DNA of 64,000 nucleotides from Gemmatales bacterium (GTDB lineage Bacteria > Planctomycetota > Planctomycetia > Gemmatales > HRBIN36). The DNA is taken from contig JBEPZY010000008.1 of the NCBI GenBank assembly GCA_041640595.1, forward strand, positions 104,484 to 168,483, given 5' to 3'. The translations under genes were made by a program, and so were the position numbers. Below, piece by piece: positions 1-64,000 of this stretch. How positions within the stretch are numbered: position 1 is the stretch's first letter; every line of letters starts with the position of its first letter. A model generated the notes under the pieces. It was given only the letters and a program-made list of their open reading frames with translations, did no database searches and had not been told where the DNA came from.

Positions 1-1813
1 GCCCCAAAAACAATCCCACACCGAGCCGCCAGGGCTGACCGTCGCGGCAAGCCCAGTGGGCCAGCGTGAGCACACCGTAGGTTGGATGATTGCCGAAAGT
101 CCATTCCGGTACCACATGCTGCAACCGCCACGCGCCCACTTTCACGCCGTGCTCCTGACACGCTTGCAAAAACGCACCCAGTCCGGCCTGCAATTCGCGA
201 GTGGCACCAGTGATGGCACCCTCGGGAGCCAGTCGGATCCGGGCATCGGCTAATGCTTGCTCCCATAGTTTTTCCAGCAATGCCGCGAGGGAATCGCCCC
301 CCTTGCTGCATTTGCTCCCGTCGGAAGTGTCGGAATGCTGCGGCGATTTTGTTTCCACAGCCTTGAGCACGGTAACTTGTTTGACCTCCGGTGGAATCGG
401 TTCCGGTGGCGGAACTTCGACGTAGCCGACGTTTCCGGCAGCCCCATCCGCGACTGGCTCGGTTTCCTCGCTGGTTTCCTGCCCGTACACCAGACGGTCG
501 AACAATCGGCGAAACTGTTGCAGCATGTCGCGCAATGTCGGTTCGGTGCGGGCAATTCGCAACACCTGTTCTTCATTGAACGGGAAAATCGGTGAAATTT
601 CCGAGCCGAACTGTTCCAAAACTGGCCGCAAGCGCACCACCACCACCTTGCGAACCAGATCGGGCGTCGGTGGATCCAGCCGCACCGCTGCAACGCTTCC
701 ATAACCGGGCAGGTGAAGCGGATGATTGAGGCGATCCTGAATGTACCCGTCCAGGCTCGGCACGAAACGGTTCCAGAGTCCACGTTCGGCAAAAATCAAA
801 AAGCAGATGCCATCCACCTGATGCAGCACCTGCACCAGCCCTGCGAAGAAAGACTCGCTCACTTTGTGGCCATCTTCAGTACGCCGAACCAGCAGCAGGT
901 CCTCAAGCTGGTCGAAGGCGACCACTACCGGAATCCGCAACGTCAAGCAGATGTCCATAACTGCCCGCAACTGAGCCAGCACCAGTTCCTGTCGGCTCGG
1001 TTGCACCTGGAAATCCAGTTCGGTGAAGCCGGTGGTCAGGAAATGTGCCAGGTCGTCCTCCTGTCCCAGGAGAATGGCCCGGGCAAAACCCTGATAAATA
1101 CGGCGACGCATTTGCCCGGCCACACTGTGAACTTCGTTGCGATCCACAAACTGGCACACCTGTTCGTACACCAAACGCGGGTCCATCTGCACCTGCAACA
1201 GTGCCTGGCGAACCGGCAAAGTGCTGGAACGACCGAGCAGCTGGATCAACCATTGACAACGCTCCTCAGCCTGGGCCTGGCCCAGCCCTAACCGTCGCGC
1301 CCAGCGGGTCAAGGGCGGGGCTGGGAAAAGCTCCAGCCGAGCCGGGGCGTCGAGGGTTTGCAACCAGTTGCGCACCAGGCGTCGGGTCAGTTCCTCGCCG
1401 ATATACACCAGCGGACGCACACCACCCTGGCAGGCACCGCTCAGCAAGGTGTCAATCAACTGAAAGAGCAGATATTCGAGAAAATCGCAACCTTTCTGAT
1501 AGGTGCTGGGAGTTACCAGCAGCTGGCGACCCCGACCTGGACCGTGTTTGATGGAATGCAACAGATGGGTTTTCCCCGAACCTTTGTTGCCGAGGATGGG
1601 CAAAACTTCCGAATGGCGTCGTCCATCCTGGCGATACAATTCCACCGCGGCCAGAACCATCTCCCGTTCGCGGGCATACAGCTCCGGAACATGGTAACGG
1701 GCACAGAGTTCATCATCGGGATGGCGAGCAAAATAATTGCGAAACGGATTACCGTGTCGCCGCAGGGCTTCCAATGCCCGTTCGTGCACGTGAGTAGTAA
1801 GTGTGGCAGTCAT
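1..1813 (-). CDS. P-loop (AAA-like) ATPase, 3' end runs off the window
   Basis: Not in the ORF track because it has no stop in the window. My manual translation from ATG 1813 (AAGGAG RBS upstream) reads MTATLTTHVHERALEALRRHGNPFRNYF..., with Walker A ILGNKGSGKTHLL and Walker B-like IPVVVAFDQLEDLL (~901-937). The + strand ORFs 713..1291 and 1358..1948 are its antisense shadows. Confidence 0.8.
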   Translation of the reverse strand, partial: MTATLTTHVHERALEALRRHGNPFRNYFARHPDDELCARYHVPELYAREREMVLAAVELYRQDGRRHSEVLPILGNKGSGKTHLLHSIKHGPGRGRQLLVTPSTYQKGCDFLEYLLFQLIDTLLSGACQGGVRPLVYIGEELTRRLVRNWLQTLDAPARLELFPAPPLTRWARRLGLGQAQAEERCQWLIQLLGRSSTLPVRQALLQVQMDPRLVYEQVCQFVDRNEVHSVAGQMRRRIYQGFARAILLGQEDDLAHFLTTGFTELDFQVQPSRQELVLAQLRAVMDICLTLRIPVVVAFDQLEDLLLVRRTEDGHKVSESFFAGLVQVLHQVDGICFLIFAERGLWNRFVPSLDGYIQDRLNHPLHLPGYGSVAAVRLDPPTPDLVRKVVVVRLRPVLEQFGSEISPIFPFNEEQVLRIARTEPTLRDMLQQFRRLFDRLVYGQETSEETEPVADGAAGNVGYVEVPPPEPIPPEVKQVTVLKAVETKSPQHSDTSDGSKCSKGGDSLAALLEKLWEQALADARIRLAPEGAITGATRELQAGLGAFLQACQEHGVKVGAWRLQHVVPEWTFGNHPTYGVLTLAHWACRDGQPWRLGVGLFLG

Positions 1814-1895
1814 GGCCTGCTCCTTGGCCTGGTCTGGCGGTCAGTTTTCATCGCCCTGGATTTGCTGCGTGCGGTTCCCACCGCTTTTGCGCCTT

Positions 1896-2705
1896 TCATA
1901 AACAGCCGTTGCCCGCAGGTGCGTTGTTCCCAGATGCCCGCAGGCTGACGTAATATGCGATGGCGTGGCCGACCAGCATGGCGAGTTCCGGTTCGGGAAT
2001 TTCGTAAATCGGCCCTGCCCAGGGATGCAACACGATCTGCCCCTGCGCATACCATTGCCGCAACGCCTCCTGAAATTGTCCGACACTCAGTTGCGGATGC
2101 TGCTGCCGCAGCTGGCGGAACAATTCCGGCAATGGGCAGTCTTCCTGGGGATGCGTCTCCTGCCAGCGGCGGAGGAAGGGCCAGGCAGTAGCTTTCAAAA
2201 TGGCCGGATTGCCTGCCGCCCAGCCCTGTCGTGCCGAGGTTTTGAGTTCCTCGATCACACCGGCTACCCATTGCCGCAGTTGATCCAGTTCCTCGCGGCA
2301 ACGCTCCAGCATTTCGCCCCAGGTCTGCCATTGCTGCTGGCATTGAACAATCCGCTGCTGGAGTGCTTCCAGCGCGGTGGCTGGGTCGGTTTTGTGCAAC
2401 AGCCACTGAAGCCCGGCTTCGGTCAGCGTGTACAGTGCGGTTACAGTTTTGCCTGCGGGTCGGCTGGCCACGCACTCCAACCAGCCCCGTCGCTGACACA
2501 GTTCGGCGGCCTGCTGACCCAACCGGGTTCGCGGAAATAAACCGGGATTGCGACCAGAGGCGATCAGCGGTAAGGGTTCCGGCGAGGATAACGCCTTTTT
2601 CAAAGCCGCGAGCACCAGCGATTCCACAGCGGCAGACGTATTGCCAGAATTATCGCTGACGGTAGAGCAAGCTCTTTGGGTTTCAAGAAGGGCCGACGTT
2701 TCCAT
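1896..2705 (-). CDS. Hypothetical protein, probable winged-helix / coiled-coil / winged-helix architecture
   Basis: GGAGG RBS before ATG 2705. Contains a wHTH-like wing (RRGWLECV...YTLTEAGLQWLL), a central Q/E/L-rich coiled coil and a C-terminal LPELFRQL...LSVGQFQEALRQW...IVLHPW segment. Co-oriented with the ATPase. Confidence 0.7.
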   Translation of the reverse strand: METSALLETQRACSTVSDNSGNTSAAVESLVLAALKKALSSPEPLPLIASGRNPGLFPRTRLGQQAAELCQRRGWLECVASRPAGKTVTALYTLTEAGLQWLLHKTDPATALEALQQRIVQCQQQWQTWGEMLERCREELDQLRQWVAGVIEELKTSARQGWAAGNPAILKATAWPFLRRWQETHPQEDCPLPELFRQLRQQHPQLSVGQFQEALRQWYAQGQIVLHPWAGPIYEIPEPELAMLVGHAIAYYVSLRASGNNAPAGNGCL

Positions 2706-2930
2706 GAACACTTCCTCCGATATTTTGCCGCAGTCGCGGCATTATGCCGCAATCCTGCCGCCGTGCAAGCCCAAATGATGGACCGACAACGCAGGAAAAG
2801 CGGCGATGGTTCGCGTCCAGGGGAAGGTAGCTGAAAACAAACTCGTCTGGTTCACGATCAGGGCGGTTCCATTGCTCGGGCCAGCCATTGCGGTGCAACG
2901 ATCGCGTTTTGCCAACCGCGCATTATTCCG

Positions 2931-3488
2931 TTATCGGGGCCAGTAGCGCACTCGCCCCAGGGCATCAAAAACTTCCGCGCTCATGAGTTTCCAGGTGCCA
3001 TCCGGTGCCGGTTCAAAACGCATGCGAATCAATAGCGGGGCCGACTCCCCGACCTGGCCTTCGTAACTGCCGGTGAAGGAAATGTTCAGTTCTGCAATGA
3101 ATGCCGTGCCATCGCCAGAGCGCTCGACTGTGAGTTTCCCGGAGCGAATCCGCGCGACATGGGGCAGCGTTCGCCGCAACTCCTGCTCCAGAGTGGCTCG
3201 ATCTATTGAACCGGAACGGAATTTGTCGGCCACGTGGTGCAAGATACCATCGGCATCCTGCTTTTCCGCCGCGGCAACCATCGCCTGCACAGCCAGGATC
3301 ACGCGCTCGCGGTCGGTGACTACCAGGTAATCGGCCAGCGCGATCAGAGCCATCACCAGCGCGGCACCGATCACACCGAGCAGGTAAACGGCACGCTGAG
3401 TGTACACCGTCACCAGCAAAAACAGCACGCCGGCACCCGCAACGATCCAGTAAGCTGAACTCGGCTCGTCAATCAGCCAGTCCCACAT
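2931..3488 (-). CDS. Membrane protein with two N-terminal TM helices and a C-terminal NTF2/SnoaL-like domain
   Basis: Hydrophobic N-terminus followed by TDRERV..AMVAAAEKQDADGILHHVADKF...GTWKLMSAE. Confidence 0.65.
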   Translation of the reverse strand: MWDWLIDEPSSAYWIVAGAGVLFLLVTVYTQRAVYLLGVIGAALVMALIALADYLVVTDRERVILAVQAMVAAAEKQDADGILHHVADKFRSGSIDRATLEQELRRTLPHVARIRSGKLTVERSGDGTAFIAELNISFTGSYEGQVGESAPLLIRMRFEPAPDGTWKLMSAEVFDALGRVRYWPR

Positions 3489-3575
3489 GGTTCGACCCCG
3501 AGCAAATCAGCCAAGTTGCCTGCTGGCTTAGAGCATCGCCTGAAGGATTCTGTGTCGGATCGCCTGAGAGATCAG

Positions 3576-5660
3576 CTAAGCCGGTTGGTTGCTCTCAGCC
3601 GGATGAGCATCGAGCCAGGCACGAATCGCCTCCTGTCCGATCAGCGGTTGCTGACACGTTCCCTGCTCGCACAAGTAAATGGCGGGAGTCGGTGATAGCT
3701 TGTCGGCCAGTAGTGCAAACGGAGCGTAGCCGTGTGCCGGAAGAGTCGGATCGAGCCACGCCACGATGCGTCGCGGTTCAAAAGTTTGCCACAACGAAGC
3801 CCAGGCCTGCTGCAACACTGGCTCGGTCACGGGGCCCGACAGGACAATTTCGCGCACTGGTCCGATGGCGAAATCCACGCCGCATAGGAAGTGCCCGAAC
3901 GCCGTCGGCAGGCGTTCGGCCAGTGGTGTCAGCCAGCGGAAAATGGCGTCGGCACAGTCACGGAAATCGGCTTGGCCTGTGAAATGCCATAAGCGCAGGA
4001 GCATCCAGGCAGCGGCACTGTTGCCCGAAGGAGTCGAACCGTCCTGGGCATCTTTCTGCCGAACCAGGAGCGGTTCATGGGCCAGTTGGGCGTAGAACAA
4101 GCCTCCGCCTTCCGGATCACGAAAACGTGCCATCATCTGCTCGGCCAGCACCACCGTATTTTCCAGCCAGTGTATTTCACCTGTGCATTCGTAAAGCGAC
4201 AGCAGGGCATCTGCGAACAAGGCGTAGTCGTCCAGGAAGGCGGGAATTTCCGGTAAACGATCCGGCAAACACGCGTGGAAAAGTTCGCCCGACCTCGGCT
4301 GCAAATGGGCGAGAATCCAGTTCGCGGCCCGACACGCCAGCTCGAGATAATGTGGATCAAAGACGCGGCCAGCCAGCGCCAGTGCCTGAATCGTCAGGGC
4401 GTTCCAGGCCGTGAGGATTTTTTCGTCGCGCGACGGTGCAATGCGTTGCTGTCGGGCTGCCAGTAATCGGCCCCGCGCTTCCTCCAGCCGGGCGAGCAAC
4501 TCCTGCTCGGACATCTTGAGCAAGCGTGCGCAGACCGGCAGCGGTTTCGCCTGAGCCAAGACCTGTTTTCCTTCCCAGTTGCCAGTCTCGGTAACATCGT
4601 AAACGTAGGCGACAATATCATACAGTTCGGGTGGCAAAATCGCCCGCAGCTCCGTTGCCGTCCAGACATAATACTTGCCTTCTTCACCTTCGCTGTCGGC
4701 GTCGAGACTGCTGAAAAACGGGCCGTCCGGAGCCATCATCTCGCGTTCCAGCCACGTCAACGTTTGCTCCACAACCTGGCGATAACGAGCCACACCGCTC
4801 ACCAGCCAGGCTTCGGTATAAGCCAGGCTCAAAAGGGCGTTGTCGTACAACATTTTCTCGAAATGCGGTACCAACCAGCGCTCATCGGTGCTGTAACGGT
4901 GAAAACCGCCGCCCACGTGATCGTAAATGCCACCGCTGGCCATGCCATCCAGGGTAAGCTTCACCATTTCCAAAATGTCTGCCTGCCGAAAGCGGTGAAA
5001 GGCACGCAACAAGGCACGCAGTTCCATAGCATGAGGAAATTTAGGAGCGCCGGCTAACCCGCCGTAAACGCGATCCAGATTCTGCTGCCATACCTCGACT
5101 AAGTGCCGCAACAATTCTTCGGAAGGCTCACTTTCTGGCAGGGATAGATGCAGGGTTTTTTGCAAATGTGCAGCAACTTCGTCGGCGGTCTGAAGGACAT
5201 CGGCACGGCGTAATTGCCAGGCCTGGGCTAGTGCGACGATCACATCGCGGAATCCCGGTCGCCCCCAGCGCCGCTCCGGTGGGAAATAGGTGCCGGCATA
5301 AAATGGCTTCAGGTCGGGCGTCAGGAAGACCGACATCGGCCAGCCTCCCTGTCCGGTCATGGCTACGACCGCCTGCATGTACAACTGATCCAAATCCGGC
5401 CGCTCTTCGCGATCCACCTTGATGTTCACGAAATGCTCATTGAGTAAGCGTGCAATCTCAGGGTTTTCAAAACTTTCCCGTTCCATGACATGGCACCAGT
5501 GGCAGGCCGCATAACCGATACTCAGGAAGATAGGCTTGTTCTCCTGCCGTGCCCGTTGCAGTGCCTCATCCGACCACGGATACCAGTCCACCGGATTATC
5601 GGCGTGTTGCCGCAGGTATGGACTTGCCGAGTCCGCCAGCCGATTCTTTTTGCCCGTCAT
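3576..5660 (-). CDS. yyaL: Thioredoxin-domain protein, YyaL/SPATA20 (DUF255) family
   Basis: Motifs NRLADSASPYLRQHADNPVDWYPW, GYAACHWCHVMERESFE, GGGFHRYSTDERWLVPHFEKMLYDNA. Confidence 0.93.
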   Translation of the reverse strand: MTGKKNRLADSASPYLRQHADNPVDWYPWSDEALQRARQENKPIFLSIGYAACHWCHVMERESFENPEIARLLNEHFVNIKVDREERPDLDQLYMQAVVAMTGQGGWPMSVFLTPDLKPFYAGTYFPPERRWGRPGFRDVIVALAQAWQLRRADVLQTADEVAAHLQKTLHLSLPESEPSEELLRHLVEVWQQNLDRVYGGLAGAPKFPHAMELRALLRAFHRFRQADILEMVKLTLDGMASGGIYDHVGGGFHRYSTDERWLVPHFEKMLYDNALLSLAYTEAWLVSGVARYRQVVEQTLTWLEREMMAPDGPFFSSLDADSEGEEGKYYVWTATELRAILPPELYDIVAYVYDVTETGNWEGKQVLAQAKPLPVCARLLKMSEQELLARLEEARGRLLAARQQRIAPSRDEKILTAWNALTIQALALAGRVFDPHYLELACRAANWILAHLQPRSGELFHACLPDRLPEIPAFLDDYALFADALLSLYECTGEIHWLENTVVLAEQMMARFRDPEGGGLFYAQLAHEPLLVRQKDAQDGSTPSGNSAAAWMLLRLWHFTGQADFRDCADAIFRWLTPLAERLPTAFGHFLCGVDFAIGPVREIVLSGPVTEPVLQQAWASLWQTFEPRRIVAWLDPTLPAHGYAPFALLADKLSPTPAIYLCEQGTCQQPLIGQEAIRAWLDAHPAESNQPA

Positions 5661-5998
5661 TGGCTTCTCCCGGAAGGGTGCAGGATTTTGCCGGTCTGAA
5701 AAACCGCCGATCTGCTCCCGCGTACTCGCTCACCTTGCCAACATGAAGAAGGGCAGCTTTATCGGCGTTCGGCCCCACTCAGTGGCAGTATAGGCGGTCA
5801 ACGTGTCCCAGCCAAATCTGCAACATTTCTGGCTCCCCAGCCACTACGGTCTCGATGTTCGAATCCGGAACAGTGCGGCGCCCAACCAGGCTGTCCGTGG
5901 CGGATAAGCGGGAAGCCGCACAGCTGCTGTGGGCTTCAATTCCCCAGCGCCAAGCATCCCCGTCACCGGGGCCTAAACTCCGCTGGCCAAGGCTTCCA

Positions 5999-6997
5999 TC
6001 AGTCGGCGAGCCAGTAAAGCATGATCGGTTGCGGTCGCCCAATGACTCCTACTTGCGTGAAACCGTAGCGCTGGATAATGGCGATTGCCTGTTCGGCGTC
6101 TTCAGCACGACGAAAGCGGAAATAGCGATAACGCCCGTCAGTGATCCAGTAATCATGCCCCAGAGCGATTACGCGCAGTTGTTGCGGGGCAAACGTGATT
6201 GTTTGTTGACCGGGCATACGTCCACGCGGAGCCTGCCCGAACGACAGCCAGAACTCGATCCCCGTGTCCTTCTCTCCAACAGTTATGCGTTCGTTCAGCC
6301 GGTAATAACGGATAACGTGCAGAGCGAACATGGCCTCGGTTTCCTGGTAGCCAAAATCCTTGAGGACTTCCTGCCCGGCGAGCAATTGCCAGCGCCCCTT
6401 TTCCTGGCGTAATTGAACTTGCATCGGGTCGAATTGTTGTCGGCGTAAGCTGGAGCGCGAGTCCGGGTTGGAAGGTTTGTCGGGGGATGAGGCTGGCGGT
6501 CGAAGTTGTGGTCCAGCAGGTGGCACATGGATTCGATCAGAACCCGGCGCAGCAATGTTTGGTGGGAGCCAGGGAGAAGTGGACCCCGCTGGCGAACCGG
6601 TCTGGCCTGGATGCAGCGCTGAGCCGGGCGCGGACGGAACAGACTGCACTGGCGATCGGGGCATGAAATACGGACTGCCACGAAATGAATCGGTATTCCC
6701 GCTCGGCGCTACGCCCGGCAAAACGGGGGAAAGGACTCCCGGCATCGGCCAGAGCATCGGACGCACACCGGGATAGACGTAACCGTTCCACCCATTCGCA
6801 GCGGCAGGCGAAAGCGATGCGGGGACGTCCTGCGTACCAGAAGTGCTCCCGGCCACCGGGGTGGAAGCTGGACGGGAAACATCACGGCCGGCAGCGGGCG
6901 AGGGTGATTGCGGAACGTTCGGCATCATTGGAATTTGCCCCGCGGCCCAGCATGGCCATAGCAGCAAACCGACAACCATGGTGCAAGCTCTCGCCAT
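5999..6997 (-). CDS. Secreted hypothetical protein with Pro/Ser-rich linker
   Basis: Signal-peptide-like MARACTMVVGLLLWPCWAAGQ at ATG 6997, a low-complexity linker, then a globular C-terminus with two similar halves (AMFALHVIRYYRL / AEQAIAIIQRYGF). The track start at 7300 falls inside an upstream terminator. Confidence 0.65.
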   Translation of the reverse strand: MARACTMVVGLLLWPCWAAGQIPMMPNVPQSPSPAAGRDVSRPASTPVAGSTSGTQDVPASLSPAAANGWNGYVYPGVRPMLWPMPGVLSPVLPGVAPSGNTDSFRGSPYFMPRSPVQSVPSAPGSALHPGQTGSPAGSTSPWLPPNIAAPGSDRIHVPPAGPQLRPPASSPDKPSNPDSRSSLRRQQFDPMQVQLRQEKGRWQLLAGQEVLKDFGYQETEAMFALHVIRYYRLNERITVGEKDTGIEFWLSFGQAPRGRMPGQQTITFAPQQLRVIALGHDYWITDGRYRYFRFRRAEDAEQAIAIIQRYGFTQVGVIGRPQPIMLYWLAD

Positions 6998-7046
6998 TAC
7001 GGCAAGCCAGGCCGCACCATTTCGCCCGCCAGCTGCACATCGGGTT

Positions 7047-7139
7047 TCGGATTTGCACAATCGAACAGGCGAAAGGAGGTCGTTGGCGGGAGAAAGTTGA
7101 CCAATACGGGCCTCGGATTTGAACAACCGAACAGGTGAA
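7047..7139. repeat. Two imperfect 27-bp direct repeats, 66 bp period
   Basis: tcggatttgcacaatcgaacaggcgaa (7047-7073) and tcggatttgaacaaccgaacaggtgaa (7113-7139). Confidence 0.7.
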
Positions 7140-7293
7140 GCCACGCACAAGTGCCTCTTGTTTGCTCGCGGCTCGGATTCGGGTATTTCCGCACACTTCA
7201 CATCCGGCAACCCAGTCGCGGCCATAGATTCGCCTCCATGCCCAGCTATCAAAGGCCAGCGGGTAGAACAAATTACTGCAACCCAGTCAAGGC

Positions 7294-7319
7294 CAAACAA
7301 AATCGGCTCCGAAGCCGAT
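7294..7319 (-). terminator. Intrinsic terminator of the small secreted-protein gene
   Basis: Minus strand reads ATCGGCT-TCGG-AGCCGAT followed by TTTGTTT, about 55 bp after the 7376 stop. Confidence 0.7.
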
Positions 7320-7375
7320 GCTCCGGAGCCGACGGTCAGGCCAGTCTCAGTTGTGAACCGCGTTCCCGGCAGTCG

Positions 7376-7675
7376 TTATTTCCCCTCGGGCTTTTTAGCC
7401 GGCAGCAGTTTGATTTCGGTGATCTTGCCGCCGTCTATGGTCACGTCCACTTTGGTGCCTTCTTTGAAGCCTTTGAACTTGTCGGCCGGAATGACGTTAC
7501 CTTTGGGGCTGAGAATCTTGACGTCAGCGACCTTGGCCGAGTACTCTTTGTCGCCGACTTTGACGACCACAGTCTGGGTGCCCTTGTCGTACTTTGCGAC
7601 GACCCCTTCGGCGGCCAGGCAGACCGCGACCCCAAGCAGCAGGGCCACCGTTACAGCGAGCAGTTTGCGGAGCAT
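7376..7675 (-). CDS. Small secreted Lys-rich beta-barrel (OB-fold-like) hypothetical protein
   Basis: Signal peptide MLRKLLAVTVALLLGVAVCLA, AGGAGG RBS, biased codon use and its own terminator. Confidence 0.8.
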   Translation of the reverse strand: MLRKLLAVTVALLLGVAVCLAAEGVVAKYDKGTQTVVVKVGDKEYSAKVADVKILSPKGNVIPADKFKGFKEGTKVDVTIDGGKITEIKLLPAKKPEGK

Positions 7676-7837
7676 GCTTCAATCCTCCTATGCTGTGCAG
7701 GCCGTAGATGCGAAGGGTTCCGAACCCTCGTTCGGAATCCCGGGCACTCCGATAAGCCTCGTTTGATCGGAGCACCCATGTTTGTAACACCTATTATCGG
7801 AAAAAGTTTCGCCGCTGGCAACGCAGTGCCCAAAAAT

Positions 7838-8866
7838 TCAGAACAGACCGCTGCGTTCGTGAAAATGGGTAGGTTTGTCCCAAACCTCTCCGCCACGCAT
7901 CAGCCAGTCAGCTATCCATTCCACGAGCAGAGCCAGGGGGACACGCGGATAGCCAAACAGGCGGTGGGCACGTGAGGCATTACTCAGATAGGCGTCGCCA
8001 GCTTCGGTGCCGATAAAACGCGGAGTTTTGCCGAAACGCTGGCCGAATTGCTCCGCGGCCCAGCGTACGCTGACCGTTTCGGGCCCGGCCAGGTTCAGGA
8101 CTAAAGGAGGACTGTCCGCATATTGCAGGGCCTGGATCGTCCAGGCATTCACGTCGCCCTGCCAGACGGCGTTGAAGCAGCCGGTGGCCAGCGGGATCGG
8201 TTGTTCGTGGTACACGGCTCGGGCAATATCCACCAGCACACCGTAACGCAATTCGTGGGCGTAATTGAGCCGGAGAATGACCGTCGGTGTCGAAAATTTG
8301 CGGCTGAAGAATTCCAGTAACCGCTCTCGGCCGATGCAGCTGGCAGCGTATTCGCCATCCGGTCGTAACGGGTCTGTCTCCCGACTTCCGCCACTGGTAA
8401 CCGGCACCATCCCGTACACATTTCCCGTAGAAAACGCCACAATCCGGGACTGACGGTAGCGCTCCGCCACCAGGGCGGGCAGATAGGCATTGATCGCCCA
8501 GGTGCGGGCTTCGTTGCCGGTTGTGCCGAATTTCGTGCCGACCAGGTAGAAGACAATCGCGGCATCCGGGAGTCTTTCCACACTGGAACGGTCCAGGAGG
8601 TCGCAACGCAGAACTTCGATCCGGTCGCGGCTAAGAGATTCCGCAAGAGTCGGGTTAGCAAAACGGGAAACGGCAAAAATTCGCCGCGTGGCATCAGTAG
8701 CCCGGCGAAGCATCCGCGTCAGACTGGGTCCGATTTTACCGCCTGCTCCCAGCACCAGAATGTCGCCGGAAACGCGCTGCAAAGTCTCCACCACCGCCGG
8801 CGTCGGTTCGCTGAGTAGCTCCTCCAGGGTGGTCAGGTCGGGAATTCGCACGGGCAGAGCACTCAT
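7838..8866 (-). CDS. NAD-dependent epimerase/dehydratase
   Basis: Rossmann motif LVLGAGGKIG, FSTGNVYG, EYAASC, and RLNYAHELRYGVL. Confidence 0.88.
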   Translation of the reverse strand: MSALPVRIPDLTTLEELLSEPTPAVVETLQRVSGDILVLGAGGKIGPSLTRMLRRATDATRRIFAVSRFANPTLAESLSRDRIEVLRCDLLDRSSVERLPDAAIVFYLVGTKFGTTGNEARTWAINAYLPALVAERYRQSRIVAFSTGNVYGMVPVTSGGSRETDPLRPDGEYAASCIGRERLLEFFSRKFSTPTVILRLNYAHELRYGVLVDIARAVYHEQPIPLATGCFNAVWQGDVNAWTIQALQYADSPPLVLNLAGPETVSVRWAAEQFGQRFGKTPRFIGTEAGDAYLSNASRAHRLFGYPRVPLALLVEWIADWLMRGGEVWDKPTHFHERSGLF

Positions 8867-8881
8867 AGGCAGCGCGCTTGC

Positions 8882-11179
8882 TCATTGACAACGGACTGCG
8901 ATCACGGCGCTGTTATCCGAGCCGCCATAAGCATTGGCCAGGTTGACCAGCCGGCGGGCACACATTTCTGCGGAATCGGCCCGCTGAATCATCTCGGCCA
9001 GAGTTGCCTCGTCCACGTGGCCAGTCAAACCGTCGCTGCACAGGATCAGCCAATCTCCAGGTTTGAGCGTCACGGCCAAGGTCTGCGGCTCGACAAACGG
9101 CTGGGCACCCAGGGCTTGCTGCAATTCGTTTTTTCGCGGATGCTGTTCCGCCTCTTCCGGTGTCAGCTGACCCAGCTCGACCAGCCGATTCACCAGCGTG
9201 TGGTCACGGGTCAACTGTCGGAGCTGGCCTTCGGAATAAAGGTAAGTGCGACTGTCGCCCACATGAGCGATGACCGCCTGCGAACCGCAGATGACCAGCA
9301 TCTCGCAGGTACAGCCCATGCCGCGCTTTCCCTGCGGTGAACGCGAAAACTGATACAGGTGCTGGTTTACGTCGCGGAGCAAGTCAAAAAGAAACTTGCG
9401 GCAGGCGTCGGTATCGAAAGCGCCGTCGGGCGCTTCGCCCAGCAAAGATTTTGCGTAATCGCTTTGAAAGAAACGCCGGCGAAGCTCGTGAATGGCCATG
9501 GCGGCGGCAACTTCGCCGGCTTCGTAACCTCCCATGCCATCGCACAAAATAGCCAGCACCGTTTCGCCCAACCGTTCTTCAAATCCCGAGCTGGAGTGCC
9601 AGAAGGCGAATGCGTCTTCGTTATTGCTCCGGAGCTTGCCGATATTGCTCCAGCCAGCAATATCCAATCGGGTAATGTTCAACTGCTGGCCGGCGTTGCG
9701 CAGTGCACGGGCCAGTTCATCCCAGCCGGTAGGATCGGTGCGAGCAGCTTCGTCTGTCGGAAAACGGTGCTGTTTATCGCGGACAAAAGTTTTCATGACC
9801 AGCCGGGCGTATGCCGGATGGGCGTCGGGGAAACGGAACACCAGCGGTTTGGGAACCCACGAGCTTTCAAAGTCAGTTTCCGTCAATTCGTGGCCGAGGT
9901 ACAGCGCGTACAAAACCGCTCCGAAACTATAAAGCGGCGAACGAGCATCCACTTCGTGAGGTTCCAGCACCAGTTCCGGCGGAGTGTAGGGAGTCGCTGC
10001 CAGGTGCGTTCGCGCCGTATAGGGCAAACTCACCAGCAGGCTCAGATCGGTGAGCGTCAGCTGGCCGCGTTCGTTGAGTCGCAGCAATTCCGGCTTCAGA
10101 TACTCCGGAATCGCTCCCGCCGTTGCCAGCGCTTTCAAGGAGTCTGCGAAATCGGCCAGCAAGTTGAAGCGAGCCGGCATCGTGTAAGCTGGGTCGTCAA
10201 ACACCTGCCACAGATCCGGTCCGCTGGCCGCTTCTTCCACCGCAAAAACACTTCGCCCATCGCACAACACATCGAGTACCCGTGGCCAGCTGGCATGTTG
10301 CACGGTTTCCAGCAGAGCAATTTCCCATCCTAACTCGGGCCAGGCGGTGCCTATTTCGGCAGGGACATGGAACCGCCCGATAGCCACGGTGGCGCCGTTG
10401 TTCTGGCTGACCGCTTGCTGCACCAGGATGACTGGACGATTGTCATGACTCCGGTCTCGTGCCAGATAGCGAATCGTGTTTACCCGCCGCGACATCTCCT
10501 GGACGATCTCATAGCGTCCCGCCACCAGCGTGCCCGGTGGCAACGAGTCGGCCGACGGAAGCGCAGCCGCTGTCGGCAAGGCAGTCATTTCACCGTCAGG
10601 AAAACTGTAACCGCAATCCTGGCAGAACTGGCTTTCCAGGGGCAGAGTGGTTCCGCAGGCCGGGCAGGTTTTCGCCTCAACAGCTAAAACCGGTGTGGTG
10701 GGCGGCAATGTCGCCGCTTGGTCTTTCGGAGAAGACTGGTCGCTCGGGGTCATCGGAACCTCGACTGCATGGGCCCCTGTTGGCGGGCTACCAATCGGTT
10801 GAGCCACTGGCAAGGAAGTGCCCAGCTTTTCGGCAGATCTCGATTCCACGGACGGCAGGGGCGATGCCATACCGGTAGCCGTTCCGGCAGCGTGCTCCGC
10901 CCGGTTAACGAAATCCTCGAGCCAGCTGGTACGCGGGGCCATACCGGCATCCATTCCAGTGCTATGCGACGCCGAAGCTGGTGGAACCAATTCCGCGACC
11001 GGCAAACTGTCCACGGTAACTCCCGGCGGGAGCGTGCTGGGGTTCAAAACCACGGCCGTAGGCAAATCTTCTCCCGCACCCTGAGCAGTTGGGGTGTTCG
11101 TAACTGAGCCAGCCCCGGTCGCAGGTCCGGTTGCCGATGGCATGCTGGACGGCTGATGGCTTTCCGCTTCTGACGGCAT
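8882..11179 (-). CDS. Zn-ribbon / degenerate Ser-Thr kinase / PP2C phosphatase fusion protein
   Basis: CPACG..CQDCG ribbon and a kinase-like fold (GRYEIV, LKPE, YTPPEL, LYSFGAVLY) lacking HRD and DFG. PP2C motifs RSNNEDAF, LCDGMGG, HVGDSR, LCSDGL, GGSDN are intact. Start at 11179 or 11215. Confidence 0.88.
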   Translation of the reverse strand: MPSEAESHQPSSMPSATGPATGAGSVTNTPTAQGAGEDLPTAVVLNPSTLPPGVTVDSLPVAELVPPASASHSTGMDAGMAPRTSWLEDFVNRAEHAAGTATGMASPLPSVESRSAEKLGTSLPVAQPIGSPPTGAHAVEVPMTPSDQSSPKDQAATLPPTTPVLAVEAKTCPACGTTLPLESQFCQDCGYSFPDGEMTALPTAAALPSADSLPPGTLVAGRYEIVQEMSRRVNTIRYLARDRSHDNRPVILVQQAVSQNNGATVAIGRFHVPAEIGTAWPELGWEIALLETVQHASWPRVLDVLCDGRSVFAVEEAASGPDLWQVFDDPAYTMPARFNLLADFADSLKALATAGAIPEYLKPELLRLNERGQLTLTDLSLLVSLPYTARTHLAATPYTPPELVLEPHEVDARSPLYSFGAVLYALYLGHELTETDFESSWVPKPLVFRFPDAHPAYARLVMKTFVRDKQHRFPTDEAARTDPTGWDELARALRNAGQQLNITRLDIAGWSNIGKLRSNNEDAFAFWHSSSGFEERLGETVLAILCDGMGGYEAGEVAAAMAIHELRRRFFQSDYAKSLLGEAPDGAFDTDACRKFLFDLLRDVNQHLYQFSRSPQGKRGMGCTCEMLVICGSQAVIAHVGDSRTYLYSEGQLRQLTRDHTLVNRLVELGQLTPEEAEQHPRKNELQQALGAQPFVEPQTLAVTLKPGDWLILCSDGLTGHVDEATLAEMIQRADSAEMCARRLVNLANAYGGSDNSAVIAVRCQ

Positions 11180-11195
11180 GATTGGCTCCTGCAGA

Positions 11196-12713
11196 CTAAC
11201 GCAATCGGTTACCACAGTGAATGCAAAAGCGGCTGCCCATGCGGTTGGACTTACCGCAGTGCTGACAGGGTGGCGACAGATCGGTCAACGGAGCGGCACA
11301 TTTGACGCAGTAAGGCTGGCGAACAGGATTTACCGCCTGACAACGGGGACAATTTATCTCCCGGGTCACCCGCCGCGCCTCCAGATCTGCCTTGAACTCC
11401 CGTGCGGTGAAATACCGGTCGTTGACGTCTTCGGAAAGATTGATGCGAATCAGCTCGTAGAACCAGCGGTGAGCCGGGGGAATAGCACCATCCGGCATGG
11501 CGAGAAGTTCATCAATTTCCTTGGCGGTGTAAAAACCTTCCGGTGGCCGACCGGTTGCCAGATGGTACAGAGTTCCCGCCAAGGCGAACAGATCGCTGCG
11601 AGGCTCCGGTTTACCCACAATTTGCTCGGGCGGAGCATACCCTTCGGTGTACACTCGCGTCTTGGCTTGCAAACGTGTGCGTGAAGTGCGGCCCAGGTCG
11701 CGGGCCGTGCCAAAGTCTATCATCTTGATACTCCGACCATCGGCCAGCAACATAATGTTGTCCGGCTTGAGGTCGCGGTGAACCACCGGCGGCTCCATGC
11801 GGTGCATGTGATCCAGAACATCGCAAATCTGTTTCCCCCACTCGATCACCATGTCCAGCGGGAACGGCCGATGATTGTTTTGTTCCATCACCTTGACCAG
11901 GTCGGTGCCCTCAATGAACTCCATGACCAGGTGCGCCGACTGCCCTTTCTGGATGAACTCGTAAATCCGCGGAACGATCGGCAAGGAAGACAGGGCGCGA
12001 AGTATCTCGGCCTCGCGCCGGAAAAAGCTGAGCCGAATCTTGAACTCCTCCGGGTCGGGACAGATCATGTCTTTGATGGCGACGGTCTGGCCGGTACGCG
12101 TGTCCACAGCGCGATAGACCGCGCCGAAACCTCCCATGGCGATCAACTTCTCAATACGGTAACGCCCTTCGAGCATACTGCCGGGTGCGCTGGGCAAAAG
12201 GCAATTGCACCGCTGGCAGTAACGTTCCCCGACCGGATTCGCGGCACCGCACGCGGGGTTGGTGCAGATCACCACCGGTGCGCCGGTTTCGTCGGCCCGT
12301 GCAGCTTCGGAGGTCCAGCCACACTCCAGGCACATGGTCGCGCCGGGAGGTAAAGCCGCCCCACACGCCGGACATTGCCCCAATGGTCCAACCACACGGG
12401 TCGGCGGACGGATTACCACGGACTCTGCGCTGAGATTGTCGGAACTTGCATCCCCCGGCCTGGAAGCAGGCGAACCCGCAGGTGCGGACGGCATGGGGGC
12501 AGTCCGTCCCGGTGCTGCGCTCGAAGATGGGGTCATGCCTGCGGAAGACGGGGCACCGACGCTGCCAGGAGCTGGAGCGGTGACTTGACCCGCCTGGGCT
12601 ACCGTTGCCGTGAACACTTTCTGGCAGGTGGGACAACGCACCGGATGGTTGGCAAACTGGTCGGCAATTTGAGCCGGTTTGCGGCAGTGTGGACAATGGA
12701 CGATCAGGGGCAT
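11196..12713 (-). CDS. Ser/Thr protein kinase with multiple zinc ribbons
   Basis: GGFGAVY, VAIK, HRDLKPDN, IDFG and GYAPPEQ, with several CxxC pairs at both termini. Confidence 0.93.
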   Translation of the reverse strand: MPLIVHCPHCRKPAQIADQFANHPVRCPTCQKVFTATVAQAGQVTAPAPGSVGAPSSAGMTPSSSAAPGRTAPMPSAPAGSPASRPGDASSDNLSAESVVIRPPTRVVGPLGQCPACGAALPPGATMCLECGWTSEAARADETGAPVVICTNPACGAANPVGERYCQRCNCLLPSAPGSMLEGRYRIEKLIAMGGFGAVYRAVDTRTGQTVAIKDMICPDPEEFKIRLSFFRREAEILRALSSLPIVPRIYEFIQKGQSAHLVMEFIEGTDLVKVMEQNNHRPFPLDMVIEWGKQICDVLDHMHRMEPPVVHRDLKPDNIMLLADGRSIKMIDFGTARDLGRTSRTRLQAKTRVYTEGYAPPEQIVGKPEPRSDLFALAGTLYHLATGRPPEGFYTAKEIDELLAMPDGAIPPAHRWFYELIRINLSEDVNDRYFTAREFKADLEARRVTREINCPRCQAVNPVRQPYCVKCAAPLTDLSPPCQHCGKSNRMGSRFCIHCGNRLR

Positions 12714-12725
12714 GGTGCTACTCGC

Positions 12726-13679
12726 TTATGCAGTTGCACTGGGCGAAGGTTTGGGTCGCTGGCTGCGGGCGCGGCTGCGAAAGATCAGCACGCAGTCACC
12801 AACACGAATACGGTCACCCGACTGCAAGCGGCGTTTTTCACTGACGCGCCGTTCGTTGACGAAAGTGCCGCCGGGAGTTTGGCCATCTTCGATGTAATAA
12901 TCCGGCCCCTCGACCAGGATTCGGGCGTGCAGTTTTTCTACCCCCTTGGCACCGTAAAGACCGATGTCGCACCCTTCGGCCCGCCCAATGGTAATGATAG
13001 GTTTGGTGATGAGAATCTCCCGGCCAGGACGAAAACCGCTTTCGACAATCACCCAGGCGTCCCGCAGTACTATCTGAGCCAGACCGATAAACAGCCCGAT
13101 CAACGCTCCGAGGGTTGTCCAGCCAACACCAGAAGGGCTGAGGGCCTCCCCACTGCCCGTGATTCGCGTCAAGGCGCTCTGGAGGGCCACAAGCGCAATT
13201 CCGCCTAATAATCCGCCGATACTGCCCCCGATAGCGCCGTTGCGAAGTTTCCGTACCGCTCCGCGCACCTCCTGCCGGGCAAGCAATAGTTTTAGTAGCG
13301 CTGGCAGTCCCAGCCCCGTTCCGATTAGCGCTCCGGTTATGAGCCAGCCAATGACCCGCAGGTATTCACTCATCAAGGCCAACAACTGCCCGATGATACC
13401 GCCGATCAAGCCAGCCAGTCCGCCCAGAACCAGATTGGTTACCGTGGCCGGGATGGCTGTTACGGTTCGGCCACCGGAAGCCGCCAGGGCATCCACCACT
13501 CCCAGGACAGCACCAACCAGCGCACCGAGAATGGCTCCCTGTAAGGCGGCTCGCAGCAGCAGCTTCCAGGTCTCCGTCTCGCCCGCCGTCCCGAACACAA
13601 TCCGGGACACCAACCAGGCAAGCAGCGCTGCAAATGCCCCGCCAATGGCCATGTAATACGCATATAGCCGAAATGACAT
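12726..13679 (-). CDS. Polytopic membrane protein with C-terminal FHA domain
   Basis: Gly-rich TM helices followed by ITIGRAEGCDIGL..VEKLHARI..GGTFVNE..LQSGDRIRVG. Confidence 0.88.
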   Translation of the reverse strand: MSFRLYAYYMAIGGAFAALLAWLVSRIVFGTAGETETWKLLLRAALQGAILGALVGAVLGVVDALAASGGRTVTAIPATVTNLVLGGLAGLIGGIIGQLLALMSEYLRVIGWLITGALIGTGLGLPALLKLLLARQEVRGAVRKLRNGAIGGSIGGLLGGIALVALQSALTRITGSGEALSPSGVGWTTLGALIGLFIGLAQIVLRDAWVIVESGFRPGREILITKPIITIGRAEGCDIGLYGAKGVEKLHARILVEGPDYYIEDGQTPGGTFVNERRVSEKRRLQSGDRIRVGDCVLIFRSRARSQRPKPSPSATA

Positions 13680-13832
13680 ATCCGCCCCGCGGCTGTTTCT
13701 GACGCCGTGTTTGCCAGGCGCACTTGTCGGCCGACACTAAAGTGAGCCTTATCTTTTGCTACGATCCGGTTGACCTTGAGTCAACCGCCCATCCTGCCAG
13801 GCAGAGCCATCCTGTCAGGCAAAGCGTGGATG

Positions 13833-15098
13833 TCAGGCCTTCGGAAGCGCTTGCTCAATCCAGCCGCCGCCCAGCACCCGGCTTCCGTCATAGCAAACCG
13901 CCAGCTGACCGGGAGTGACAGCCAGCTGGGGTTCGTCAAAGACAATGCGTACCCGCTGCTCGGCTAAAGGCTCCACACTGGCCGGAACCGCTGCGGCACG
14001 ATAGCGGATTTTCACCTGGCATCTTCGTGTTCCCGATACCGGTTCGATCAGCCAGTTGAAGCGTTCGGCAATCAGGCCCGGACTGAGGCATTCCTCGCGG
14101 CTACCGACAACGACCGTGTTATCCGCAGGCAGAATGGCCAGGACATACCGTCTCTGACCAGCCGCAAAGCCGAGTCCCTTGCGTTGACCGATGGTGAAGT
14201 GCTCTATTCCCGTGTGCCGTGCCAGCACCCGGCCAGAGCTGTCCACGATGAGACCGGCGGTGTTTCGCTCCGGGCGACGCCGCCGCACAAACGCTGCGTG
14301 ATCCCCATCGGGAACGAAACATATCTCCTGGCTGTCCGGTTTATTGTGCACAGGTAGTCCCGCCTGCCGAGCCAGTTCGCGGATTTGCAACTTCGTATAT
14401 TCGCCAATCGGAAACAGTATCCGCTCCAGTAGTTGGCGGCGAATCCCTGCCAGCACGTAGGACTGATCCTTGGACGGGTCAACGGCACAATGCAGCTCTG
14501 GCCCGGTGGCACCGCGAACGATCCGGGCATAATGACCCGTTGCAATAAAATCGGCAGCCAGTTGCCGCCCATAGCTCCACAGCTGACCAAACTTGAGCCA
14601 GTTATTGCACACCACGCAGGGATTCGGCGTGCGTCCGGCCAGATACTCATCGGCGAAGTAGTCCATAATGCGGCCGAAAGCCTGCGAAAAATCCAGTGCG
14701 TAGAAGGGGATATCAAGCATCTCGGCTACCCGCCGGGCATCCGCTGCATCCAGCGAAGAGCAGCAGCCGACATGCCGCCTGGGTCGACCGGTTTGCCGGT
14801 GAACATCAGCGACTGCGACGGAATCGCGGTTCTCTCCCCGGGTAGCCAGCCCAGCATGCCTGTCAGCAACCGCGGCTGTTACGGTCTGGTGCAGCGAATC
14901 GGCCTTGCTGCGACCAAACGAGCGTGCATCTTCTGGATCGAGTGTCGAATCGGTCGGTTCTGCGATTTCACAATTTTCCGCTTGCACACCGGTGCGCATG
15001 AATAGCCCGATGACCTCGTAGCCCTGCTGCTTGAGAAGCCACGCGGCCACGGAGCTATCCACACCACCACTCATAGCGACGACGACACGTGGACGCAT
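13833..15098 (-). CDS. mnmA: tRNA 2-thiouridine(34) synthase MnmA
   Basis: Motifs VVVAMSGGVDSS, GCCS, GRTPNPCVVCN, ATGHYA, KDQSY, DSQEICF, FTIGQRKG, VTPGQ. Confidence 0.96.
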   Translation of the reverse strand: MRPRVVVAMSGGVDSSVAAWLLKQQGYEVIGLFMRTGVQAENCEIAEPTDSTLDPEDARSFGRSKADSLHQTVTAAVADRHAGLATRGENRDSVAVADVHRQTGRPRRHVGCCSSLDAADARRVAEMLDIPFYALDFSQAFGRIMDYFADEYLAGRTPNPCVVCNNWLKFGQLWSYGRQLAADFIATGHYARIVRGATGPELHCAVDPSKDQSYVLAGIRRQLLERILFPIGEYTKLQIRELARQAGLPVHNKPDSQEICFVPDGDHAAFVRRRRPERNTAGLIVDSSGRVLARHTGIEHFTIGQRKGLGFAAGQRRYVLAILPADNTVVVGSREECLSPGLIAERFNWLIEPVSGTRRCQVKIRYRAAAVPASVEPLAEQRVRIVFDEPQLAVTPGQLAVCYDGSRVLGGGWIEQALPKA

Positions 15099-15206
15099 CA
15101 CACGCAAATGGAAGCCAGGCGACAACTGCTTCTTATGCTGGGCATCTCATTGTATGCGGGCATTGCCGGACGATGCCATGCGGTGCCGACAACCCTTTTT
15201 ACGGCA

Positions 15207-15236
15207 CGAGGTTCGGCGCACACGCACCGAACCTCG
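15207..15236. terminator. Strong hairpin between the SGNH hydrolase gene and mnmA (terminator or REP-like)
   Basis: cgaggttcgg...ccgaacctcg perfect 10-bp inverted repeat, extendable with G-U pairs. No clear U tail on the minus strand. Confidence 0.45.
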
Positions 15237-15292
15237 CCAAAAGGAGAAGGTGCAGAAAAATCGGAGAGTCTAGCTATTGCTGCCGGGTGAAA

Positions 15293-16048
15293 CTATTGCT
15301 TGAGCAATTCCAGGATCACCGGTTTGACCGCCTGGGCCCACAATTCGTAACCCTTTTCGGACAGGTGCAGGAAGTCGGGCATGATCTCCTGAGGGATTGT
15401 TCCATCCTGCCGGATAAACAGATGGCCGATGTCCATATACTTCACCGTCTTCCCGCCATCGTCCAGTTTGGAGATGATCTGGTTGACTCGAGCAATCTTT
15501 TCGCGCTGAGCCTTGGTGGCCGGGTTATTCGGGTCTTTGCCGCGCGGGAAAATGCCCAGGAGCAGCACCTTCGTTTTCGGCGAACGCTTGTGGATTTCCC
15601 GGACGATGGCGGTGATGCCTTCGGCGATTTCCTCGGCGGTGTTATCATTGCCGTTGGAGTTATTGGTGCCGATCATCAGCATGACGACCTTTGGCTGAAT
15701 GCCGTCCAGTTCGCCATTCTGAATCCGCCACAGGACGTGCTGCGTGCGGTCGCCACCGATACCGAAATTAGCAGTTTTCAGGGGCGCGAATTCCCGTTCG
15801 AAGACCTTGCTGCCCGCTGCCTTGGGATTGTGCCCTTCCCCGCCCCAGGCGTCGGTGATGGAATCACCGAGGAACAGCACTTCCACGCCGCCCCGCTTGG
15901 CAATGGCCACGAACGTTTCGTGCCGTTTCAGCCAGTTGGGATCGCGCGGCACTGGCTTGATCGCCGAGTGGAGTTTTTCCTGAGCTGAAAGCACCGCCGG
16001 CAGCAGAATGACCGCCAGCATTCCCAGTTGCCGTTTCCAGGTTCCCAT
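15293..16048 (-). CDS. Secreted GDSL/SGNH hydrolase (PAF-acetylhydrolase-like)
   Basis: Signal peptide, FLGDSIT, NFGIGGDRTQHVLWR, MIGTNN, MPDFLHLS. Confidence 0.92.
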   Translation of the reverse strand: MGTWKRQLGMLAVILLPAVLSAQEKLHSAIKPVPRDPNWLKRHETFVAIAKRGGVEVLFLGDSITDAWGGEGHNPKAAGSKVFEREFAPLKTANFGIGGDRTQHVLWRIQNGELDGIQPKVVMLMIGTNNSNGNDNTAEEIAEGITAIVREIHKRSPKTKVLLLGIFPRGKDPNNPATKAQREKIARVNQIISKLDDGGKTVKYMDIGHLFIRQDGTIPQEIMPDFLHLSEKGYELWAQAVKPVILELLKQ

Positions 16049-16114
16049 GAGGACTCCTCCTTTGGTGTGCCTGTAAGCTGTGGCTATCGCTAGGCGTGAT
16101 ACCGTGCATCAGCC

Positions 16115-16534
16115 TTAGTGCCCGTGGTCAGCGTGATGGTGCTGGTGCTCGTGATGATGGGCCGGCGCAGTCGCTTGCAGCGTGATTTCAACTGGATGCC
16201 ACGAAAAGACTTCCTGTAACCAACCGCACAACAGAATGGAACCGAAAAGGAGCACGGTCATGGTCAGTGGAGCCAGAATTGCAGGTTTCCAGTCCGCAAG
16301 CCAGGGCAGCTGCAGGTGCCACGCCAGGAAACTGATCAACCCCAGTACCAGCAACAGAGGAAGCCAGGCACCACGAGCCAGCGCTGGCCAGAACTGTCGC
16401 CAGTCCACCAACCACAACCACCATCCAAGCCAGCCGATAAGCAGCGCGTAATCGAACCCCAGACGTGTCAGTATGCTCAGCAAGCGCACCAGGTCGCGGC
16501 CCAGGTCGAGTAGGACTGTGATTAACTCCTGCAT
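16115..16534 (-). CDS. Membrane protein with His-rich C-terminal tail
   Basis: MQELITVLL... from ATG 16534, with Trp-rich TM segments and ending HHHEHQHHHADHGH. The longer track ORF is an antisense extension over the phosphoesterase gene. Confidence 0.7.
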   Translation of the reverse strand: MQELITVLLDLGRDLVRLLSILTRLGFDYALLIGWLGWWLWLVDWRQFWPALARGAWLPLLLVLGLISFLAWHLQLPWLADWKPAILAPLTMTVLLFGSILLCGWLQEVFSWHPVEITLQATAPAHHHEHQHHHADHGH

Positions 16535-16657
16535 GGCGAGCCTCGTGGATTGACAGTTTTTGCTGCGTATGATAGAAGCGCAGCCCTTCGGGTGCAAGAG
16601 ATAGGAAAAAATCACGAACGGAGGCACCGATCCAGACCGTCTGAGTTTTTGGCCGCC

Positions 16658-17149
16658 ATGATTCTCGGCGTGATTAGCGATACTCACGGCCATCAGCAAG
16701 CGGTATCGGCAGCGCTGCGGTTGTTGCAGGCACGTGGGGCAAACTGTATAGTGCATTGCGGCGATGTGGATGACGCATCTACTCTTTATCTGTTTGCCGG
16801 TACCACCCTGCATCTGGTGCTGGGCAACTGCGATCCGCCTGCGCAACGGTTGCAGGAAGTCATAGACGAGATCGGAGCCAGGCTGCACGGCCGGTTTGGT
16901 ACCCTGCAGCTGGCGGACCGGCGTTTCGCGTTTTTGCACGGGGATGACCGCCAGCGTCTCGATTACACCATTCGCAGCGGTAGCTTCGACGTGGTCTTCC
17001 ACGGACACACGCACCAGCGCCGCTGCGTTCGCCTGGGCCGAACTCTGGTAGTCAATCCCGGCGCCCTGATCCGCGTCGCTACCCCGACAGTGGCTCTTGT
17101 CCATCTGCCAAAAGTCGAGGTGGAGTTTCTCGATGTTCCCGTCGCCTGA
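16658..17149 (+). CDS. YfcE/MJ0936-family metallophosphoesterase
   Basis: GVISDTHG, HCGD, GNCD, HGD, GHTH, NPGA. Confidence 0.92.
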   Translation: MILGVISDTHGHQQAVSAALRLLQARGANCIVHCGDVDDASTLYLFAGTTLHLVLGNCDPPAQRLQEVIDEIGARLHGRFGTLQLADRRFAFLHGDDRQRLDYTIRSGSFDVVFHGHTHQRRCVRLGRTLVVNPGALIRVATPTVALVHLPKVEVEFLDVPVA

Positions 17150-17323
17150 CCTGACCCGGTCAGGCTGATATTTCCCCTATCCTCGGCGTATTCGTCACGA
17201 CTGCGGCAGTTTCGGAAGCTAAAATAGTTTGCCAGGCTGCACACAAACCGGCTGTTTTGTTACAATTGCATGGGCAGCAAAGCAAAGCCAAGAGGTGCCG
17301 TTGATTAGCGGGAAAATCCAGCC

Positions 17324-18106
17324 ATGACCATCTTCAGCCGCATCCTGGCGTTCGCCAACTTCATCGCCGCCGTGGTAACGATTTACTTCCTGATACAGGC
17401 GTTTGTAGCCCGCATGGCGTGGCAAAGGGAATTACGGCGATTAGAAGAGGAACGCGACGGAGTAACCACAGCGAAGTTGGAACAGCTCATCCGTCGGGAT
17501 TATCCCGAAGAGGTGCAGAAGCTCGAAAAGGACAGGCCACAGTCGGAAGAAGCCTGGCGAGCTGACCTGCTCAGGAAAATTTTATTTCCGCCGGAAAAGC
17601 CGGATCTGCTTGCTGATCCCGACAACACGCAAGAATCGATCCGCCGTACGGAAGAATTGATCCGCCGTTACGGACTGAAGTACGATGAAGTGCGGAGTGT
17701 TGTGGAAGAGCATATCGGTCGTGTGCGGAAGGAACTGGACATCGAAGAGCAGACGTTAAAGCATCGCCGCCGGGAACTGGAAACGCTGCGAGCGACTGCC
17801 CTAACTGCTATCCGCGAGGCCGAGGAACGGTTGAAGTCGCTGCAACAACAAGTGGCAACCGAACTGGCACAGCACCAGAAGATACGCCAACTCATCCATC
17901 AGCGACGATTGCAGATCGCCTTCTGGCTGGCACGATTATCGGAAGCGTATGCTGCCCGCGAAGTCGCCGCTGCACGGCTTCGGGATATGGAAGATGAGCG
18001 CCTGGCGCTGGAGAAAGAAGCCCAGGAACTCGAAAAGACCTGCCTGGAACTGCTCAAGCAAATCAAGGAGCTGGAACTAAAACAACTGCCGCGGAGCCGC
18101 CCATGA
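17324..18106 (+). CDS. N-terminally membrane-anchored coiled-coil protein
   Basis: Single N-terminal TM helix (MTIFSRILAFANFIAAVVTIYFL) and an E/R/L/K-rich coiled coil. Confidence 0.8.
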   Translation: MTIFSRILAFANFIAAVVTIYFLIQAFVARMAWQRELRRLEEERDGVTTAKLEQLIRRDYPEEVQKLEKDRPQSEEAWRADLLRKILFPPEKPDLLADPDNTQESIRRTEELIRRYGLKYDEVRSVVEEHIGRVRKELDIEEQTLKHRRRELETLRATALTAIREAEERLKSLQQQVATELAQHQKIRQLIHQRRLQIAFWLARLSEAYAAREVAAARLRDMEDERLALEKEAQELEKTCLELLKQIKELELKQLPRSRP

Positions 18107-18780
18107 GCTGGTTTGGGAAAAGTCTGGTCGTGCTCAACACGATCGTAAGCCTGATTCTGCTGGGTGCCATCACCTGGATGGTGATAGAACAGCGGGAGTT
18201 TGAGGCAGAGCGTCAAAAACGCCAGAGCGAGATCAACAAACAGCGCGAGCAATGGACTAACGTAACCAACACACTCGCAGGATTGCTAAAAGAACAGCGC
18301 GAAGGTAACCGCCCCTTTGTTTGGACGGAGCGCGTGGAAGACAAGCGAACCGTGCCACAGGAAGTCATCAAAGTTGCCGAGGCAAGACGCCGGGTTCAAG
18401 AACTCGAGCATGGAGGAACGAACATGCCCTCCCTGGCCGACCTGGCGGCACAACTGAAAAAGATTTACGACGAAAGCACTCTCGAACGGGATAAACTCGA
18501 CAAAGCACAACAGGAAACCCGTGCACTCGGCGAGCAACTGGCACAGGTTACCGCTGCCGCCGTGCAACTTCAGCCAGCTCCCGGTAAGCCTGGCCCTGTC
18601 GAGGAACTGCAACAGCAACAACGCGAAATTGAGCTGAAGATGCGCGATCTCGAATTGCCGCTCAACCTGGCCCGTCTGCAACGGCAAGTGCTGGCGTTTC
18701 GCAAAACCCAGCTGAGCAGTCGTCTGCGCGAGTTGCAACGGTTGCTCCAGCTTCCTTCCCTTTCAGCACAACAGGACTAA
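18103..18780 (+). CDS. N-terminally membrane-anchored coiled-coil protein
   Basis: MSWFGKSLVVLNTIVSLILLG TM helix, coiled coil, and ATGA overlap with the upstream gene. Confidence 0.8.
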   Translation: MSWFGKSLVVLNTIVSLILLGAITWMVIEQREFEAERQKRQSEINKQREQWTNVTNTLAGLLKEQREGNRPFVWTERVEDKRTVPQEVIKVAEARRRVQELEHGGTNMPSLADLAAQLKKIYDESTLERDKLDKAQQETRALGEQLAQVTAAAVQLQPAPGKPGPVEELQQQQREIELKMRDLELPLNLARLQRQVLAFRKTQLSSRLRELQRLLQLPSLSAQQD

Positions 18781-19294
18781 CCCGCGGTCAGCACCCTGTC
18801 CTCGCCGGCAAGTATTTGTTATTGCATGGAACGCGGTCAACTTCCACACGGCACGGCAACACAATACCACACAGAATCACTAGGGAACTTTGCCGTAGCC
18901 TTCCGCTATTGGCCTCGGCGAGCCTGGTAGCAGGCCCTGCCGGGAGTAGGTTTCTATCTAGATGGTGCCCCAAGAGTAGCGCGCCATCTCGTCTGCCAGT
19001 AAACAATGGTGGCGATAGATTCCATATCGGTGGCGTCCACAGCTACCATCACGGCGGCTGGTCGTACCCGTTGCAGAACATCTCGCCCACTCCCGCCGCC
19101 TGCGCGAGGTGTTTTCGAGTCAGCAAATTGAGGTGGCTAAGAATGCGATGGAGCCGAACGCCAAGGCTCTAACGAGAGTTGGACGGAAGCAGAAGAAGCG
19201 GGGTCAGACGGAAAATGCCTGAGTCGCTCTGCTCCGGTTAGTAAGCAACCCAGCACGATTGCGGCGGAGAGGTTGACGGACAAAACGGCAGCGA

Positions 19295-19912
19295 TTACTG
19301 CGATCGAGTTAGCAACGTCGGGAGCAGAATTTCCACGGCCCGGCGGACGTATTTGCTGAGGATATCTACTTCCAGGTTGACTGTTTCGCCCACGCGACGC
19401 AGCCCCAACGTCGTGTGTGCAAGCGTGTAGGGAATGAGTGCCACGCTGAAGCGGTCAGGCTGCACCTCAACCAGGGTCAAGCTAACGCCATCCAGGGCTA
19501 CCGAACCTTTGGGAACCATGTACGCGAGGAGTTCCGGCGCACAGGTGAACCAGACCAGATCAAAGTCCTGCTGGTGTTGCCGTGAAAGTACCGTGGCCAG
19601 TCCGTCCACATGGCCCTGAACCCAGTGCCCACCCAGCGGAGCACCAAGACGAACCGGACGCTCGAGATTGACTGGTTGGCCAGGCGATAGCGACCCCAGG
19701 TTGGTACGCGACAGGGTTTCCGGCGCCAGGTCGAAATGCAAGTGCTCGCCTTCGACAGCCACCACCGTCAGGCACACCCCGTTGACTGCCAGGCTATCCC
19801 CTGGTCGGAGTTCACGAGCCAGACCGGCGTGGCTGAGAACCAAACGCCGACCGCTGTTATGCTCGCGTAGTTCCACGACCGTGCCCAGGATTTCGATTAT
19901 GCCGGTGAACAT
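19295..19912 (-). CDS. ribE: Riboflavin synthase (alpha chain)
   Basis: MFTGII N-terminus, GDSLAVNGVCLTV, GGHWVQGHVDG, KGSVALDGVSLT, VNLEVD. Confidence 0.97.
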   Translation of the reverse strand: MFTGIIEILGTVVELREHNSGRRLVLSHAGLARELRPGDSLAVNGVCLTVVAVEGEHLHFDLAPETLSRTNLGSLSPGQPVNLERPVRLGAPLGGHWVQGHVDGLATVLSRQHQQDFDLVWFTCAPELLAYMVPKGSVALDGVSLTLVEVQPDRFSVALIPYTLAHTTLGLRRVGETVNLEVDILSKYVRRAVEILLPTLLTRSQ

Positions 19913-20012
19913 GGCGAATCTCCAGAAGTGTTCTCGATGCCGCTCGCTGGTCTGGCAAGTGAAATGCTACCAGCGCTGAGCTTTGTATGTTCGGAACCGG
20001 CACATGGCATCG

Positions 20013-20882
20013 TTAGCGGTCGGGGCGAACCACCTCAGCTGCTTCGAGAGCTTTAGCGACGGGGCGACGTACAAGCAACCCAGTTGGCCCCAGGAAAATA
20101 TACAACCAGCAGAGCCCCACCAGAGCCACTTCCTTCAGCAACACAACCAGGAATCCGGCCAGGATCAACTCGACCAGTTCGGTAAAAGGTCGGCGTCGGT
20201 GCAACAACTTCGTGGCCAGATGCGGATACGGGATTCGCGAGACCATCAGCACAGCGACCAGCGTGGCACCAATCGGAGCCAGCCAGTGCACTGCCTCGCG
20301 TATTTCTTCCGGCAACCAGGGATAAGCCATGGGAGAATAGCGTACCAAAACCAGCGAAGCGAGACAGCCAGCCGCAGCTGGGGATGGCAGGCCCTGAAAA
20401 CTGCGATGGCTTTTTGCGTCGAGGCTGGTCTGAACATTGAACCGGGCCAGCCGAAGCACTGCACACACCATGTACAGCAGGGCAACCAGCAGAAAAATCT
20501 CCCCGGCCAGTCGTCCGGAAAAATGACTGCCCAGCTGCAGCACTAAAAAACCCGGTGCCGCTCCGAAACTGATCGCATCACAAAGGCTGTCGAGTTCGGC
20601 GCCAAACTGACTCGCCGTCCGCGACCGCCGTGCCAGATACCCATCGAACATGTCGAAAACCATAGCGGCGAAGATCAACCATCCTGCTACGTAAAAAGCG
20701 GTCTCGTTGGGCCAATCGGAAGCCAAACCGGCTCCGGTTGCCAGCATGATGGCCGTGAAACCACACGCGGCATTGCCCAGGGTGCACAGCGTCGGCAAAA
20801 GCGCAATTCTTCGCAAAGGCCGGTTCTCCCGTAAGCGCCCGCAGTCCGGTCGGCATGCCCTTACTGCATGACCGTAGGGCAA
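20013..20882 (-). CDS. pssA: CDP-diacylglycerol--serine O-phosphatidyltransferase
   Basis: LPTLCTLGNAACG, CDP-alcohol motif FDMFDGYLARR..SQFGAELDSLCDAISFG, LRLARFN, FQGLPSP. Confidence 0.92.
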   Translation of the reverse strand: MPYGHAVRACRPDCGRLRENRPLRRIALLPTLCTLGNAACGFTAIMLATGAGLASDWPNETAFYVAGWLIFAAMVFDMFDGYLARRSRTASQFGAELDSLCDAISFGAAPGFLVLQLGSHFSGRLAGEIFLLVALLYMVCAVLRLARFNVQTSLDAKSHRSFQGLPSPAAAGCLASLVLVRYSPMAYPWLPEEIREAVHWLAPIGATLVAVLMVSRIPYPHLATKLLHRRRPFTELVELILAGFLVVLLKEVALVGLCWLYIFLGPTGLLVRRPVAKALEAAEVVRPDR

Positions 20883-21345
20883 GGATTTGGCATCATTATA
20901 CTCGATCGAAGAGACGCAATAAAGCAGAATTTATCACGCCCCCATCTGCCCCGGCGAGAGCATGAACCACCCAGGCCGTAACCGTGCAGTTTACTAAAGC
21001 ACCGAACCAGTGGCGGATGTTCGACCAGTAACAGCTATCTGGTCGGTGCAGAAAGCACCAGCGAATCTCCGGTGGCCTGGCTGCCACTGTGGAAAGGCTA
21101 GCTGACACAACGGTAAGCCGTGATTCGATACCAAATACATACCGGGGCGGGACAACCGATGTGCAGGCCGGCCAAGTTCGCAATGGGGTGCAGGATAACG
21201 ATTTATTCTGCGTCGGAGCATCGCGCGAGTCCACCAACTGAAGCGGAGGTCGCAACAACGGTAACGATTCATTGAGCGTCGGAACATCGCACCGGTCAGG
21301 ATGTTTGATGGGCGTGAGGTTGGCGTGGTTGGTAGCCAGCCGGAC

Positions 21346-21384
21346 TTGACAGGGCCGATAGTTTGTATAGTGTATATGTGTACA
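21346..21384 (+). promoter_or_regulatory. Putative sigma70 promoter of dinB-dnaE2 overlapped by a candidate SOS-like operator
   Basis: TTGACA at 21346-21351, a TATAGTGT -10 region at 21366-21373, and the near-palindrome TGTAT-ATGT-GTACA at 21371-21384. Confidence 0.55.
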
Positions 21385-21466
21385 CACATTCAGCGGGATG
21401 CTTCGATCCTTCTACCGGCTGGTCAGGTTCTTTTGAAACTGATGCCTTCCGAAGCGGAGTCAGCCG

Positions 21467-22924
21467 ATGACGTGGACAACTGCTTCGAGTCCCCTGGTCT
21501 CTGCGAAGCCAATAACGATCGAGGAGGTCGGCAGCGTAGCGGTTCCCTCTTCGTATAGTGTACGCAGGAACATTATATCTTCGAGCCACGACCAGGCATG
21601 CTTATCAACAAAGCCAGATGTCGCTCCTGACCTGGAATCGTCTGTGCAGGGGCAACCAGCGGACCAGCGCAGCTGCGCCCTGGAGCTTCAGGATGCGGTT
21701 CGAACCTCGCTACGCTCGGACGGACGCATAGTGCTGCACTTAGATATAGACGCCTTTTTTGCATCCGTCGAGCAGTTAACAGATTCCCGATTACGGGGTC
21801 GGCCGGTCGCGGTAGGCACAGGCGTGGTAGCCAGCTGCAGTTATGAAGCACGCCAGTGGGGTGTACGCACCGCCATGCGCCTCAGTGAAGCTCGCCGACT
21901 TTGCCCGGAACTAATCGTCGTGCCGGGATATTATCCACGCTATGAAGCGATTGCCCGACAGATATTCGCCTTCTGCCAGCAATTTACTCCGCAGATCGAA
22001 TGTGCCGCTCTCGACGATTTTTATTTAGATTTAGGCGCTGCCGATGTTAGTGAGGGAGAACGTATAGGTCGGCAATTGCGCCAATGGGTGCGGGAGGTGT
22101 TGCGACTAAGTTTATCCATCGGTGCCGGAAGTTGCAAACTGGTTGCGGAAGTAGCCACCCATCAGGCAAAGCCCGGTCGTCAGGTTCAGGTATTTCCAGG
22201 GCGCGAACGTGATTACCTGGCACCCTGGCCAGTGACGATTTTACCAGGCGTCGGACCACAAGCTGCGCGTCAGTTAGTTCGGCTTGGTCTGCGCTATGTG
22301 GGGGAACTGGCGCAGGTTTCCGGGCGATTATTAGCGGGTTTGTTCGGCTGGCGCGGACGATGCTGGCATCTATATGCACAGGGGATCGATCTTCGGCCCG
22401 TCCAGCCGCATCACCAACCGCTAAGTATTAGCAGGCGCACCAGTTTTGCACCACCGGAATCGGATCCGATGTTTCTGCGCGCCATGTTGATTTATCTGCT
22501 GGAGCGTGCAGCAAGCTGGATGCGCTGGCAACAACGGCGCGCTGCTGGCTTAGAAGTCGCAGTGCGCTATGGCGACGGTGTTAGCCTCGCTAAATCATTT
22601 CGCCTCCGACCGCCAACCGATCACGACGCCACATTGCGCCCACTGGCATTAGAAGCTTTGGCTCGCTTATTAGAAAGGCGGCTCCCTATCCAACTATTAG
22701 CGGTTACATTACGGCCCTTAGCTCCTCACGACGGTCAGCTCTGGTTATATGGCGATCCCCAGCAGGAGCGGCAGAATCAATTGCAGCAATGGAAGGACGC
22801 CATCCGGCAGCGGTTCGGCCATTTATCTTTGACCAGCGGTGAGGAATTGCTGCTGCTGCTGCTGCAACGTCTGCCCCACGATCGGCACCGCTTGATTTTG
22901 CGCACTCCGTGTTTGACACGCTGA
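21467..22924 (+). CDS. dinB: Y-family DNA polymerase IV (DinB-like)
   Basis: RIVLHLDIDAFFASVEQ, VVASCSYEARQWGV, ALDDFYLD, LPGVG and clamp motif QLWLY. Start is uncertain: ATG 21467 has a GGAG RBS, GTG 21644 is an alternative. Confidence 0.9.
   Translation: MTWTTASSPLVSAKPITIEEVGSVAVPSSYSVRRNIISSSHDQACLSTKPDVAPDLESSVQGQPADQRSCALELQDAVRTSLRSDGRIVLHLDIDAFFASVEQLTDSRLRGRPVAVGTGVVASCSYEARQWGVRTAMRLSEARRLCPELIVVPGYYPRYEAIARQIFAFCQQFTPQIECAALDDFYLDLGAADVSEGERIGRQLRQWVREVLRLSLSIGAGSCKLVAEVATHQAKPGRQVQVFPGRERDYLAPWPVTILPGVGPQAARQLVRLGLRYVGELAQVSGRLLAGLFGWRGRCWHLYAQGIDLRPVQPHHQPLSISRRTSFAPPESDPMFLRAMLIYLLERAASWMRWQQRRAAGLEVAVRYGDGVSLAKSFRLRPPTDHDATLRPLALEALARLLERRLPIQLLAVTLRPLAPHDGQLWLYGDPQQERQNQLQQWKDAIRQRFGHLSLTSGEELLLLLLQRLPHDRHRLILRTPCLTR
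21559..21572 (+). promoter_or_regulatory. Second candidate SOS-like operator
   Basis: TGTAC-GCAG-GAACA, preceded by the same GTATAG as the first box. Confidence 0.45.
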
Positions 22925-22937
22925 CTGGAAGCTCGAT

Positions 22938-25900
22938 ATGCCGACGCGCCTGGTCGCCTTACATGTTCATAGCTGGTATTCCCTGCTGGAGGGCGTGGAC
23001 TCGCCGCAACGGTTGCTGGAAATGGCCGCTGCGCGGGGCTATATAGCACTGGCGTTTACCGATACTAATAACCTTTACGGTGTGCCGGCCATTTATGATC
23101 TGGCCTGGCAATACGGGGTGCGGCCGATTTTTGGCGCATGTTTGCGTCAACCTGAACCGCAGAATGCTTGCCGGCCTGAAGAAATGCCGGCCACGGATGC
23201 ACCGATACAGCCAGTCCGTTGCACGGTCCTGATTTCCGAGCCGGAGGGCTATAGCAACCTATGCACTATATTAAGCCGCCTCCATGTGCACTCTGATCCA
23301 CTGCCAGAGTTGCTGCTGGAATATCATGAGGGTTTGCAGGTATTAGTGGATAATCCCCAATGGCTTGCGGCATTGCAACCTGTATGGCGTGAACGTTTGT
23401 GGGCGGAGTTGATTCGACCCGGAAGGTCTATAAAGCAAGAACGGGCATTATTAGAAACAGCAGCAGCCCGAGGCATTCGGGTTGTAGCCAGTTGGGCGGT
23501 TCATTTCGCTGAATCACGGGGCTGGGAGGCGTTTCGCCTGCTTCAGGCGATTCGCTATCGGAAAATGGTAGCTCGTTTGCCCAAACGCCTAGGGGTCACG
23601 CCAGCACATTACCTACTTAGCGCAGCAGAAGTATGGCATCGGTTTGCAGACATCCCTGAAGCCCTGGTACATGCAGAACAACTGGCGGAACGCTGTCGCT
23701 CCGATGTCTTGCCTCGACAATTAGTCGTACCCGCACCGCCGGAATACTGGTCTGGCCCGGCTTCCCAGCAAGCATGCTTGCAGCAATTACGGCATCGGTG
23801 TCTCCAGGCTCTAAGTCAATATCCTGGCGATCTTGATGAAGCTGACGCTCGGTTACAGGAGGAACTAAACATCATCGAACAGCGTAACCTGGCCGGTTAT
23901 TTTCTTGTGGTCCACGAAATCGCCCAGGAAGCCCGGCGCCGAGGTTATCCGATGGCCCTGCGTGGTTCTGCGGGAAATTCGCTGGTATGTTATCTTCTCG
24001 GTATTACCGACATAGACCCGCTCCGTTATCGCCTTCCATTGGCGCGTTTTCTGCATGCGGGTCGAGGCGATTTACCAGATATAGACCTGGATTTTGACTG
24101 GCGTGTTCGGGACGAAATCATGGCCTGGATGGTGCAGCGCTTCGGGGCAGAACATACAGCACAGGTGAGCTCCCATCTGTTTTTCCAACCTCGTTCCGCC
24201 TTTCGTGAAGCTGCCAAGGCCTATGGTTTATCGAACTCGCAAATATCTCGACTTCTGGTCCGTCTGGAGGCACGCCTGGAAAGCTTAGTAGATAGACAAT
24301 CCGAACTGTCCAGTACGCCGACATGGCAATTGTTGTGCCAGGCGGGAAAGGAGCTTCTACCGGAAACCTGCTGGGCACGAATATTAGAAGCGACGCACTG
24401 GCTTCTCGGCAGACCCTATCATCTTTCCCTGCATCCCGGTGGTATGGTACTTACACCGGATCCGTTGTGTCGGCATGTACCGCTGCAACGTGCGCCGAAA
24501 GGCGTGATCATGACGCAACTGGATAAAGACGGTGTCGAACGCATTGGCTTAGTGAAAATAGATGTTCTGGGGAATCGGGCTTTAGCCACCTTGACAGAAG
24601 CACGATGTTTAGCCGGTTCGAAGGTGCAAATATCCGAAACTGACGCCGACACTTTACGACTCTTACAGCGAGGCGATACCCTGGGTGTAAATCAACTGGA
24701 ATCGCCTGCCATGCGTCATTTACTGGTCCAGTATCAACCCCAGACGCGGGACGATCTAATAAATGTGCTGGCCCTGATTCGCCCGGCAGCAGCATCTATA
24801 GGCAATAAAGAGCTGTTTCTTCGCCGACGGCGTGGCTTAGAACCACCGCCGCCATTGTCCGCACAGTTAGAGCCAATCCTGGGTGAAACCTGCGGGCTGA
24901 TGATTTTTGAGGACCAGGCACTTTTGGCGATCCAGGCGGTGACGGGTTGGCCAGCGGCTGAGGCCGATCAGTTACGCAAGGCCATCAGCAATGGCTTGCC
25001 TGCCGACCAGGCCGCTGATTGGTGGCAGCGCTTCGTGCGAGCCTGTCGAGTTCAGGGTGTTAGTCGGGAGATCGCCGAGCACATCTGGACGCAACTGGCC
25101 CGTTTCAACGCCTATTCTTTCTGCAAAAGCCACGCGGTGAGCTATGGCTGGCTGGCGTGGGAAGTGGCCTGGTATAAGGCCCATTATCCCCTGGCATTCT
25201 GGACAGCAGCACTTAATAATAACCTGGGCATGTATCCGCTCTGGCTCTATATCGAGGCTATCAAGTGGTCTAATATACACTTATTGCCGCCGTGTGTGAA
25301 TCGCTCGGATCTAACGTTTCGGATAGATGGCGATGGTATTCGCGTGGGTCTGGGTAATATTCGGGGCGTGCCACGGACTATATTGACAGCGATTGTGCGA
25401 GAACGTGAGCGGCGGGGGCCATTTACCAGTATCCGTGATCTGTGTCGTCGAGTCCATATCGGGCCGGAAGCATTGGCACAACTCATTCAGGCGGGGGCAT
25501 GCGATTTTGCTGGTCTATCTCGTGAGGAACTGTTCTTGGAGGCCAGCTTGTATTTTCGCCGTTATGATGAAACGGCTATCTTCGCAGGGCACCTGGAGCA
25601 TCCACCTCCTTTGTTGCCGTGCATAAATCGGGCCCCGGCTCCAGCAACTAAGCAGAGCCTGGCTGAGGCGGTCAGACAATGGGAGACGCTTGGTTTTGTT
25701 ATAGAGGTGCCATTGATGGCCCTGTTCCGGCCATGCTTACCGTCTGGTCTGGCCGATAGCCGAGCCCTGCAGGAACCGCCGGGTGCGCGCCTGACCCTGG
25801 CGGGGCTGGTAGCTGCCAGTCGCATTACCACGACGACGGATGGAAAACCCATGCAGTTTCTTACCCTGGCGGATGAATGGGGATTGGTTGAGGTGACGCT

Positions 25901-26036
25901 ATTCCCCGATATCTGCCCTATCCTGGCGAGTCCTGCACTGGGGCCTTATCTGGTCACCGGACAAATTGAGGAGCATCTAGGTGCTCGTACATTGAGAGCC
26001 ATTCAAAGACCGGAACTGTGCATGCAGTGTTCCTGA
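22938..26036 (+). CDS. dnaE2: DNA polymerase III alpha-family, error-prone DnaE2-type
   Basis: PHP LHVHSWYSLLEG, RGSAGNSLVCYLLGIT, catalytic PDIDLDF, SLHPGG, KIDVLG, YSFCKSHA and a C-terminal OB fold. Lies 13 bp after dinB. Confidence 0.9.
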   Translation: MPTRLVALHVHSWYSLLEGVDSPQRLLEMAAARGYIALAFTDTNNLYGVPAIYDLAWQYGVRPIFGACLRQPEPQNACRPEEMPATDAPIQPVRCTVLISEPEGYSNLCTILSRLHVHSDPLPELLLEYHEGLQVLVDNPQWLAALQPVWRERLWAELIRPGRSIKQERALLETAAARGIRVVASWAVHFAESRGWEAFRLLQAIRYRKMVARLPKRLGVTPAHYLLSAAEVWHRFADIPEALVHAEQLAERCRSDVLPRQLVVPAPPEYWSGPASQQACLQQLRHRCLQALSQYPGDLDEADARLQEELNIIEQRNLAGYFLVVHEIAQEARRRGYPMALRGSAGNSLVCYLLGITDIDPLRYRLPLARFLHAGRGDLPDIDLDFDWRVRDEIMAWMVQRFGAEHTAQVSSHLFFQPRSAFREAAKAYGLSNSQISRLLVRLEARLESLVDRQSELSSTPTWQLLCQAGKELLPETCWARILEATHWLLGRPYHLSLHPGGMVLTPDPLCRHVPLQRAPKGVIMTQLDKDGVERIGLVKIDVLGNRALATLTEARCLAGSKVQISETDADTLRLLQRGDTLGVNQLESPAMRHLLVQYQPQTRDDLINVLALIRPAAASIGNKELFLRRRRGLEPPPPLSAQLEPILGETCGLMIFEDQALLAIQAVTGWPAAEADQLRKAISNGLPADQAADWWQRFVRACRVQGVSREIAEHIWTQLARFNAYSFCKSHAVSYGWLAWEVAWYKAHYPLAFWTAALNNNLGMYPLWLYIEAIKWSNIHLLPPCVNRSDLTFRIDGDGIRVGLGNIRGVPRTILTAIVRERERRGPFTSIRDLCRRVHIGPEALAQLIQAGACDFAGLSREELFLEASLYFRRYDETAIFAGHLEHPPPLLPCINRAPAPATKQSLAEAVRQWETLGFVIEVPLMALFRPCLPSGLADSRALQEPPGARLTLAGLVAASRITTTTDGKPMQFLTLADEWGLVEVTLFPDICPILASPALGPYLVTGQIEEHLGARTLRAIQRPELCMQCS

Positions 26037-26363
26037 AGCCATTGCACGAATATCACCCGACGCGCGTCCCGTTACAATCGAAAGCGAGTGCTCTGCGATA
26101 TAAGCAAAAGCTCGGTCGGATGTGCTAAAATGGTAAGATGGTCGCAAGCCGTAGCCAATACCGGGTCGCTTACCCATTGTCGGCAACGATGGCGTCGTGC
26201 CCGGGGCAGGCGATAAAATTGGCCCGCGGCAGTGCGTCTCGTGGTGAATTAGTCTGTAAAAAGTCGGCCTGATCTGATAAACTCATTCGCTTGAAGTCAG
26301 CCGAAGCTTTTCAAAGGCGAAGCGAGAAACTTTCAGCGAGACGGAGATTTCTCGGAGCGATCT

Positions 26364-27422
26364 ATGCGAGTCGGGATTCTAACCGGAGGTGGTGATTGTC
26401 CCGGACTGAACGCGGTGATTCGAGCGGTGGTGCGGAAAATTCATAACGCCGGCGGGGAAGCGGTGGGCATTCTCGAAGGCTGGCGTGGGTTGGTGGAGGA
26501 CCGCACCCGACCACTTACGGTAGAGGAAACCGATGGCATCATCGGTCAGGGCGGCACCATACTTTTTTCCTCGCGCACCAATCCATTCAAATCGCCAGAC
26601 AAAGTCGAAAAACTGCGGCAGGTATTCCGGCGACATCAATTCGACGCGCTTGTGGCCATCGGTGGGGAAGATACGCTGGGAGTGGCTCATCGGCTGCACC
26701 GCGAATTCGATTTACCGATCGTAGGCGTGCCGAAAACGATTGATAATGACCTGTCGGCCACGGATTTTACGTTTGGATTCGATACGGCCATTAATGTCGT
26801 CGTCGAAGCTGTGGATCGGTTGCGGACGACGGCGGAGTCCCACCGCCGCATCATGATTGTAGAAACTATGGGCCGACACGCTGGCTGGATCGCTTGCCTC
26901 AGTGGTATCGCCGTAGGAGCGGATTACATTTTGGTTCCGGAAGTGCCGGTCAATCTCGATCATCTCTGCGAAGTGCTGCGACGCCGACGTGAGCAAGGTC
27001 GCCCTAGCAGTATTGTCGTCGTCAGTGAAGGCGTTACTCTTCCCGAAGGAACGGTTGTCCAGCAAACGCAGCTGGATGAGTTCGGACATGTTCGGCTGGG
27101 CGGAATAGGAGCCGCGTTGGCTTCGCTCGTCGAAAATCGTCTGGGAATCGAGACCCGCTACGTGATCCTTGGCCACCTGCAGCGTGGCGGACCGCCGACG
27201 GCGTACGATCGCGTGCTGGCGACACGCTTCGGCATCAAGGCGGCGGAACTGGTACTGAACGGACAGTTCGGCCAGATGGCAGCCTTGCGCGGTACCGAAA
27301 TTGTCGCTGTCCCGCTGGCACAAGCCGTTGCCGAAATCAAAAAGCTCGACCTGCGTTATTACGAGGAAGCCCAGGAGTGGTTCTTCGGGGCTTATACGCA
27401 ACCACGCACTTCGCTGACGTAA
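26364..27422 (+). CDS. pfkA: 6-phosphofructokinase, probably PPi-dependent
   Basis: [47 protein letters not shown]. Confidence 0.95.
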
Positions 27423-27450
27423 ACGTGGCCTTTACCGGCGCGAACCGGGA

Positions 27451-27573
27451 CTGGCCAAGCCCGGACCGAATGCGCTGTGCTCCATGCTAACGGCTCCAAG
27501 CCGCTTCCCGCATAGTGCGTTTGGTTACGCTGGACAAGCCCAGACCGAATGCGCTGTGCCCATGCCGACGGCT
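27451..27573. repeat. REP/BIME-like cluster of alternating direct and inverted units downstream of pfkA
   Basis: ~44-bp imperfect direct repeats at 27451-27495 and 27530-27573 (core ccgaatgcgctgtgc). An inverted, G-U-complementary copy gcatagtgcgtttgg lies at 27510-27524. Confidence 0.7.
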
Positions 27574-27997
27574 AGCGGAACGCATGTGTATGCTTTCCGC
27601 AGCCAGATTGCCTGGTAAGAGGGGAACAATCCGATAACCCGATGCTGGGAACAGCCGAGCGAGCGGACGAAAACAAAGGAGAACCGGTGGCCCGGCAGTA
27701 ACAAACCAATTTGCCCAGCAACAAGATAATGACCCGATACTGGAAACCCTGCCGTTCACGGCAATCCTGGCTTCGATTCGACCGGTGACACCGGGGGCAA
27801 AATTACAACTGGCGAATTTGTCATGCGCTTGCTGCGACCAAAGTTTTGCAGCGGCAGGTTGCGCCCGCGACACCGAGTTTCCGACCAGCGCTTCGGTCAA
27901 GGTGAGGACCGGCACGCGCACGCTGTCTAAAGCGTTGCGCCCGGAGAAGTAAGGTATCCGCCAGTGTTTCGCCGGCAGCAATCAATGGCCGGACGCA

Positions 27998-29068
27998 TCA
28001 GTCGGGTTGGTTTTCGATAGCCTGGACGACAAGGTCGCCGACTTCGCTGGTGGTATAGCCCATTTGTCCCGCGGCCATGCTCTTGAGTTTGTGAGCGGTT
28101 ACAAAAGCGACGGCCTGTTCGACCCGTTGCGCGGCCTTTTTCTCGCCCAGAAACTCGAGCATCATTTTCAGGGCCAGGATAGCGGCCAGGGGATTAATTT
28201 TTCCCGTGCCGGTGTATTTCGGTGCGGAACCACCCATCGGTTCGAACATACTCGTGCCATTCGGGTTGATGTTCGCACCAGCGGCCACTCCCAGGCCACC
28301 CTGCAAAATGGCCGCCAAGTCCGTGATGATGTCGCCGAACATGTTTTCGGTAACGATGGTATCGTACCACTCCGGATTTTTGACCATCCACATACAGCAA
28401 GCGTCCACGTGGTTGTAGTCGGTCTTGATATCGGGATATTGTTGAGCGAGTTCCTGAAACACACGCCACCAAAGATCGTGTGCGTAGGTGAGCACATTGG
28501 TCTTGAGGACGAGGGTGAGTTTTTTCTGGTCGTTACGTTGGCGGCAAAATTCAAAAGCGTACCGCAGACAACGTTCCACTCCTTGCCGGGTATTGATGAG
28601 TTCCTGAGTTGCTACTTCCCAGGGCGTGCCCTTGTGCAGGAATCCGCCGGCACCGCAATAAAGGCCTTCGGTGTTTTCGCGGATGATAACGAAGTCAATA
28701 TCCTCGGGGCCTTTGTTTTTGATGGGCGTTTCCACGCCTGGATAAAGTTTGACCGGTCGGAGGTTGATATACTGCTGAAACTCGAAGCGAATCCGCAGAA
28801 GCAAACCGCGTTCGAGAATTCCCGGAGGCACATCCGGATGGCCAACTGCTCCCAGATAAATGGCTCGGAATTGCCCCAGTTCACGCAGCACCGAGTCGGG
28901 CAAAACCTCACCGGTTCGCAAATACCGCTCACCACCGAGATCGTATTCGACGGTTTCGTAGGTAAAACCTTCCCGCCGCGCCACCGCTTGCAAGACCTTC
29001 AGGCCTTCGCGCACCACTTCGGGGCCGGTACCGTCGCCACCAATGACTGCAATGCGATAATGCCGCAT
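27998..29068 (-). CDS. leuB: 3-isopropylmalate dehydrogenase
   Basis: IAVIGGDGTGPEV, LLRIRFEFQQYINLRPVKL, RENTEGLY, NMFGDIITDL, MFEPMGGSAP, INPLAAI. Confidence 0.9.
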   Translation of the reverse strand: MRHYRIAVIGGDGTGPEVVREGLKVLQAVARREGFTYETVEYDLGGERYLRTGEVLPDSVLRELGQFRAIYLGAVGHPDVPPGILERGLLLRIRFEFQQYINLRPVKLYPGVETPIKNKGPEDIDFVIIRENTEGLYCGAGGFLHKGTPWEVATQELINTRQGVERCLRYAFEFCRQRNDQKKLTLVLKTNVLTYAHDLWWRVFQELAQQYPDIKTDYNHVDACCMWMVKNPEWYDTIVTENMFGDIITDLAAILQGGLGVAAGANINPNGTSMFEPMGGSAPKYTGTGKINPLAAILALKMMLEFLGEKKAAQRVEQAVAFVTAHKLKSMAAGQMGYTTSEVGDLVVQAIENQPD

Positions 29069-29299
29069 CTGCTGCGATCCTCCCATGCTCTAAGCCCGAT
29101 GTTGCCTTGGTCGTGCTGTGCTCAAATTAGCCACCCACAATCTCCGGCAACTGTCCATGCATCACTGGCCACCGCTGACGGCACGATCGAACCACGCGAT
29201 TGGCCGCCTATCGCCGAGGGCAGTTCCGGTTGCGTTTGCGCTTGTCTAGCATATTGATAGCATACCACAGGTAGGAATCCGAGCCGAGGGAATTTCGTT

Positions 29300-30316
29300 A
29301 TGATAGCGACAGCAACTGGCACCACAAATAGACGGAATGGGCTGCGCGTAAGTGTGGTGGCATTATTGCTTATTCTTACAGCAGGTTGTGGACGCGAGCC
29401 TGTCTCGCACGAATCGCCAAACGCGACACGCAATTTGTCCGGCCCGACCACCGGTGCCACGATCCAGCAACCCAGAACCGAAGCCCCACCAGCGTTCGAC
29501 ATCGAGGCAGTGCTGACCAGCATCCCAGAGGATACGGCAACCCTGCGACAACGGCTCCGGGAAGAACTGGATGTGAACTTTACCTGGTACGAGCGGGACG
29601 ATGGCAAGGTACTGATAGCTTCACTGGGCTTCAACAAATCCCTGCAAGACAAAGACCTGATTGCTCTGGCCGGTCTGGAAGGCCCGCTGGAAGTTTCGCT
29701 AACGAGCACAGCCATTACCGACGCAGGACTGGCTTTGCTGGCGCGGATGCGTGCCACCGAACGACAGGGACGCCCACTCCTGGCCGAGATTCACCATCTT
29801 TATCTCAACGCCACGCGGATCAGTGACCGTGGCTTGCCTCACCTGGCGGCGTTCGGCACGTTGCGAACACTCGACCTGAGCGATACCCAGGTCACCGATG
29901 CGGGCCTGTCCCATCTGGCGCGATTGTCGCAACTGCAACGATTGTTCCTGTCCCGAACCCGGATGACCGGTTCTGGTTTGGTGCACCTGCAATCGCTGTC
30001 GGCCTTGCGAGAACTGGATTTGACGGGTACTGCTTTAGACGACACAGGCCTGCAACAGTTGCCTTCGCTCCCGAACTTGCGCAAGCTGGTGCTGCGCAAC
30101 ACTCGCATTACCGATGCTGGCCTGGATCGGCTCAAGGCTTTGCCGGCTCTGGAGGAATTGGACCTCACTGCCACCGGCATTACGGATGGCTGTGTTGCCA
30201 GCATAAAGGAATTGAAACGGCTGCGACGGTTGCGTATCGTGGATAAAACCAAGCTAACCGAGCGTGGCGCCATACAGCTCCGCCTGGCCCTGCCCGACTA
30301 CGTTTACATTGACTGA
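29300..30316 (+). CDS. Planctomycete leucine-rich repeat (lipo)protein
   Basis: Lipobox-like LLILTAGC and repeated LxxLxLxxTxITDAGLxxL units. Confidence 0.88.
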   Translation: MIATATGTTNRRNGLRVSVVALLLILTAGCGREPVSHESPNATRNLSGPTTGATIQQPRTEAPPAFDIEAVLTSIPEDTATLRQRLREELDVNFTWYERDDGKVLIASLGFNKSLQDKDLIALAGLEGPLEVSLTSTAITDAGLALLARMRATERQGRPLLAEIHHLYLNATRISDRGLPHLAAFGTLRTLDLSDTQVTDAGLSHLARLSQLQRLFLSRTRMTGSGLVHLQSLSALRELDLTGTALDDTGLQQLPSLPNLRKLVLRNTRITDAGLDRLKALPALEELDLTATGITDGCVASIKELKRLRRLRIVDKTKLTERGAIQLRLALPDYVYID

Positions 30317-30552
30317 GTGGAGACGACCCGACAGCAGGACTTACCAATTGGCCGGCGATTCTGGTCTTGTCAGATTTCACCGTTCACGTGCTTGAACAGC
30401 TCACACATTGGCATCGGGCGCGAATCTGCAAGCCGAGCCAGCATCACGCCGAAACGTTGCCCGTCACCAGCCAGCCGGGCTAGCGAGACGAAATTGCCAT
30501 CGCTTATCAGGGAAGTCGCGGTCGCTCAGGTTCCGGCTAACTTGTGGCGGTC

Positions 30553-32793
30553 TCAATCTACGTAGAGGAATTCGTTGGTGTTGAACAGAGCGTGGCAAAA
30601 CTCGGCAACGGCAGCCAGACGGAGTGGCTGGCTATGCTGGCGTAATCGCGACTCCCAGTCCGTCGGCAGCTTTTGTGTGCTGGCCAGCTCCGATTCGGTC
30701 TGGCTCAGGAAGCGGAGGGCGAGTTCCGATTCCTGCGGCGTAGGTGGTCGTCCGAAAGCCTGGCGCCAGGCATGTTGCACGAGAGCCTGGGAAGAATCCG
30801 GGTAAGCGTGAAGGAGGCGTTCGGCCCAGGCAAGTGCCCGTTGTCTTACAAATTCTCCGTTGAGCAGGCACAGCGCCTGCGGGGCCGTGGTCGTTTGCGC
30901 TCGCCGGGCACAACTGTTGAACAGGTCCGGTTGATCGAAAGCCTCAAAAAGCGGATATTTGCAATTCCTTTTGACATAAACGTAAATAGATCGCCGATTG
31001 CGTTGTTCCGGCAAGGGATCGGGTTTCCAGGCATAGCGGCTCAGATTGGCGGGTAGTTCGGGCCTGGCGCTGGGGCCAAACATGCGAAATTGCAGTTCGC
31101 CCGAACAAGCCAGCATGGCATCGCGCAGAGCCTCACCCTGCAACCGCCACCGGGGATAATGCCAGAGCAAGCGATTACTGCGATCGATTTCCCAGGCCCG
31201 TTGATGTTCGGGCCGCGATAAATCTACCTGCGAGCTTTGCCGATACGTCGCGGATGTAACCAGCAGGCGATGAATGTGCTTCAGACTCCAGCCGTTTTCG
31301 ACCAACTCCACGGCCAGCCAGTCGAGCAGTGCCGGATGGCTCGGCGGGTCTCCGATCAGACCGAAATCATTTGGCGAAGCGACGATGCCGCTGCCGAAAT
31401 GCTGCTGCCATAAGCGGTTCACGATCACCCGTGCTGTCAGCGGATGATCAGGGCGGGTCAACCACCGCGCCAGTGCAGCTCTTCGTCCGGTGCTGCGTAC
31501 TCCTGGAGCGACAGCTGTGTCGGGAACTTCCTGCGGCAGGAAATGCGGAAAGCCTGGTTGAACTTGCTCGCGTGGTTTACGCCAGTCGCCGTTGGCCAGG
31601 CGGTAAGTCGGCGGGGCAACCGGGCCCACATCGCACACACCCATGACCGTCGGCAGCGCTGCGGGACGCGGCAGGCGTTGCAACTCGGCTGCCAGCTGTT
31701 GATACTTCTCCCGCAACGGCGGCGGCATTTTCGTCGGGGCCTCGCTCATCGCTCGCTGCAATTGTTTCTCCGCCATGTGGGCAATCTGCATCTGGTACGG
31801 AGAACGCTTTTCCGGCGGCGTTAGAACCGCTTGCTGAATTTCGGGCCGGAATTTGCCCAGCGCGTGCTTGCGTAGTTCTTCCTTCTTAGCGGCAACCAGT
31901 TCTTCCATCTGCTGCAACATCGGTCGTGCCGACGCTTCCCACGCCCGCATTTCCTGTTCGTAGCGCTGGCGTTCCTGGGCTGTGGCAGCGGTGAGATCGT
32001 CCCGCGGCAACATAGCGGCAAAGAAAGCCTGCAGTCGGTAATAATCTTCCTGAGTGGTCGGGTCGTATTTGTGATCGTGGCAACGGGCACATCCCACCGT
32101 CAAACCCAGAATGGCCAGTCCGGTCACCTCGGTTACGTCGTCAAGAATCTCCTGCCAGCGTTGCTCGAGATTCGCAGCGTTGTACTCGTCCGGCCAGAGG
32201 CGCAAAAATCCCGTGGCGATGATCGCTTCAGGATTATCCGGTTCAAGCTCATCCCCGGCCAGTTGCTGACGCAGGAAACGGTCATAAGGCAGGTCCGCAT
32301 TGAACGCGCGAATCACATAATCACGGTAGCGAAAAGCATCGGGGCGATGGTCGTCGGCTTTGAAACCGTCGGTTTCGGCATAGCGCACCAGGTCGAGCCA
32401 GAACAAAGCCGCACGTTCCCCATAATGCGGGGAAGCAAGCAATCGGTCCACCACCCGTTCCCAGGCTTGCGGTGAATCATCCCGCAGGAACGCCTCCTGT
32501 TCTTCCACACTCGGGGGCAAACCAGTCAAATCGAGCGTAACTCGCCGCAACCAAGTCAGTTTATCAGCCGGCGGATTCGGACGCAAACCTTCAGATTCCA
32601 GACGCTCCAGAATGAAGTAGTCCACCGGATTGATCGCCCAGTCGGAATGTTTTACCCGTGGCAAGGGAGCCTTTTTCGGGGGAACAAACGCCCAGTGTGG
32701 CTGCGATGGGCCAACCGCGGGCTTTTCTTCTTCCGCCAACAATGCCATGGCCATGAGCGCGACGACAAGCCAGCATCCCCAAAACCGCAGCAT
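30553..32793 (-). CDS. DUF1549/DUF1553 (PSD1/PSCyt2) planctomycete protein
   Basis: [74 protein letters not shown] before ATG 32793. Confidence 0.92.
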   Translation of the reverse strand: MLRFWGCWLVVALMAMALLAEEEKPAVGPSQPHWAFVPPKKAPLPRVKHSDWAINPVDYFILERLESEGLRPNPPADKLTWLRRVTLDLTGLPPSVEEQEAFLRDDSPQAWERVVDRLLASPHYGERAALFWLDLVRYAETDGFKADDHRPDAFRYRDYVIRAFNADLPYDRFLRQQLAGDELEPDNPEAIIATGFLRLWPDEYNAANLEQRWQEILDDVTEVTGLAILGLTVGCARCHDHKYDPTTQEDYYRLQAFFAAMLPRDDLTAATAQERQRYEQEMRAWEASARPMLQQMEELVAAKKEELRKHALGKFRPEIQQAVLTPPEKRSPYQMQIAHMAEKQLQRAMSEAPTKMPPPLREKYQQLAAELQRLPRPAALPTVMGVCDVGPVAPPTYRLANGDWRKPREQVQPGFPHFLPQEVPDTAVAPGVRSTGRRAALARWLTRPDHPLTARVIVNRLWQQHFGSGIVASPNDFGLIGDPPSHPALLDWLAVELVENGWSLKHIHRLLVTSATYRQSSQVDLSRPEHQRAWEIDRSNRLLWHYPRWRLQGEALRDAMLACSGELQFRMFGPSARPELPANLSRYAWKPDPLPEQRNRRSIYVYVKRNCKYPLFEAFDQPDLFNSCARRAQTTTAPQALCLLNGEFVRQRALAWAERLLHAYPDSSQALVQHAWRQAFGRPPTPQESELALRFLSQTESELASTQKLPTDWESRLRQHSQPLRLAAVAEFCHALFNTNEFLYVD

Positions 32794-33017
32794 GGTTACC
32801 TCCGGCAGGATGTTTGTTGGCAGGATAATTCGCGGTAAGCTAGCGTGGAGGCCAGAAAGCCCGAAAATACGATCGGCGTTTGTCTCTGGCCTGCTGGAGT
32901 GATCTGGACTTGATATTAGCAACCGCGTCGGTTAGTTTCAACCCCCCGGAATGTAATTTTTGGCGGACTGATTCTTTGTCAGTCTTCACCAGCCCCGGTA
33001 TCCGCAGAGAAGCCAGT

Positions 33018-34370
33018 ATGGGCCGAAAAAAGACCCGATTGCTCCTGCTTCTGCTTGCCGTTACCACGGCCGGGTGGTGCATCTGGACGTTTCGCTGGGA
33101 GGCTCTCGCTTATTATCATGCCTGGTGCTGGTGGTACGGATTCGGTGAAGCTGAATATCACCGTGATCAGCTGGTTGCGCTGGGTGAATCAGCCTGGCCA
33201 GCTTGGAATTGGTGGTTGCATCGCGCTACACTCGCCAATACGGACACCGCAAGCCAGCTGCTCGTCAACTGGCTTCATGCTGTTGCTGCAACGGGCCGAA
33301 CTACCGAACTTCTGCAGCGGGTGGCGGACAGCTGGCCAGGCATGAGCGAGTCCGTACAGGCGTCCATGCTGCAAGCACTGTACGTTTGTGCCACAAGCAA
33401 AGATGCCGCAAGCAGTGATGCCTCGGAGCAGGCTGACGGGGATAAGCAGAACCTGACGCGGAAACCCGATGCAAGTGCGCAAAGAAGTGCCCATGCACAA
33501 ACGGACCACGCAAAGCGTGAAACAGATGGTGGCCGGTCAGCCGTGCCGCTCCAGATGCGATTCATCTGCTCCGTCGGCCCGACCAGTGGCATATCACCCG
33601 CAGCAGTGGGTCAGTTTCTTTTGCAAGTGCAACCGCTCGACAATCGTTCCGCGAGACTGGCGGCACTTCAGCTGAGCCGATGGGTTTCATTCGCCCAGGA
33701 AGAATCGGGCCACGCTGCCCCAGACCCGCACGCTGCTACTGGTACGCAAGCTACTGAAGGGTCGGTGCTTACGTCCAGGTGGTGGCAGTGGTGTCGGCAG
33801 CTGGCGGAAGTGTCGCTCAGTGATGACCGCGAGGAAATTCGCTGCCAAGCCGTGCGACTGGCAGCATTGCCGCAACTGGAGCTAAAAGAAAAACTGGCAC
33901 GGCGATTGCTCATCGAGCCGAGCGAACCTGCCGCCTCGGTGCGTGCTCTGTTGCTCATCGCCGTTGGGGATCGGGACTGCGAAGAATTGGCACCGACGGA
34001 ATCCCTGGCACGCTGGCTGCACGACGAAAGCCATGAAGTGCGAAAGGTTTGCGAACAGGTGTTGCGCACACGGGGACTGACCCCCCAACAGATTCAGCTG
34101 GCTCGGATGTGGACCGACCCGGACCCGCTGGTACGTATTCGGGTTCCGCAGATGGTGTATCAAGAGCGGGAAATAGACCCCGTGTTGTGGCTGGAACGAT
34201 TGAGCCGGGATACTTCGCCAGCCGTCCGGGCAGCGGTAATTCGCGCGGCAGGGGAACGGATGGAAGTTCGTTTCTCGGCACGACTTGCAGAAATGGCCCA
34301 GCAGGACACCAGTACGACGGTGCGACAGCTGGCCCAGTATTATCAGCGCGAAATGTTTGCCCAGCGTTGA
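33018..34370 (+). CDS. Membrane-anchored HEAT-repeat protein
   Basis: N-terminal TM helix and C-terminal HEAT-like units (DESHEVR, DPDPLVR, DTSPAVRAAV, DTSTTVRQLA). Confidence 0.75.
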   Translation: MGRKKTRLLLLLLAVTTAGWCIWTFRWEALAYYHAWCWWYGFGEAEYHRDQLVALGESAWPAWNWWLHRATLANTDTASQLLVNWLHAVAATGRTTELLQRVADSWPGMSESVQASMLQALYVCATSKDAASSDASEQADGDKQNLTRKPDASAQRSAHAQTDHAKRETDGGRSAVPLQMRFICSVGPTSGISPAAVGQFLLQVQPLDNRSARLAALQLSRWVSFAQEESGHAAPDPHAATGTQATEGSVLTSRWWQWCRQLAEVSLSDDREEIRCQAVRLAALPQLELKEKLARRLLIEPSEPAASVRALLLIAVGDRDCEELAPTESLARWLHDESHEVRKVCEQVLRTRGLTPQQIQLARMWTDPDPLVRIRVPQMVYQEREIDPVLWLERLSRDTSPAVRAAVIRAAGERMEVRFSARLAEMAQQDTSTTVRQLAQYYQREMFAQR

Positions 34371-34451
34371 AATCGCGTGCCGATTCTGACGCTGGTACGC
34401 ATTGTGCTAACCGAGCATTTGTCAAAGCGGGGAAAGCTTTGCCGTAAACCC

Positions 34452-34675
34452 TTGACCAGCCAAGCGCAGAGGTATAGAGTTGCATGGAGATGAGGTGGAG
34501 CGCAGCGGAGGCGCGAGCACCGTACCCAGCCGCAGTGCCGTGCCGACTCGTCGCTTACCGACCTCACCCGCAATGGGTTGACGCGTGAGGCAGTCACCGA
34601 CTGGTTCACGCGGCCGCAGATGGGCATCGGTCGGGCGAGCTTCTGGCTCTGCCCCCAGCACAAGGATGAGCGACG
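34452..34675 (+). promoter_or_regulatory. csrA promoter and GGA-containing 5' leader
   Basis: TTGACC-17-TAGAGT (34452-34480). GGA hairpins at 34483-34492 and 34500-34514. The RBS reads GCACAAGGATGA (34658-34669). Confidence 0.55.
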
Positions 34676-34891
34676 ATGTTGGTGCTCTCGCGGAAAAAGA
34701 ATGAGTCCATCATTATCAACGACGACATCATCATCACCGTCGTCGAAATCCGCGGCGACAAGGTTCGCTTAGGAATCCAAGCGCCGGCCTCGGTTAGTGT
34801 TCACCGCAGGGAAGTTTACGAGGCGATCCACGGACACGCCCCGCAAATTACCCCTGCCAAGAACGAAAATTGTACCAAGCCGGCTGAGTAA
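34676..34891 (+). CDS. csrA: Carbon storage regulator CsrA
   Basis: [44 protein letters not shown], with Arg44 conserved. Confidence 0.97.
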
Positions 34892-35023
34892 AACCAGCCT
34901 TCCGTTACAACCTTGTCGCTTGCGGTGTACAGTCGCGTTGTTATTCCTGGCGGAACTACTCTTTGCCTGCCAAGTTATCGGGTTTGTTGCCAGCTGCGGA
35001 TAAAATGTTGGCGATTGCAAACG

Positions 35024-35668
35024 TCATCTCTCTTGTTTGCCAGGGCACAGGAACTCCGTCAGCAGGCCCGCAGTGTCGTCGAAATACTGCAGCGCGAGCC
35101 GGGCCGGCATCGGTCGGCCGGAGAATCGCCAGTGGTCTAATTCTGTGAGCAATGCCTCCAGTCGCTTGAGGTGGCTGAGCCATCGCTTTTCTTTCGTTAC
35201 AGGCGAACCAGCTTCGGTGCGTCGGCCGTTTGCAGTTCTTAGCTGCCCAGAAAGAGCTGCAGCCGCTTGACGAGAGGCTGTCGTTGGCGGTTTCATTTTG
35301 CGTGAAGTCCCCAACGATGGTGGCTGCTCCTGCAACACGCAAGCCCGCCATTGCCGAATCGTGTAGATCAATTCGTCCAGCGCTGAACTGGTCGTTCGCT
35401 CAGCCAGCAATTTTGCGAACATGTTGTCTATGCCACTTTCGGTAGCTGTAATTTCGCGCTCCAGCCCCGACCGAAGTCGCAACAGCGACAGGATCGCCGC
35501 CTGAGTCGGATTGTTCCTGCGCTGCTGCCAGGCCCACAGCATCAGCAGAGCGATCACCGTTGCCAGGACGGGCAGCCAGATCAGGCCGAACAAGCTCATG
35601 CCACCGGAGTCGGGTAGCATTTCCGGTTCGGGGAACGGTCGCAATTGCTCTGGTGAAACCGGCAGCAT
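35024..35668 (-). CDS. Single-TM hypothetical protein (DUF4381/BatD-like layout)
   Basis: Pro-rich N-terminus, TM segment LIWLPVLATVIALLMLWAW, helical C-terminus. The track ORF extension overlaps acs. Confidence 0.5.
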   Translation of the reverse strand: MLPVSPEQLRPFPEPEMLPDSGGMSLFGLIWLPVLATVIALLMLWAWQQRRNNPTQAAILSLLRLRSGLEREITATESGIDNMFAKLLAERTTSSALDELIYTIRQWRACVLQEQPPSLGTSRKMKPPTTASRQAAAALSGQLRTANGRRTEAGSPVTKEKRWLSHLKRLEALLTELDHWRFSGRPMPARLALQYFDDTAGLLTEFLCPGKQER

Positions 35669-35753
35669 GATTGGCCCGAAGAGGCGAATCGCCCGAGCGG
35701 GTTTCTTCTTTATACCGAGCGGTTTGGGCGGAAAGACACGGGCTACTTTAGGC

Positions 35754-37718
35754 TTATTCTTCCTCCGCACGCAGGCGGGCCAGGATACTGTAATCTTCCA
35801 GCGTGGTCGTATCGCCAACCGTTTCGCGTCCGGCCGCGATGTCGCGCAACAACCGCCGCATGATTTTGCCCGAACGGGTCTTGGGCAGGGCATCAGTGAA
35901 GCGAATTTCTTCCGGCCTGGCAAAAGCCCCGATTTCTTTCGCTACATACTCACGCAGTTCCCGACGAAGTTCCTCGCTGGGTGCGACGCCGGCAGCGAGC
36001 GTAACAAAGCAAACCAGTGCTTCGCCCTTGATCGGATCAGGGCGCCCGACTGCGGCGGCTTCTACCACTTTGGGATGTCCGACCAGCACACTCTCGACTT
36101 CCATGGTGCTCAGGCGATGGCCGGAGACGTTGAGCACGTCGTCCACCCGACCCATGACCCAGAAATAACCATCCTCGTCTTGCCGGGCACCATCACCAGT
36201 GAAATAGGCATGCGGAACCTGTCCCCAGTACTGCTGACGATACCGTTCGTCATCGCCGAAAAGCGTTCGCAGCATGGCCGGCCAGGGTCGCCGAATTACC
36301 AGATATCCGCCCTGATTCGGTGGCACACGCTGGCCTTGTTTATCCACTACTTCCGCCACCACTCCAGGCAGCGGTAAAGTGCACGATCCAGGCTTGGTCG
36401 GTGTTGCGCCGGGCAATGGCGAGATCAAAATCATCCCGGTTTCCGTCTGCCACCAGGTATCCACGATCGGGCACCGTCCACCGCCGATAACTTCGTGATA
36501 CCACATCCACGCTTCGGGATTGATCGGTTCGCCCACCGTTCCGAGCAACCGCAGACTGGACAGGTCGTGCTGGCGTGGCCAGTGGTCACCCCACCGCATA
36601 AACGAGCGAATTGCCGTAGGGGCTGTGTAAAAGACACTTACACGATAGCGCTCCACGATTTCCCAGAACCGGTCTTCGCGGGGATAATTCGGTGCACCTT
36701 CGTAGAGGACGACCGTAGTGCCATTGGCCAGCGGCCCGTACACCGAATAACTGTGGCCGGTTACCCAGCCGATGTCGGCCGTGCACCAGTAAGTGTCTTC
36801 ATCGCGAATGTCAAACACCCAGCGATGGGTGAGCGTCACACCCACGAGATAACCTCCCGTGGTGTGCAGCACACCTTTTGGTTTGCCCGTCGAGCCGCTG
36901 GTGTAAAGCAGGAAAAGCGGATGTTCGCTATCGAGAGATTCCGCCGGGCATTCGCTGTCCGCGCCGCTCATCAATTCGTGCCACCAGAAATCCCGACCGG
37001 GAGTCATGGGCACATTCTCGCCGGTACGCTTGACCACAATGACCTTTTCCACCGTCGGCGAGCGTCCGAGTGCCTGGTCAGTGTTGGCTTTCAATGGAAT
37101 AATTTTGCCTCGGCGATAACCCCCGTCGGCGGTGATCACGAGCCGCGATTTCGCATCGTTATTGCGATCCGCCAGCGCTTCTGCCGAGAACCCGCCGAAA
37201 ACGACGTTATGCGTTACGCCGATCCGTGCACAGGCCAGCATGGCCACCACCGCTTCAGGAATGAGAGGCAGATAAATAGTCACACGGTCATTTGCTTTCA
37301 GGCCCAGACGCTTGAGCACGTTGGCAAAGCGACACACCTCACGGTGCAGATCCAGGTAGCGCAGCACTCGTGTATCGCCGGGTTCACCTTCCCAGATAAT
37401 CGCCACTTTATTGCGCCGCCAGGTGGCTACATGTCGGTCCACGCAATTCCAGCAAGCATTGAGACGACCACCCACAAACCATTTGGCGAACGGCTCGTTC
37501 CACTCCAGTACTTTTGTCCACGGTGCAAACCAGTCCACGATTTTGGCCTGTTCCGCCCAGAAACCTTCCGGGTCGTCGTAAGCGCGCTGCCACAGGGCCC
37601 GGTATTCTTCGAGGCTCTTGATATGGGCTTGCCGTGCGAAATCAGCCGGCGGCGGATAGACCCGGCTCTCGCGCAACACGCTTTCAATCATCGCACCGGC
37701 AGCAGTCGGCACCGACAT
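35754..37718 (-). CDS. acs: Acetyl-CoA synthetase
   Basis: [56 protein letters not shown]. Confidence 0.97.
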
Positions 37719-37944
37719 CGCTCTACCTCCCCTCTTTTTGTTTGGTCATCGCTGGGCGACGCTGGCGGAATAATATCTGAATCCGGGCGAAATTCCGTTC
37801 GGCAGGCTGTTTCTTTTCGTTATTGTTCTGAACGGTGCGACTATTGTAAAGACCGTTCGCTTCTCCGCCATACCTTTCCCGCTCGTGCCTGCATGGGGCA
37901 AGCATTTCGCCAGGTGGGACCGGACGCCACTTTTCGCAAACCAG

Positions 37945-38754
37945 CTACCTGTCCACTCCCCGCCAGCTTAGGAGGTCGCCCTCTTGCAGATCGGTAACGA
38001 ACATGTGGCCGGGTTTGTGAGTGATAACCAGTTCGGGTCGGCTCTCGGTAACCACCGCCTGGGGAGTTACGCCACACGCCCAGAATACCGGCACTTCCCC
38101 AGGATAAATGGGAACCGCATCGCCATAATCGGGCCTGCCGAGATCGCGGATACCGATTTCTTCCGGATCGCCAAAGTGCACAGGCGGGCCGTGGGCGAAA
38201 CTATAAAGTTCGCAGATTCGTACCGCTCGCAAAACCTGTTGCGGTTTCATCGGCCGCATAGACACTACCAGCGGTCCATGCAATCGGCCTGCGGGTTGGC
38301 AGGCGATGTTGGTTCTATACATCGGCACATTGCAACCACATTCGAGATGCCGCACGGGTATCCCGGCCCGAAGTAAAGCACGCTCAAAGCTGAATGAACA
38401 ACCTAACAAAAAAGCCACTAAATCGTCGCGCCAGTAATCGCGGATATCCACCGGTTCCGCTATCAGTCGCCCATGCTCATAGATACAGTAACGAGGCAAG
38501 TCCGTGCGTAAATCCGCTCCTGCTGCACAGTATTTCGGTTCCGGTGAACCTGAGTCGGTAACCTCTAATAGCGGACATGCACGGGGATTGCGCTGGCAAA
38601 AAAGGAGAAAATCAAACGCCCAGCTTTGCGGCACGATCACCAGGTTCGCCTGCACATAGCCTAACGCCAGGCCAGCTGTGGGCCCAGCCCATCGTTGCTC
38701 ACGACACAACTGCCGGATTTCTTTTCCTGTTGCTGAGGCTAGCTGCGCAAGCAT
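37945..38754 (-). CDS. DUF1445 putative hydro-lyase (D-glutamate cyclase family)
   Basis: GYVQANL, FCQRNPRACPLL, DLRTDLPRY, GCSFSFE, PVFWACGVTPQ, THKPGHMFVTD. Confidence 0.92.
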   Translation of the reverse strand: MLAQLASATGKEIRQLCREQRWAGPTAGLALGYVQANLVIVPQSWAFDFLLFCQRNPRACPLLEVTDSGSPEPKYCAAGADLRTDLPRYCIYEHGRLIAEPVDIRDYWRDDLVAFLLGCSFSFERALLRAGIPVRHLECGCNVPMYRTNIACQPAGRLHGPLVVSMRPMKPQQVLRAVRICELYSFAHGPPVHFGDPEEIGIRDLGRPDYGDAVPIYPGEVPVFWACGVTPQAVVTESRPELVITHKPGHMFVTDLQEGDLLSWRGVDR

Positions 38755-38859
38755 GAGACGATTTCCCGCTCACCCTGATCCCACTAATCATCCGCTGACC
38801 ACTCTTTAGAATATAAGTCGCAAGGGCCCATGCCGCTTTATTCTTCGATTGTATTTTGG

Positions 38860-39933
38860 CTATTTCGACGCTGGTTTTAGCTGCTTGAATTGCTGGCTAT
38901 AGATGCGCGTGGTTCGTAACTCCCGGCTACCGTGCTCGACGGAAGGCTCAATTTCCGTGCCCTCATGCCATTCGTTCCAGCTGGTAATAAGTATCCAATC
39001 TGGCCGGGCGTTGATCGCCTCCTGCCATAAGACCTTATAAGTATCTCCGTCAAATCGGCGAGTAATAGGACGGGGTGGTTGGCGTTCCTTGAGTTTGCTA
39101 TCATCGTAACCCGGAATGAGAGTCAGGCAACTAATCTTATCGGGTTCCGCTAATCGCACCCAATCTGGGAAATGCCTTTTCGCCCATTGCTGAATCTGTT
39201 GCGGCGTCTTACCAGCGGTGTGTTCCGTGATGTTATAGGTATGAATGCCATCAAAAACACGGGCTGCAGACTTAGATAACCGATCACCGATCCAGATAGC
39301 TCCAGGCGGCTGGCGTTTCTCTACTTCAGCGATGACCTGTCGCCAGCCGTCCAGGCCAATTTGATCCAGGGCTCGAGCATATACGAATAGCACAGGCTTA
39401 TTTCGTACCCGTAACCAGGCCGGATGCTTGCTGTATTTGCTTAGAATATAGGTCGCATAGTCAACGGCTTGATGAACAGTTTTTTGTGGAACCGTTTCGA
39501 TATAGGCGGTTATGACCATGCCATGTTTGTTAGCCGTGTCCAGCAACAATGGAAACCCGGCATCGTGGAAATCGCCCGGCCGCCACCACGTAGCTATGAA
39601 GCCGTCTATACCGGCGTTTCTCGCCTGTTTACAATGGCGCTCAACGATAGCGGGATCGTGGCTATCATAAACACCGGCAGCAGGATAATGGGTGGAGTTA
39701 GCAATGCGCTGGTGAACGCTATCCACGCCTTCCCAGTGAACCCAGCGTCCACTCTTTTGGGGAATACCATACCAACCGTAATAGAAGGCTAATACCATTC
39801 GCGGCACCCGGCCCGATTCTTTTTGATTATCGGCAAGTGCGAACTTAGCACTTGCCTGGGTGAGAATCAATTGCACGCATGCTAAGAATAGAAAGCCGCT
39901 AAGAATTATCGTAAGGCCTACGCGATTTTTCAT
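38860..39933 (-). CDS. Secreted glycoside hydrolase, GH99/GH71-like
   Basis: Signal peptide, AFYYGWYG, YDSHDP, GIDGFIATWW, PGYDD, ITSWNEWHEGTEIEP. Confidence 0.88.
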   Translation of the reverse strand: MKNRVGLTIILSGFLFLACVQLILTQASAKFALADNQKESGRVPRMVLAFYYGWYGIPQKSGRWVHWEGVDSVHQRIANSTHYPAAGVYDSHDPAIVERHCKQARNAGIDGFIATWWRPGDFHDAGFPLLLDTANKHGMVITAYIETVPQKTVHQAVDYATYILSKYSKHPAWLRVRNKPVLFVYARALDQIGLDGWRQVIAEVEKRQPPGAIWIGDRLSKSAARVFDGIHTYNITEHTAGKTPQQIQQWAKRHFPDWVRLAEPDKISCLTLIPGYDDSKLKERQPPRPITRRFDGDTYKVLWQEAINARPDWILITSWNEWHEGTEIEPSVEHGSRELRTTRIYSQQFKQLKPASK

Positions 39934-41084
39934 AAGGCACTGCCTCCTTCTTCCACACCGTGTTTTACGGAAGTCGCGTCCAATCTTAGAAGGCGGTAAG
40001 CGGGGACGTTATCAAGCTCGGCCAGTCGCTGCTGGGTCACGGTGATTGCTTTCCAGGAAGCATCTACACCTATCCAGCGCCGACCTAAAAGTTCGGCCGC
40101 GATCAGTGTAGTGCCGGAACCGGCGAAACAATCCAGCACAATATCACCAGGGCGGGAGGATGTCTCTATGATCGTTTTGAGCAAGTCTAAGTTTTTCTCG
40201 GTAGGATAGCGAGGATAGGCCGGGTCTTTGAATATCCAGACATCCTGGCGTTTTTTACCGTGAGCCGAGACTTCATCGGCATAGATAATTTTGCGAGGGT
40301 TACCAGAAGCCGACCATTCAATACGACCGAGCTGATCCAGGCGCTCTAATTCTTCCGGCGGATAACGCCAGTGTCTTCCGGGAGGTGGTTTTCGCCCGCG
40401 CCAGCTTTGCCCGGTGGCGCCGTTCTCGGTTTCTCCGGGGGCGTGTAACGGCGTGGTCGTATAACGACGGCCATACTGATCCACCTTCGGAAACAGTCGG
40501 GCTATGTCTTCCGACGACAACGGCTCTCGCGGATCGTTCCAGACGTACTGATTCGTCTTGCTGTAAAAGAGGATCGTGTCCTTAATGTTGCCGTAAGCAC
40601 GGCGGGAAAAGTTTTTGGGATTGCACTTGATACGGGTAATATCGTTGATAAAGTGTTCGGCACCGAATATCTCGTCCATTAAGACCTTGACATAGTGTCC
40701 GATTTTACAGTCTATATGCACATAAATCGAGCCATCCGCAGCAAGCAACTCGCGCAACAATTGCAGGCGTTGCCGCAGGAAATCCAGGTATTCTTCGCCG
40801 GTCAGGCGATCGTGATAAGCAAGGAGTCCACGACGTGGCCGACTTACCGTAGCCGCGTGGCCGGGTCTATAAATAAAATCCTGGTTAGTGGCGAAGGGCG
40901 GATCTATATAAACGAGCCGAATCCTGCCGCATAATCTTTCCTGCTTGCATAAATAGCGCAAGGCCAGCAGGTTTTCGCCATGAATCAAGAGGTTTTCCCA
41001 GGCAACTAATCCCGGTTGGCTATGCCCGCAATCCCGGTCGGGGCTTAGAGAAACCGTGTTATTAGCGGAGTTTTTTCTCGGCAT
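39930..41084 (-). CDS. Site-specific DNA methyltransferase (N6-A/N4-C, beta class), orphan
   Basis: Catalytic YIDPPF precedes the SAM motif VLDCFAGSGTT. Also YPTEK. No nuclease gene is adjacent. Confidence 0.92.
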   Translation of the reverse strand: MPRKNSANNTVSLSPDRDCGHSQPGLVAWENLLIHGENLLALRYLCKQERLCGRIRLVYIDPPFATNQDFIYRPGHAATVSRPRRGLLAYHDRLTGEEYLDFLRQRLQLLRELLAADGSIYVHIDCKIGHYVKVLMDEIFGAEHFINDITRIKCNPKNFSRRAYGNIKDTILFYSKTNQYVWNDPREPLSSEDIARLFPKVDQYGRRYTTTPLHAPGETENGATGQSWRGRKPPPGRHWRYPPEELERLDQLGRIEWSASGNPRKIIYADEVSAHGKKRQDVWIFKDPAYPRYPTEKNLDLLKTIIETSSRPGDIVLDCFAGSGTTLIAAELLGRRWIGVDASWKAITVTQQRLAELDNVPAYRLLRLDATSVKHGVEEGGSAL

Positions 41085-41150
41085 CGTAACTAATGTTTCT
41101 GGGCTGGCATATTGCTCGGCGAGATTAGGGCATAGCTATCGTGGTAGCGG

Positions 41151-42281
41151 TCAGGCGGAACAAGCGGGGCTTAGCCAGCGGCCAGGTCGCCAGCTACCGT
41201 TTTCGCGGATGATTTCGCGATACAGAGTATCGCGTTCGACAGGGATGCGGCCGGCCTCTTCGATAAGGCGACGCAGCTCGGCTACCGTGAGTTCCTGAGG
41301 TTCTTTGGAGCCTGCGTCGTGATAGATTTTTTCATGCACAACCGTGCCATCTATATCATCTGCACCGAAACTAAGTGCGATTTGAGCAGTTTTCACGCCG
41401 AGCATAACCCAGTAGGCCTTGATATGTGGAAAGTTGTCCAGCATGAGCCGGCTGATCGCTATGGTCTTGAGATCGGTCAGCACACTGGGTTTCGGAAGGT
41501 GGGCCAGACGGGAATTTTCCGGATGGAACGCTAAAGGAATGAACGTTTGGAACCCGCCTGTTTCGTCCTGCAACTGCCGCAAGCGGATCAGGTGATCAAT
41601 GCGGTGCCAGGGCTTTTCAATGTGTCCGTAAAGCATGGTCGCATTGGAACGCAGACCGAGTTCATGGGCTTCACGGTGAATGCGCAGCCAGGTTTCGGCA
41701 TCCGCCTTATGCTCACAGATTTGGTCGCGAATTTCGGGGTGAAAAATTTCCGCACCGCCCCCCGGCAAACTTCCCAAGCCCAGCTCTTTACACTCGGCTA
41801 GCAAATCTTTCGTGGGCCGACCAGTGATTCGGGAAAACCAGTCCCACTCCACGGCTGTATAGGCTTTGAGGTGCAGTTGCGGATAGTGGCGATGGATCAG
41901 CTCGAGGATGTGGCGATACCATTCGTAGGGCATCTGGTGATGCAAGCCACCGACAATGTGCATTTCGGTCGCCCCGCGAGCGTGGGCCTCGGCAGCGCGT
42001 GCTAAGATTTCCTCGTCGGACATGAGATAGCCTTTGGGGCTTTTCAAGTCGGCGCGGAACGCGCAAAACGTACAGCGATACACGCAGACATTGGTCGGGT
42101 TGAGGTGCACGTTGACGTTGTAATAGGCATATTTGCCATGCAAACGTTCGCGGACAAGGTTGGCCAGCTGGCCGAGCGTGAAGAGATCGGCGTGCTCGTA
42201 AAGATAGAGGCCTTCCTCAAAAGTCAGGCGCTGGCCATTTTCGACCTTATCGCGGATGGCGTGGAGTTGACGGTCGAGCAT
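41151..42281 (-). CDS. mqnE: Aminofutalosine synthase MqnE (radical SAM)
   Basis: NPTNVCVYRCTFCAF, LPGGGAEIF, NATMLYGHIE, FIPLAFHP, HIKAYWVM, GTVVHEKIYHDAG, PVERDTLY. Confidence 0.93.
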   Translation of the reverse strand: MLDRQLHAIRDKVENGQRLTFEEGLYLYEHADLFTLGQLANLVRERLHGKYAYYNVNVHLNPTNVCVYRCTFCAFRADLKSPKGYLMSDEEILARAAEAHARGATEMHIVGGLHHQMPYEWYRHILELIHRHYPQLHLKAYTAVEWDWFSRITGRPTKDLLAECKELGLGSLPGGGAEIFHPEIRDQICEHKADAETWLRIHREAHELGLRSNATMLYGHIEKPWHRIDHLIRLRQLQDETGGFQTFIPLAFHPENSRLAHLPKPSVLTDLKTIAISRLMLDNFPHIKAYWVMLGVKTAQIALSFGADDIDGTVVHEKIYHDAGSKEPQELTVAELRRLIEEAGRIPVERDTLYREIIRENGSWRPGRWLSPACSA

Positions 42282-42317
42282 AAGGGTATCTCCGCTTTTG
42301 AGCGAGTTTCACGCAAT

Positions 42318-43754
42318 TTATTGTAGCGGAACTGGCATGGAAGGGAGTAATTGCTCGGCGGTTCGCTGAATGAGTTGCCAGGCTTGCTGGACATGGTGCG
42401 GTTCGGTGCGCAGGTTGCCGACGCAGAAACGCAAGGTGAACCGGTCACGCACGCGGGTATGCGTAAGGTAGAGCCGACCGCTGGCATTGAGGCAGTGAAG
42501 CATCTGTTCGTTGGCGATGTCGTCGGCGCGCAGGCGGAAACAGACCAGGTTAAGTGAGACCGGTGCGGCCAGCTCAAAGCGGGAATCAGAAGCGATCCAG
42601 TCGGCAAACTGATGGGCCATGGTTACGTGCCGGCGAACCATTCGGCGAATTCCTTCGGCTCCGAAACTGCGAAGCACGAACCAGAGTTTCAAAGCGCGAA
42701 AACGCCGGCCCAGAGGAATTTGCCAATCGCGGTAATCAATCACTTGGCCCGATTCGCTGGCGGCGTTGCGGAGATATTCCGGCAAAACAGCCAAGCTGGC
42801 GATCAGTGCTTTGCGATCAGCAACGAAAAAACAATCGCAATCGAAATTCACGCCCATCCACTTGTGGGGATTGAAACAGTAACTGTCGGCCAGTTCGAGT
42901 CCGTCGTGAATCCAGCGAAATTCAGGGCAAATGGCCGCGGTACCGGACATGGCGGCGTCCACGTGCAACCAGAGCCCGTAACGGCGGCAAATTTCGCCAA
43001 TCGGCCGCAGCGGATCATGGGCTTGAGTCGAAGTGGTGCCGAGCGTGGCGCAAACAAAAAAGGGAACACGACCCGCCTGCCGATCGGCGAGGATGGCGGC
43101 TTCTAAAGCCTGAGGCTGCATGGCGAAGGTATCGTCCACGGCAATACGCCGCAGTGCCGCTGATCCCAGACCGGCAATGCGCAGGGCTTTCTCGACGGAA
43201 GAATGGGCTTCCGTGGATGCGTAGGCAGTGAAGCGCTGAACGATGCCATTGGCGTTCGTGGTACCGTCGGAAGCGCGCTCGCGGGCAGCCAGAACAGCAC
43301 AAAGCGTGGCACTGGAAGCGGTGTCCTGAATCACGCCACCACCCTGGCAGCGCGAGGAGAACTTGTCTGGCAAACCGAGCAACTGAACCAGCCAGTCGAG
43401 CACATGCGTTTCCAATTCCGTGCAGGCCGGACTGGTTTGCCAGAGCATGCCCTGCACGCCCAGCCCTGCCGCCAGCAATTCGCCCAGAATTGACGGATAC
43501 GAGTTGTTGGCTGGATAAAACGCAAAAAAGTTTGGCGATTGCCAGTGGGTTATCCCCGGCAAGATGTGCTGCTGAAAATCGGCAAAAATACGAGCAAAGT
43601 CCTCAGCTGCTTCTGGTGGCGAGTCTGGTAAGCGCGAACGAACTTCGCCAGGCCGAACCGGCGACAGCACCGGGTAACGTTCGACATTTTCCAGATACTC
43701 GGCAATCCAATCCACCAGGCGATAGCCCCAGTGGCGAAACTCATCGACAGTCAT
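42318..43754 (-). CDS. PLP-dependent aromatic L-amino acid decarboxylase
   Basis: ILPGITHWQSPNFFAFYP, SPACTELE, WLHVDAA, FNPHKW, DWQIPLGRRFRALKLWFV. Confidence 0.93.
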   Translation of the reverse strand: MTVDEFRHWGYRLVDWIAEYLENVERYPVLSPVRPGEVRSRLPDSPPEAAEDFARIFADFQQHILPGITHWQSPNFFAFYPANNSYPSILGELLAAGLGVQGMLWQTSPACTELETHVLDWLVQLLGLPDKFSSRCQGGGVIQDTASSATLCAVLAARERASDGTTNANGIVQRFTAYASTEAHSSVEKALRIAGLGSAALRRIAVDDTFAMQPQALEAAILADRQAGRVPFFVCATLGTTSTQAHDPLRPIGEICRRYGLWLHVDAAMSGTAAICPEFRWIHDGLELADSYCFNPHKWMGVNFDCDCFFVADRKALIASLAVLPEYLRNAASESGQVIDYRDWQIPLGRRFRALKLWFVLRSFGAEGIRRMVRRHVTMAHQFADWIASDSRFELAAPVSLNLVCFRLRADDIANEQMLHCLNASGRLYLTHTRVRDRFTLRFCVGNLRTEPHHVQQAWQLIQRTAEQLLPSMPVPLQ

Positions 43755-43838
43755 GGCAGGTGGCCTTTTTAGTCAGCCGTCAGCAGCAATGCAAGACGGG
43801 TATGCGAAGCCAGACGATTCCGGAAAGGCCTGTTGCGT

Positions 43839-45113
43839 TCAGGCCGAGGCCAGCACCGGCAAAACGTATGGGCCTTTCGGAATAACAGCCAGGCGTGCGT
43901 TCGGGCCATATTCGTTCAATGCCTCGGCGACGGCTTGTTCGACCGATGCTGCCGGTTCCACATGGCATTGCCGCAACACCTCGGCCGACAGGCCATCGCT
44001 AACCACTTTCACGCGACAACGCTCCAGCACTTTGGCCAGCTCTTCCAGCTGCCATTGATCGAGCACGAAGTAATCGCGGCCGAGGATACGCTGTTTGAAC
44101 CGGCGAATATCCGGATTTTCGAGAATGAGTCGGTAAAACTCGGGGCTACCCACGCCCTCGCTCAAACTGGCGGCCAGGATGATCGTTCCACCACGCTTGA
44201 CTATCGGCAAAGCTCCCGTCAGGCCCTTGATCGCCTGATACCAGGTGGTATCCAGCGGATAGCCTGCAGCAGTGGTAACAACTACATCCACCGGTTCGGG
44301 AACGGGAACGCGTACCAGTTGTTCGCAGAACTGCACCCCTTGCTGCCAGGCACGTTCCATATCCCCGGCACCGATCCAGGTGATGCGCCGCTGGCCGTCT
44401 ATGCAAACGTTCACGATGAAATCGCAACCTGCCAACCGGGCGATCGCTGTCGCCTCTTCATGCACCGGGTTGCCATCCACTATGCCACAATCCGCGCGGG
44501 GATGCTCGAGAAAATCAGGCCCGTGCCAGAATTTCACCGTCTCCAACGCCGCCAGACCGGGACAGATCACTTTGCGTCCACCAGAATATCCCGCCATCAG
44601 GTGAGGTTCAATCAGGCCCGTGGTGATCTTGAGGTCGGCCTCGACATAGCGACGGTCAATGTAAACCGGCACGCCTCGGGGTGAGTAACCCAGGAAACTG
44701 TGTTCGTGCAGACGTTTGCCATAATGGTTCTCGATGCGGTAGCGGCTAACGATCTCCGCACCGAGCATTTCTTCCAGTTCGGCGCCGAGATTTGGCCGAT
44801 GCAGGCCCGTTGCGATCAGAATGAGGATGTTTTGACGCTGAATGCCAGCTTCTTCTAAGGTTTGCAGGATTGGGGGCAGGAGAATGCGATTGGGCACCGG
44901 GCGGGTAATATCGCAAACGACTACGCAAGCATTTCGGCGACCGCGAGCCAGTTCCGCCAGCGGAGGCGTGCCAATCGGTTGTCGCAGGGCTTGCCAGACC
45001 GCGGTTTCAGGTTCGCGGATCGGCTCAGCCGTGCGAATTTCGAGTGGCCCGATGGTTTGTTCGGGCAATTCCACTTCCAGGCCAGTGCGACCGTAATCCA
45101 GCTTGACTCGCAT
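43839..45113 (-). CDS. larA: Nickel-pincer lactate racemase family protein LarA
   Basis: [48 protein letters not shown]. Confidence 0.9.
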
Positions 45114-45427
45114 GTTCTTGCTCCACGGGGATGAGTCTGCTCGCAGGCCTATTTTATTGGTTCGCGGTGAGCCATTTCCATCTGGCCCTACCAATGTGTC
45201 GCGTCGCAACGCAAGTGGCATCCTGCTTCTGCTGGAAACGGCTTTTGGGCAGGTGTGTTCCGCCCGCAGAATCGGCACGTTCCACTCCACTGCCCTATTT
45301 GCGACGGGTAACGCTTTCTGGTGCCTGGTATGGTTATCCATAGTCGAAGTTTGATCCTGGCACCTCAAGACGCTAACACCGGTTCACACTTGCTCTTCAT
45401 AGCGAAGGCAAGCTGGCAGGAAAACAG

Positions 45428-46651
45428 TCATACCGAGCATCGGCCGTTGCGGATGGACTGGGTCAGTTCGTCGAGCAAGCGGCGATGCGGGGCACTCAGG
45501 GGAATCGCATACGTTTGCTCCGCGGTGAGCCAGCGGCCGTGTGTGTGCTCCGACGTCAAACGCAGCCGGCCAGTTTCGCAAACGGCAGACCAGACCTCCA
45601 TCGCAAAACGAAATCGGGTAACACCGTAACGGATCCTGGTCAGCACCGTGCCCGGCTGGACTTCAAGCCCTACGAGTTGCCGGCAAATTCGCGTTGTGGC
45701 TTGTTCGGAACGTTCATCGGGCAACAGGTCGGCATGGGGGAATTCCCATAACGAAGGCCAGCGCGATGCCTTGGGACTGCGTTGCAGAACCAGCCAGCGC
45801 TTACCACGCCGTACTACAACACACACTTCCCGGACTTCGGTTACTCTGCGACGCTCGGTACGAACCGGCAGTTTATCCGCGCAAGACCGCTGATAGGCCC
45901 GACACAGTGCCGATACTGGACACAGCTGGCATTGCGGTTGCCGTACGGAACAAACGGTAGCTCCCAATTCCATCACAGCCTGATTGAACAGGCCGGCCCC
46001 GTTGGCTGGCACCAGTCGCGCAGCAACTGCCCAGAGCCAGCGCTGCACTCCTGGTCGCTCGATCGGCTCGTGGCATTCCAACAGCCGGGCATAAACACGA
46101 GCGGAGTTCGCCTCGACAATTGGCAATGGCATGTCAAACGCCTGAGACAACACCGCATGAGCTGTGTATCGTCCCACGCCGGGCAAGCGTAACCAGTCCC
46201 GTGGCTGTCGGGGAAACTGACCGCCATGGGACGCCACAATCCTGCGCGCCGCTTCGTGCAAGGCCAGCGCGCGCCGGTAGTAGCCCAGTCCCTGCCAGAG
46301 TTGCAATACCTCTTGCGAAGAAGCCTGAGCCAGTGCCTGCACATTGGGAAACGTCTCCAGGAACCGTTGGAAATACGGCACCACTGTGCTCGCCTGAGTC
46401 TGCTGCAACATAACCTCACTCACCCAGATCGCATACGGATCGCGGGTCTGCCTCCAGGGAAACTCGCGGCGATGCCTTAGAAACCAGTTCACCAACGCTG
46501 TCGCCAGGATGCTTGCATATTCCCGGTTCGGCAACTCAGGAAAACGCGGCAGCTCCAACGAAACAGCAGGCCGAATTCGCCTACCGGCTGGGTTGCTCAC
46601 TTTTTGCCTGCTCAAGAAACTTCGACGCTGCATGCCGGCCGGTTTCGCCAC
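45428..46651 (-). CDS. mutY: A/G-specific adenine glycosylase MutY
   Basis: WVSEVMLQQTQ, WQGLGYYRRA, LPGVGRYTA, FNQAVMELGATVC..PQCQLCP...C, and a C-terminal NUDIX-like domain. Start is uncertain. Confidence 0.95.
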   Translation of the reverse strand: MAKPAGMQRRSFLSRQKVSNPAGRRIRPAVSLELPRFPELPNREYASILATALVNWFLRHRREFPWRQTRDPYAIWVSEVMLQQTQASTVVPYFQRFLETFPNVQALAQASSQEVLQLWQGLGYYRRALALHEAARRIVASHGGQFPRQPRDWLRLPGVGRYTAHAVLSQAFDMPLPIVEANSARVYARLLECHEPIERPGVQRWLWAVAARLVPANGAGLFNQAVMELGATVCSVRQPQCQLCPVSALCRAYQRSCADKLPVRTERRRVTEVREVCVVVRRGKRWLVLQRSPKASRWPSLWEFPHADLLPDERSEQATTRICRQLVGLEVQPGTVLTRIRYGVTRFRFAMEVWSAVCETGRLRLTSEHTHGRWLTAEQTYAIPLSAPHRRLLDELTQSIRNGRCSV

Positions 46652-46654
46652 TGG

Positions 46655-47368
46655 CTAACCGGTGGTGCGTGGCCGACGCAGGTATTTATCGAGAATGGCC
46701 TTGGCTGCTTCAGCAGTGGCCCGGGCATCATATTGCGGTTTTTTCGGAGGTGATTCCTCTTTTTTCTCCGGAGCAGCGGGATTTTGCAGGGAGGTATCGC
46801 TGCTCTTGGGCAACTCCAGAATGGTGCTACCACCCAGGTCTTCGCTAGAACGCTCGCTGGCGGGAACCGGCTGGCCACTCGTTTTATCCACATTCAGCAA
46901 CAATTCCTGGGCGATCAGGTCTTCCAGGTCACCGCTACTTGCGGATGGTTTTTGCGAACCCGGAGAGGCTTGTCCGGTTTGAGCCAACGTCTTGGAAGCA
47001 GCTGGTTTGGCAGCGGCTTTTTCCGGAGCAGACTCCGAAACCTTGGGCAATTTGGCACTGCTTCCCGTGGATTCCTGCACCAGTTTCACCTTGAACACGA
47101 GCGGGCCAACTTTAAACTCGTCGCCGTCCGCTAACTCAATTTCCCCCTTGAGCAATCGTCCGTTGTGCAAGGTGCCGTTGGTGCTCTCGAAATCCTTTAG
47201 AAACGCCTTTCCTTCGCGGATAATGATGGCACAATGGCGTTTACTCACCAGTGGACTTACAGGCCGCAGATGGCAGTCCGGATCGCGACCGATCAGGAAC
47301 TGCGGCAATCGAATCGGAATTTCTTGGAAACCGCCCTGAGCACGTTTGACCAGCAGACTCAATTTCAT
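46655..47368 (-). CDS. FHA domain protein
   Basis: FLIGRDPDCHLRP.SPLVSKRHCAI..DFESTNGT..LADGD followed by a disordered C-terminus. Confidence 0.9.
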   Translation of the reverse strand: MKLSLLVKRAQGGFQEIPIRLPQFLIGRDPDCHLRPVSPLVSKRHCAIIIREGKAFLKDFESTNGTLHNGRLLKGEIELADGDEFKVGPLVFKVKLVQESTGSSAKLPKVSESAPEKAAAKPAASKTLAQTGQASPGSQKPSASSGDLEDLIAQELLLNVDKTSGQPVPASERSSEDLGGSTILELPKSSDTSLQNPAAPEKKEESPPKKPQYDARATAEAAKAILDKYLRRPRTTG

Positions 47369-47651
47369 GGTTTGCTCCCGGCTCGATCTTGGCACGGGCG
47401 AGCTTTTCGCCCCCGGTACTGAACTTCCATGCTGCGTGGGATGCTGTAACATCCCCGCTTATCCATCGCTTCTCTGTTCCTGCAAAAACTGTAATTGGGC
47501 CTCTTCTGACCTGGGGCATACCTTACAAAGGCGACCAGCAATGCCGGCTCTCTATTTGATTGTATTGACCCAAACTTGTCCTGCAAGGGTTTTTCCCAAC
47601 AATTTTTTTGAGGATGCCTCACGACAGAAAAACACCGCCGGGTTAAACACG

Positions 47652-47682
47652 GGAAGCCGGAAGGGGCAAGCTTCCGGCTTCC
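47652..47682 (-). terminator. Hairpin terminator after the TIGR03000 gene
   Basis: Perfect 12-bp stem ggaagccggaag/cttccggcttcc about 40 bp after the stop, followed by cgtgtttaa on the minus strand. Confidence 0.6.
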
Positions 47683-47720
47683 GCAATCGGCGAATTGTAC
47701 GCCCGCTGGGGCGTGCTAAT

Positions 47721-48368
47721 TTACCGGCCGACGGAATACGTCATCATGTCCACTTCGGCAATTTCGCCGGCTCGGAAGCTAATCTGCCGCTCCATACGCT
47801 CGCCATTGGGCAATTCAACAGTCAGCGTGTAATAGAATGCTTTACCAGCTGGCAATTCGGGAGTGATGAAGGAGCGGCGAGATCCGGTCTGGCTGGTGGC
47901 TTGGCCGTCAATGTACAGCTTGGCGTCTTCCGGTACGAGCACGATCAGGCTCGCCTTATTGCCAAGGTCAGCCTTTTTCTCCTGGGGCTTCACCGGAATC
48001 TTTTCCGGCTTTGCTGGCTTAGCCGGTTCTGCTGGCATGGGGTGAGCGCCGACGCAAGCTGCACCGACGCACGCGGCGCGACGATGGTGTAGCCGGCTCA
48101 GCAAGCCACCATGGCAAGCACCGTGGCAAGCGGCCGCGCCATGACAAGCCGCTGCGCCATGGCAGGCACCTAAGCATGCCAGTCGCGCATGCAGCCGACT
48201 CAGCAGGCCACCGTGACACGCGCCGTGGCACGCGGCAGCCCCGTGGCATGCCGCTGCGCCGTGACATGCTGCTGCACCGTGGCATGCACCCGCGCAGGCT
48301 CCACCAAAAAGGGTCGCCGGTTGCGCTGTACCTACATTCAGAGCGAGAAGCAAGGTGAGGCTGTACAT
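47721..48368 (-). CDS. Secreted TIGR03000-domain protein with Cys/His (ACHG) repeats
   Basis: MYS..L signal peptide, nine ACHG units and a C-terminal ASLIVLVPEDAKLYIDG..RRSFITPELPAGKAFYYTL domain. Confidence 0.88.
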   Translation of the reverse strand: MYSLTLLLALNVGTAQPATLFGGACAGACHGAAACHGAAACHGAAACHGACHGGLLSRLHARLACLGACHGAAACHGAAACHGACHGGLLSRLHHRRAACVGAACVGAHPMPAEPAKPAKPEKIPVKPQEKKADLGNKASLIVLVPEDAKLYIDGQATSQTGSRRSFITPELPAGKAFYYTLTVELPNGERMERQISFRAGEIAEVDMMTYSVGR

Positions 48369-48612
48369 GGTGCTGGACCCTCCTGCTTGGACCTGGTGTG
48401 TTTCTGGAGATTTGCGCCAACCCTCCCAATGAAGGTTGGGAAATCTGCGTTGCTTTGTGAATTCGCCCAGGCTGCAATGATACTAGCGAATAGGATGGCC
48501 GCCGTCAAGCTCATTTTACGAAAATTTTCCATTTTTGCTCAGTTGAATCTCCACCCTGACCGATACTTTCGCGATTTTTCTTCCCCGTCTTTCCAACCGT
48601 CACGATATCCGC

Positions 48613-49134
48613 CTACCACACTGGCGGTTCGCCCGTGTGGCGTCCCAGCGCCTGGACTAACCAGGCCATCTGGCCAATGTGATTGTTCAGGTGCGAGGCA
48701 CACACAACCAGCAGACCAAATTGCGTGGCAATGGGATGGCGATCGGGAAAGTCCACGGGCTTGAGCATGGCTGACTCGTCCATGCTTTCGATAGTGCGCA
48801 CCACCAGGTCAATCGCCTCGCGGAATCGCTGCAGTATCTGCTCCCTCGGATAACGGTTCGGGTCAGTGAACTCCAGCGGTCGGTTGCGCACATAGCCAGT
48901 CCCCGCGATTCCTGCCCCGATGTAATGATTCAGGTTACCTGTCAGGTGCAGAACCAGGTGCCCCAGGCTGTTTCCAAATGGGAAAGGCTTGTCCCAAAGC
49001 TGTTCTTCGGGCACTGCTCGCACGTGTCGTTCGACGCGCTCTGCCAGATGGCGAAAGTATGCGACCAGTTCCGATTTGACCGTGGTGAGCAAGCTGACGT
49101 TACTGCCAGCGGCAGACAACTCGGCCTTGGTCAT
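48613..49134 (-). CDS. DinB/YfiT-like (DUF1572-type) protein
   Basis: NSLGHLVLHLTGNL, YVRNRPLEF, HLNNHIGQ. Confidence 0.85.
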   Translation of the reverse strand: MTKAELSAAGSNVSLLTTVKSELVAYFRHLAERVERHVRAVPEEQLWDKPFPFGNSLGHLVLHLTGNLNHYIGAGIAGTGYVRNRPLEFTDPNRYPREQILQRFREAIDLVVRTIESMDESAMLKPVDFPDRHPIATQFGLLVVCASHLNNHIGQMAWLVQALGRHTGEPPVW

Positions 49135-49473
49135 TGTTTCAGCCTCCAGCAAATGGGTCGGTTAGCATTGTGGCGATAAAGCCGGAAAGTGCCTGCCCCT
49201 TCGTCAGGCTCCAGCAAATGGCAGCTGTTTCTTTCGCTTCCCCGGTGCTACGACCGATCCTTGTCGCGTTCGCTGCCCCCACGCCGTGGGCGAGTGTGGC
49301 CTTGGAAGAAGAGGTACCACGTGTTGAACCAATGTCTGTCGTGTTCGCCGCCCGCACAGCCCGCTGTGTATGCGGTTTGCCCGGATTCTCAGCAATGCCC
49401 ACCGCGACGCCCGCATGAAGCCTGTGATTTCTGTCATAAAAACCGTAAGCACTGCCGATAGTTACAACTGGGC

Positions 49474-49503
49474 TTGCATCGGCACGCTAGTTTGGCATAT
49501 AAT
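49474..49503 (+). promoter_or_regulatory. Sigma70-type promoter
   Basis: TTGCAT (49474-49479), 18-bp spacer, perfect TATAAT (49498-49503). Confidence 0.6.
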
Positions 49504-49509
49504 TTTCTG

Positions 49510-49705
49510 GCTACGGATCAAGAGGCAGATCGGCGAGGGCTTCCCGCAGGCTCAGGAGGAGCCTGATTGGGCTACGGAGGGCCGAACCGGAACAGGGTGG
49601 GAGCCCCTGGCCCGCCTGGAAGCGGTCATTTCCTAGGGAATCCTACCTGTCAGGATTTGAGGCCGGTCGGCCTGAGTATCCCCTCACGGAAGAACGGACG
49701 ATCCT
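49510..49705 (+). ncRNA. Candidate CsrB/Rsm-like CsrA-sequestering RNA (or CsrA-controlled long leader)
   Basis: 11 GGA motifs in ~185 nt (four ACGGA, two CAGGA, one AGGGA), at least five of them in hairpin loops. No credible CDS. Starts right after the promoter. Confidence 0.55.
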
Positions 49706-49789
49706 TACTGCACTCTGATTCTGCGCCTGGTGTCGGCGGCCCGCGTGCCGTAGGGGACACGGGCGCGCGAACCCGTGGAGGGTTTGGCC

Positions 49790-50323
49790 ATGTTCGAACT
49801 TCCGTTCCTGGTCAGTTGGGTCTGGCTCTCGAATTCTATCGAGAGCGGGTGGTGGATTTCTCAACTCGGCCATTCGCAGTATCCCATCCGAGTTGCTGCT
49901 CATCGCCGGCTAGCCCAGCGTTTAGCCGATTCCGACGGTGTTCTTACCGTACATCTTCTTGAGGAAGCGCTGCAATCTTCGCATCCGGAAGTGATACGGC
50001 GAGCGCGGGATTTACTGGCACAATTTTACTCCCTCGAACCGAGCAACTATGCTGTCATGCCCTGGATCGATCAACTTCCGGAGCACTGGCCTGACCGTAA
50101 GGCTATCGTCGAAACTTACCTTTACCGTGCCCGGCAGCTGCTCGACAACGGTTACTATCAATCCGATTGGCCTGATTACCGGCTCGCTACCTCTTTGTAC
50201 GTTTTCGACCTGTTGCGTCAGGGCATGCCCCGCCAGGCCGTGCTGCAAATGCTCGACACGATGGTCGAGCGAGAAAAAGAATATCGCCGCAGCCGGGGCA
50301 TGAAAGAATTAGTGCGCGAGTAA
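49790..50323 (+). CDS. Hypothetical protein with HEAT-like segment
   Basis: GGAGG RBS and WISQLGHSQYPIRVAAHRRL..SSHPEVIRRARDLL. Confidence 0.7.
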   Translation: MFELPFLVSWVWLSNSIESGWWISQLGHSQYPIRVAAHRRLAQRLADSDGVLTVHLLEEALQSSHPEVIRRARDLLAQFYSLEPSNYAVMPWIDQLPEHWPDRKAIVETYLYRARQLLDNGYYQSDWPDYRLATSLYVFDLLRQGMPRQAVLQMLDTMVEREKEYRRSRGMKELVRE

Positions 50324-50402
50324 CGAAGATTTCCCCGACAGTTCGCCGGTCGTGTGGATTATTGATTACACGCGCCAGCCGTTGCCGTTTTCCAGCGTAG
50401 GC

Positions 50403-51527
50403 CTACTTTTTCGGCTTGCAATAACTAAGCGCCAGCAAAGCGTAAGCGGTCACCAGGTTGGCATCGCCTTCCATCCAGCGATCTGCCGGATTGACCCAGC
50501 TGCCGTCAGGCCGCTGCCGCTTCGCCAGAGCCTCGGTAATGTCTTTCCGCCAGTCGTGTTTCTGTCCCTGGGCATCTTCCACGTAATCCACGCCCAGGGC
50601 ATCCAGGCACTTGGCCATCGTGTGGTAGTAATAGTACAGCCCCAGCTGATCCCGACCGGGCGGAAAGCCAGGGTTGCGCTCCACCGTGTAATTTCGGCGA
50701 ATCCACTCCCAGGCTGCCTGAACGCGCTTGTCGTCTTTGCTGACGCCGGCATAGATCAGACTCTTGACGCCGGCATAAGTCATACTGCCGTAGCTGCGCA
50801 GGTCGTCACCGGCCTTGCTTTCCGGATCGCCGGCGCAGGTGTAAATGAAACCGCCATCGTTGATCTTCCCAGCCCATGGTTGGTCGTTGAATTCGCTTTT
50901 GAGGTTCTGGCAGCGGCTGACGAAAATGATAGCCTTCTGATACGCGGGATCGCTGGACGGCACTCCAGCCGCTTTCAACGCATCAATGAAGAACTGCGTG
51001 TTCGATAGATCGGGCCGGGATTTGCTGTCATAGCCTGCGCCACCGTAGCGGTTATCCTGCCTCAGAATCTCTTCTCCTTCGTCCCACTGCAGCATCTTCA
51101 GGTAGCGAGCTCCGTCCTGGACAATTTTGTTGTACCGGCCATCTTTATTCGCCTCGGCAAATGCCATCACGTTTACCGAGGTAACGTAATTCTTGAGCTG
51201 GTCTCGTGGATTTTCGCCGGCGATATGGCCTTCGCGGGGATTGACCAGCGATTCCAGAAACCGCAACCCGCGAACGATGGTTACGTCGTTATCCGGTAGC
51301 TTTCCCGTTCGCAAAAGCGCGGTCATCACCACGCCGCTGATACCCAAACTTCGCTCCTTGCTCCAGCTGCCATCGGCAGCCTGAGTGCTGCGGAGATAAG
51401 CCACGCCTTTGCTGACCAGTTGATCCCACAGTTTTTCGTCGGGCCCGACCGCTCGGCTAACGTGCGAGAGCCCGAGCAGTAATATCGCTAGCCCAGCAGC
51501 GATCCACCCGAACATCTGCTTCCGCAT
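50403..51527 (-). CDS. Secreted prenyltransferase/squalene-cyclase (QW) repeat protein
   Basis: Signal peptide, TQAADGSW, PDLSNTQF, DGGFIY, SYGSMTYAG, QRPDGSW. AAGGAG RBS before ATG 51527. Confidence 0.88.
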   Translation of the reverse strand: MRKQMFGWIAAGLAILLLGLSHVSRAVGPDEKLWDQLVSKGVAYLRSTQAADGSWSKERSLGISGVVMTALLRTGKLPDNDVTIVRGLRFLESLVNPREGHIAGENPRDQLKNYVTSVNVMAFAEANKDGRYNKIVQDGARYLKMLQWDEGEEILRQDNRYGGAGYDSKSRPDLSNTQFFIDALKAAGVPSSDPAYQKAIIFVSRCQNLKSEFNDQPWAGKINDGGFIYTCAGDPESKAGDDLRSYGSMTYAGVKSLIYAGVSKDDKRVQAAWEWIRRNYTVERNPGFPPGRDQLGLYYYYHTMAKCLDALGVDYVEDAQGQKHDWRKDITEALAKRQRPDGSWVNPADRWMEGDANLVTAYALLALSYCKPKK

Positions 51528-51706
51528 CGCCTCTCTCCTTTTTGTCGTTATTGTCCAGCCACCGCAGCGCATCTTCATTCTACACAAAACCTTGACGAGG
51601 CCACGCCCGGTTTCTAACTACCGCTTTAGACACCATGAAATTTCCAGCCTGGGTGCCCCACCTAACCTGGTCGAGTCCCGCCACCGAACGAAATAGGAGT
51701 AGTCCA

Positions 51707-53602
51707 ATGCACCGCCTCGCCTTTTCCTGGCTCCTGGTCGTGTCCATGCCGTTCACCGTTTTCGCTGGCAATTCCAACAGCCTCCTGGACGTTAGTCCGG
51801 ACGGGAAAAACCTGTTAGTGGCCAACACGGATAGCGGCACTGTAAGCCTTGTGGATCTGGCAACCAGGCAGTTGCTCGCGGAAATCCCTGTTGGAGAAAA
51901 ACCGGAGGGAGTTACCTGGATCGATACTGGCCCACTTGCAGCAGCAACCGTGAACTGGACGGATGAGGTTGTCTTCATTGACACCGCCCAGCGTCAGGTG
52001 ATTGACCGAATCAAGGTCGCCAATGAACCTTATGGTATTGTCTCCAGCAAAGATGGCCGCAAACTCTGGGTCACCCACGATTACTGGGGTACGGTCAGCG
52101 AAATAGACACGTCCACACGCAAGGTTATTCGTGAAATCCCCGTGGTGCGATTCATCCGCGGTGTTGCCATTTCCCCCGACGAAAAACGACTCTATGTCAC
52201 GGGCTCTTACAATGCTGACCTGTACGTAATTGACCTAAGCACCGGCCAGATATGCGACCATTTTCCCGGGCATGAGCAGTATAACCTCGCCCGTAATGTC
52301 GTCCTTCACCCCCACCGACCGAAAGCCTATATCCCCCACATTCGCACACGCACCCACATTGCCGACAGCGCTGGTTCTATCTTTCCGGAGCTTAGCATAG
52401 TTCACCTCGACCGGCCTAAGCAGGCAAAGCGCCGCACGGTGATTGCTATGGATACGTTCAACAACCTGGCCGTCCCTACCAATCCCTGGGAATGCGCACT
52501 TTCGCCCGATGGCAGGACCTTTTACGTTGTTTATGCGGGAACTGACGACATGAATCTGTGCAATGTACTCGATGACGACTATCAGGAGATTGAACGACGT
52601 GGCAATACCAGTCTAATTCCAGTCGGCACGCATCCCCGAGCGGTGCGTGTTAGTCCCGATGGCAAGGAAGTATATATCTATAACACCCTTGATTTTCAGG
52701 TAGGCGTTTACGACGCTAACAATATGCGGCCTTTAGCGCGGATTACAGTAACTAAGCCACCGAAAAGTCCGGAATGGGTTCGCGGGAAAATCCTTTTCAA
52801 TACCGCCAAACCACCGATGACCAGCCGACGCTGGATCGCTTGTGCTTCCTGTCATCCGGACGGTCACCATGACGGCCGGGTCTGGCAAAATCCAGAAGGG
52901 CTGAGACGTACACCCCAGCTTTTCGGTCTCGCTCACACGCACCCGCTCCACTGGTCTGCCGATCGCGACGAGGTTCAAGATTTCGAGTACACCATTCGCG
53001 GCCGCCTGATGTTAGGTCGCGGATTATTACCCGGACCTATCAAGCCGAAAATAGGATTCGAACCGGTCGAGCTGGACGAAAAACTTGCCGGTCGCTCGCC
53101 AGACCTCGATGCCCTGGCTGTTTATACCAACTCGTTTGAGTTCCGCCTCAGTCCTTACATTCCAGCGCCCGGTAAGCTAAGCCCGGCTGCCGAACGGGGA
53201 AAAGCAATCTTTTTTAGAGCTGATACCGCTTGTGCTACCTGCCATCGCGGTCCTTATTACACCGATAGCTCCCTCAAACGGCCATTCCTGGTTCATGATG
53301 TCGGCACGGGTGAGGACGATCCCACGGAAAAAATGGGGCCGAAATACGATACCCCCACTTTACTCGGTATCTATCGCAACACCTCTTATTTACATCATGG
53401 CAAGGCGAAGAATCTTTACGAGGTGCTAACCACCTATAATCGCCACGATAAGCATGGCAAAACCAGTCACCTTAGCAAGCAGGAATTGGACGATTTAGTC
53501 GCCTTTCTAATGTCCCTGCCTTATGAAATCCCGCCCGACCAGACCGAAAACACCGTCCCTTACCGTTTTCGATCAGGAGCGAGAAGCTCGCCTAATAAAT
53601 GA
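51707..53602 (+). CDS. YVTN beta-propeller fused to a di-heme c-type cytochrome domain
   Basis: Repeated SPDG..LYV units, heme motifs CASCH and CATCH, YDTPTLLG..YLHHG, and an AGGAG RBS. Confidence 0.88.
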   Translation: MHRLAFSWLLVVSMPFTVFAGNSNSLLDVSPDGKNLLVANTDSGTVSLVDLATRQLLAEIPVGEKPEGVTWIDTGPLAAATVNWTDEVVFIDTAQRQVIDRIKVANEPYGIVSSKDGRKLWVTHDYWGTVSEIDTSTRKVIREIPVVRFIRGVAISPDEKRLYVTGSYNADLYVIDLSTGQICDHFPGHEQYNLARNVVLHPHRPKAYIPHIRTRTHIADSAGSIFPELSIVHLDRPKQAKRRTVIAMDTFNNLAVPTNPWECALSPDGRTFYVVYAGTDDMNLCNVLDDDYQEIERRGNTSLIPVGTHPRAVRVSPDGKEVYIYNTLDFQVGVYDANNMRPLARITVTKPPKSPEWVRGKILFNTAKPPMTSRRWIACASCHPDGHHDGRVWQNPEGLRRTPQLFGLAHTHPLHWSADRDEVQDFEYTIRGRLMLGRGLLPGPIKPKIGFEPVELDEKLAGRSPDLDALAVYTNSFEFRLSPYIPAPGKLSPAAERGKAIFFRADTACATCHRGPYYTDSSLKRPFLVHDVGTGEDDPTEKMGPKYDTPTLLGIYRNTSYLHHGKAKNLYEVLTTYNRHDKHGKTSHLSKQELDDLVAFLMSLPYEIPPDQTENTVPYRFRSGARSSPNK

Positions 53603-53604
53603 CG

Positions 53605-55425
53605 CTATTTCGCTTGAAGCTGCCGTACATACAGCCTCTTGATCGCCGCAATTTCTTGCCGTCTTTGCTCGATGCTTTGCAGCACATTGGATAGCTGCTC
53701 CAATATTTGCTTCAGGGCATTCACTTCGTTATTGCGATCGCTTTCTATGCGGCTTAATTGACTCCCGTAGATTTGCCAGAGCGCTGAGGATGCTCCGCGA
53801 CGCAAGCCTTGAATTACATGACTTGTAAACTCTCGCCAGTCGTGTGGCGACAGACGATATGCCAGGAAATAACTGAGGACTTCTACTAAAAACCACGGTA
53901 CCAGGAAATAAAGAACGTCACCGAAACCTGGATTGTATGGAGCGGCGGCGAAAAACATTCTGTACAAAAGCACGCTAAGTCCCAAAAATCCCGCAAGCCA
54001 GCTTAAACGCCCCGGCATCCACTTTACCGCTCGATGCAACCAGCTGCGCCAGCCGTGCCCTTGCCAGACCCCTTGATGTGCATGTCTTAGTGCTTCCCGG
54101 AGTTGTTCCTTCCAGAAACCGTTCCAGTCTCCGGGACTAATCTGTCGCAGCGATTCTTCTAAAAAACTCGCCGGCAACCCGTGATTGGCCGCCTGCTCCA
54201 GCAACTGATTAGTCAGGTGCTCTCCCCAATGGCGCAGGTAGCTATCACCCAGACTCGGCAGTAAGTCGCACACTAAGTCCGTTAAATGCGTGGTAAGATA
54301 GGAAGGAATACTCGAGTCTGGCGCGGGCGCTGCCCGAGATACTCTCCAACCACGCCACCACTTGACTATACTGGATAACCAGCCAGGGATTTGCTTCGTC
54401 GCTTGCTCCCGAAGGTAATCGTCCAACCGTTTGTGCTGCTGGTAAAAATAAGATTCGCACCGTTCAATAAACTGCTGAACGGCTCTTTCCAGAACGGCTT
54501 TCCAAGCATGTTCGAGGGACGGAAGATTTATTGATGTTAGTCCCCGCAGAAGTTGCTCTAAATGCTCCGCGCACTTTCGCAATGTTTCCACTAAGTTTTT
54601 TTCCCGGATCGCTAAAAGTTCCTTTTCACCCAGTTCGGCTTCTAACCACTGGCGTAATTCCTGAAATTGATCGCCTGGTGGTGGGACAGCAGTTGTCAAC
54701 TTTTCAGAGCTTGTCCAATACCGGGCGCTGGTGCGAAAGAGTAACGGGTGTTCGTATCCTTCCCGCTCTAAGTCGCGCAGCCAGTCTAAATCCGGCCTCT
54801 CTCCGGTTTGTTCCCTTCCGACGCATTCATCCCAGCGATTCAGTACGAAGGCAAATGCTTTGCGCCCGCTGAACTCGCGAAACAATTCCCAGCCAATGCG
54901 GTCATGATATTTCTCCGACGAACCAATATAGAGGACTATGTCTGCATAAGGCAAAATACTTCGCAGCCGCCGATAATTTTCGGTTTCTCTGCTATCCAGG
55001 TCGGGGGCGTCCACGATCACCTTATTGTGCAGTATATCCTGATCATGCCGGACAGCTTGCTCTAATAACTGGGCGGGTAAAATATCGCCTGGCAGGCTTG
55101 TGTGGATATAAGCAAGTACCTGCCGGGTAGTTGGTCGCAACAGGCCTGTTCTGGCGATAGGCTGCCCGGCCAGGGCATTTAGCAATGTAGATTTGCCCAC
55201 ACCAGTGCCTCCCATCAGCACAATCACAACGTACACCTTCCCCGCTTTGAGTCTCTGAACCTCATGCTTCAAGAGCCCAAGAAGTTGCTGGAGCTGTTGT
55301 AACAGGGTGGGATCGAAGGGCCATTTATGTTCCGCACTAATCCACTGCTCTAACTTTTCCGCCACTAATTCCAGTTCTCTTGCCAGGCGTGAGGAAAAGC
55401 TGTGTTCCAGGACACTGGACGACAT
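53605..55425 (-). CDS. Dynamin-like / Era-like GTPase with C-terminal TM hairpin
   Basis: G1 GGTGVGKS, G2 RPTT, G3-like DAPD, G4 NRWD, long helical stalk and two TM segments. Confidence 0.82.
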   Translation of the reverse strand: MSSSVLEHSFSSRLARELELVAEKLEQWISAEHKWPFDPTLLQQLQQLLGLLKHEVQRLKAGKVYVVIVLMGGTGVGKSTLLNALAGQPIARTGLLRPTTRQVLAYIHTSLPGDILPAQLLEQAVRHDQDILHNKVIVDAPDLDSRETENYRRLRSILPYADIVLYIGSSEKYHDRIGWELFREFSGRKAFAFVLNRWDECVGREQTGERPDLDWLRDLEREGYEHPLLFRTSARYWTSSEKLTTAVPPPGDQFQELRQWLEAELGEKELLAIREKNLVETLRKCAEHLEQLLRGLTSINLPSLEHAWKAVLERAVQQFIERCESYFYQQHKRLDDYLREQATKQIPGWLSSIVKWWRGWRVSRAAPAPDSSIPSYLTTHLTDLVCDLLPSLGDSYLRHWGEHLTNQLLEQAANHGLPASFLEESLRQISPGDWNGFWKEQLREALRHAHQGVWQGHGWRSWLHRAVKWMPGRLSWLAGFLGLSVLLYRMFFAAAPYNPGFGDVLYFLVPWFLVEVLSYFLAYRLSPHDWREFTSHVIQGLRRGASSALWQIYGSQLSRIESDRNNEVNALKQILEQLSNVLQSIEQRRQEIAAIKRLYVRQLQAK

Positions 55426-55457
55426 GAGTGCAAGACCCCCGGCATATAAAAATCTGT

Positions 55458-57233
55458 TCAGCTGGCCTTGAGATTCTCATAAATGCCCCTGCTAAACTTC
55501 TCCCGCAGAAGGGGCAACTTAGATAAAGTCTGCTCAAGCTCCCACCAGTCCTGAGTCGGCTGGCAAGACCCAAGCTGTCGCCATAATGGATCGAGGAGCG
55601 ACCTTTCTAATATGGCCAGTTGAGCATTCCTCGCTTCAGCCCGACGAGTTTCCACATATTGCTGGCCCAGGTATTCGGTCAATGCCTGGACGAGGGAAGC
55701 TGCTAGCGGCAACCAGACGACGTCCCAGATGTTAAGTCCACCCGTAAGCAAAATCCCGCCGATACTCCCCAGCTCAACGGTAAGCTTAGTTGCCCGCAGT
55801 GTGTTCAAAATAACTGGACTCGCTTGCAGATCGCGATAAATAGCGCAGGCGATGGACTCCACGCAATCACGCCGTGCCTGTTCATAATCGGACAAGAGCT
55901 TCTCGGCGTCATGGCGGATCTGCTGGCGGAATGCTGAAGCTACGCTTAGATGTTCGCTCAGCCTCTTCCAGGCCGGATCTTGTTGGCTACGTTGTTCTGC
56001 TTTGTGCCAGAGGCCTGTCAGAGCCATATCTATCGCCTGCAAGATAACGCTCCGCTCGGACTGCAAAGCGGGACTAGCATTTCCGCTACCGGTCAGGGAC
56101 TGCCAGAGCATTTTTACTCCGCGCCAGGGCAAACGCAGGATATTCAGTGCCGTGCTTAGATAACTACCTATACCGGGCACTTCTAACAATTCCAGCAAGC
56201 GCACCATTGCTTCGTCAAAGATAGGTAAACGTTCCTGCTCAAGGAATTCGCGGCGATAGCGGTTAAGCACGAGGTTACGCTGATCGGAAAGGCATTGCCG
56301 CCACTCGACGAGGTTCCGAAGAAGTGGCGAGGCCAGTTGTGACCAGTGCGATTCACATTGTTGCAGGTATTCTAAACCTCGAGTGATGATCTGGCGCCGC
56401 GTGTCCAGTCCCCGCGACACTAAGTCATGAATATGTCCCAGCAATTGCTGACGAACATCGGCCATAGATAGCGGATCGTGTAACTCAGCCAGTGATTTTT
56501 CAGGAACGATTATGCAGGGTATTGTCCCGGACCGGGGAAGATTCTTGAGCACTTCCTCGGAAAAATGACGCCGAATCAGATCGCTTTCAGATTCCGGGAC
56601 CTTGGTAAGGCAGGCGATTACGGGTTTACCGGCAGCCGCTAACATACGCAGATACTCAGAGGGCACGCGGTCATTATAACGCTGAACCGACGCAACATAA
56701 ATAAGGATATCGGCCAGACCTAAGACTTCTAATAATCGAGCGATATAGTTCCCGGCGTGGATGGTGGTCATATCGGGATTGTCCCAGATAACCAGGCTGG
56801 GTGGCAGATCGATTGAACCTTTCACTGAACGCACATCGAATATGTCTTCATCTATGTTTCCGGGCACCGGTTGCAAAACGCAGCGAAGTTGTGGCAAAGC
56901 GTTGGTGACCAGCGAGACGTTTAGACAAAATGCAGTAGGATGGCGTGTGTAGCCGGACTGCGGATTAGCTTCTGCGAGAGGTTGTCCGAGCAAAATGTTG
57001 ACGACCGTACTCTTCCCCGCACCCCCGCCGCCAACCACAGCAACATGCCAGGCGTCGGAAAGATTGCCAGTCCAGTATCGCAGGTAATAATTACGTATAA
57101 GTGCCTGGCTGAACCGGATCTCTTCGAGAACCAAGTGCCGCCCATCGCTCGCTGGCAGAATTCGGGCCAGACAATCAAGACCGGCAACGTATTGCTGCGC
57201 GGCTTCTTTCGGTTCGGGATTTACTATGCTCAT
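55458..57233 (-). CDS. Dynamin-like / Era-like GTPase
   Basis: G1 GGGGAGKS, G2 GYTR, G3-like DNPD, G4-like TKV, helical stalk and hydrophobic GSIGGILLTGGLNIWDVVWLPLAA. Confidence 0.82.
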   Translation of the reverse strand: MSIVNPEPKEAAQQYVAGLDCLARILPASDGRHLVLEEIRFSQALIRNYYLRYWTGNLSDAWHVAVVGGGGAGKSTVVNILLGQPLAEANPQSGYTRHPTAFCLNVSLVTNALPQLRCVLQPVPGNIDEDIFDVRSVKGSIDLPPSLVIWDNPDMTTIHAGNYIARLLEVLGLADILIYVASVQRYNDRVPSEYLRMLAAAGKPVIACLTKVPESESDLIRRHFSEEVLKNLPRSGTIPCIIVPEKSLAELHDPLSMADVRQQLLGHIHDLVSRGLDTRRQIITRGLEYLQQCESHWSQLASPLLRNLVEWRQCLSDQRNLVLNRYRREFLEQERLPIFDEAMVRLLELLEVPGIGSYLSTALNILRLPWRGVKMLWQSLTGSGNASPALQSERSVILQAIDMALTGLWHKAEQRSQQDPAWKRLSEHLSVASAFRQQIRHDAEKLLSDYEQARRDCVESIACAIYRDLQASPVILNTLRATKLTVELGSIGGILLTGGLNIWDVVWLPLAASLVQALTEYLGQQYVETRRAEARNAQLAILERSLLDPLWRQLGSCQPTQDWWELEQTLSKLPLLREKFSRGIYENLKAS

Positions 57234-57396
57234 GGTGAAAGTCGTTCATAACATGTGTGCTCAAGGTCACATGCTAAGCCCTGGAAGTGCGGCCATGCCG
57301 TTACCGTACCTGCTTAGAGGCAATAAATCGGGACTAAATGCCGGGCCTTTTGTTGTACTGCCACCCATGCCATTATACCTTGTTTGCGGACCATAG

Positions 57397-58518
57397 CTAA
57401 ACGGCCAGTCTTTCGACTGCGAACGCCTCGATGGGAACACTTAGTGGTAGGCCGAGGATTAATTCCATAAGCACCTGGGCCGTGCCTGGCGAGAGAGTAA
57501 TCCCTGATCGGAAATGCCCGCTGGCGATATAGAGATTGCGGTAATTAGGAACGCTGCCAATGAATGGACGTCCATCGGGGTTACCTGGACGCAGACCCGC
57601 CCAGCATCGCTCGACCTCAGCGTGGCTCAAGGCGGGAACCCAACGGCAAGCAGTGGCGAGAAGATGAGCTATTGCTTCCGCGGTGGTACGCTTATCATAG
57701 CCTGCATCTTCAACCGTGGAACCAACTAAGATACGCCCATCCGGCCTGGGCACAAGATATTCATCGCCACCCATAATAATATGGCGGAGTATCGGCATCG
57801 AACACCGTAACAGTACAATTTGACCACGCATAGGACGGATACCGAAAGACAGTCCTAAGGATCGCAGGAGACGGTCGGTCCAGGCTCCAGCGCACACGAT
57901 AAACTTATCTGCAACCAACCTTTCTTGGGGAGTCCAGACCCCGACGATCTGTTCACCTTCACGCACTAACTCCACCACGGGATCGTAAGGGCGTAAGTTA
58001 ACTTTATATAACTGGCAGGCGGCCACCAGGGCTCGAATATGCCAGGGATTGCGAACCTGCGCCATCTCAGGAAAATAAACCGCGCCAGGTAAATCCTCAG
58101 CTATGCCAGGTTGGCGCTGGCGAAGCTGCTCGCCATCTAATACTTCGCAAGATGCTCCTTCTCCCTGTTCCTCGCGCAGGAGGTTTTCGATACGCTGTTT
58201 TTCTAAGGCATCCGCAGAACGGCGAAGCTCTAAGCCCCCGCAAACCCAGTAACCATTATGTACACCGGTCTTCTCGAGTAACTCCTGAGATAGCTGTGGA
58301 AACAAACTGGCACTCAGGGCGCGGAGTCTTCCCAGAGCCGAGCGGGCACGCCGGGGATGACCCGGGGAAAGAATCCCCGCACCGGCCCAACTGGACTCCC
58401 GACCAAAGTCTCCGGCGTCGGTTACGGTAACGCTTATACCTTGCCTGGCCAGGAAGTAAGCCGTCGTCAGGCCGATGACACCACCACCTATTATCAGCAC
58501 ATCGCAGGGTTTAGCCAT
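57397..58518 (-). CDS. thiO: Glycine oxidase ThiO
   Basis: IIGGGVIG, SSWAGAGIL, PMRGQ, YLVPRPDGRILVGST, WAGLRP, GHFRSG. Confidence 0.88.
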   Translation of the reverse strand: MAKPCDVLIIGGGVIGLTTAYFLARQGISVTVTDAGDFGRESSWAGAGILSPGHPRRARSALGRLRALSASLFPQLSQELLEKTGVHNGYWVCGGLELRRSADALEKQRIENLLREEQGEGASCEVLDGEQLRQRQPGIAEDLPGAVYFPEMAQVRNPWHIRALVAACQLYKVNLRPYDPVVELVREGEQIVGVWTPQERLVADKFIVCAGAWTDRLLRSLGLSFGIRPMRGQIVLLRCSMPILRHIIMGGDEYLVPRPDGRILVGSTVEDAGYDKRTTAEAIAHLLATACRWVPALSHAEVERCWAGLRPGNPDGRPFIGSVPNYRNLYIASGHFRSGITLSPGTAQVLMELILGLPLSVPIEAFAVERLAV

Positions 58519-58641
58519 ACTGCTGACCTCACACTCAAGCGAGGCTGCTTTATTCGCGGACGACGATCACTGTCGGGGCAAGTTTTTGAAATTTGGCCAC
58601 TGCCTGATCGGGAATTTTGCAGCCCTGGATATAAACCGCCT

Positions 58642-59973
58642 TTAGAGAGAGGAGATCTCCGCAGCTTGTAATAGACCAGCCGGTGTGAGCGGAGTTTGCT
58701 GCAAGTGCAACTCCTCCAGATACTGCAAGCCGGCCAATTCACGTAAGTCCTTGCCAGATATTTTCGTGCCTGCCAGACTAAGCCGGCGTAGCTGGGTCAG
58801 CCCGGAAAGATACTTTAGTGCACTATCGCCAATACCGGTGTTAGATAAATCCAGGTGTTGTAAATGCGTATAGTTCTTGATGTGTTCCAGGGCGGATGTG
58901 CTGAGCGGAGTATATGAGAGATTGAGAAAGGTGAGGGTGCTGGCGGCCTGAAGGTGAGCAAGACCGTCGCCCTTGATTTGTGTCCCGGCCAGGCCGAGGT
59001 GTTTGAGCGAGGTCATGTTTTTCAAGTGCCGGAGACCCTGATCGGTAATCTTGCAACCGCTAAGCTCCAGAATCTCCATCTCGCTCAACTTCGCCAGGCT
59101 GGCCAGACCACGGTCACTTATGCGGGTCATGTGCAGGTATAGAGTGCGAAGTTTAGTTTTGTCCGCCAGCGCTTGTAAAGTAACATCGCCGATGGCGGTG
59201 TTGCCAAGACTTAGTTGCTGAAGGTCAGGCATGGAGCGCAGAATAACGGCGCCGGTGTCGGTGAGTTTAGGCAGGTTTTCCAGCCACAACGAGTCCAATT
59301 TAGTGAGTGTTGTCAGCAAGCGAACGCCTGCATCAGTGAAACGGGTTCCACCGAGGTCCAGTTGTTTGAGTTGTGCGAGTGCGGCGAGAGCGCGGGCAGC
59401 TTTATCAGTTACGGCGGTCTCACCGATATAGAGGGCTTCCAGTTCCGGCCACCATTGGGGTATCTGCATAACCAGGTCATCGTCAATCCTGGTCTTACGC
59501 AGCATAAGCCGCTTGATGGTTTTGATGTTCTTGAGTTCGGCGAGACCTTTCGAGGTAATGCGTGTATTAGCTGCGAAAAGTGTGTGCAGTTCGTTGTGGT
59601 CTTTGAGATACTGCAAACCTGTATCTTGCAGGGGAGTGTCGTTGAGATTGAGAGCCTGAAGATGGCGGGCATTTTTCAAGTATTTGAGGCCCTCGCCGTG
59701 AATCTCGCACTGAGCCAGGTCGGCGAAATGCAGGAGGGGAAATGCCGCGAGAGGTTCGAGGTCGCTGTCTTTGACAGTGGACTTATTGAGAATCACGCCG
59801 ATTACCGGCTGGTCAGGAAGCTGGTCGGCGCGGCGTATCTGAGCACCGAGGTCAGTGAGCCGACGGATTGCCTCTTCAGTATCCATCGGCTTATCGGCAG
59901 CGCTGACCAGGCTGGCATACAGAAAGGCCAGGACAAGCAGCACGTTGCGAAGTGGGCAAGCTGTGGCGGTCAC
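58642..59973 (-). CDS. Secreted planctomycete leucine-rich repeat protein
   Basis: Signal-like LLVLAFLYASLVSA and many LxxLxLxxTxIxDxGLxxL repeats. Probable GTG start at 59973. Confidence 0.88.
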   Translation of the reverse strand: MTATACPLRNVLLVLAFLYASLVSAADKPMDTEEAIRRLTDLGAQIRRADQLPDQPVIGVILNKSTVKDSDLEPLAAFPLLHFADLAQCEIHGEGLKYLKNARHLQALNLNDTPLQDTGLQYLKDHNELHTLFAANTRITSKGLAELKNIKTIKRLMLRKTRIDDDLVMQIPQWWPELEALYIGETAVTDKAARALAALAQLKQLDLGGTRFTDAGVRLLTTLTKLDSLWLENLPKLTDTGAVILRSMPDLQQLSLGNTAIGDVTLQALADKTKLRTLYLHMTRISDRGLASLAKLSEMEILELSGCKITDQGLRHLKNMTSLKHLGLAGTQIKGDGLAHLQAASTLTFLNLSYTPLSTSALEHIKNYTHLQHLDLSNTGIGDSALKYLSGLTQLRRLSLAGTKISGKDLRELAGLQYLEELHLQQTPLTPAGLLQAAEISSL

Positions 59974-60115
59974 GGGTTTACTCTCTGCGTGAAAGTTCGT
60001 GTTTGCCCGACCAGCATGGCCAGGCTGGTGGGGAAGCTGACCCAAGTCATTGTAGGGGAATCGGCAGCGATAGCGAGCACTGGCACGGGTCAGTGCGGAT
60101 GCTAAGTTACAGAGT

Positions 60116-61831
60116 ATGCGAAGCAAAGGCTGGCTGAGGATCGCTGCTTTCGGGATGAGTGCTGCCCTGAGCGGATTTGCGACGATAGCGGCGACGCAAA
60201 AGCTTGCCGATTTCGAGTTGCATCGCCTTGGCTGGATTCTGGTAGTGGCGGGGACAGTTCTGTTGGTGGGATTAGGCCGACTGCTCACCGGTTACAGCGT
60301 TCGTCACTGGGCGATGGTGGCGATACCGTTTGTTCAGGCCCTGTTCCTTACGGGTATCGTAACGGGGAGGATTGGCGTGCCGGTTAGCTGGCTGGGCTAT
60401 GGTTACTGGGTGTTGGAGTGCCTGAACTGGACGATTCGTTTGAGCCGATGCGGGGCGGCTGCGCGAGAGGTAGATCGGTATCCAGGGCTGGTGGTGGCAA
60501 TCGTGGTGATAGCGTGGTCGGCAGGCGGGCTGCTGTCAGTGCTTAGCGACGGTGTCGTGGTGGTGGCTGTAGGCGGTCTGTTGCTGGCCGGGTTTTTGTC
60601 CAGTTGGGTGCGATGGGCGCACGAAACGGCTGGACCGGAGGCTTTACCTGCCTGGCCTGCCCGCTGGCAGCGGATAGTCCCGTCCTTGCGGCTAGCTTCG
60701 CGGCGCGATGCTGCGGAGGCGGCAATGCTGCTGGTCATGCTTGCGGGTGTTTGTCTGGCGGGTGGCGAAGGCGTGTTAGCTGGCCGCGAAGTGTCGCCAG
60801 CCGAGGTTTTACCGGCGATGGCAATTGGCATGGTGCCGCTAGTGGTCGGAAACCACCCTTACCGTGTGGCAGGCTGGCTACCTTACGCCGCGTGGGCCAT
60901 GCTGGTGGCAATTGCCAGCCGGGACCCCCATCTCGCTGAGCAGCGGCAAGCCTGGTCGGTTTTTCTCACGGGAGCACAGACTTGCGCCGCAATGGCGATC
61001 TGCTCACGGCTGGTGGCGATATGTCCGCCGGCCAGCTTTGCGGGTTGGGCTGGGCTGGCGAGTCTGGTGGCGGGACTGGCGTTTGTGAGTGTTGGACGGA
61101 GTCCGGAATGGGTTGTCGCGGGTAATACCTGGCCCGGCTGGTTGATGCTTGGTCTTGGTGTAGCGGCACAGGTGTACTGGTTGCGCGAGTGGTTAGAACT
61201 GACCGCAGCGTTACCGGCGTTTTTTCTGTATCGGATTCGGCATGGCGGGCCAGGACGTGCCTGGGTACCGTGGCGTGGACCGCTGCTGGTTATTGCCAAT
61301 CATGCCGCGTGGTTCGATCCGCTCTGGTTGGGCAAGGTGATCCCCCGGCGATTGACGCCGATGATGACCAGCGATTTTTATGACCTCCCTGGTCTGTACT
61401 GGCTGATGCGATACGTGCTGCGAGTCATTCGCGTGGAGGAGGCGCATGCTCGTCGGGAAGCGCCGGAACTGGACGAGGCGGTGAAGCGACTGGCTGCTGG
61501 GGAATGCGTGGTAATTTTTCCGGAGGGCAGATTACGCCGCGAGGAAGACCGCATGCTGGCCCCGTTTCAGCGGGGTATCTGGTACATACTCCAGAAAAGC
61601 CCGGATACGCCGGTGGTGCCGTGCTGGATTGAAGGGAACTGGGGAAGTTATTTTTCCTGGAAAGATGGCCCACCTATGAAGAACAAGCCATTCGACTGGT
61701 GCCGACGCATCACCATTGTTGTCGGTCATCCACGAGTGCTGTCCGGTGAAGTGCTCGCAGATCATCGCACCACGCGACGTTTTCTGGAGCAATTGGTACT
61801 GGAGCAGCGCCAGTATCTGCACCAAAAATAG
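60116..61831 (+). CDS. Membrane protein fused to a 1-acyl-sn-glycerol-3-phosphate acyltransferase (PlsC) domain
   Basis: Many N-terminal TM helices, then NHAAWFD (HX4D), IFPEGR and PVVP. Confidence 0.82.
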
Positions 61832-62000
61832 TCGTGCTCTTGAAAGCAGTGGCCGATTTTGTAGATTGACATCCGAAGCCTACCCGCCAGGAACCAGCCC
61901 GATGACGACTCAGCGGCCAGTGGTCGGAGGGCTTGGGACTACCCTGCCGGAACTGCAAGCCGAGATGTTTCGCGTCCTCACCAGCCAACGGAAGTCCGCC

Positions 62001-64000
62001 ATGCGAATCAGGTTGGCGCATCGAGCCGTGCGACTCTGGGGCAAAATGGTCAGCGCTATTTTCGTCGTCGCGCTCGTCGGAGCCGTAACCGTTTGCCCGC
62101 TTTGCTCCGCGGGAGACAAGCCCACTCAGCTCGCGGCGGTGGATTATCTCAGCCAGATCAAACCGGTTTTTCGGCAGCACTGTTACAGTTGCCACGGGTT
62201 GCGTTCCCAGAAAGGCGGCTTGCGGGTGGATACCGTGGCCCATTTGTTGAAAGGAGGTAGTCGCGGTCCGGCTATCGTTCCCGGCAAAAGCCAGGCGAGC
62301 TTGTTGCTTCGGGTGTTGCGAGGTCAGGAAGAAGATCCGCCGCGGATGCCCCTGGGTAAAGAGCCGCTGTCGGCCGAACAGATTGCGTTAATCGCTCGCT
62401 GGATCGATCAGGGAGCACCATTTCCGAAGGATGAGACCCCGGACGATGGTCGCAGCCACTGGGCATTTCGGCCACCGGTTCGGCCCCCTATACCGAGCGT
62501 GCGTGATCCGCTGTGGGTGCGGAATCCGATAGATGCGTTTATCCTGGCACGGTTGGAAGCGGAAGGGATCAGTCCTTCCCCGCCAGCGGATAAGGTTACC
62601 CTGATCCGTCGCGTGTACCTGGACTTGATCGGTCTGCCACCCAGCCCGGGAGAAGTGGATGCCTTTGTCGCCGACAACCGGCCTGATGCTTATGAGCAAC
62701 TCGTCGAGCGATTGCTGTCCTCGCCGCATTACGGTGAACGCTGGGCACGCCACTGGCTCGACGTGGCCCGTTATGCCGATACGCACGGTTACACGATTGA
62801 CGGTCCGCGGGAGATGTGGAAATACCGCGATTGGGTTATCGAGGCATTCAACCGCGATATGCCCTATGACCAGTTCCTGACCGAGCAGATGGCGGGCGAT
62901 TTGCTGCCGGACGCCACGGTGGAACAAAAGATAGCCACCGGCTTCCACCGCAACACCATGATCAATCAGGAAGGCGGCATTGATCCGGAGCAATTTCGCG
63001 TCGAAGCGGTAGCCGACCGCATTCACACTATCGGCGTGGGAATTCTCGGCCTGACGCTCAATTGTGCCCGCTGCCACGATCACAAGTACGACCCCATTTC
63101 GCAGCGGGAGTATTTCCAGCTCTTCGCATTTTTCAACAATCAGGACGAACCGACCATCACCCTCGCAGAACCGGAACTGGTGGCAAAGCAACAAGCCATT
63201 CAGGCGAAACTCCGTGAAGCTGTCCAGCAAGCCGAAGCGGCTCAGAAAGCCTGGTTAAAACGCCTCAGCGACAGCGAACGGGAAAAACTGCCGCGCAATA
63301 TCCAGGTCATCCTCAACCTCGGTTTCGAGCAACGCGACCGAAGACAGAAGGAAACCCTGCTCCAATTCGTCCGCGACCGGGATGAAGCGTTTTATCGAGC
63401 GTTGGTAACGCTGGCCGAACTGGAAGCTCAAATGCCGAAACTGCCCACGGCCATGATTCTGCAAGAGCGCAAAACGCCGCGCGAGACCCGCATCCACATT
63501 CAGGGCGATTTCACCCGTCCCGGTGAGCGCGTGGAACCGGGAGTGCCGAAAGTGCTCAACCCGTTGCCCGACTCACCCCGTCTGCGTGCCGGCAAACCGA
63601 ACCGGCTCGATTTCGCTGCCTGGCTCGTCGCTGCCGACAATCCGCTCACCGCACGGGTGATGGTCAATCGAATCTGGCAGCACTACTTCGGCAAAGGGCT
63701 GGTCGAAACCGAAAATGATTTCGGTCTGCAGGGTTCACCCCCGTCGCATCCGGAATTGCTCGATTGGCTGGCTGTCGAGTTTCGTGAGTCGGGCTGGCGT
63801 CTGAAGCACCTGCACCGGCTCATTGTAACATCGGCGACGTATCGGCAATCGTCCCAGGCCAGACCGGAACTGGCCGAGAAAGATCCCAACAATCGGCTGC
63901 TGGCCCGGCAAAATCGCCTGCGACTGGAAGCGGAATACATCCGCGACAGTGCCTTGGCGGTCAGCGGCAAACTCGAGCGTCGCATCGGTGGTCCCAGCGT
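62001..64000 (+). CDS. Planctomycete cytochrome c / DUF1549 / DUF1553 protein, 3' truncated
   Basis: Not in the track because it has no stop in the window. Manual translation from ATG 62001 gives [56 protein letters not shown]. Confidence 0.92.

Follow-up and report, generated by a model that had tools for sequence, protein, structure and literature searches.

A conserved element was identified in the genome of a Gemmatales bacterium, within a 64,000-nt stretch of DNA that was analysed as a whole and is called the window here. Comparison of four congeneric species indicates that positions 49509–49692 of the forward strand are a conserved non-coding element, which is very probably a real structured RNA. 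This RNA probably binds CsrA, and chances are about even that it acts mainly as a CsrA decoy, either standing alone or as the leader of a 177-aa protein gene. If so, a sigma70-type promoter would drive an RNA in which a long-range helix closes off the first ~185 nt as a folded domain. This domain would present two A(N)GGA hairpin loops spaced by 21 nt, along with a further GGA loop, a 3' tail site, and species-specific extras. CsrA dimers would bind these GGA sites and be kept off the mRNAs that they target, probably those of flagellin and the csrA genes, and the RNA would relieve CsrA repression in a lineage without FliW. An RNA antagonist of CsrA had been proposed in a preliminary description of this DNA. 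We infer binding and titration from the conserved promoter, the structured RNA, the invariant GGA loops, and the presence of CsrA without FliW; the low predicted exposure of GGA speaks against them. The decoy reading leaves the invariant strands of the closing helix (P1) and an invariant 14-mer unexplained.

A conserved non-coding element behind a conserved promoter

The features of the locus are as follows.

48613–49134, reverse strand: divergent DinB-family gene, used as a synteny marker only
49453–49460, forward strand: 8-mer TGCCGATA, 5' of the −35 box, invariant in four of four species
49474–49503, forward strand: sigma70-type promoter, with TTGCAT (49474–49479), an 18-nt spacer, and TATAAT (49498–49503)
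49509–49692, forward strand: conserved structured RNA domain, bounded by the +1 predicted near 49509 and by the final invariant GGA site
49693–49789, forward strand: spacer of low conservation that contains a GC-rich hairpin and the ribosome-binding site of the 177-aa gene
49790–50323, forward strand: 177-aa protein gene, 3' of the RNA in four of four species

The order of the divergent DinB-family gene, the RNA element, and the 177-aa gene is identical in the four species. A BLAST search of 41 genomes recovered the element at 68–69% identity in three of three congeners, plus one chance match, and it is single-copy in the genome. The domain, with its +1 placed from the position of the −10 box, is 184–199 nt long across the four species (~185 nt in the window). 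In a sister-genus genome (G004), the DinB-family homologue is part of an operon that has no copy of the RNA. In a comparison with 400 kb of one congener, the element ranked fourth in conservation of 37 orthologous intergenic regions, after the csrA leader and two regions that resemble uncalled coding sequence; 32 of the 37 showed little conservation.

The earlier statement that no credible coding sequence precedes 49790 holds, as the sole scored open reading frame over the domain (49370–49636, marginal) is unconserved. Spacings between the invariant blocks (90/91/99/92 and 50/45/47/45 nt) differ modulo 3 and relatives carry stops. A small protein or leader peptide was rejected because the reading frame is not conserved among relatives. 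Rfam covariance models gave no match at gathering score anywhere in the window, and at E ≤ 10 the interval 49150–49850 returned only two chance-level matches to unrelated families. The 6S, SRP, RNase P, and tmRNA identities were rejected because the genome encodes each of these RNAs at another site, with a score above the cut-off. No Rfam aptamer model matched the element, and resemblances to SAM-I, lysine, glycine, and cobalamin riboswitches were dropped because Rfam found none.

The TTGCAT-18-TATAAT promoter is exact in sequence as first described. All four species keep TTGCA, the 18-nt spacing, and TA.AAT unchanged, and likewise TGGCA directly before the −10 box. The site was not listed by a generic promoter scan, and its −35 hexamer matches at only three of six positions. 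The strict promoter pattern has one intergenic match in the whole genome and two additional matches among 151 genomes, each within a gene; no shared regulon was found for the promoter motifs. A sigma54 reading was rejected by inspection (no GC at the −12 position). We infer from these features that transcription starts at this promoter, and the RNA ends are likewise predicted. The 8-mer TGCCGATA may bind an activator or belong to the divergent dinB-family promoter. A GacA/UvrY box had no match at up to three mismatches across the 3.4-kb locus.

Fold of the domain

The predicted fold comprises the following parts.

49523–49534, forward strand: 5' strand of closing helix P1 (11 bp, one A-G mismatch, one U-G pair)
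49535–49545, forward strand: left arm of P2, pairing with 49599–49608 or with a segment near 49636–49643
49547–49565, forward strand: hairpin H1, loop AGGAG (AGGA invariant), 7-bp stem
49570–49583, forward strand: hairpin H2, loop ACGGAG (A-N-GGA invariant), 4-bp stem
49593–49609, forward strand: possible hairpin H3 with loop TGGGAGC; alternatively the right arm of P2
49611–49624, forward strand: H4, an invariant 14-mer with a 3-bp stem and loop CTGGAA; a GGA site and possible pairing seed
49662–49673, forward strand: 3' strand of P1
49686–49692, forward strand: 3' tail site ACGGAAG (A-N-GGAAG invariant)

The domain had been drawn as a string of separate hairpins; it is instead closed by P1, an invariant long-range helix with strands ~130 nt apart. 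Ten of the 11 P1 pairs are invariant and one shows a C-G/U-G change. The pairing probability of P1 is ~1.0 in three of the four species; for the window sequence, it is 0.25 at 37°C. Its strands make up two of the three long invariant blocks, and the third is the 14-mer of H4 with its CTGGAA loop, identical in all four species and a candidate stem with zero covariation. P1 and H4 supply no covariation evidence because both are invariant.

The loops of H1 and H2 provide the clearest comparative signal. AGGA in H1 and ANGGA in H2 are invariant in four of four species, in agreement with the expectation that GGA loops would be kept in relatives, and the two GGA are 21 nt apart. Around these fixed loops, three of the seven H1 stem pairs and one of the four H2 pairs change on both sides. 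In a test on four related sequences, these were 4 of 25 pairs changing on both sides, a count reached by 17 of 500 shuffles and a covariation score reached by 2 of 500. We regard this covariation as suggestive. The GGA of H1 is unpaired with a probability of ~1.0 in three of four species, and the H2 loop is exposed only in the fold of the window sequence. Folding energy is not lower than in shuffled sequences (z −1.0 to +1.4).

Of the five hairpins listed initially, those with AGGAG, ACGGAG, and CTGGAA loops are conserved and the tca-GGATT-tga hairpin is not. The TGGGAGC hairpin (H3) stands in part: its GGA is present in two of four species, and the segment may instead be paired in P2. The RNAalifold consensus pairs the purine left arm of P2 with 49599–49608, which buries the TGGGAGC loop, and single-sequence folds of two relatives choose the segment near 49636–49643. 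A strain variant at 49595 disrupts one H3 pair. The repeat GGCTACGGA does occur twice, at 49509 and 49570, but is not conserved as an exact repeat in relatives.

GGA content and chance level

All 11 GGA positions reported from 49515 to 49696 are exact, and two further GGA occur at 49755 and 49777. Only 4 of the 11 are invariant in position (H1, H2, H4, and the 3' tail); the others turn over. GGA is nevertheless the commonest of the 64 triplets in all four species (9–10 per 184–199 nt), with 5–7 A(N)GGA per species. Three of the five invariant runs of at least 3 nt outside the long blocks are GGA sites, and the H4 block adds a fourth (alignment A2).

Genome-wide, 1,315 of 888,096 200-nt segments (0.15%; mean 3.3 GGA) contain at least 11 GGA, and because these fall at 229 places the density is unusual yet far from unique. 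Intergenic strand-segments (n = 3,106) were taken from simple gene calls that make ~77% of the genome coding and miss some genes; 51 of them have at least 11 GGA, 10 have at least 8 A(N)GGA, and 17 have at least 3 strict GGA loops. By a combined GGA score, the element comes second of the 3,106; only a tandem repeat scores higher. The element ranks first among 110 intergenic windows anchored on sigma70-like promoters, with a score of 25 on a measure devised after the element was known. A leader in another genome that we take to resemble a TPP riboswitch reached 19, and the measure is therefore unspecific.

GGA counts exceeded those of mononucleotide shuffles (P = 0.006–0.02) but not significantly those of dinucleotide shuffles (P = 0.08–0.26), against which A(N)GGA counts gave P values of 0.007–0.135. 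GGA density is 4.5–5.4 per 100 nt versus 6.0 in CsrB and 5.7 in CsrC (Escherichia coli controls), and A(N)GGA density is 2.5–3.8 versus 5.1–5.3. Between 1 and 3 of the 9–10 GGA have an unpaired probability above 0.5, versus 17 of 22 in CsrB and 7 of 14 in CsrC, in predictions that overpair GC-rich sequences. Opening the GGA loops by constraint costs 2–7 kcal/mol.

CsrA without FliW in the host and its relatives

The presumed ligand of the RNA is encoded in the window.

34676–34891, forward strand: csrA, 71 aa

Its location 15 kb from the RNA is as described before, and the distance is no evidence of linkage. The protein keeps R6, R44, and E46, of which R44 is presumably functional, and has no Asn at position 55. 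A second csrA paralogue lies on another contig. R6, E46, and N55 are reported to have roles in CsrA, and Asn55 is named as required for FliW antagonism (PMC11934962).

No fliW was found in the host genome (95% complete), which has two Flagellin_N matches. CsrA was present in 151 of 151 Gemmatales genomes searched (1–10 copies, mostly several) and FliW in 0 of 151. This expansion of CsrA paralogues looks unexplored. Across the phylum, 73 of 251 genomes have FliW, so the assumption that other phyla use FliW does not hold generally here; a 2015 survey proposed that Planctomycetes may use it (PMC4682653). Given CsrA in every Gemmatales genome, FliW in none, and decoys validated in Gammaproteobacteria, the question is what restrains CsrA in this order. 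The RNA is a concrete candidate antagonist with four defined sites, and it lends itself to tests in vitro and in E. coli that need no culture of the host.

Candidate targets would fit canonical GGA recognition. The ribosome-binding site of csrA is AGGA[TC] in 15 of 15 genomes of the family, and the flagellin leader contains GGA sites. In one study, a GGA leader was not repressed by around half of the CsrA homologues assayed (PMC13443453), and CsrA specificity therefore cannot be taken for granted.

Several leaders in these genomes have features of their own. The csrA leader (34431–34675, forward strand) is the best conserved of the 37 regions (86% over 145 nt) and has a TTGACC/TATAGA promoter and GGA sites; CsrA autoregulation and a structured leader are both possible. 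One flagellin leader (L073), behind a probable flgM-like gene, has one upstream GGA site plus GGA sites at the ribosome-binding site, an arrangement that we take to resemble Bacillus hag, though without FliW. In one sister genus (L063, L065, L068, and L069), the ribosome-binding site of the second csrA lies inside a short hairpin ~20 nt before the start. The loop of this hairpin, AAGGAT or AAGGAA by inspection, is the H1/H2 loop of two congeners. These sister-genus hairpins suggest that csrA paralogues may cross-regulate.

Distribution

A covariance model of the element (R2) had strong matches in only 4 of 150 genomes of the order, all of one genus. Six weak matches (E = 0.02–0.045) were rejected, five lying in or antisense to coding sequence and one at a gene start, none with a hairpin array. 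The same model found no homologue in 150 genomes of the phylum, where one weak match in a repetitive stretch was rejected; these wide searches scored 17 candidates per genome and may miss distant homologues. With 150 candidates scored per genome, zero of five sister-genus genomes had a match, and 2.28 of the ~3.7 Mb of G004 held neither a homologue nor a comparable promoter-anchored GGA array. An exact-pattern scan of genome contigs gave five matches (three true and two by chance, inside coding sequence), and a metagenome scan gave 11, of which 2 were true, from strains of the same species, and 9 were unmatched by the model. A repetitive, GC-rich, intergenic-looking element in another planctomycete genome (L106, 1500–1850) was a false model match.

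The covariance model across Gemmatales thus recovers the four congeners and has no strong match beyond the genus. The reach of the RNA is limited because it is found in one genus only, which tempers its significance, as does the existence of unvalidated candidates outside Gammaproteobacteria. Other FliW-less genera of Planctomycetia may use unrelated RNAs.

Relation to known CsrA-binding RNAs

The closest functional parallels are the decoys CsrB/CsrC and RsmX/RsmY/RsmZ of Gammaproteobacteria. The family, whose validated members are described from Gammaproteobacteria (PMC7652899, section 8), is also treated in PMC7366521 and PMC4682653. Like these RNAs, the element is non-coding, with its own promoter, many GGA, some A(N)GGA loops, and a similar GGA density. 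The family's conserved A(N)GGA hairpin loops have two counterparts here, on covarying stems, besides two further invariant GGA sites. Unlike the family, the element has fewer sites predicted to be exposed, an invariant long-range closing helix, no Rfam match, no GacA/UvrY box, and no evident intrinsic terminator, and it belongs to a different phylum. It is not a member of the RsmY or RsmZ family, and that it functions like them is an analogy that we consider evenly balanced.

GGA loops in a 5' leader also recall the CsrA-titrating mRNA leaders of Campylobacter flaA and Salmonella fimAICDHF. In the flaA leader, two neighboring loops place their GGA 21 nt from each other, the spacing also found between H1 and H2 (PMC4894983). 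These leaders differ from the element, which has 9–10 GGA in a large closed domain, precedes a gene of no known function, and occurs in a FliW-less lineage. TwoAYGGAY (RF01731), Bacillaceae-1 (RF01690), and Geobacter sRNAs are predicted, unvalidated CsrA-binding RNAs (PMC4333381, PMC11934962). The element is likewise a computational candidate with GGA loops and shares an outer stem with TwoAYGGAY. It differs from TwoAYGGAY and Bacillaceae-1 in having no model match, in phylum, and in its four invariant sites and invariant closing helix. The literature searched, in main texts and with few subscription journals, reported no planctomycete CsrA-binding RNA.

Small RNA or leader of the 177-aa gene

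The start codon of the 177-aa gene lies 241–281 nt from the predicted +1 in the four species. The AlphaFold model of the protein is all-helical (pLDDT 86.8), with no Pfam family and no PDB fold match at E ≤ 0.001; eight homologues were found. A decoy in the form of a stand-alone or processed small RNA is a tentative possibility, and one acting from the leader of the 177-aa mRNA is somewhat less likely. A different role for the same position, as a cis-regulatory leader of the 177-aa gene without global CsrA titration, is the strongest competing reading but rather unlikely. The closed multi-way junction would then be a switch, either CsrA-responsive or a riboswitch-like sensor of another ligand, in which the left arm of P2 swaps partners and thereby controls whether the 177-aa gene is translated, or whether Rho terminates its transcription. 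The constant position 5' of the same gene agrees with this, as do the two alternative partners of the P2 arm in all four species, and the invariant helix and loop sequences would be typical of ligand-binding folds. Against it, the region of the ribosome-binding site shows little conservation and gave no sign of a conserved pairing with the domain, no riboswitch family was matched in Rfam, and 177-aa homologues occur without such a leader in 3 of 136 genomes of the other family. The ribosome-binding site contains GGA in two of four species; with two sites lacking it, the GGA array is not merely a repression site for this gene.

The U-tailed terminator reported missing from the window is missing in all four species, which would also favor a leader, but the sign is uninformative here. 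U-tailed hairpins follow 34 of 376 convergent gene ends versus 23 of 376 coding controls, and none is evident after SRP RNA or tmRNA. Because such terminators are rare in this genome and Rho is present, the absent U-tract says little.

Four of nine listed RNA runs, mostly from hot springs, were examined as contigs without strand or ends. In the first, the whole stretch was covered in a DNA-like manner. The second had a contig (49524–49961) that extends from the domain into the 177-aa gene and so favors a leader, although one contig spanning both does not equal one single transcript. The third had a contig on the domain (49482–49670) with the next piece at 50170, and the fourth had no listed piece on the domain, an absence that proves nothing for a single run. 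The contigs are weakly indicative at best, being compatible with transcription and giving no sign of abundance. Contigs in all four runs also cover a gene at 47721–48368 (reverse strand) for a planctomycete-type protein with a Cys/His-rich tandem repeat (ACHGAA units), the length of which varies among strains.

The invariant 14-mer and other possible roles

The longest invariant stretches are P1 and the 14-mer rather than the ANGGA loops, which would suit an RNA acting in trans with another main job, such as a base-pairing sRNA with the 14-mer as seed or a scaffold for another protein. The GGA sites would then be secondary or reflect a purine-rich strand. In keeping with a seed, the 14-mer could by its sequence pair with the region around the ribosome-binding site of the second csrA paralogue, a match that ranks 7 of 2,877 genes. 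The core hexamer TCCAGG occurs there in three of four congeners, and none of 11 leaders of the paralogue in other genera has it. One of the four species has a broken pairing and two others a short one, the target test was post hoc (three blocks, four named genes), and such a role would not explain why A(N)GGA loops are invariant on stems that covary. We consider such a role quite unlikely, and the predicted pairing with the second csrA a weak lead.

That there is no functional RNA, and that the invariant blocks of this divergent promoter region are DNA sites (operators, or an imperfect inverted repeat) with GGA enriched by chance, is very improbable: GGA count and folding energy are no better than in dinucleotide shuffles and the RNA contigs are compatible with transcription rather than proof of it, but the compensatory changes in H1 and H2, G-U pairs workable only on the forward strand, the single genomic copy, and the conserved promoter directly 5' argue against it.

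The decoy reading and the pairing could also be combined. The RNA would be a CsrA decoy in a new, closed multi-way-junction form whose 14-mer also base-pairs at the second csrA paralogue's ribosome-binding site, which we consider improbable. If true, the RNA would control both CsrA protein and CsrA synthesis, and RNA decoys would have arisen independently in Planctomycetia after FliW loss. The 14-mer also has a predicted 13-bp duplex with the start region of a small membrane-protein gene (G000 C2, ~556339), which ranks 3 of 2,877.
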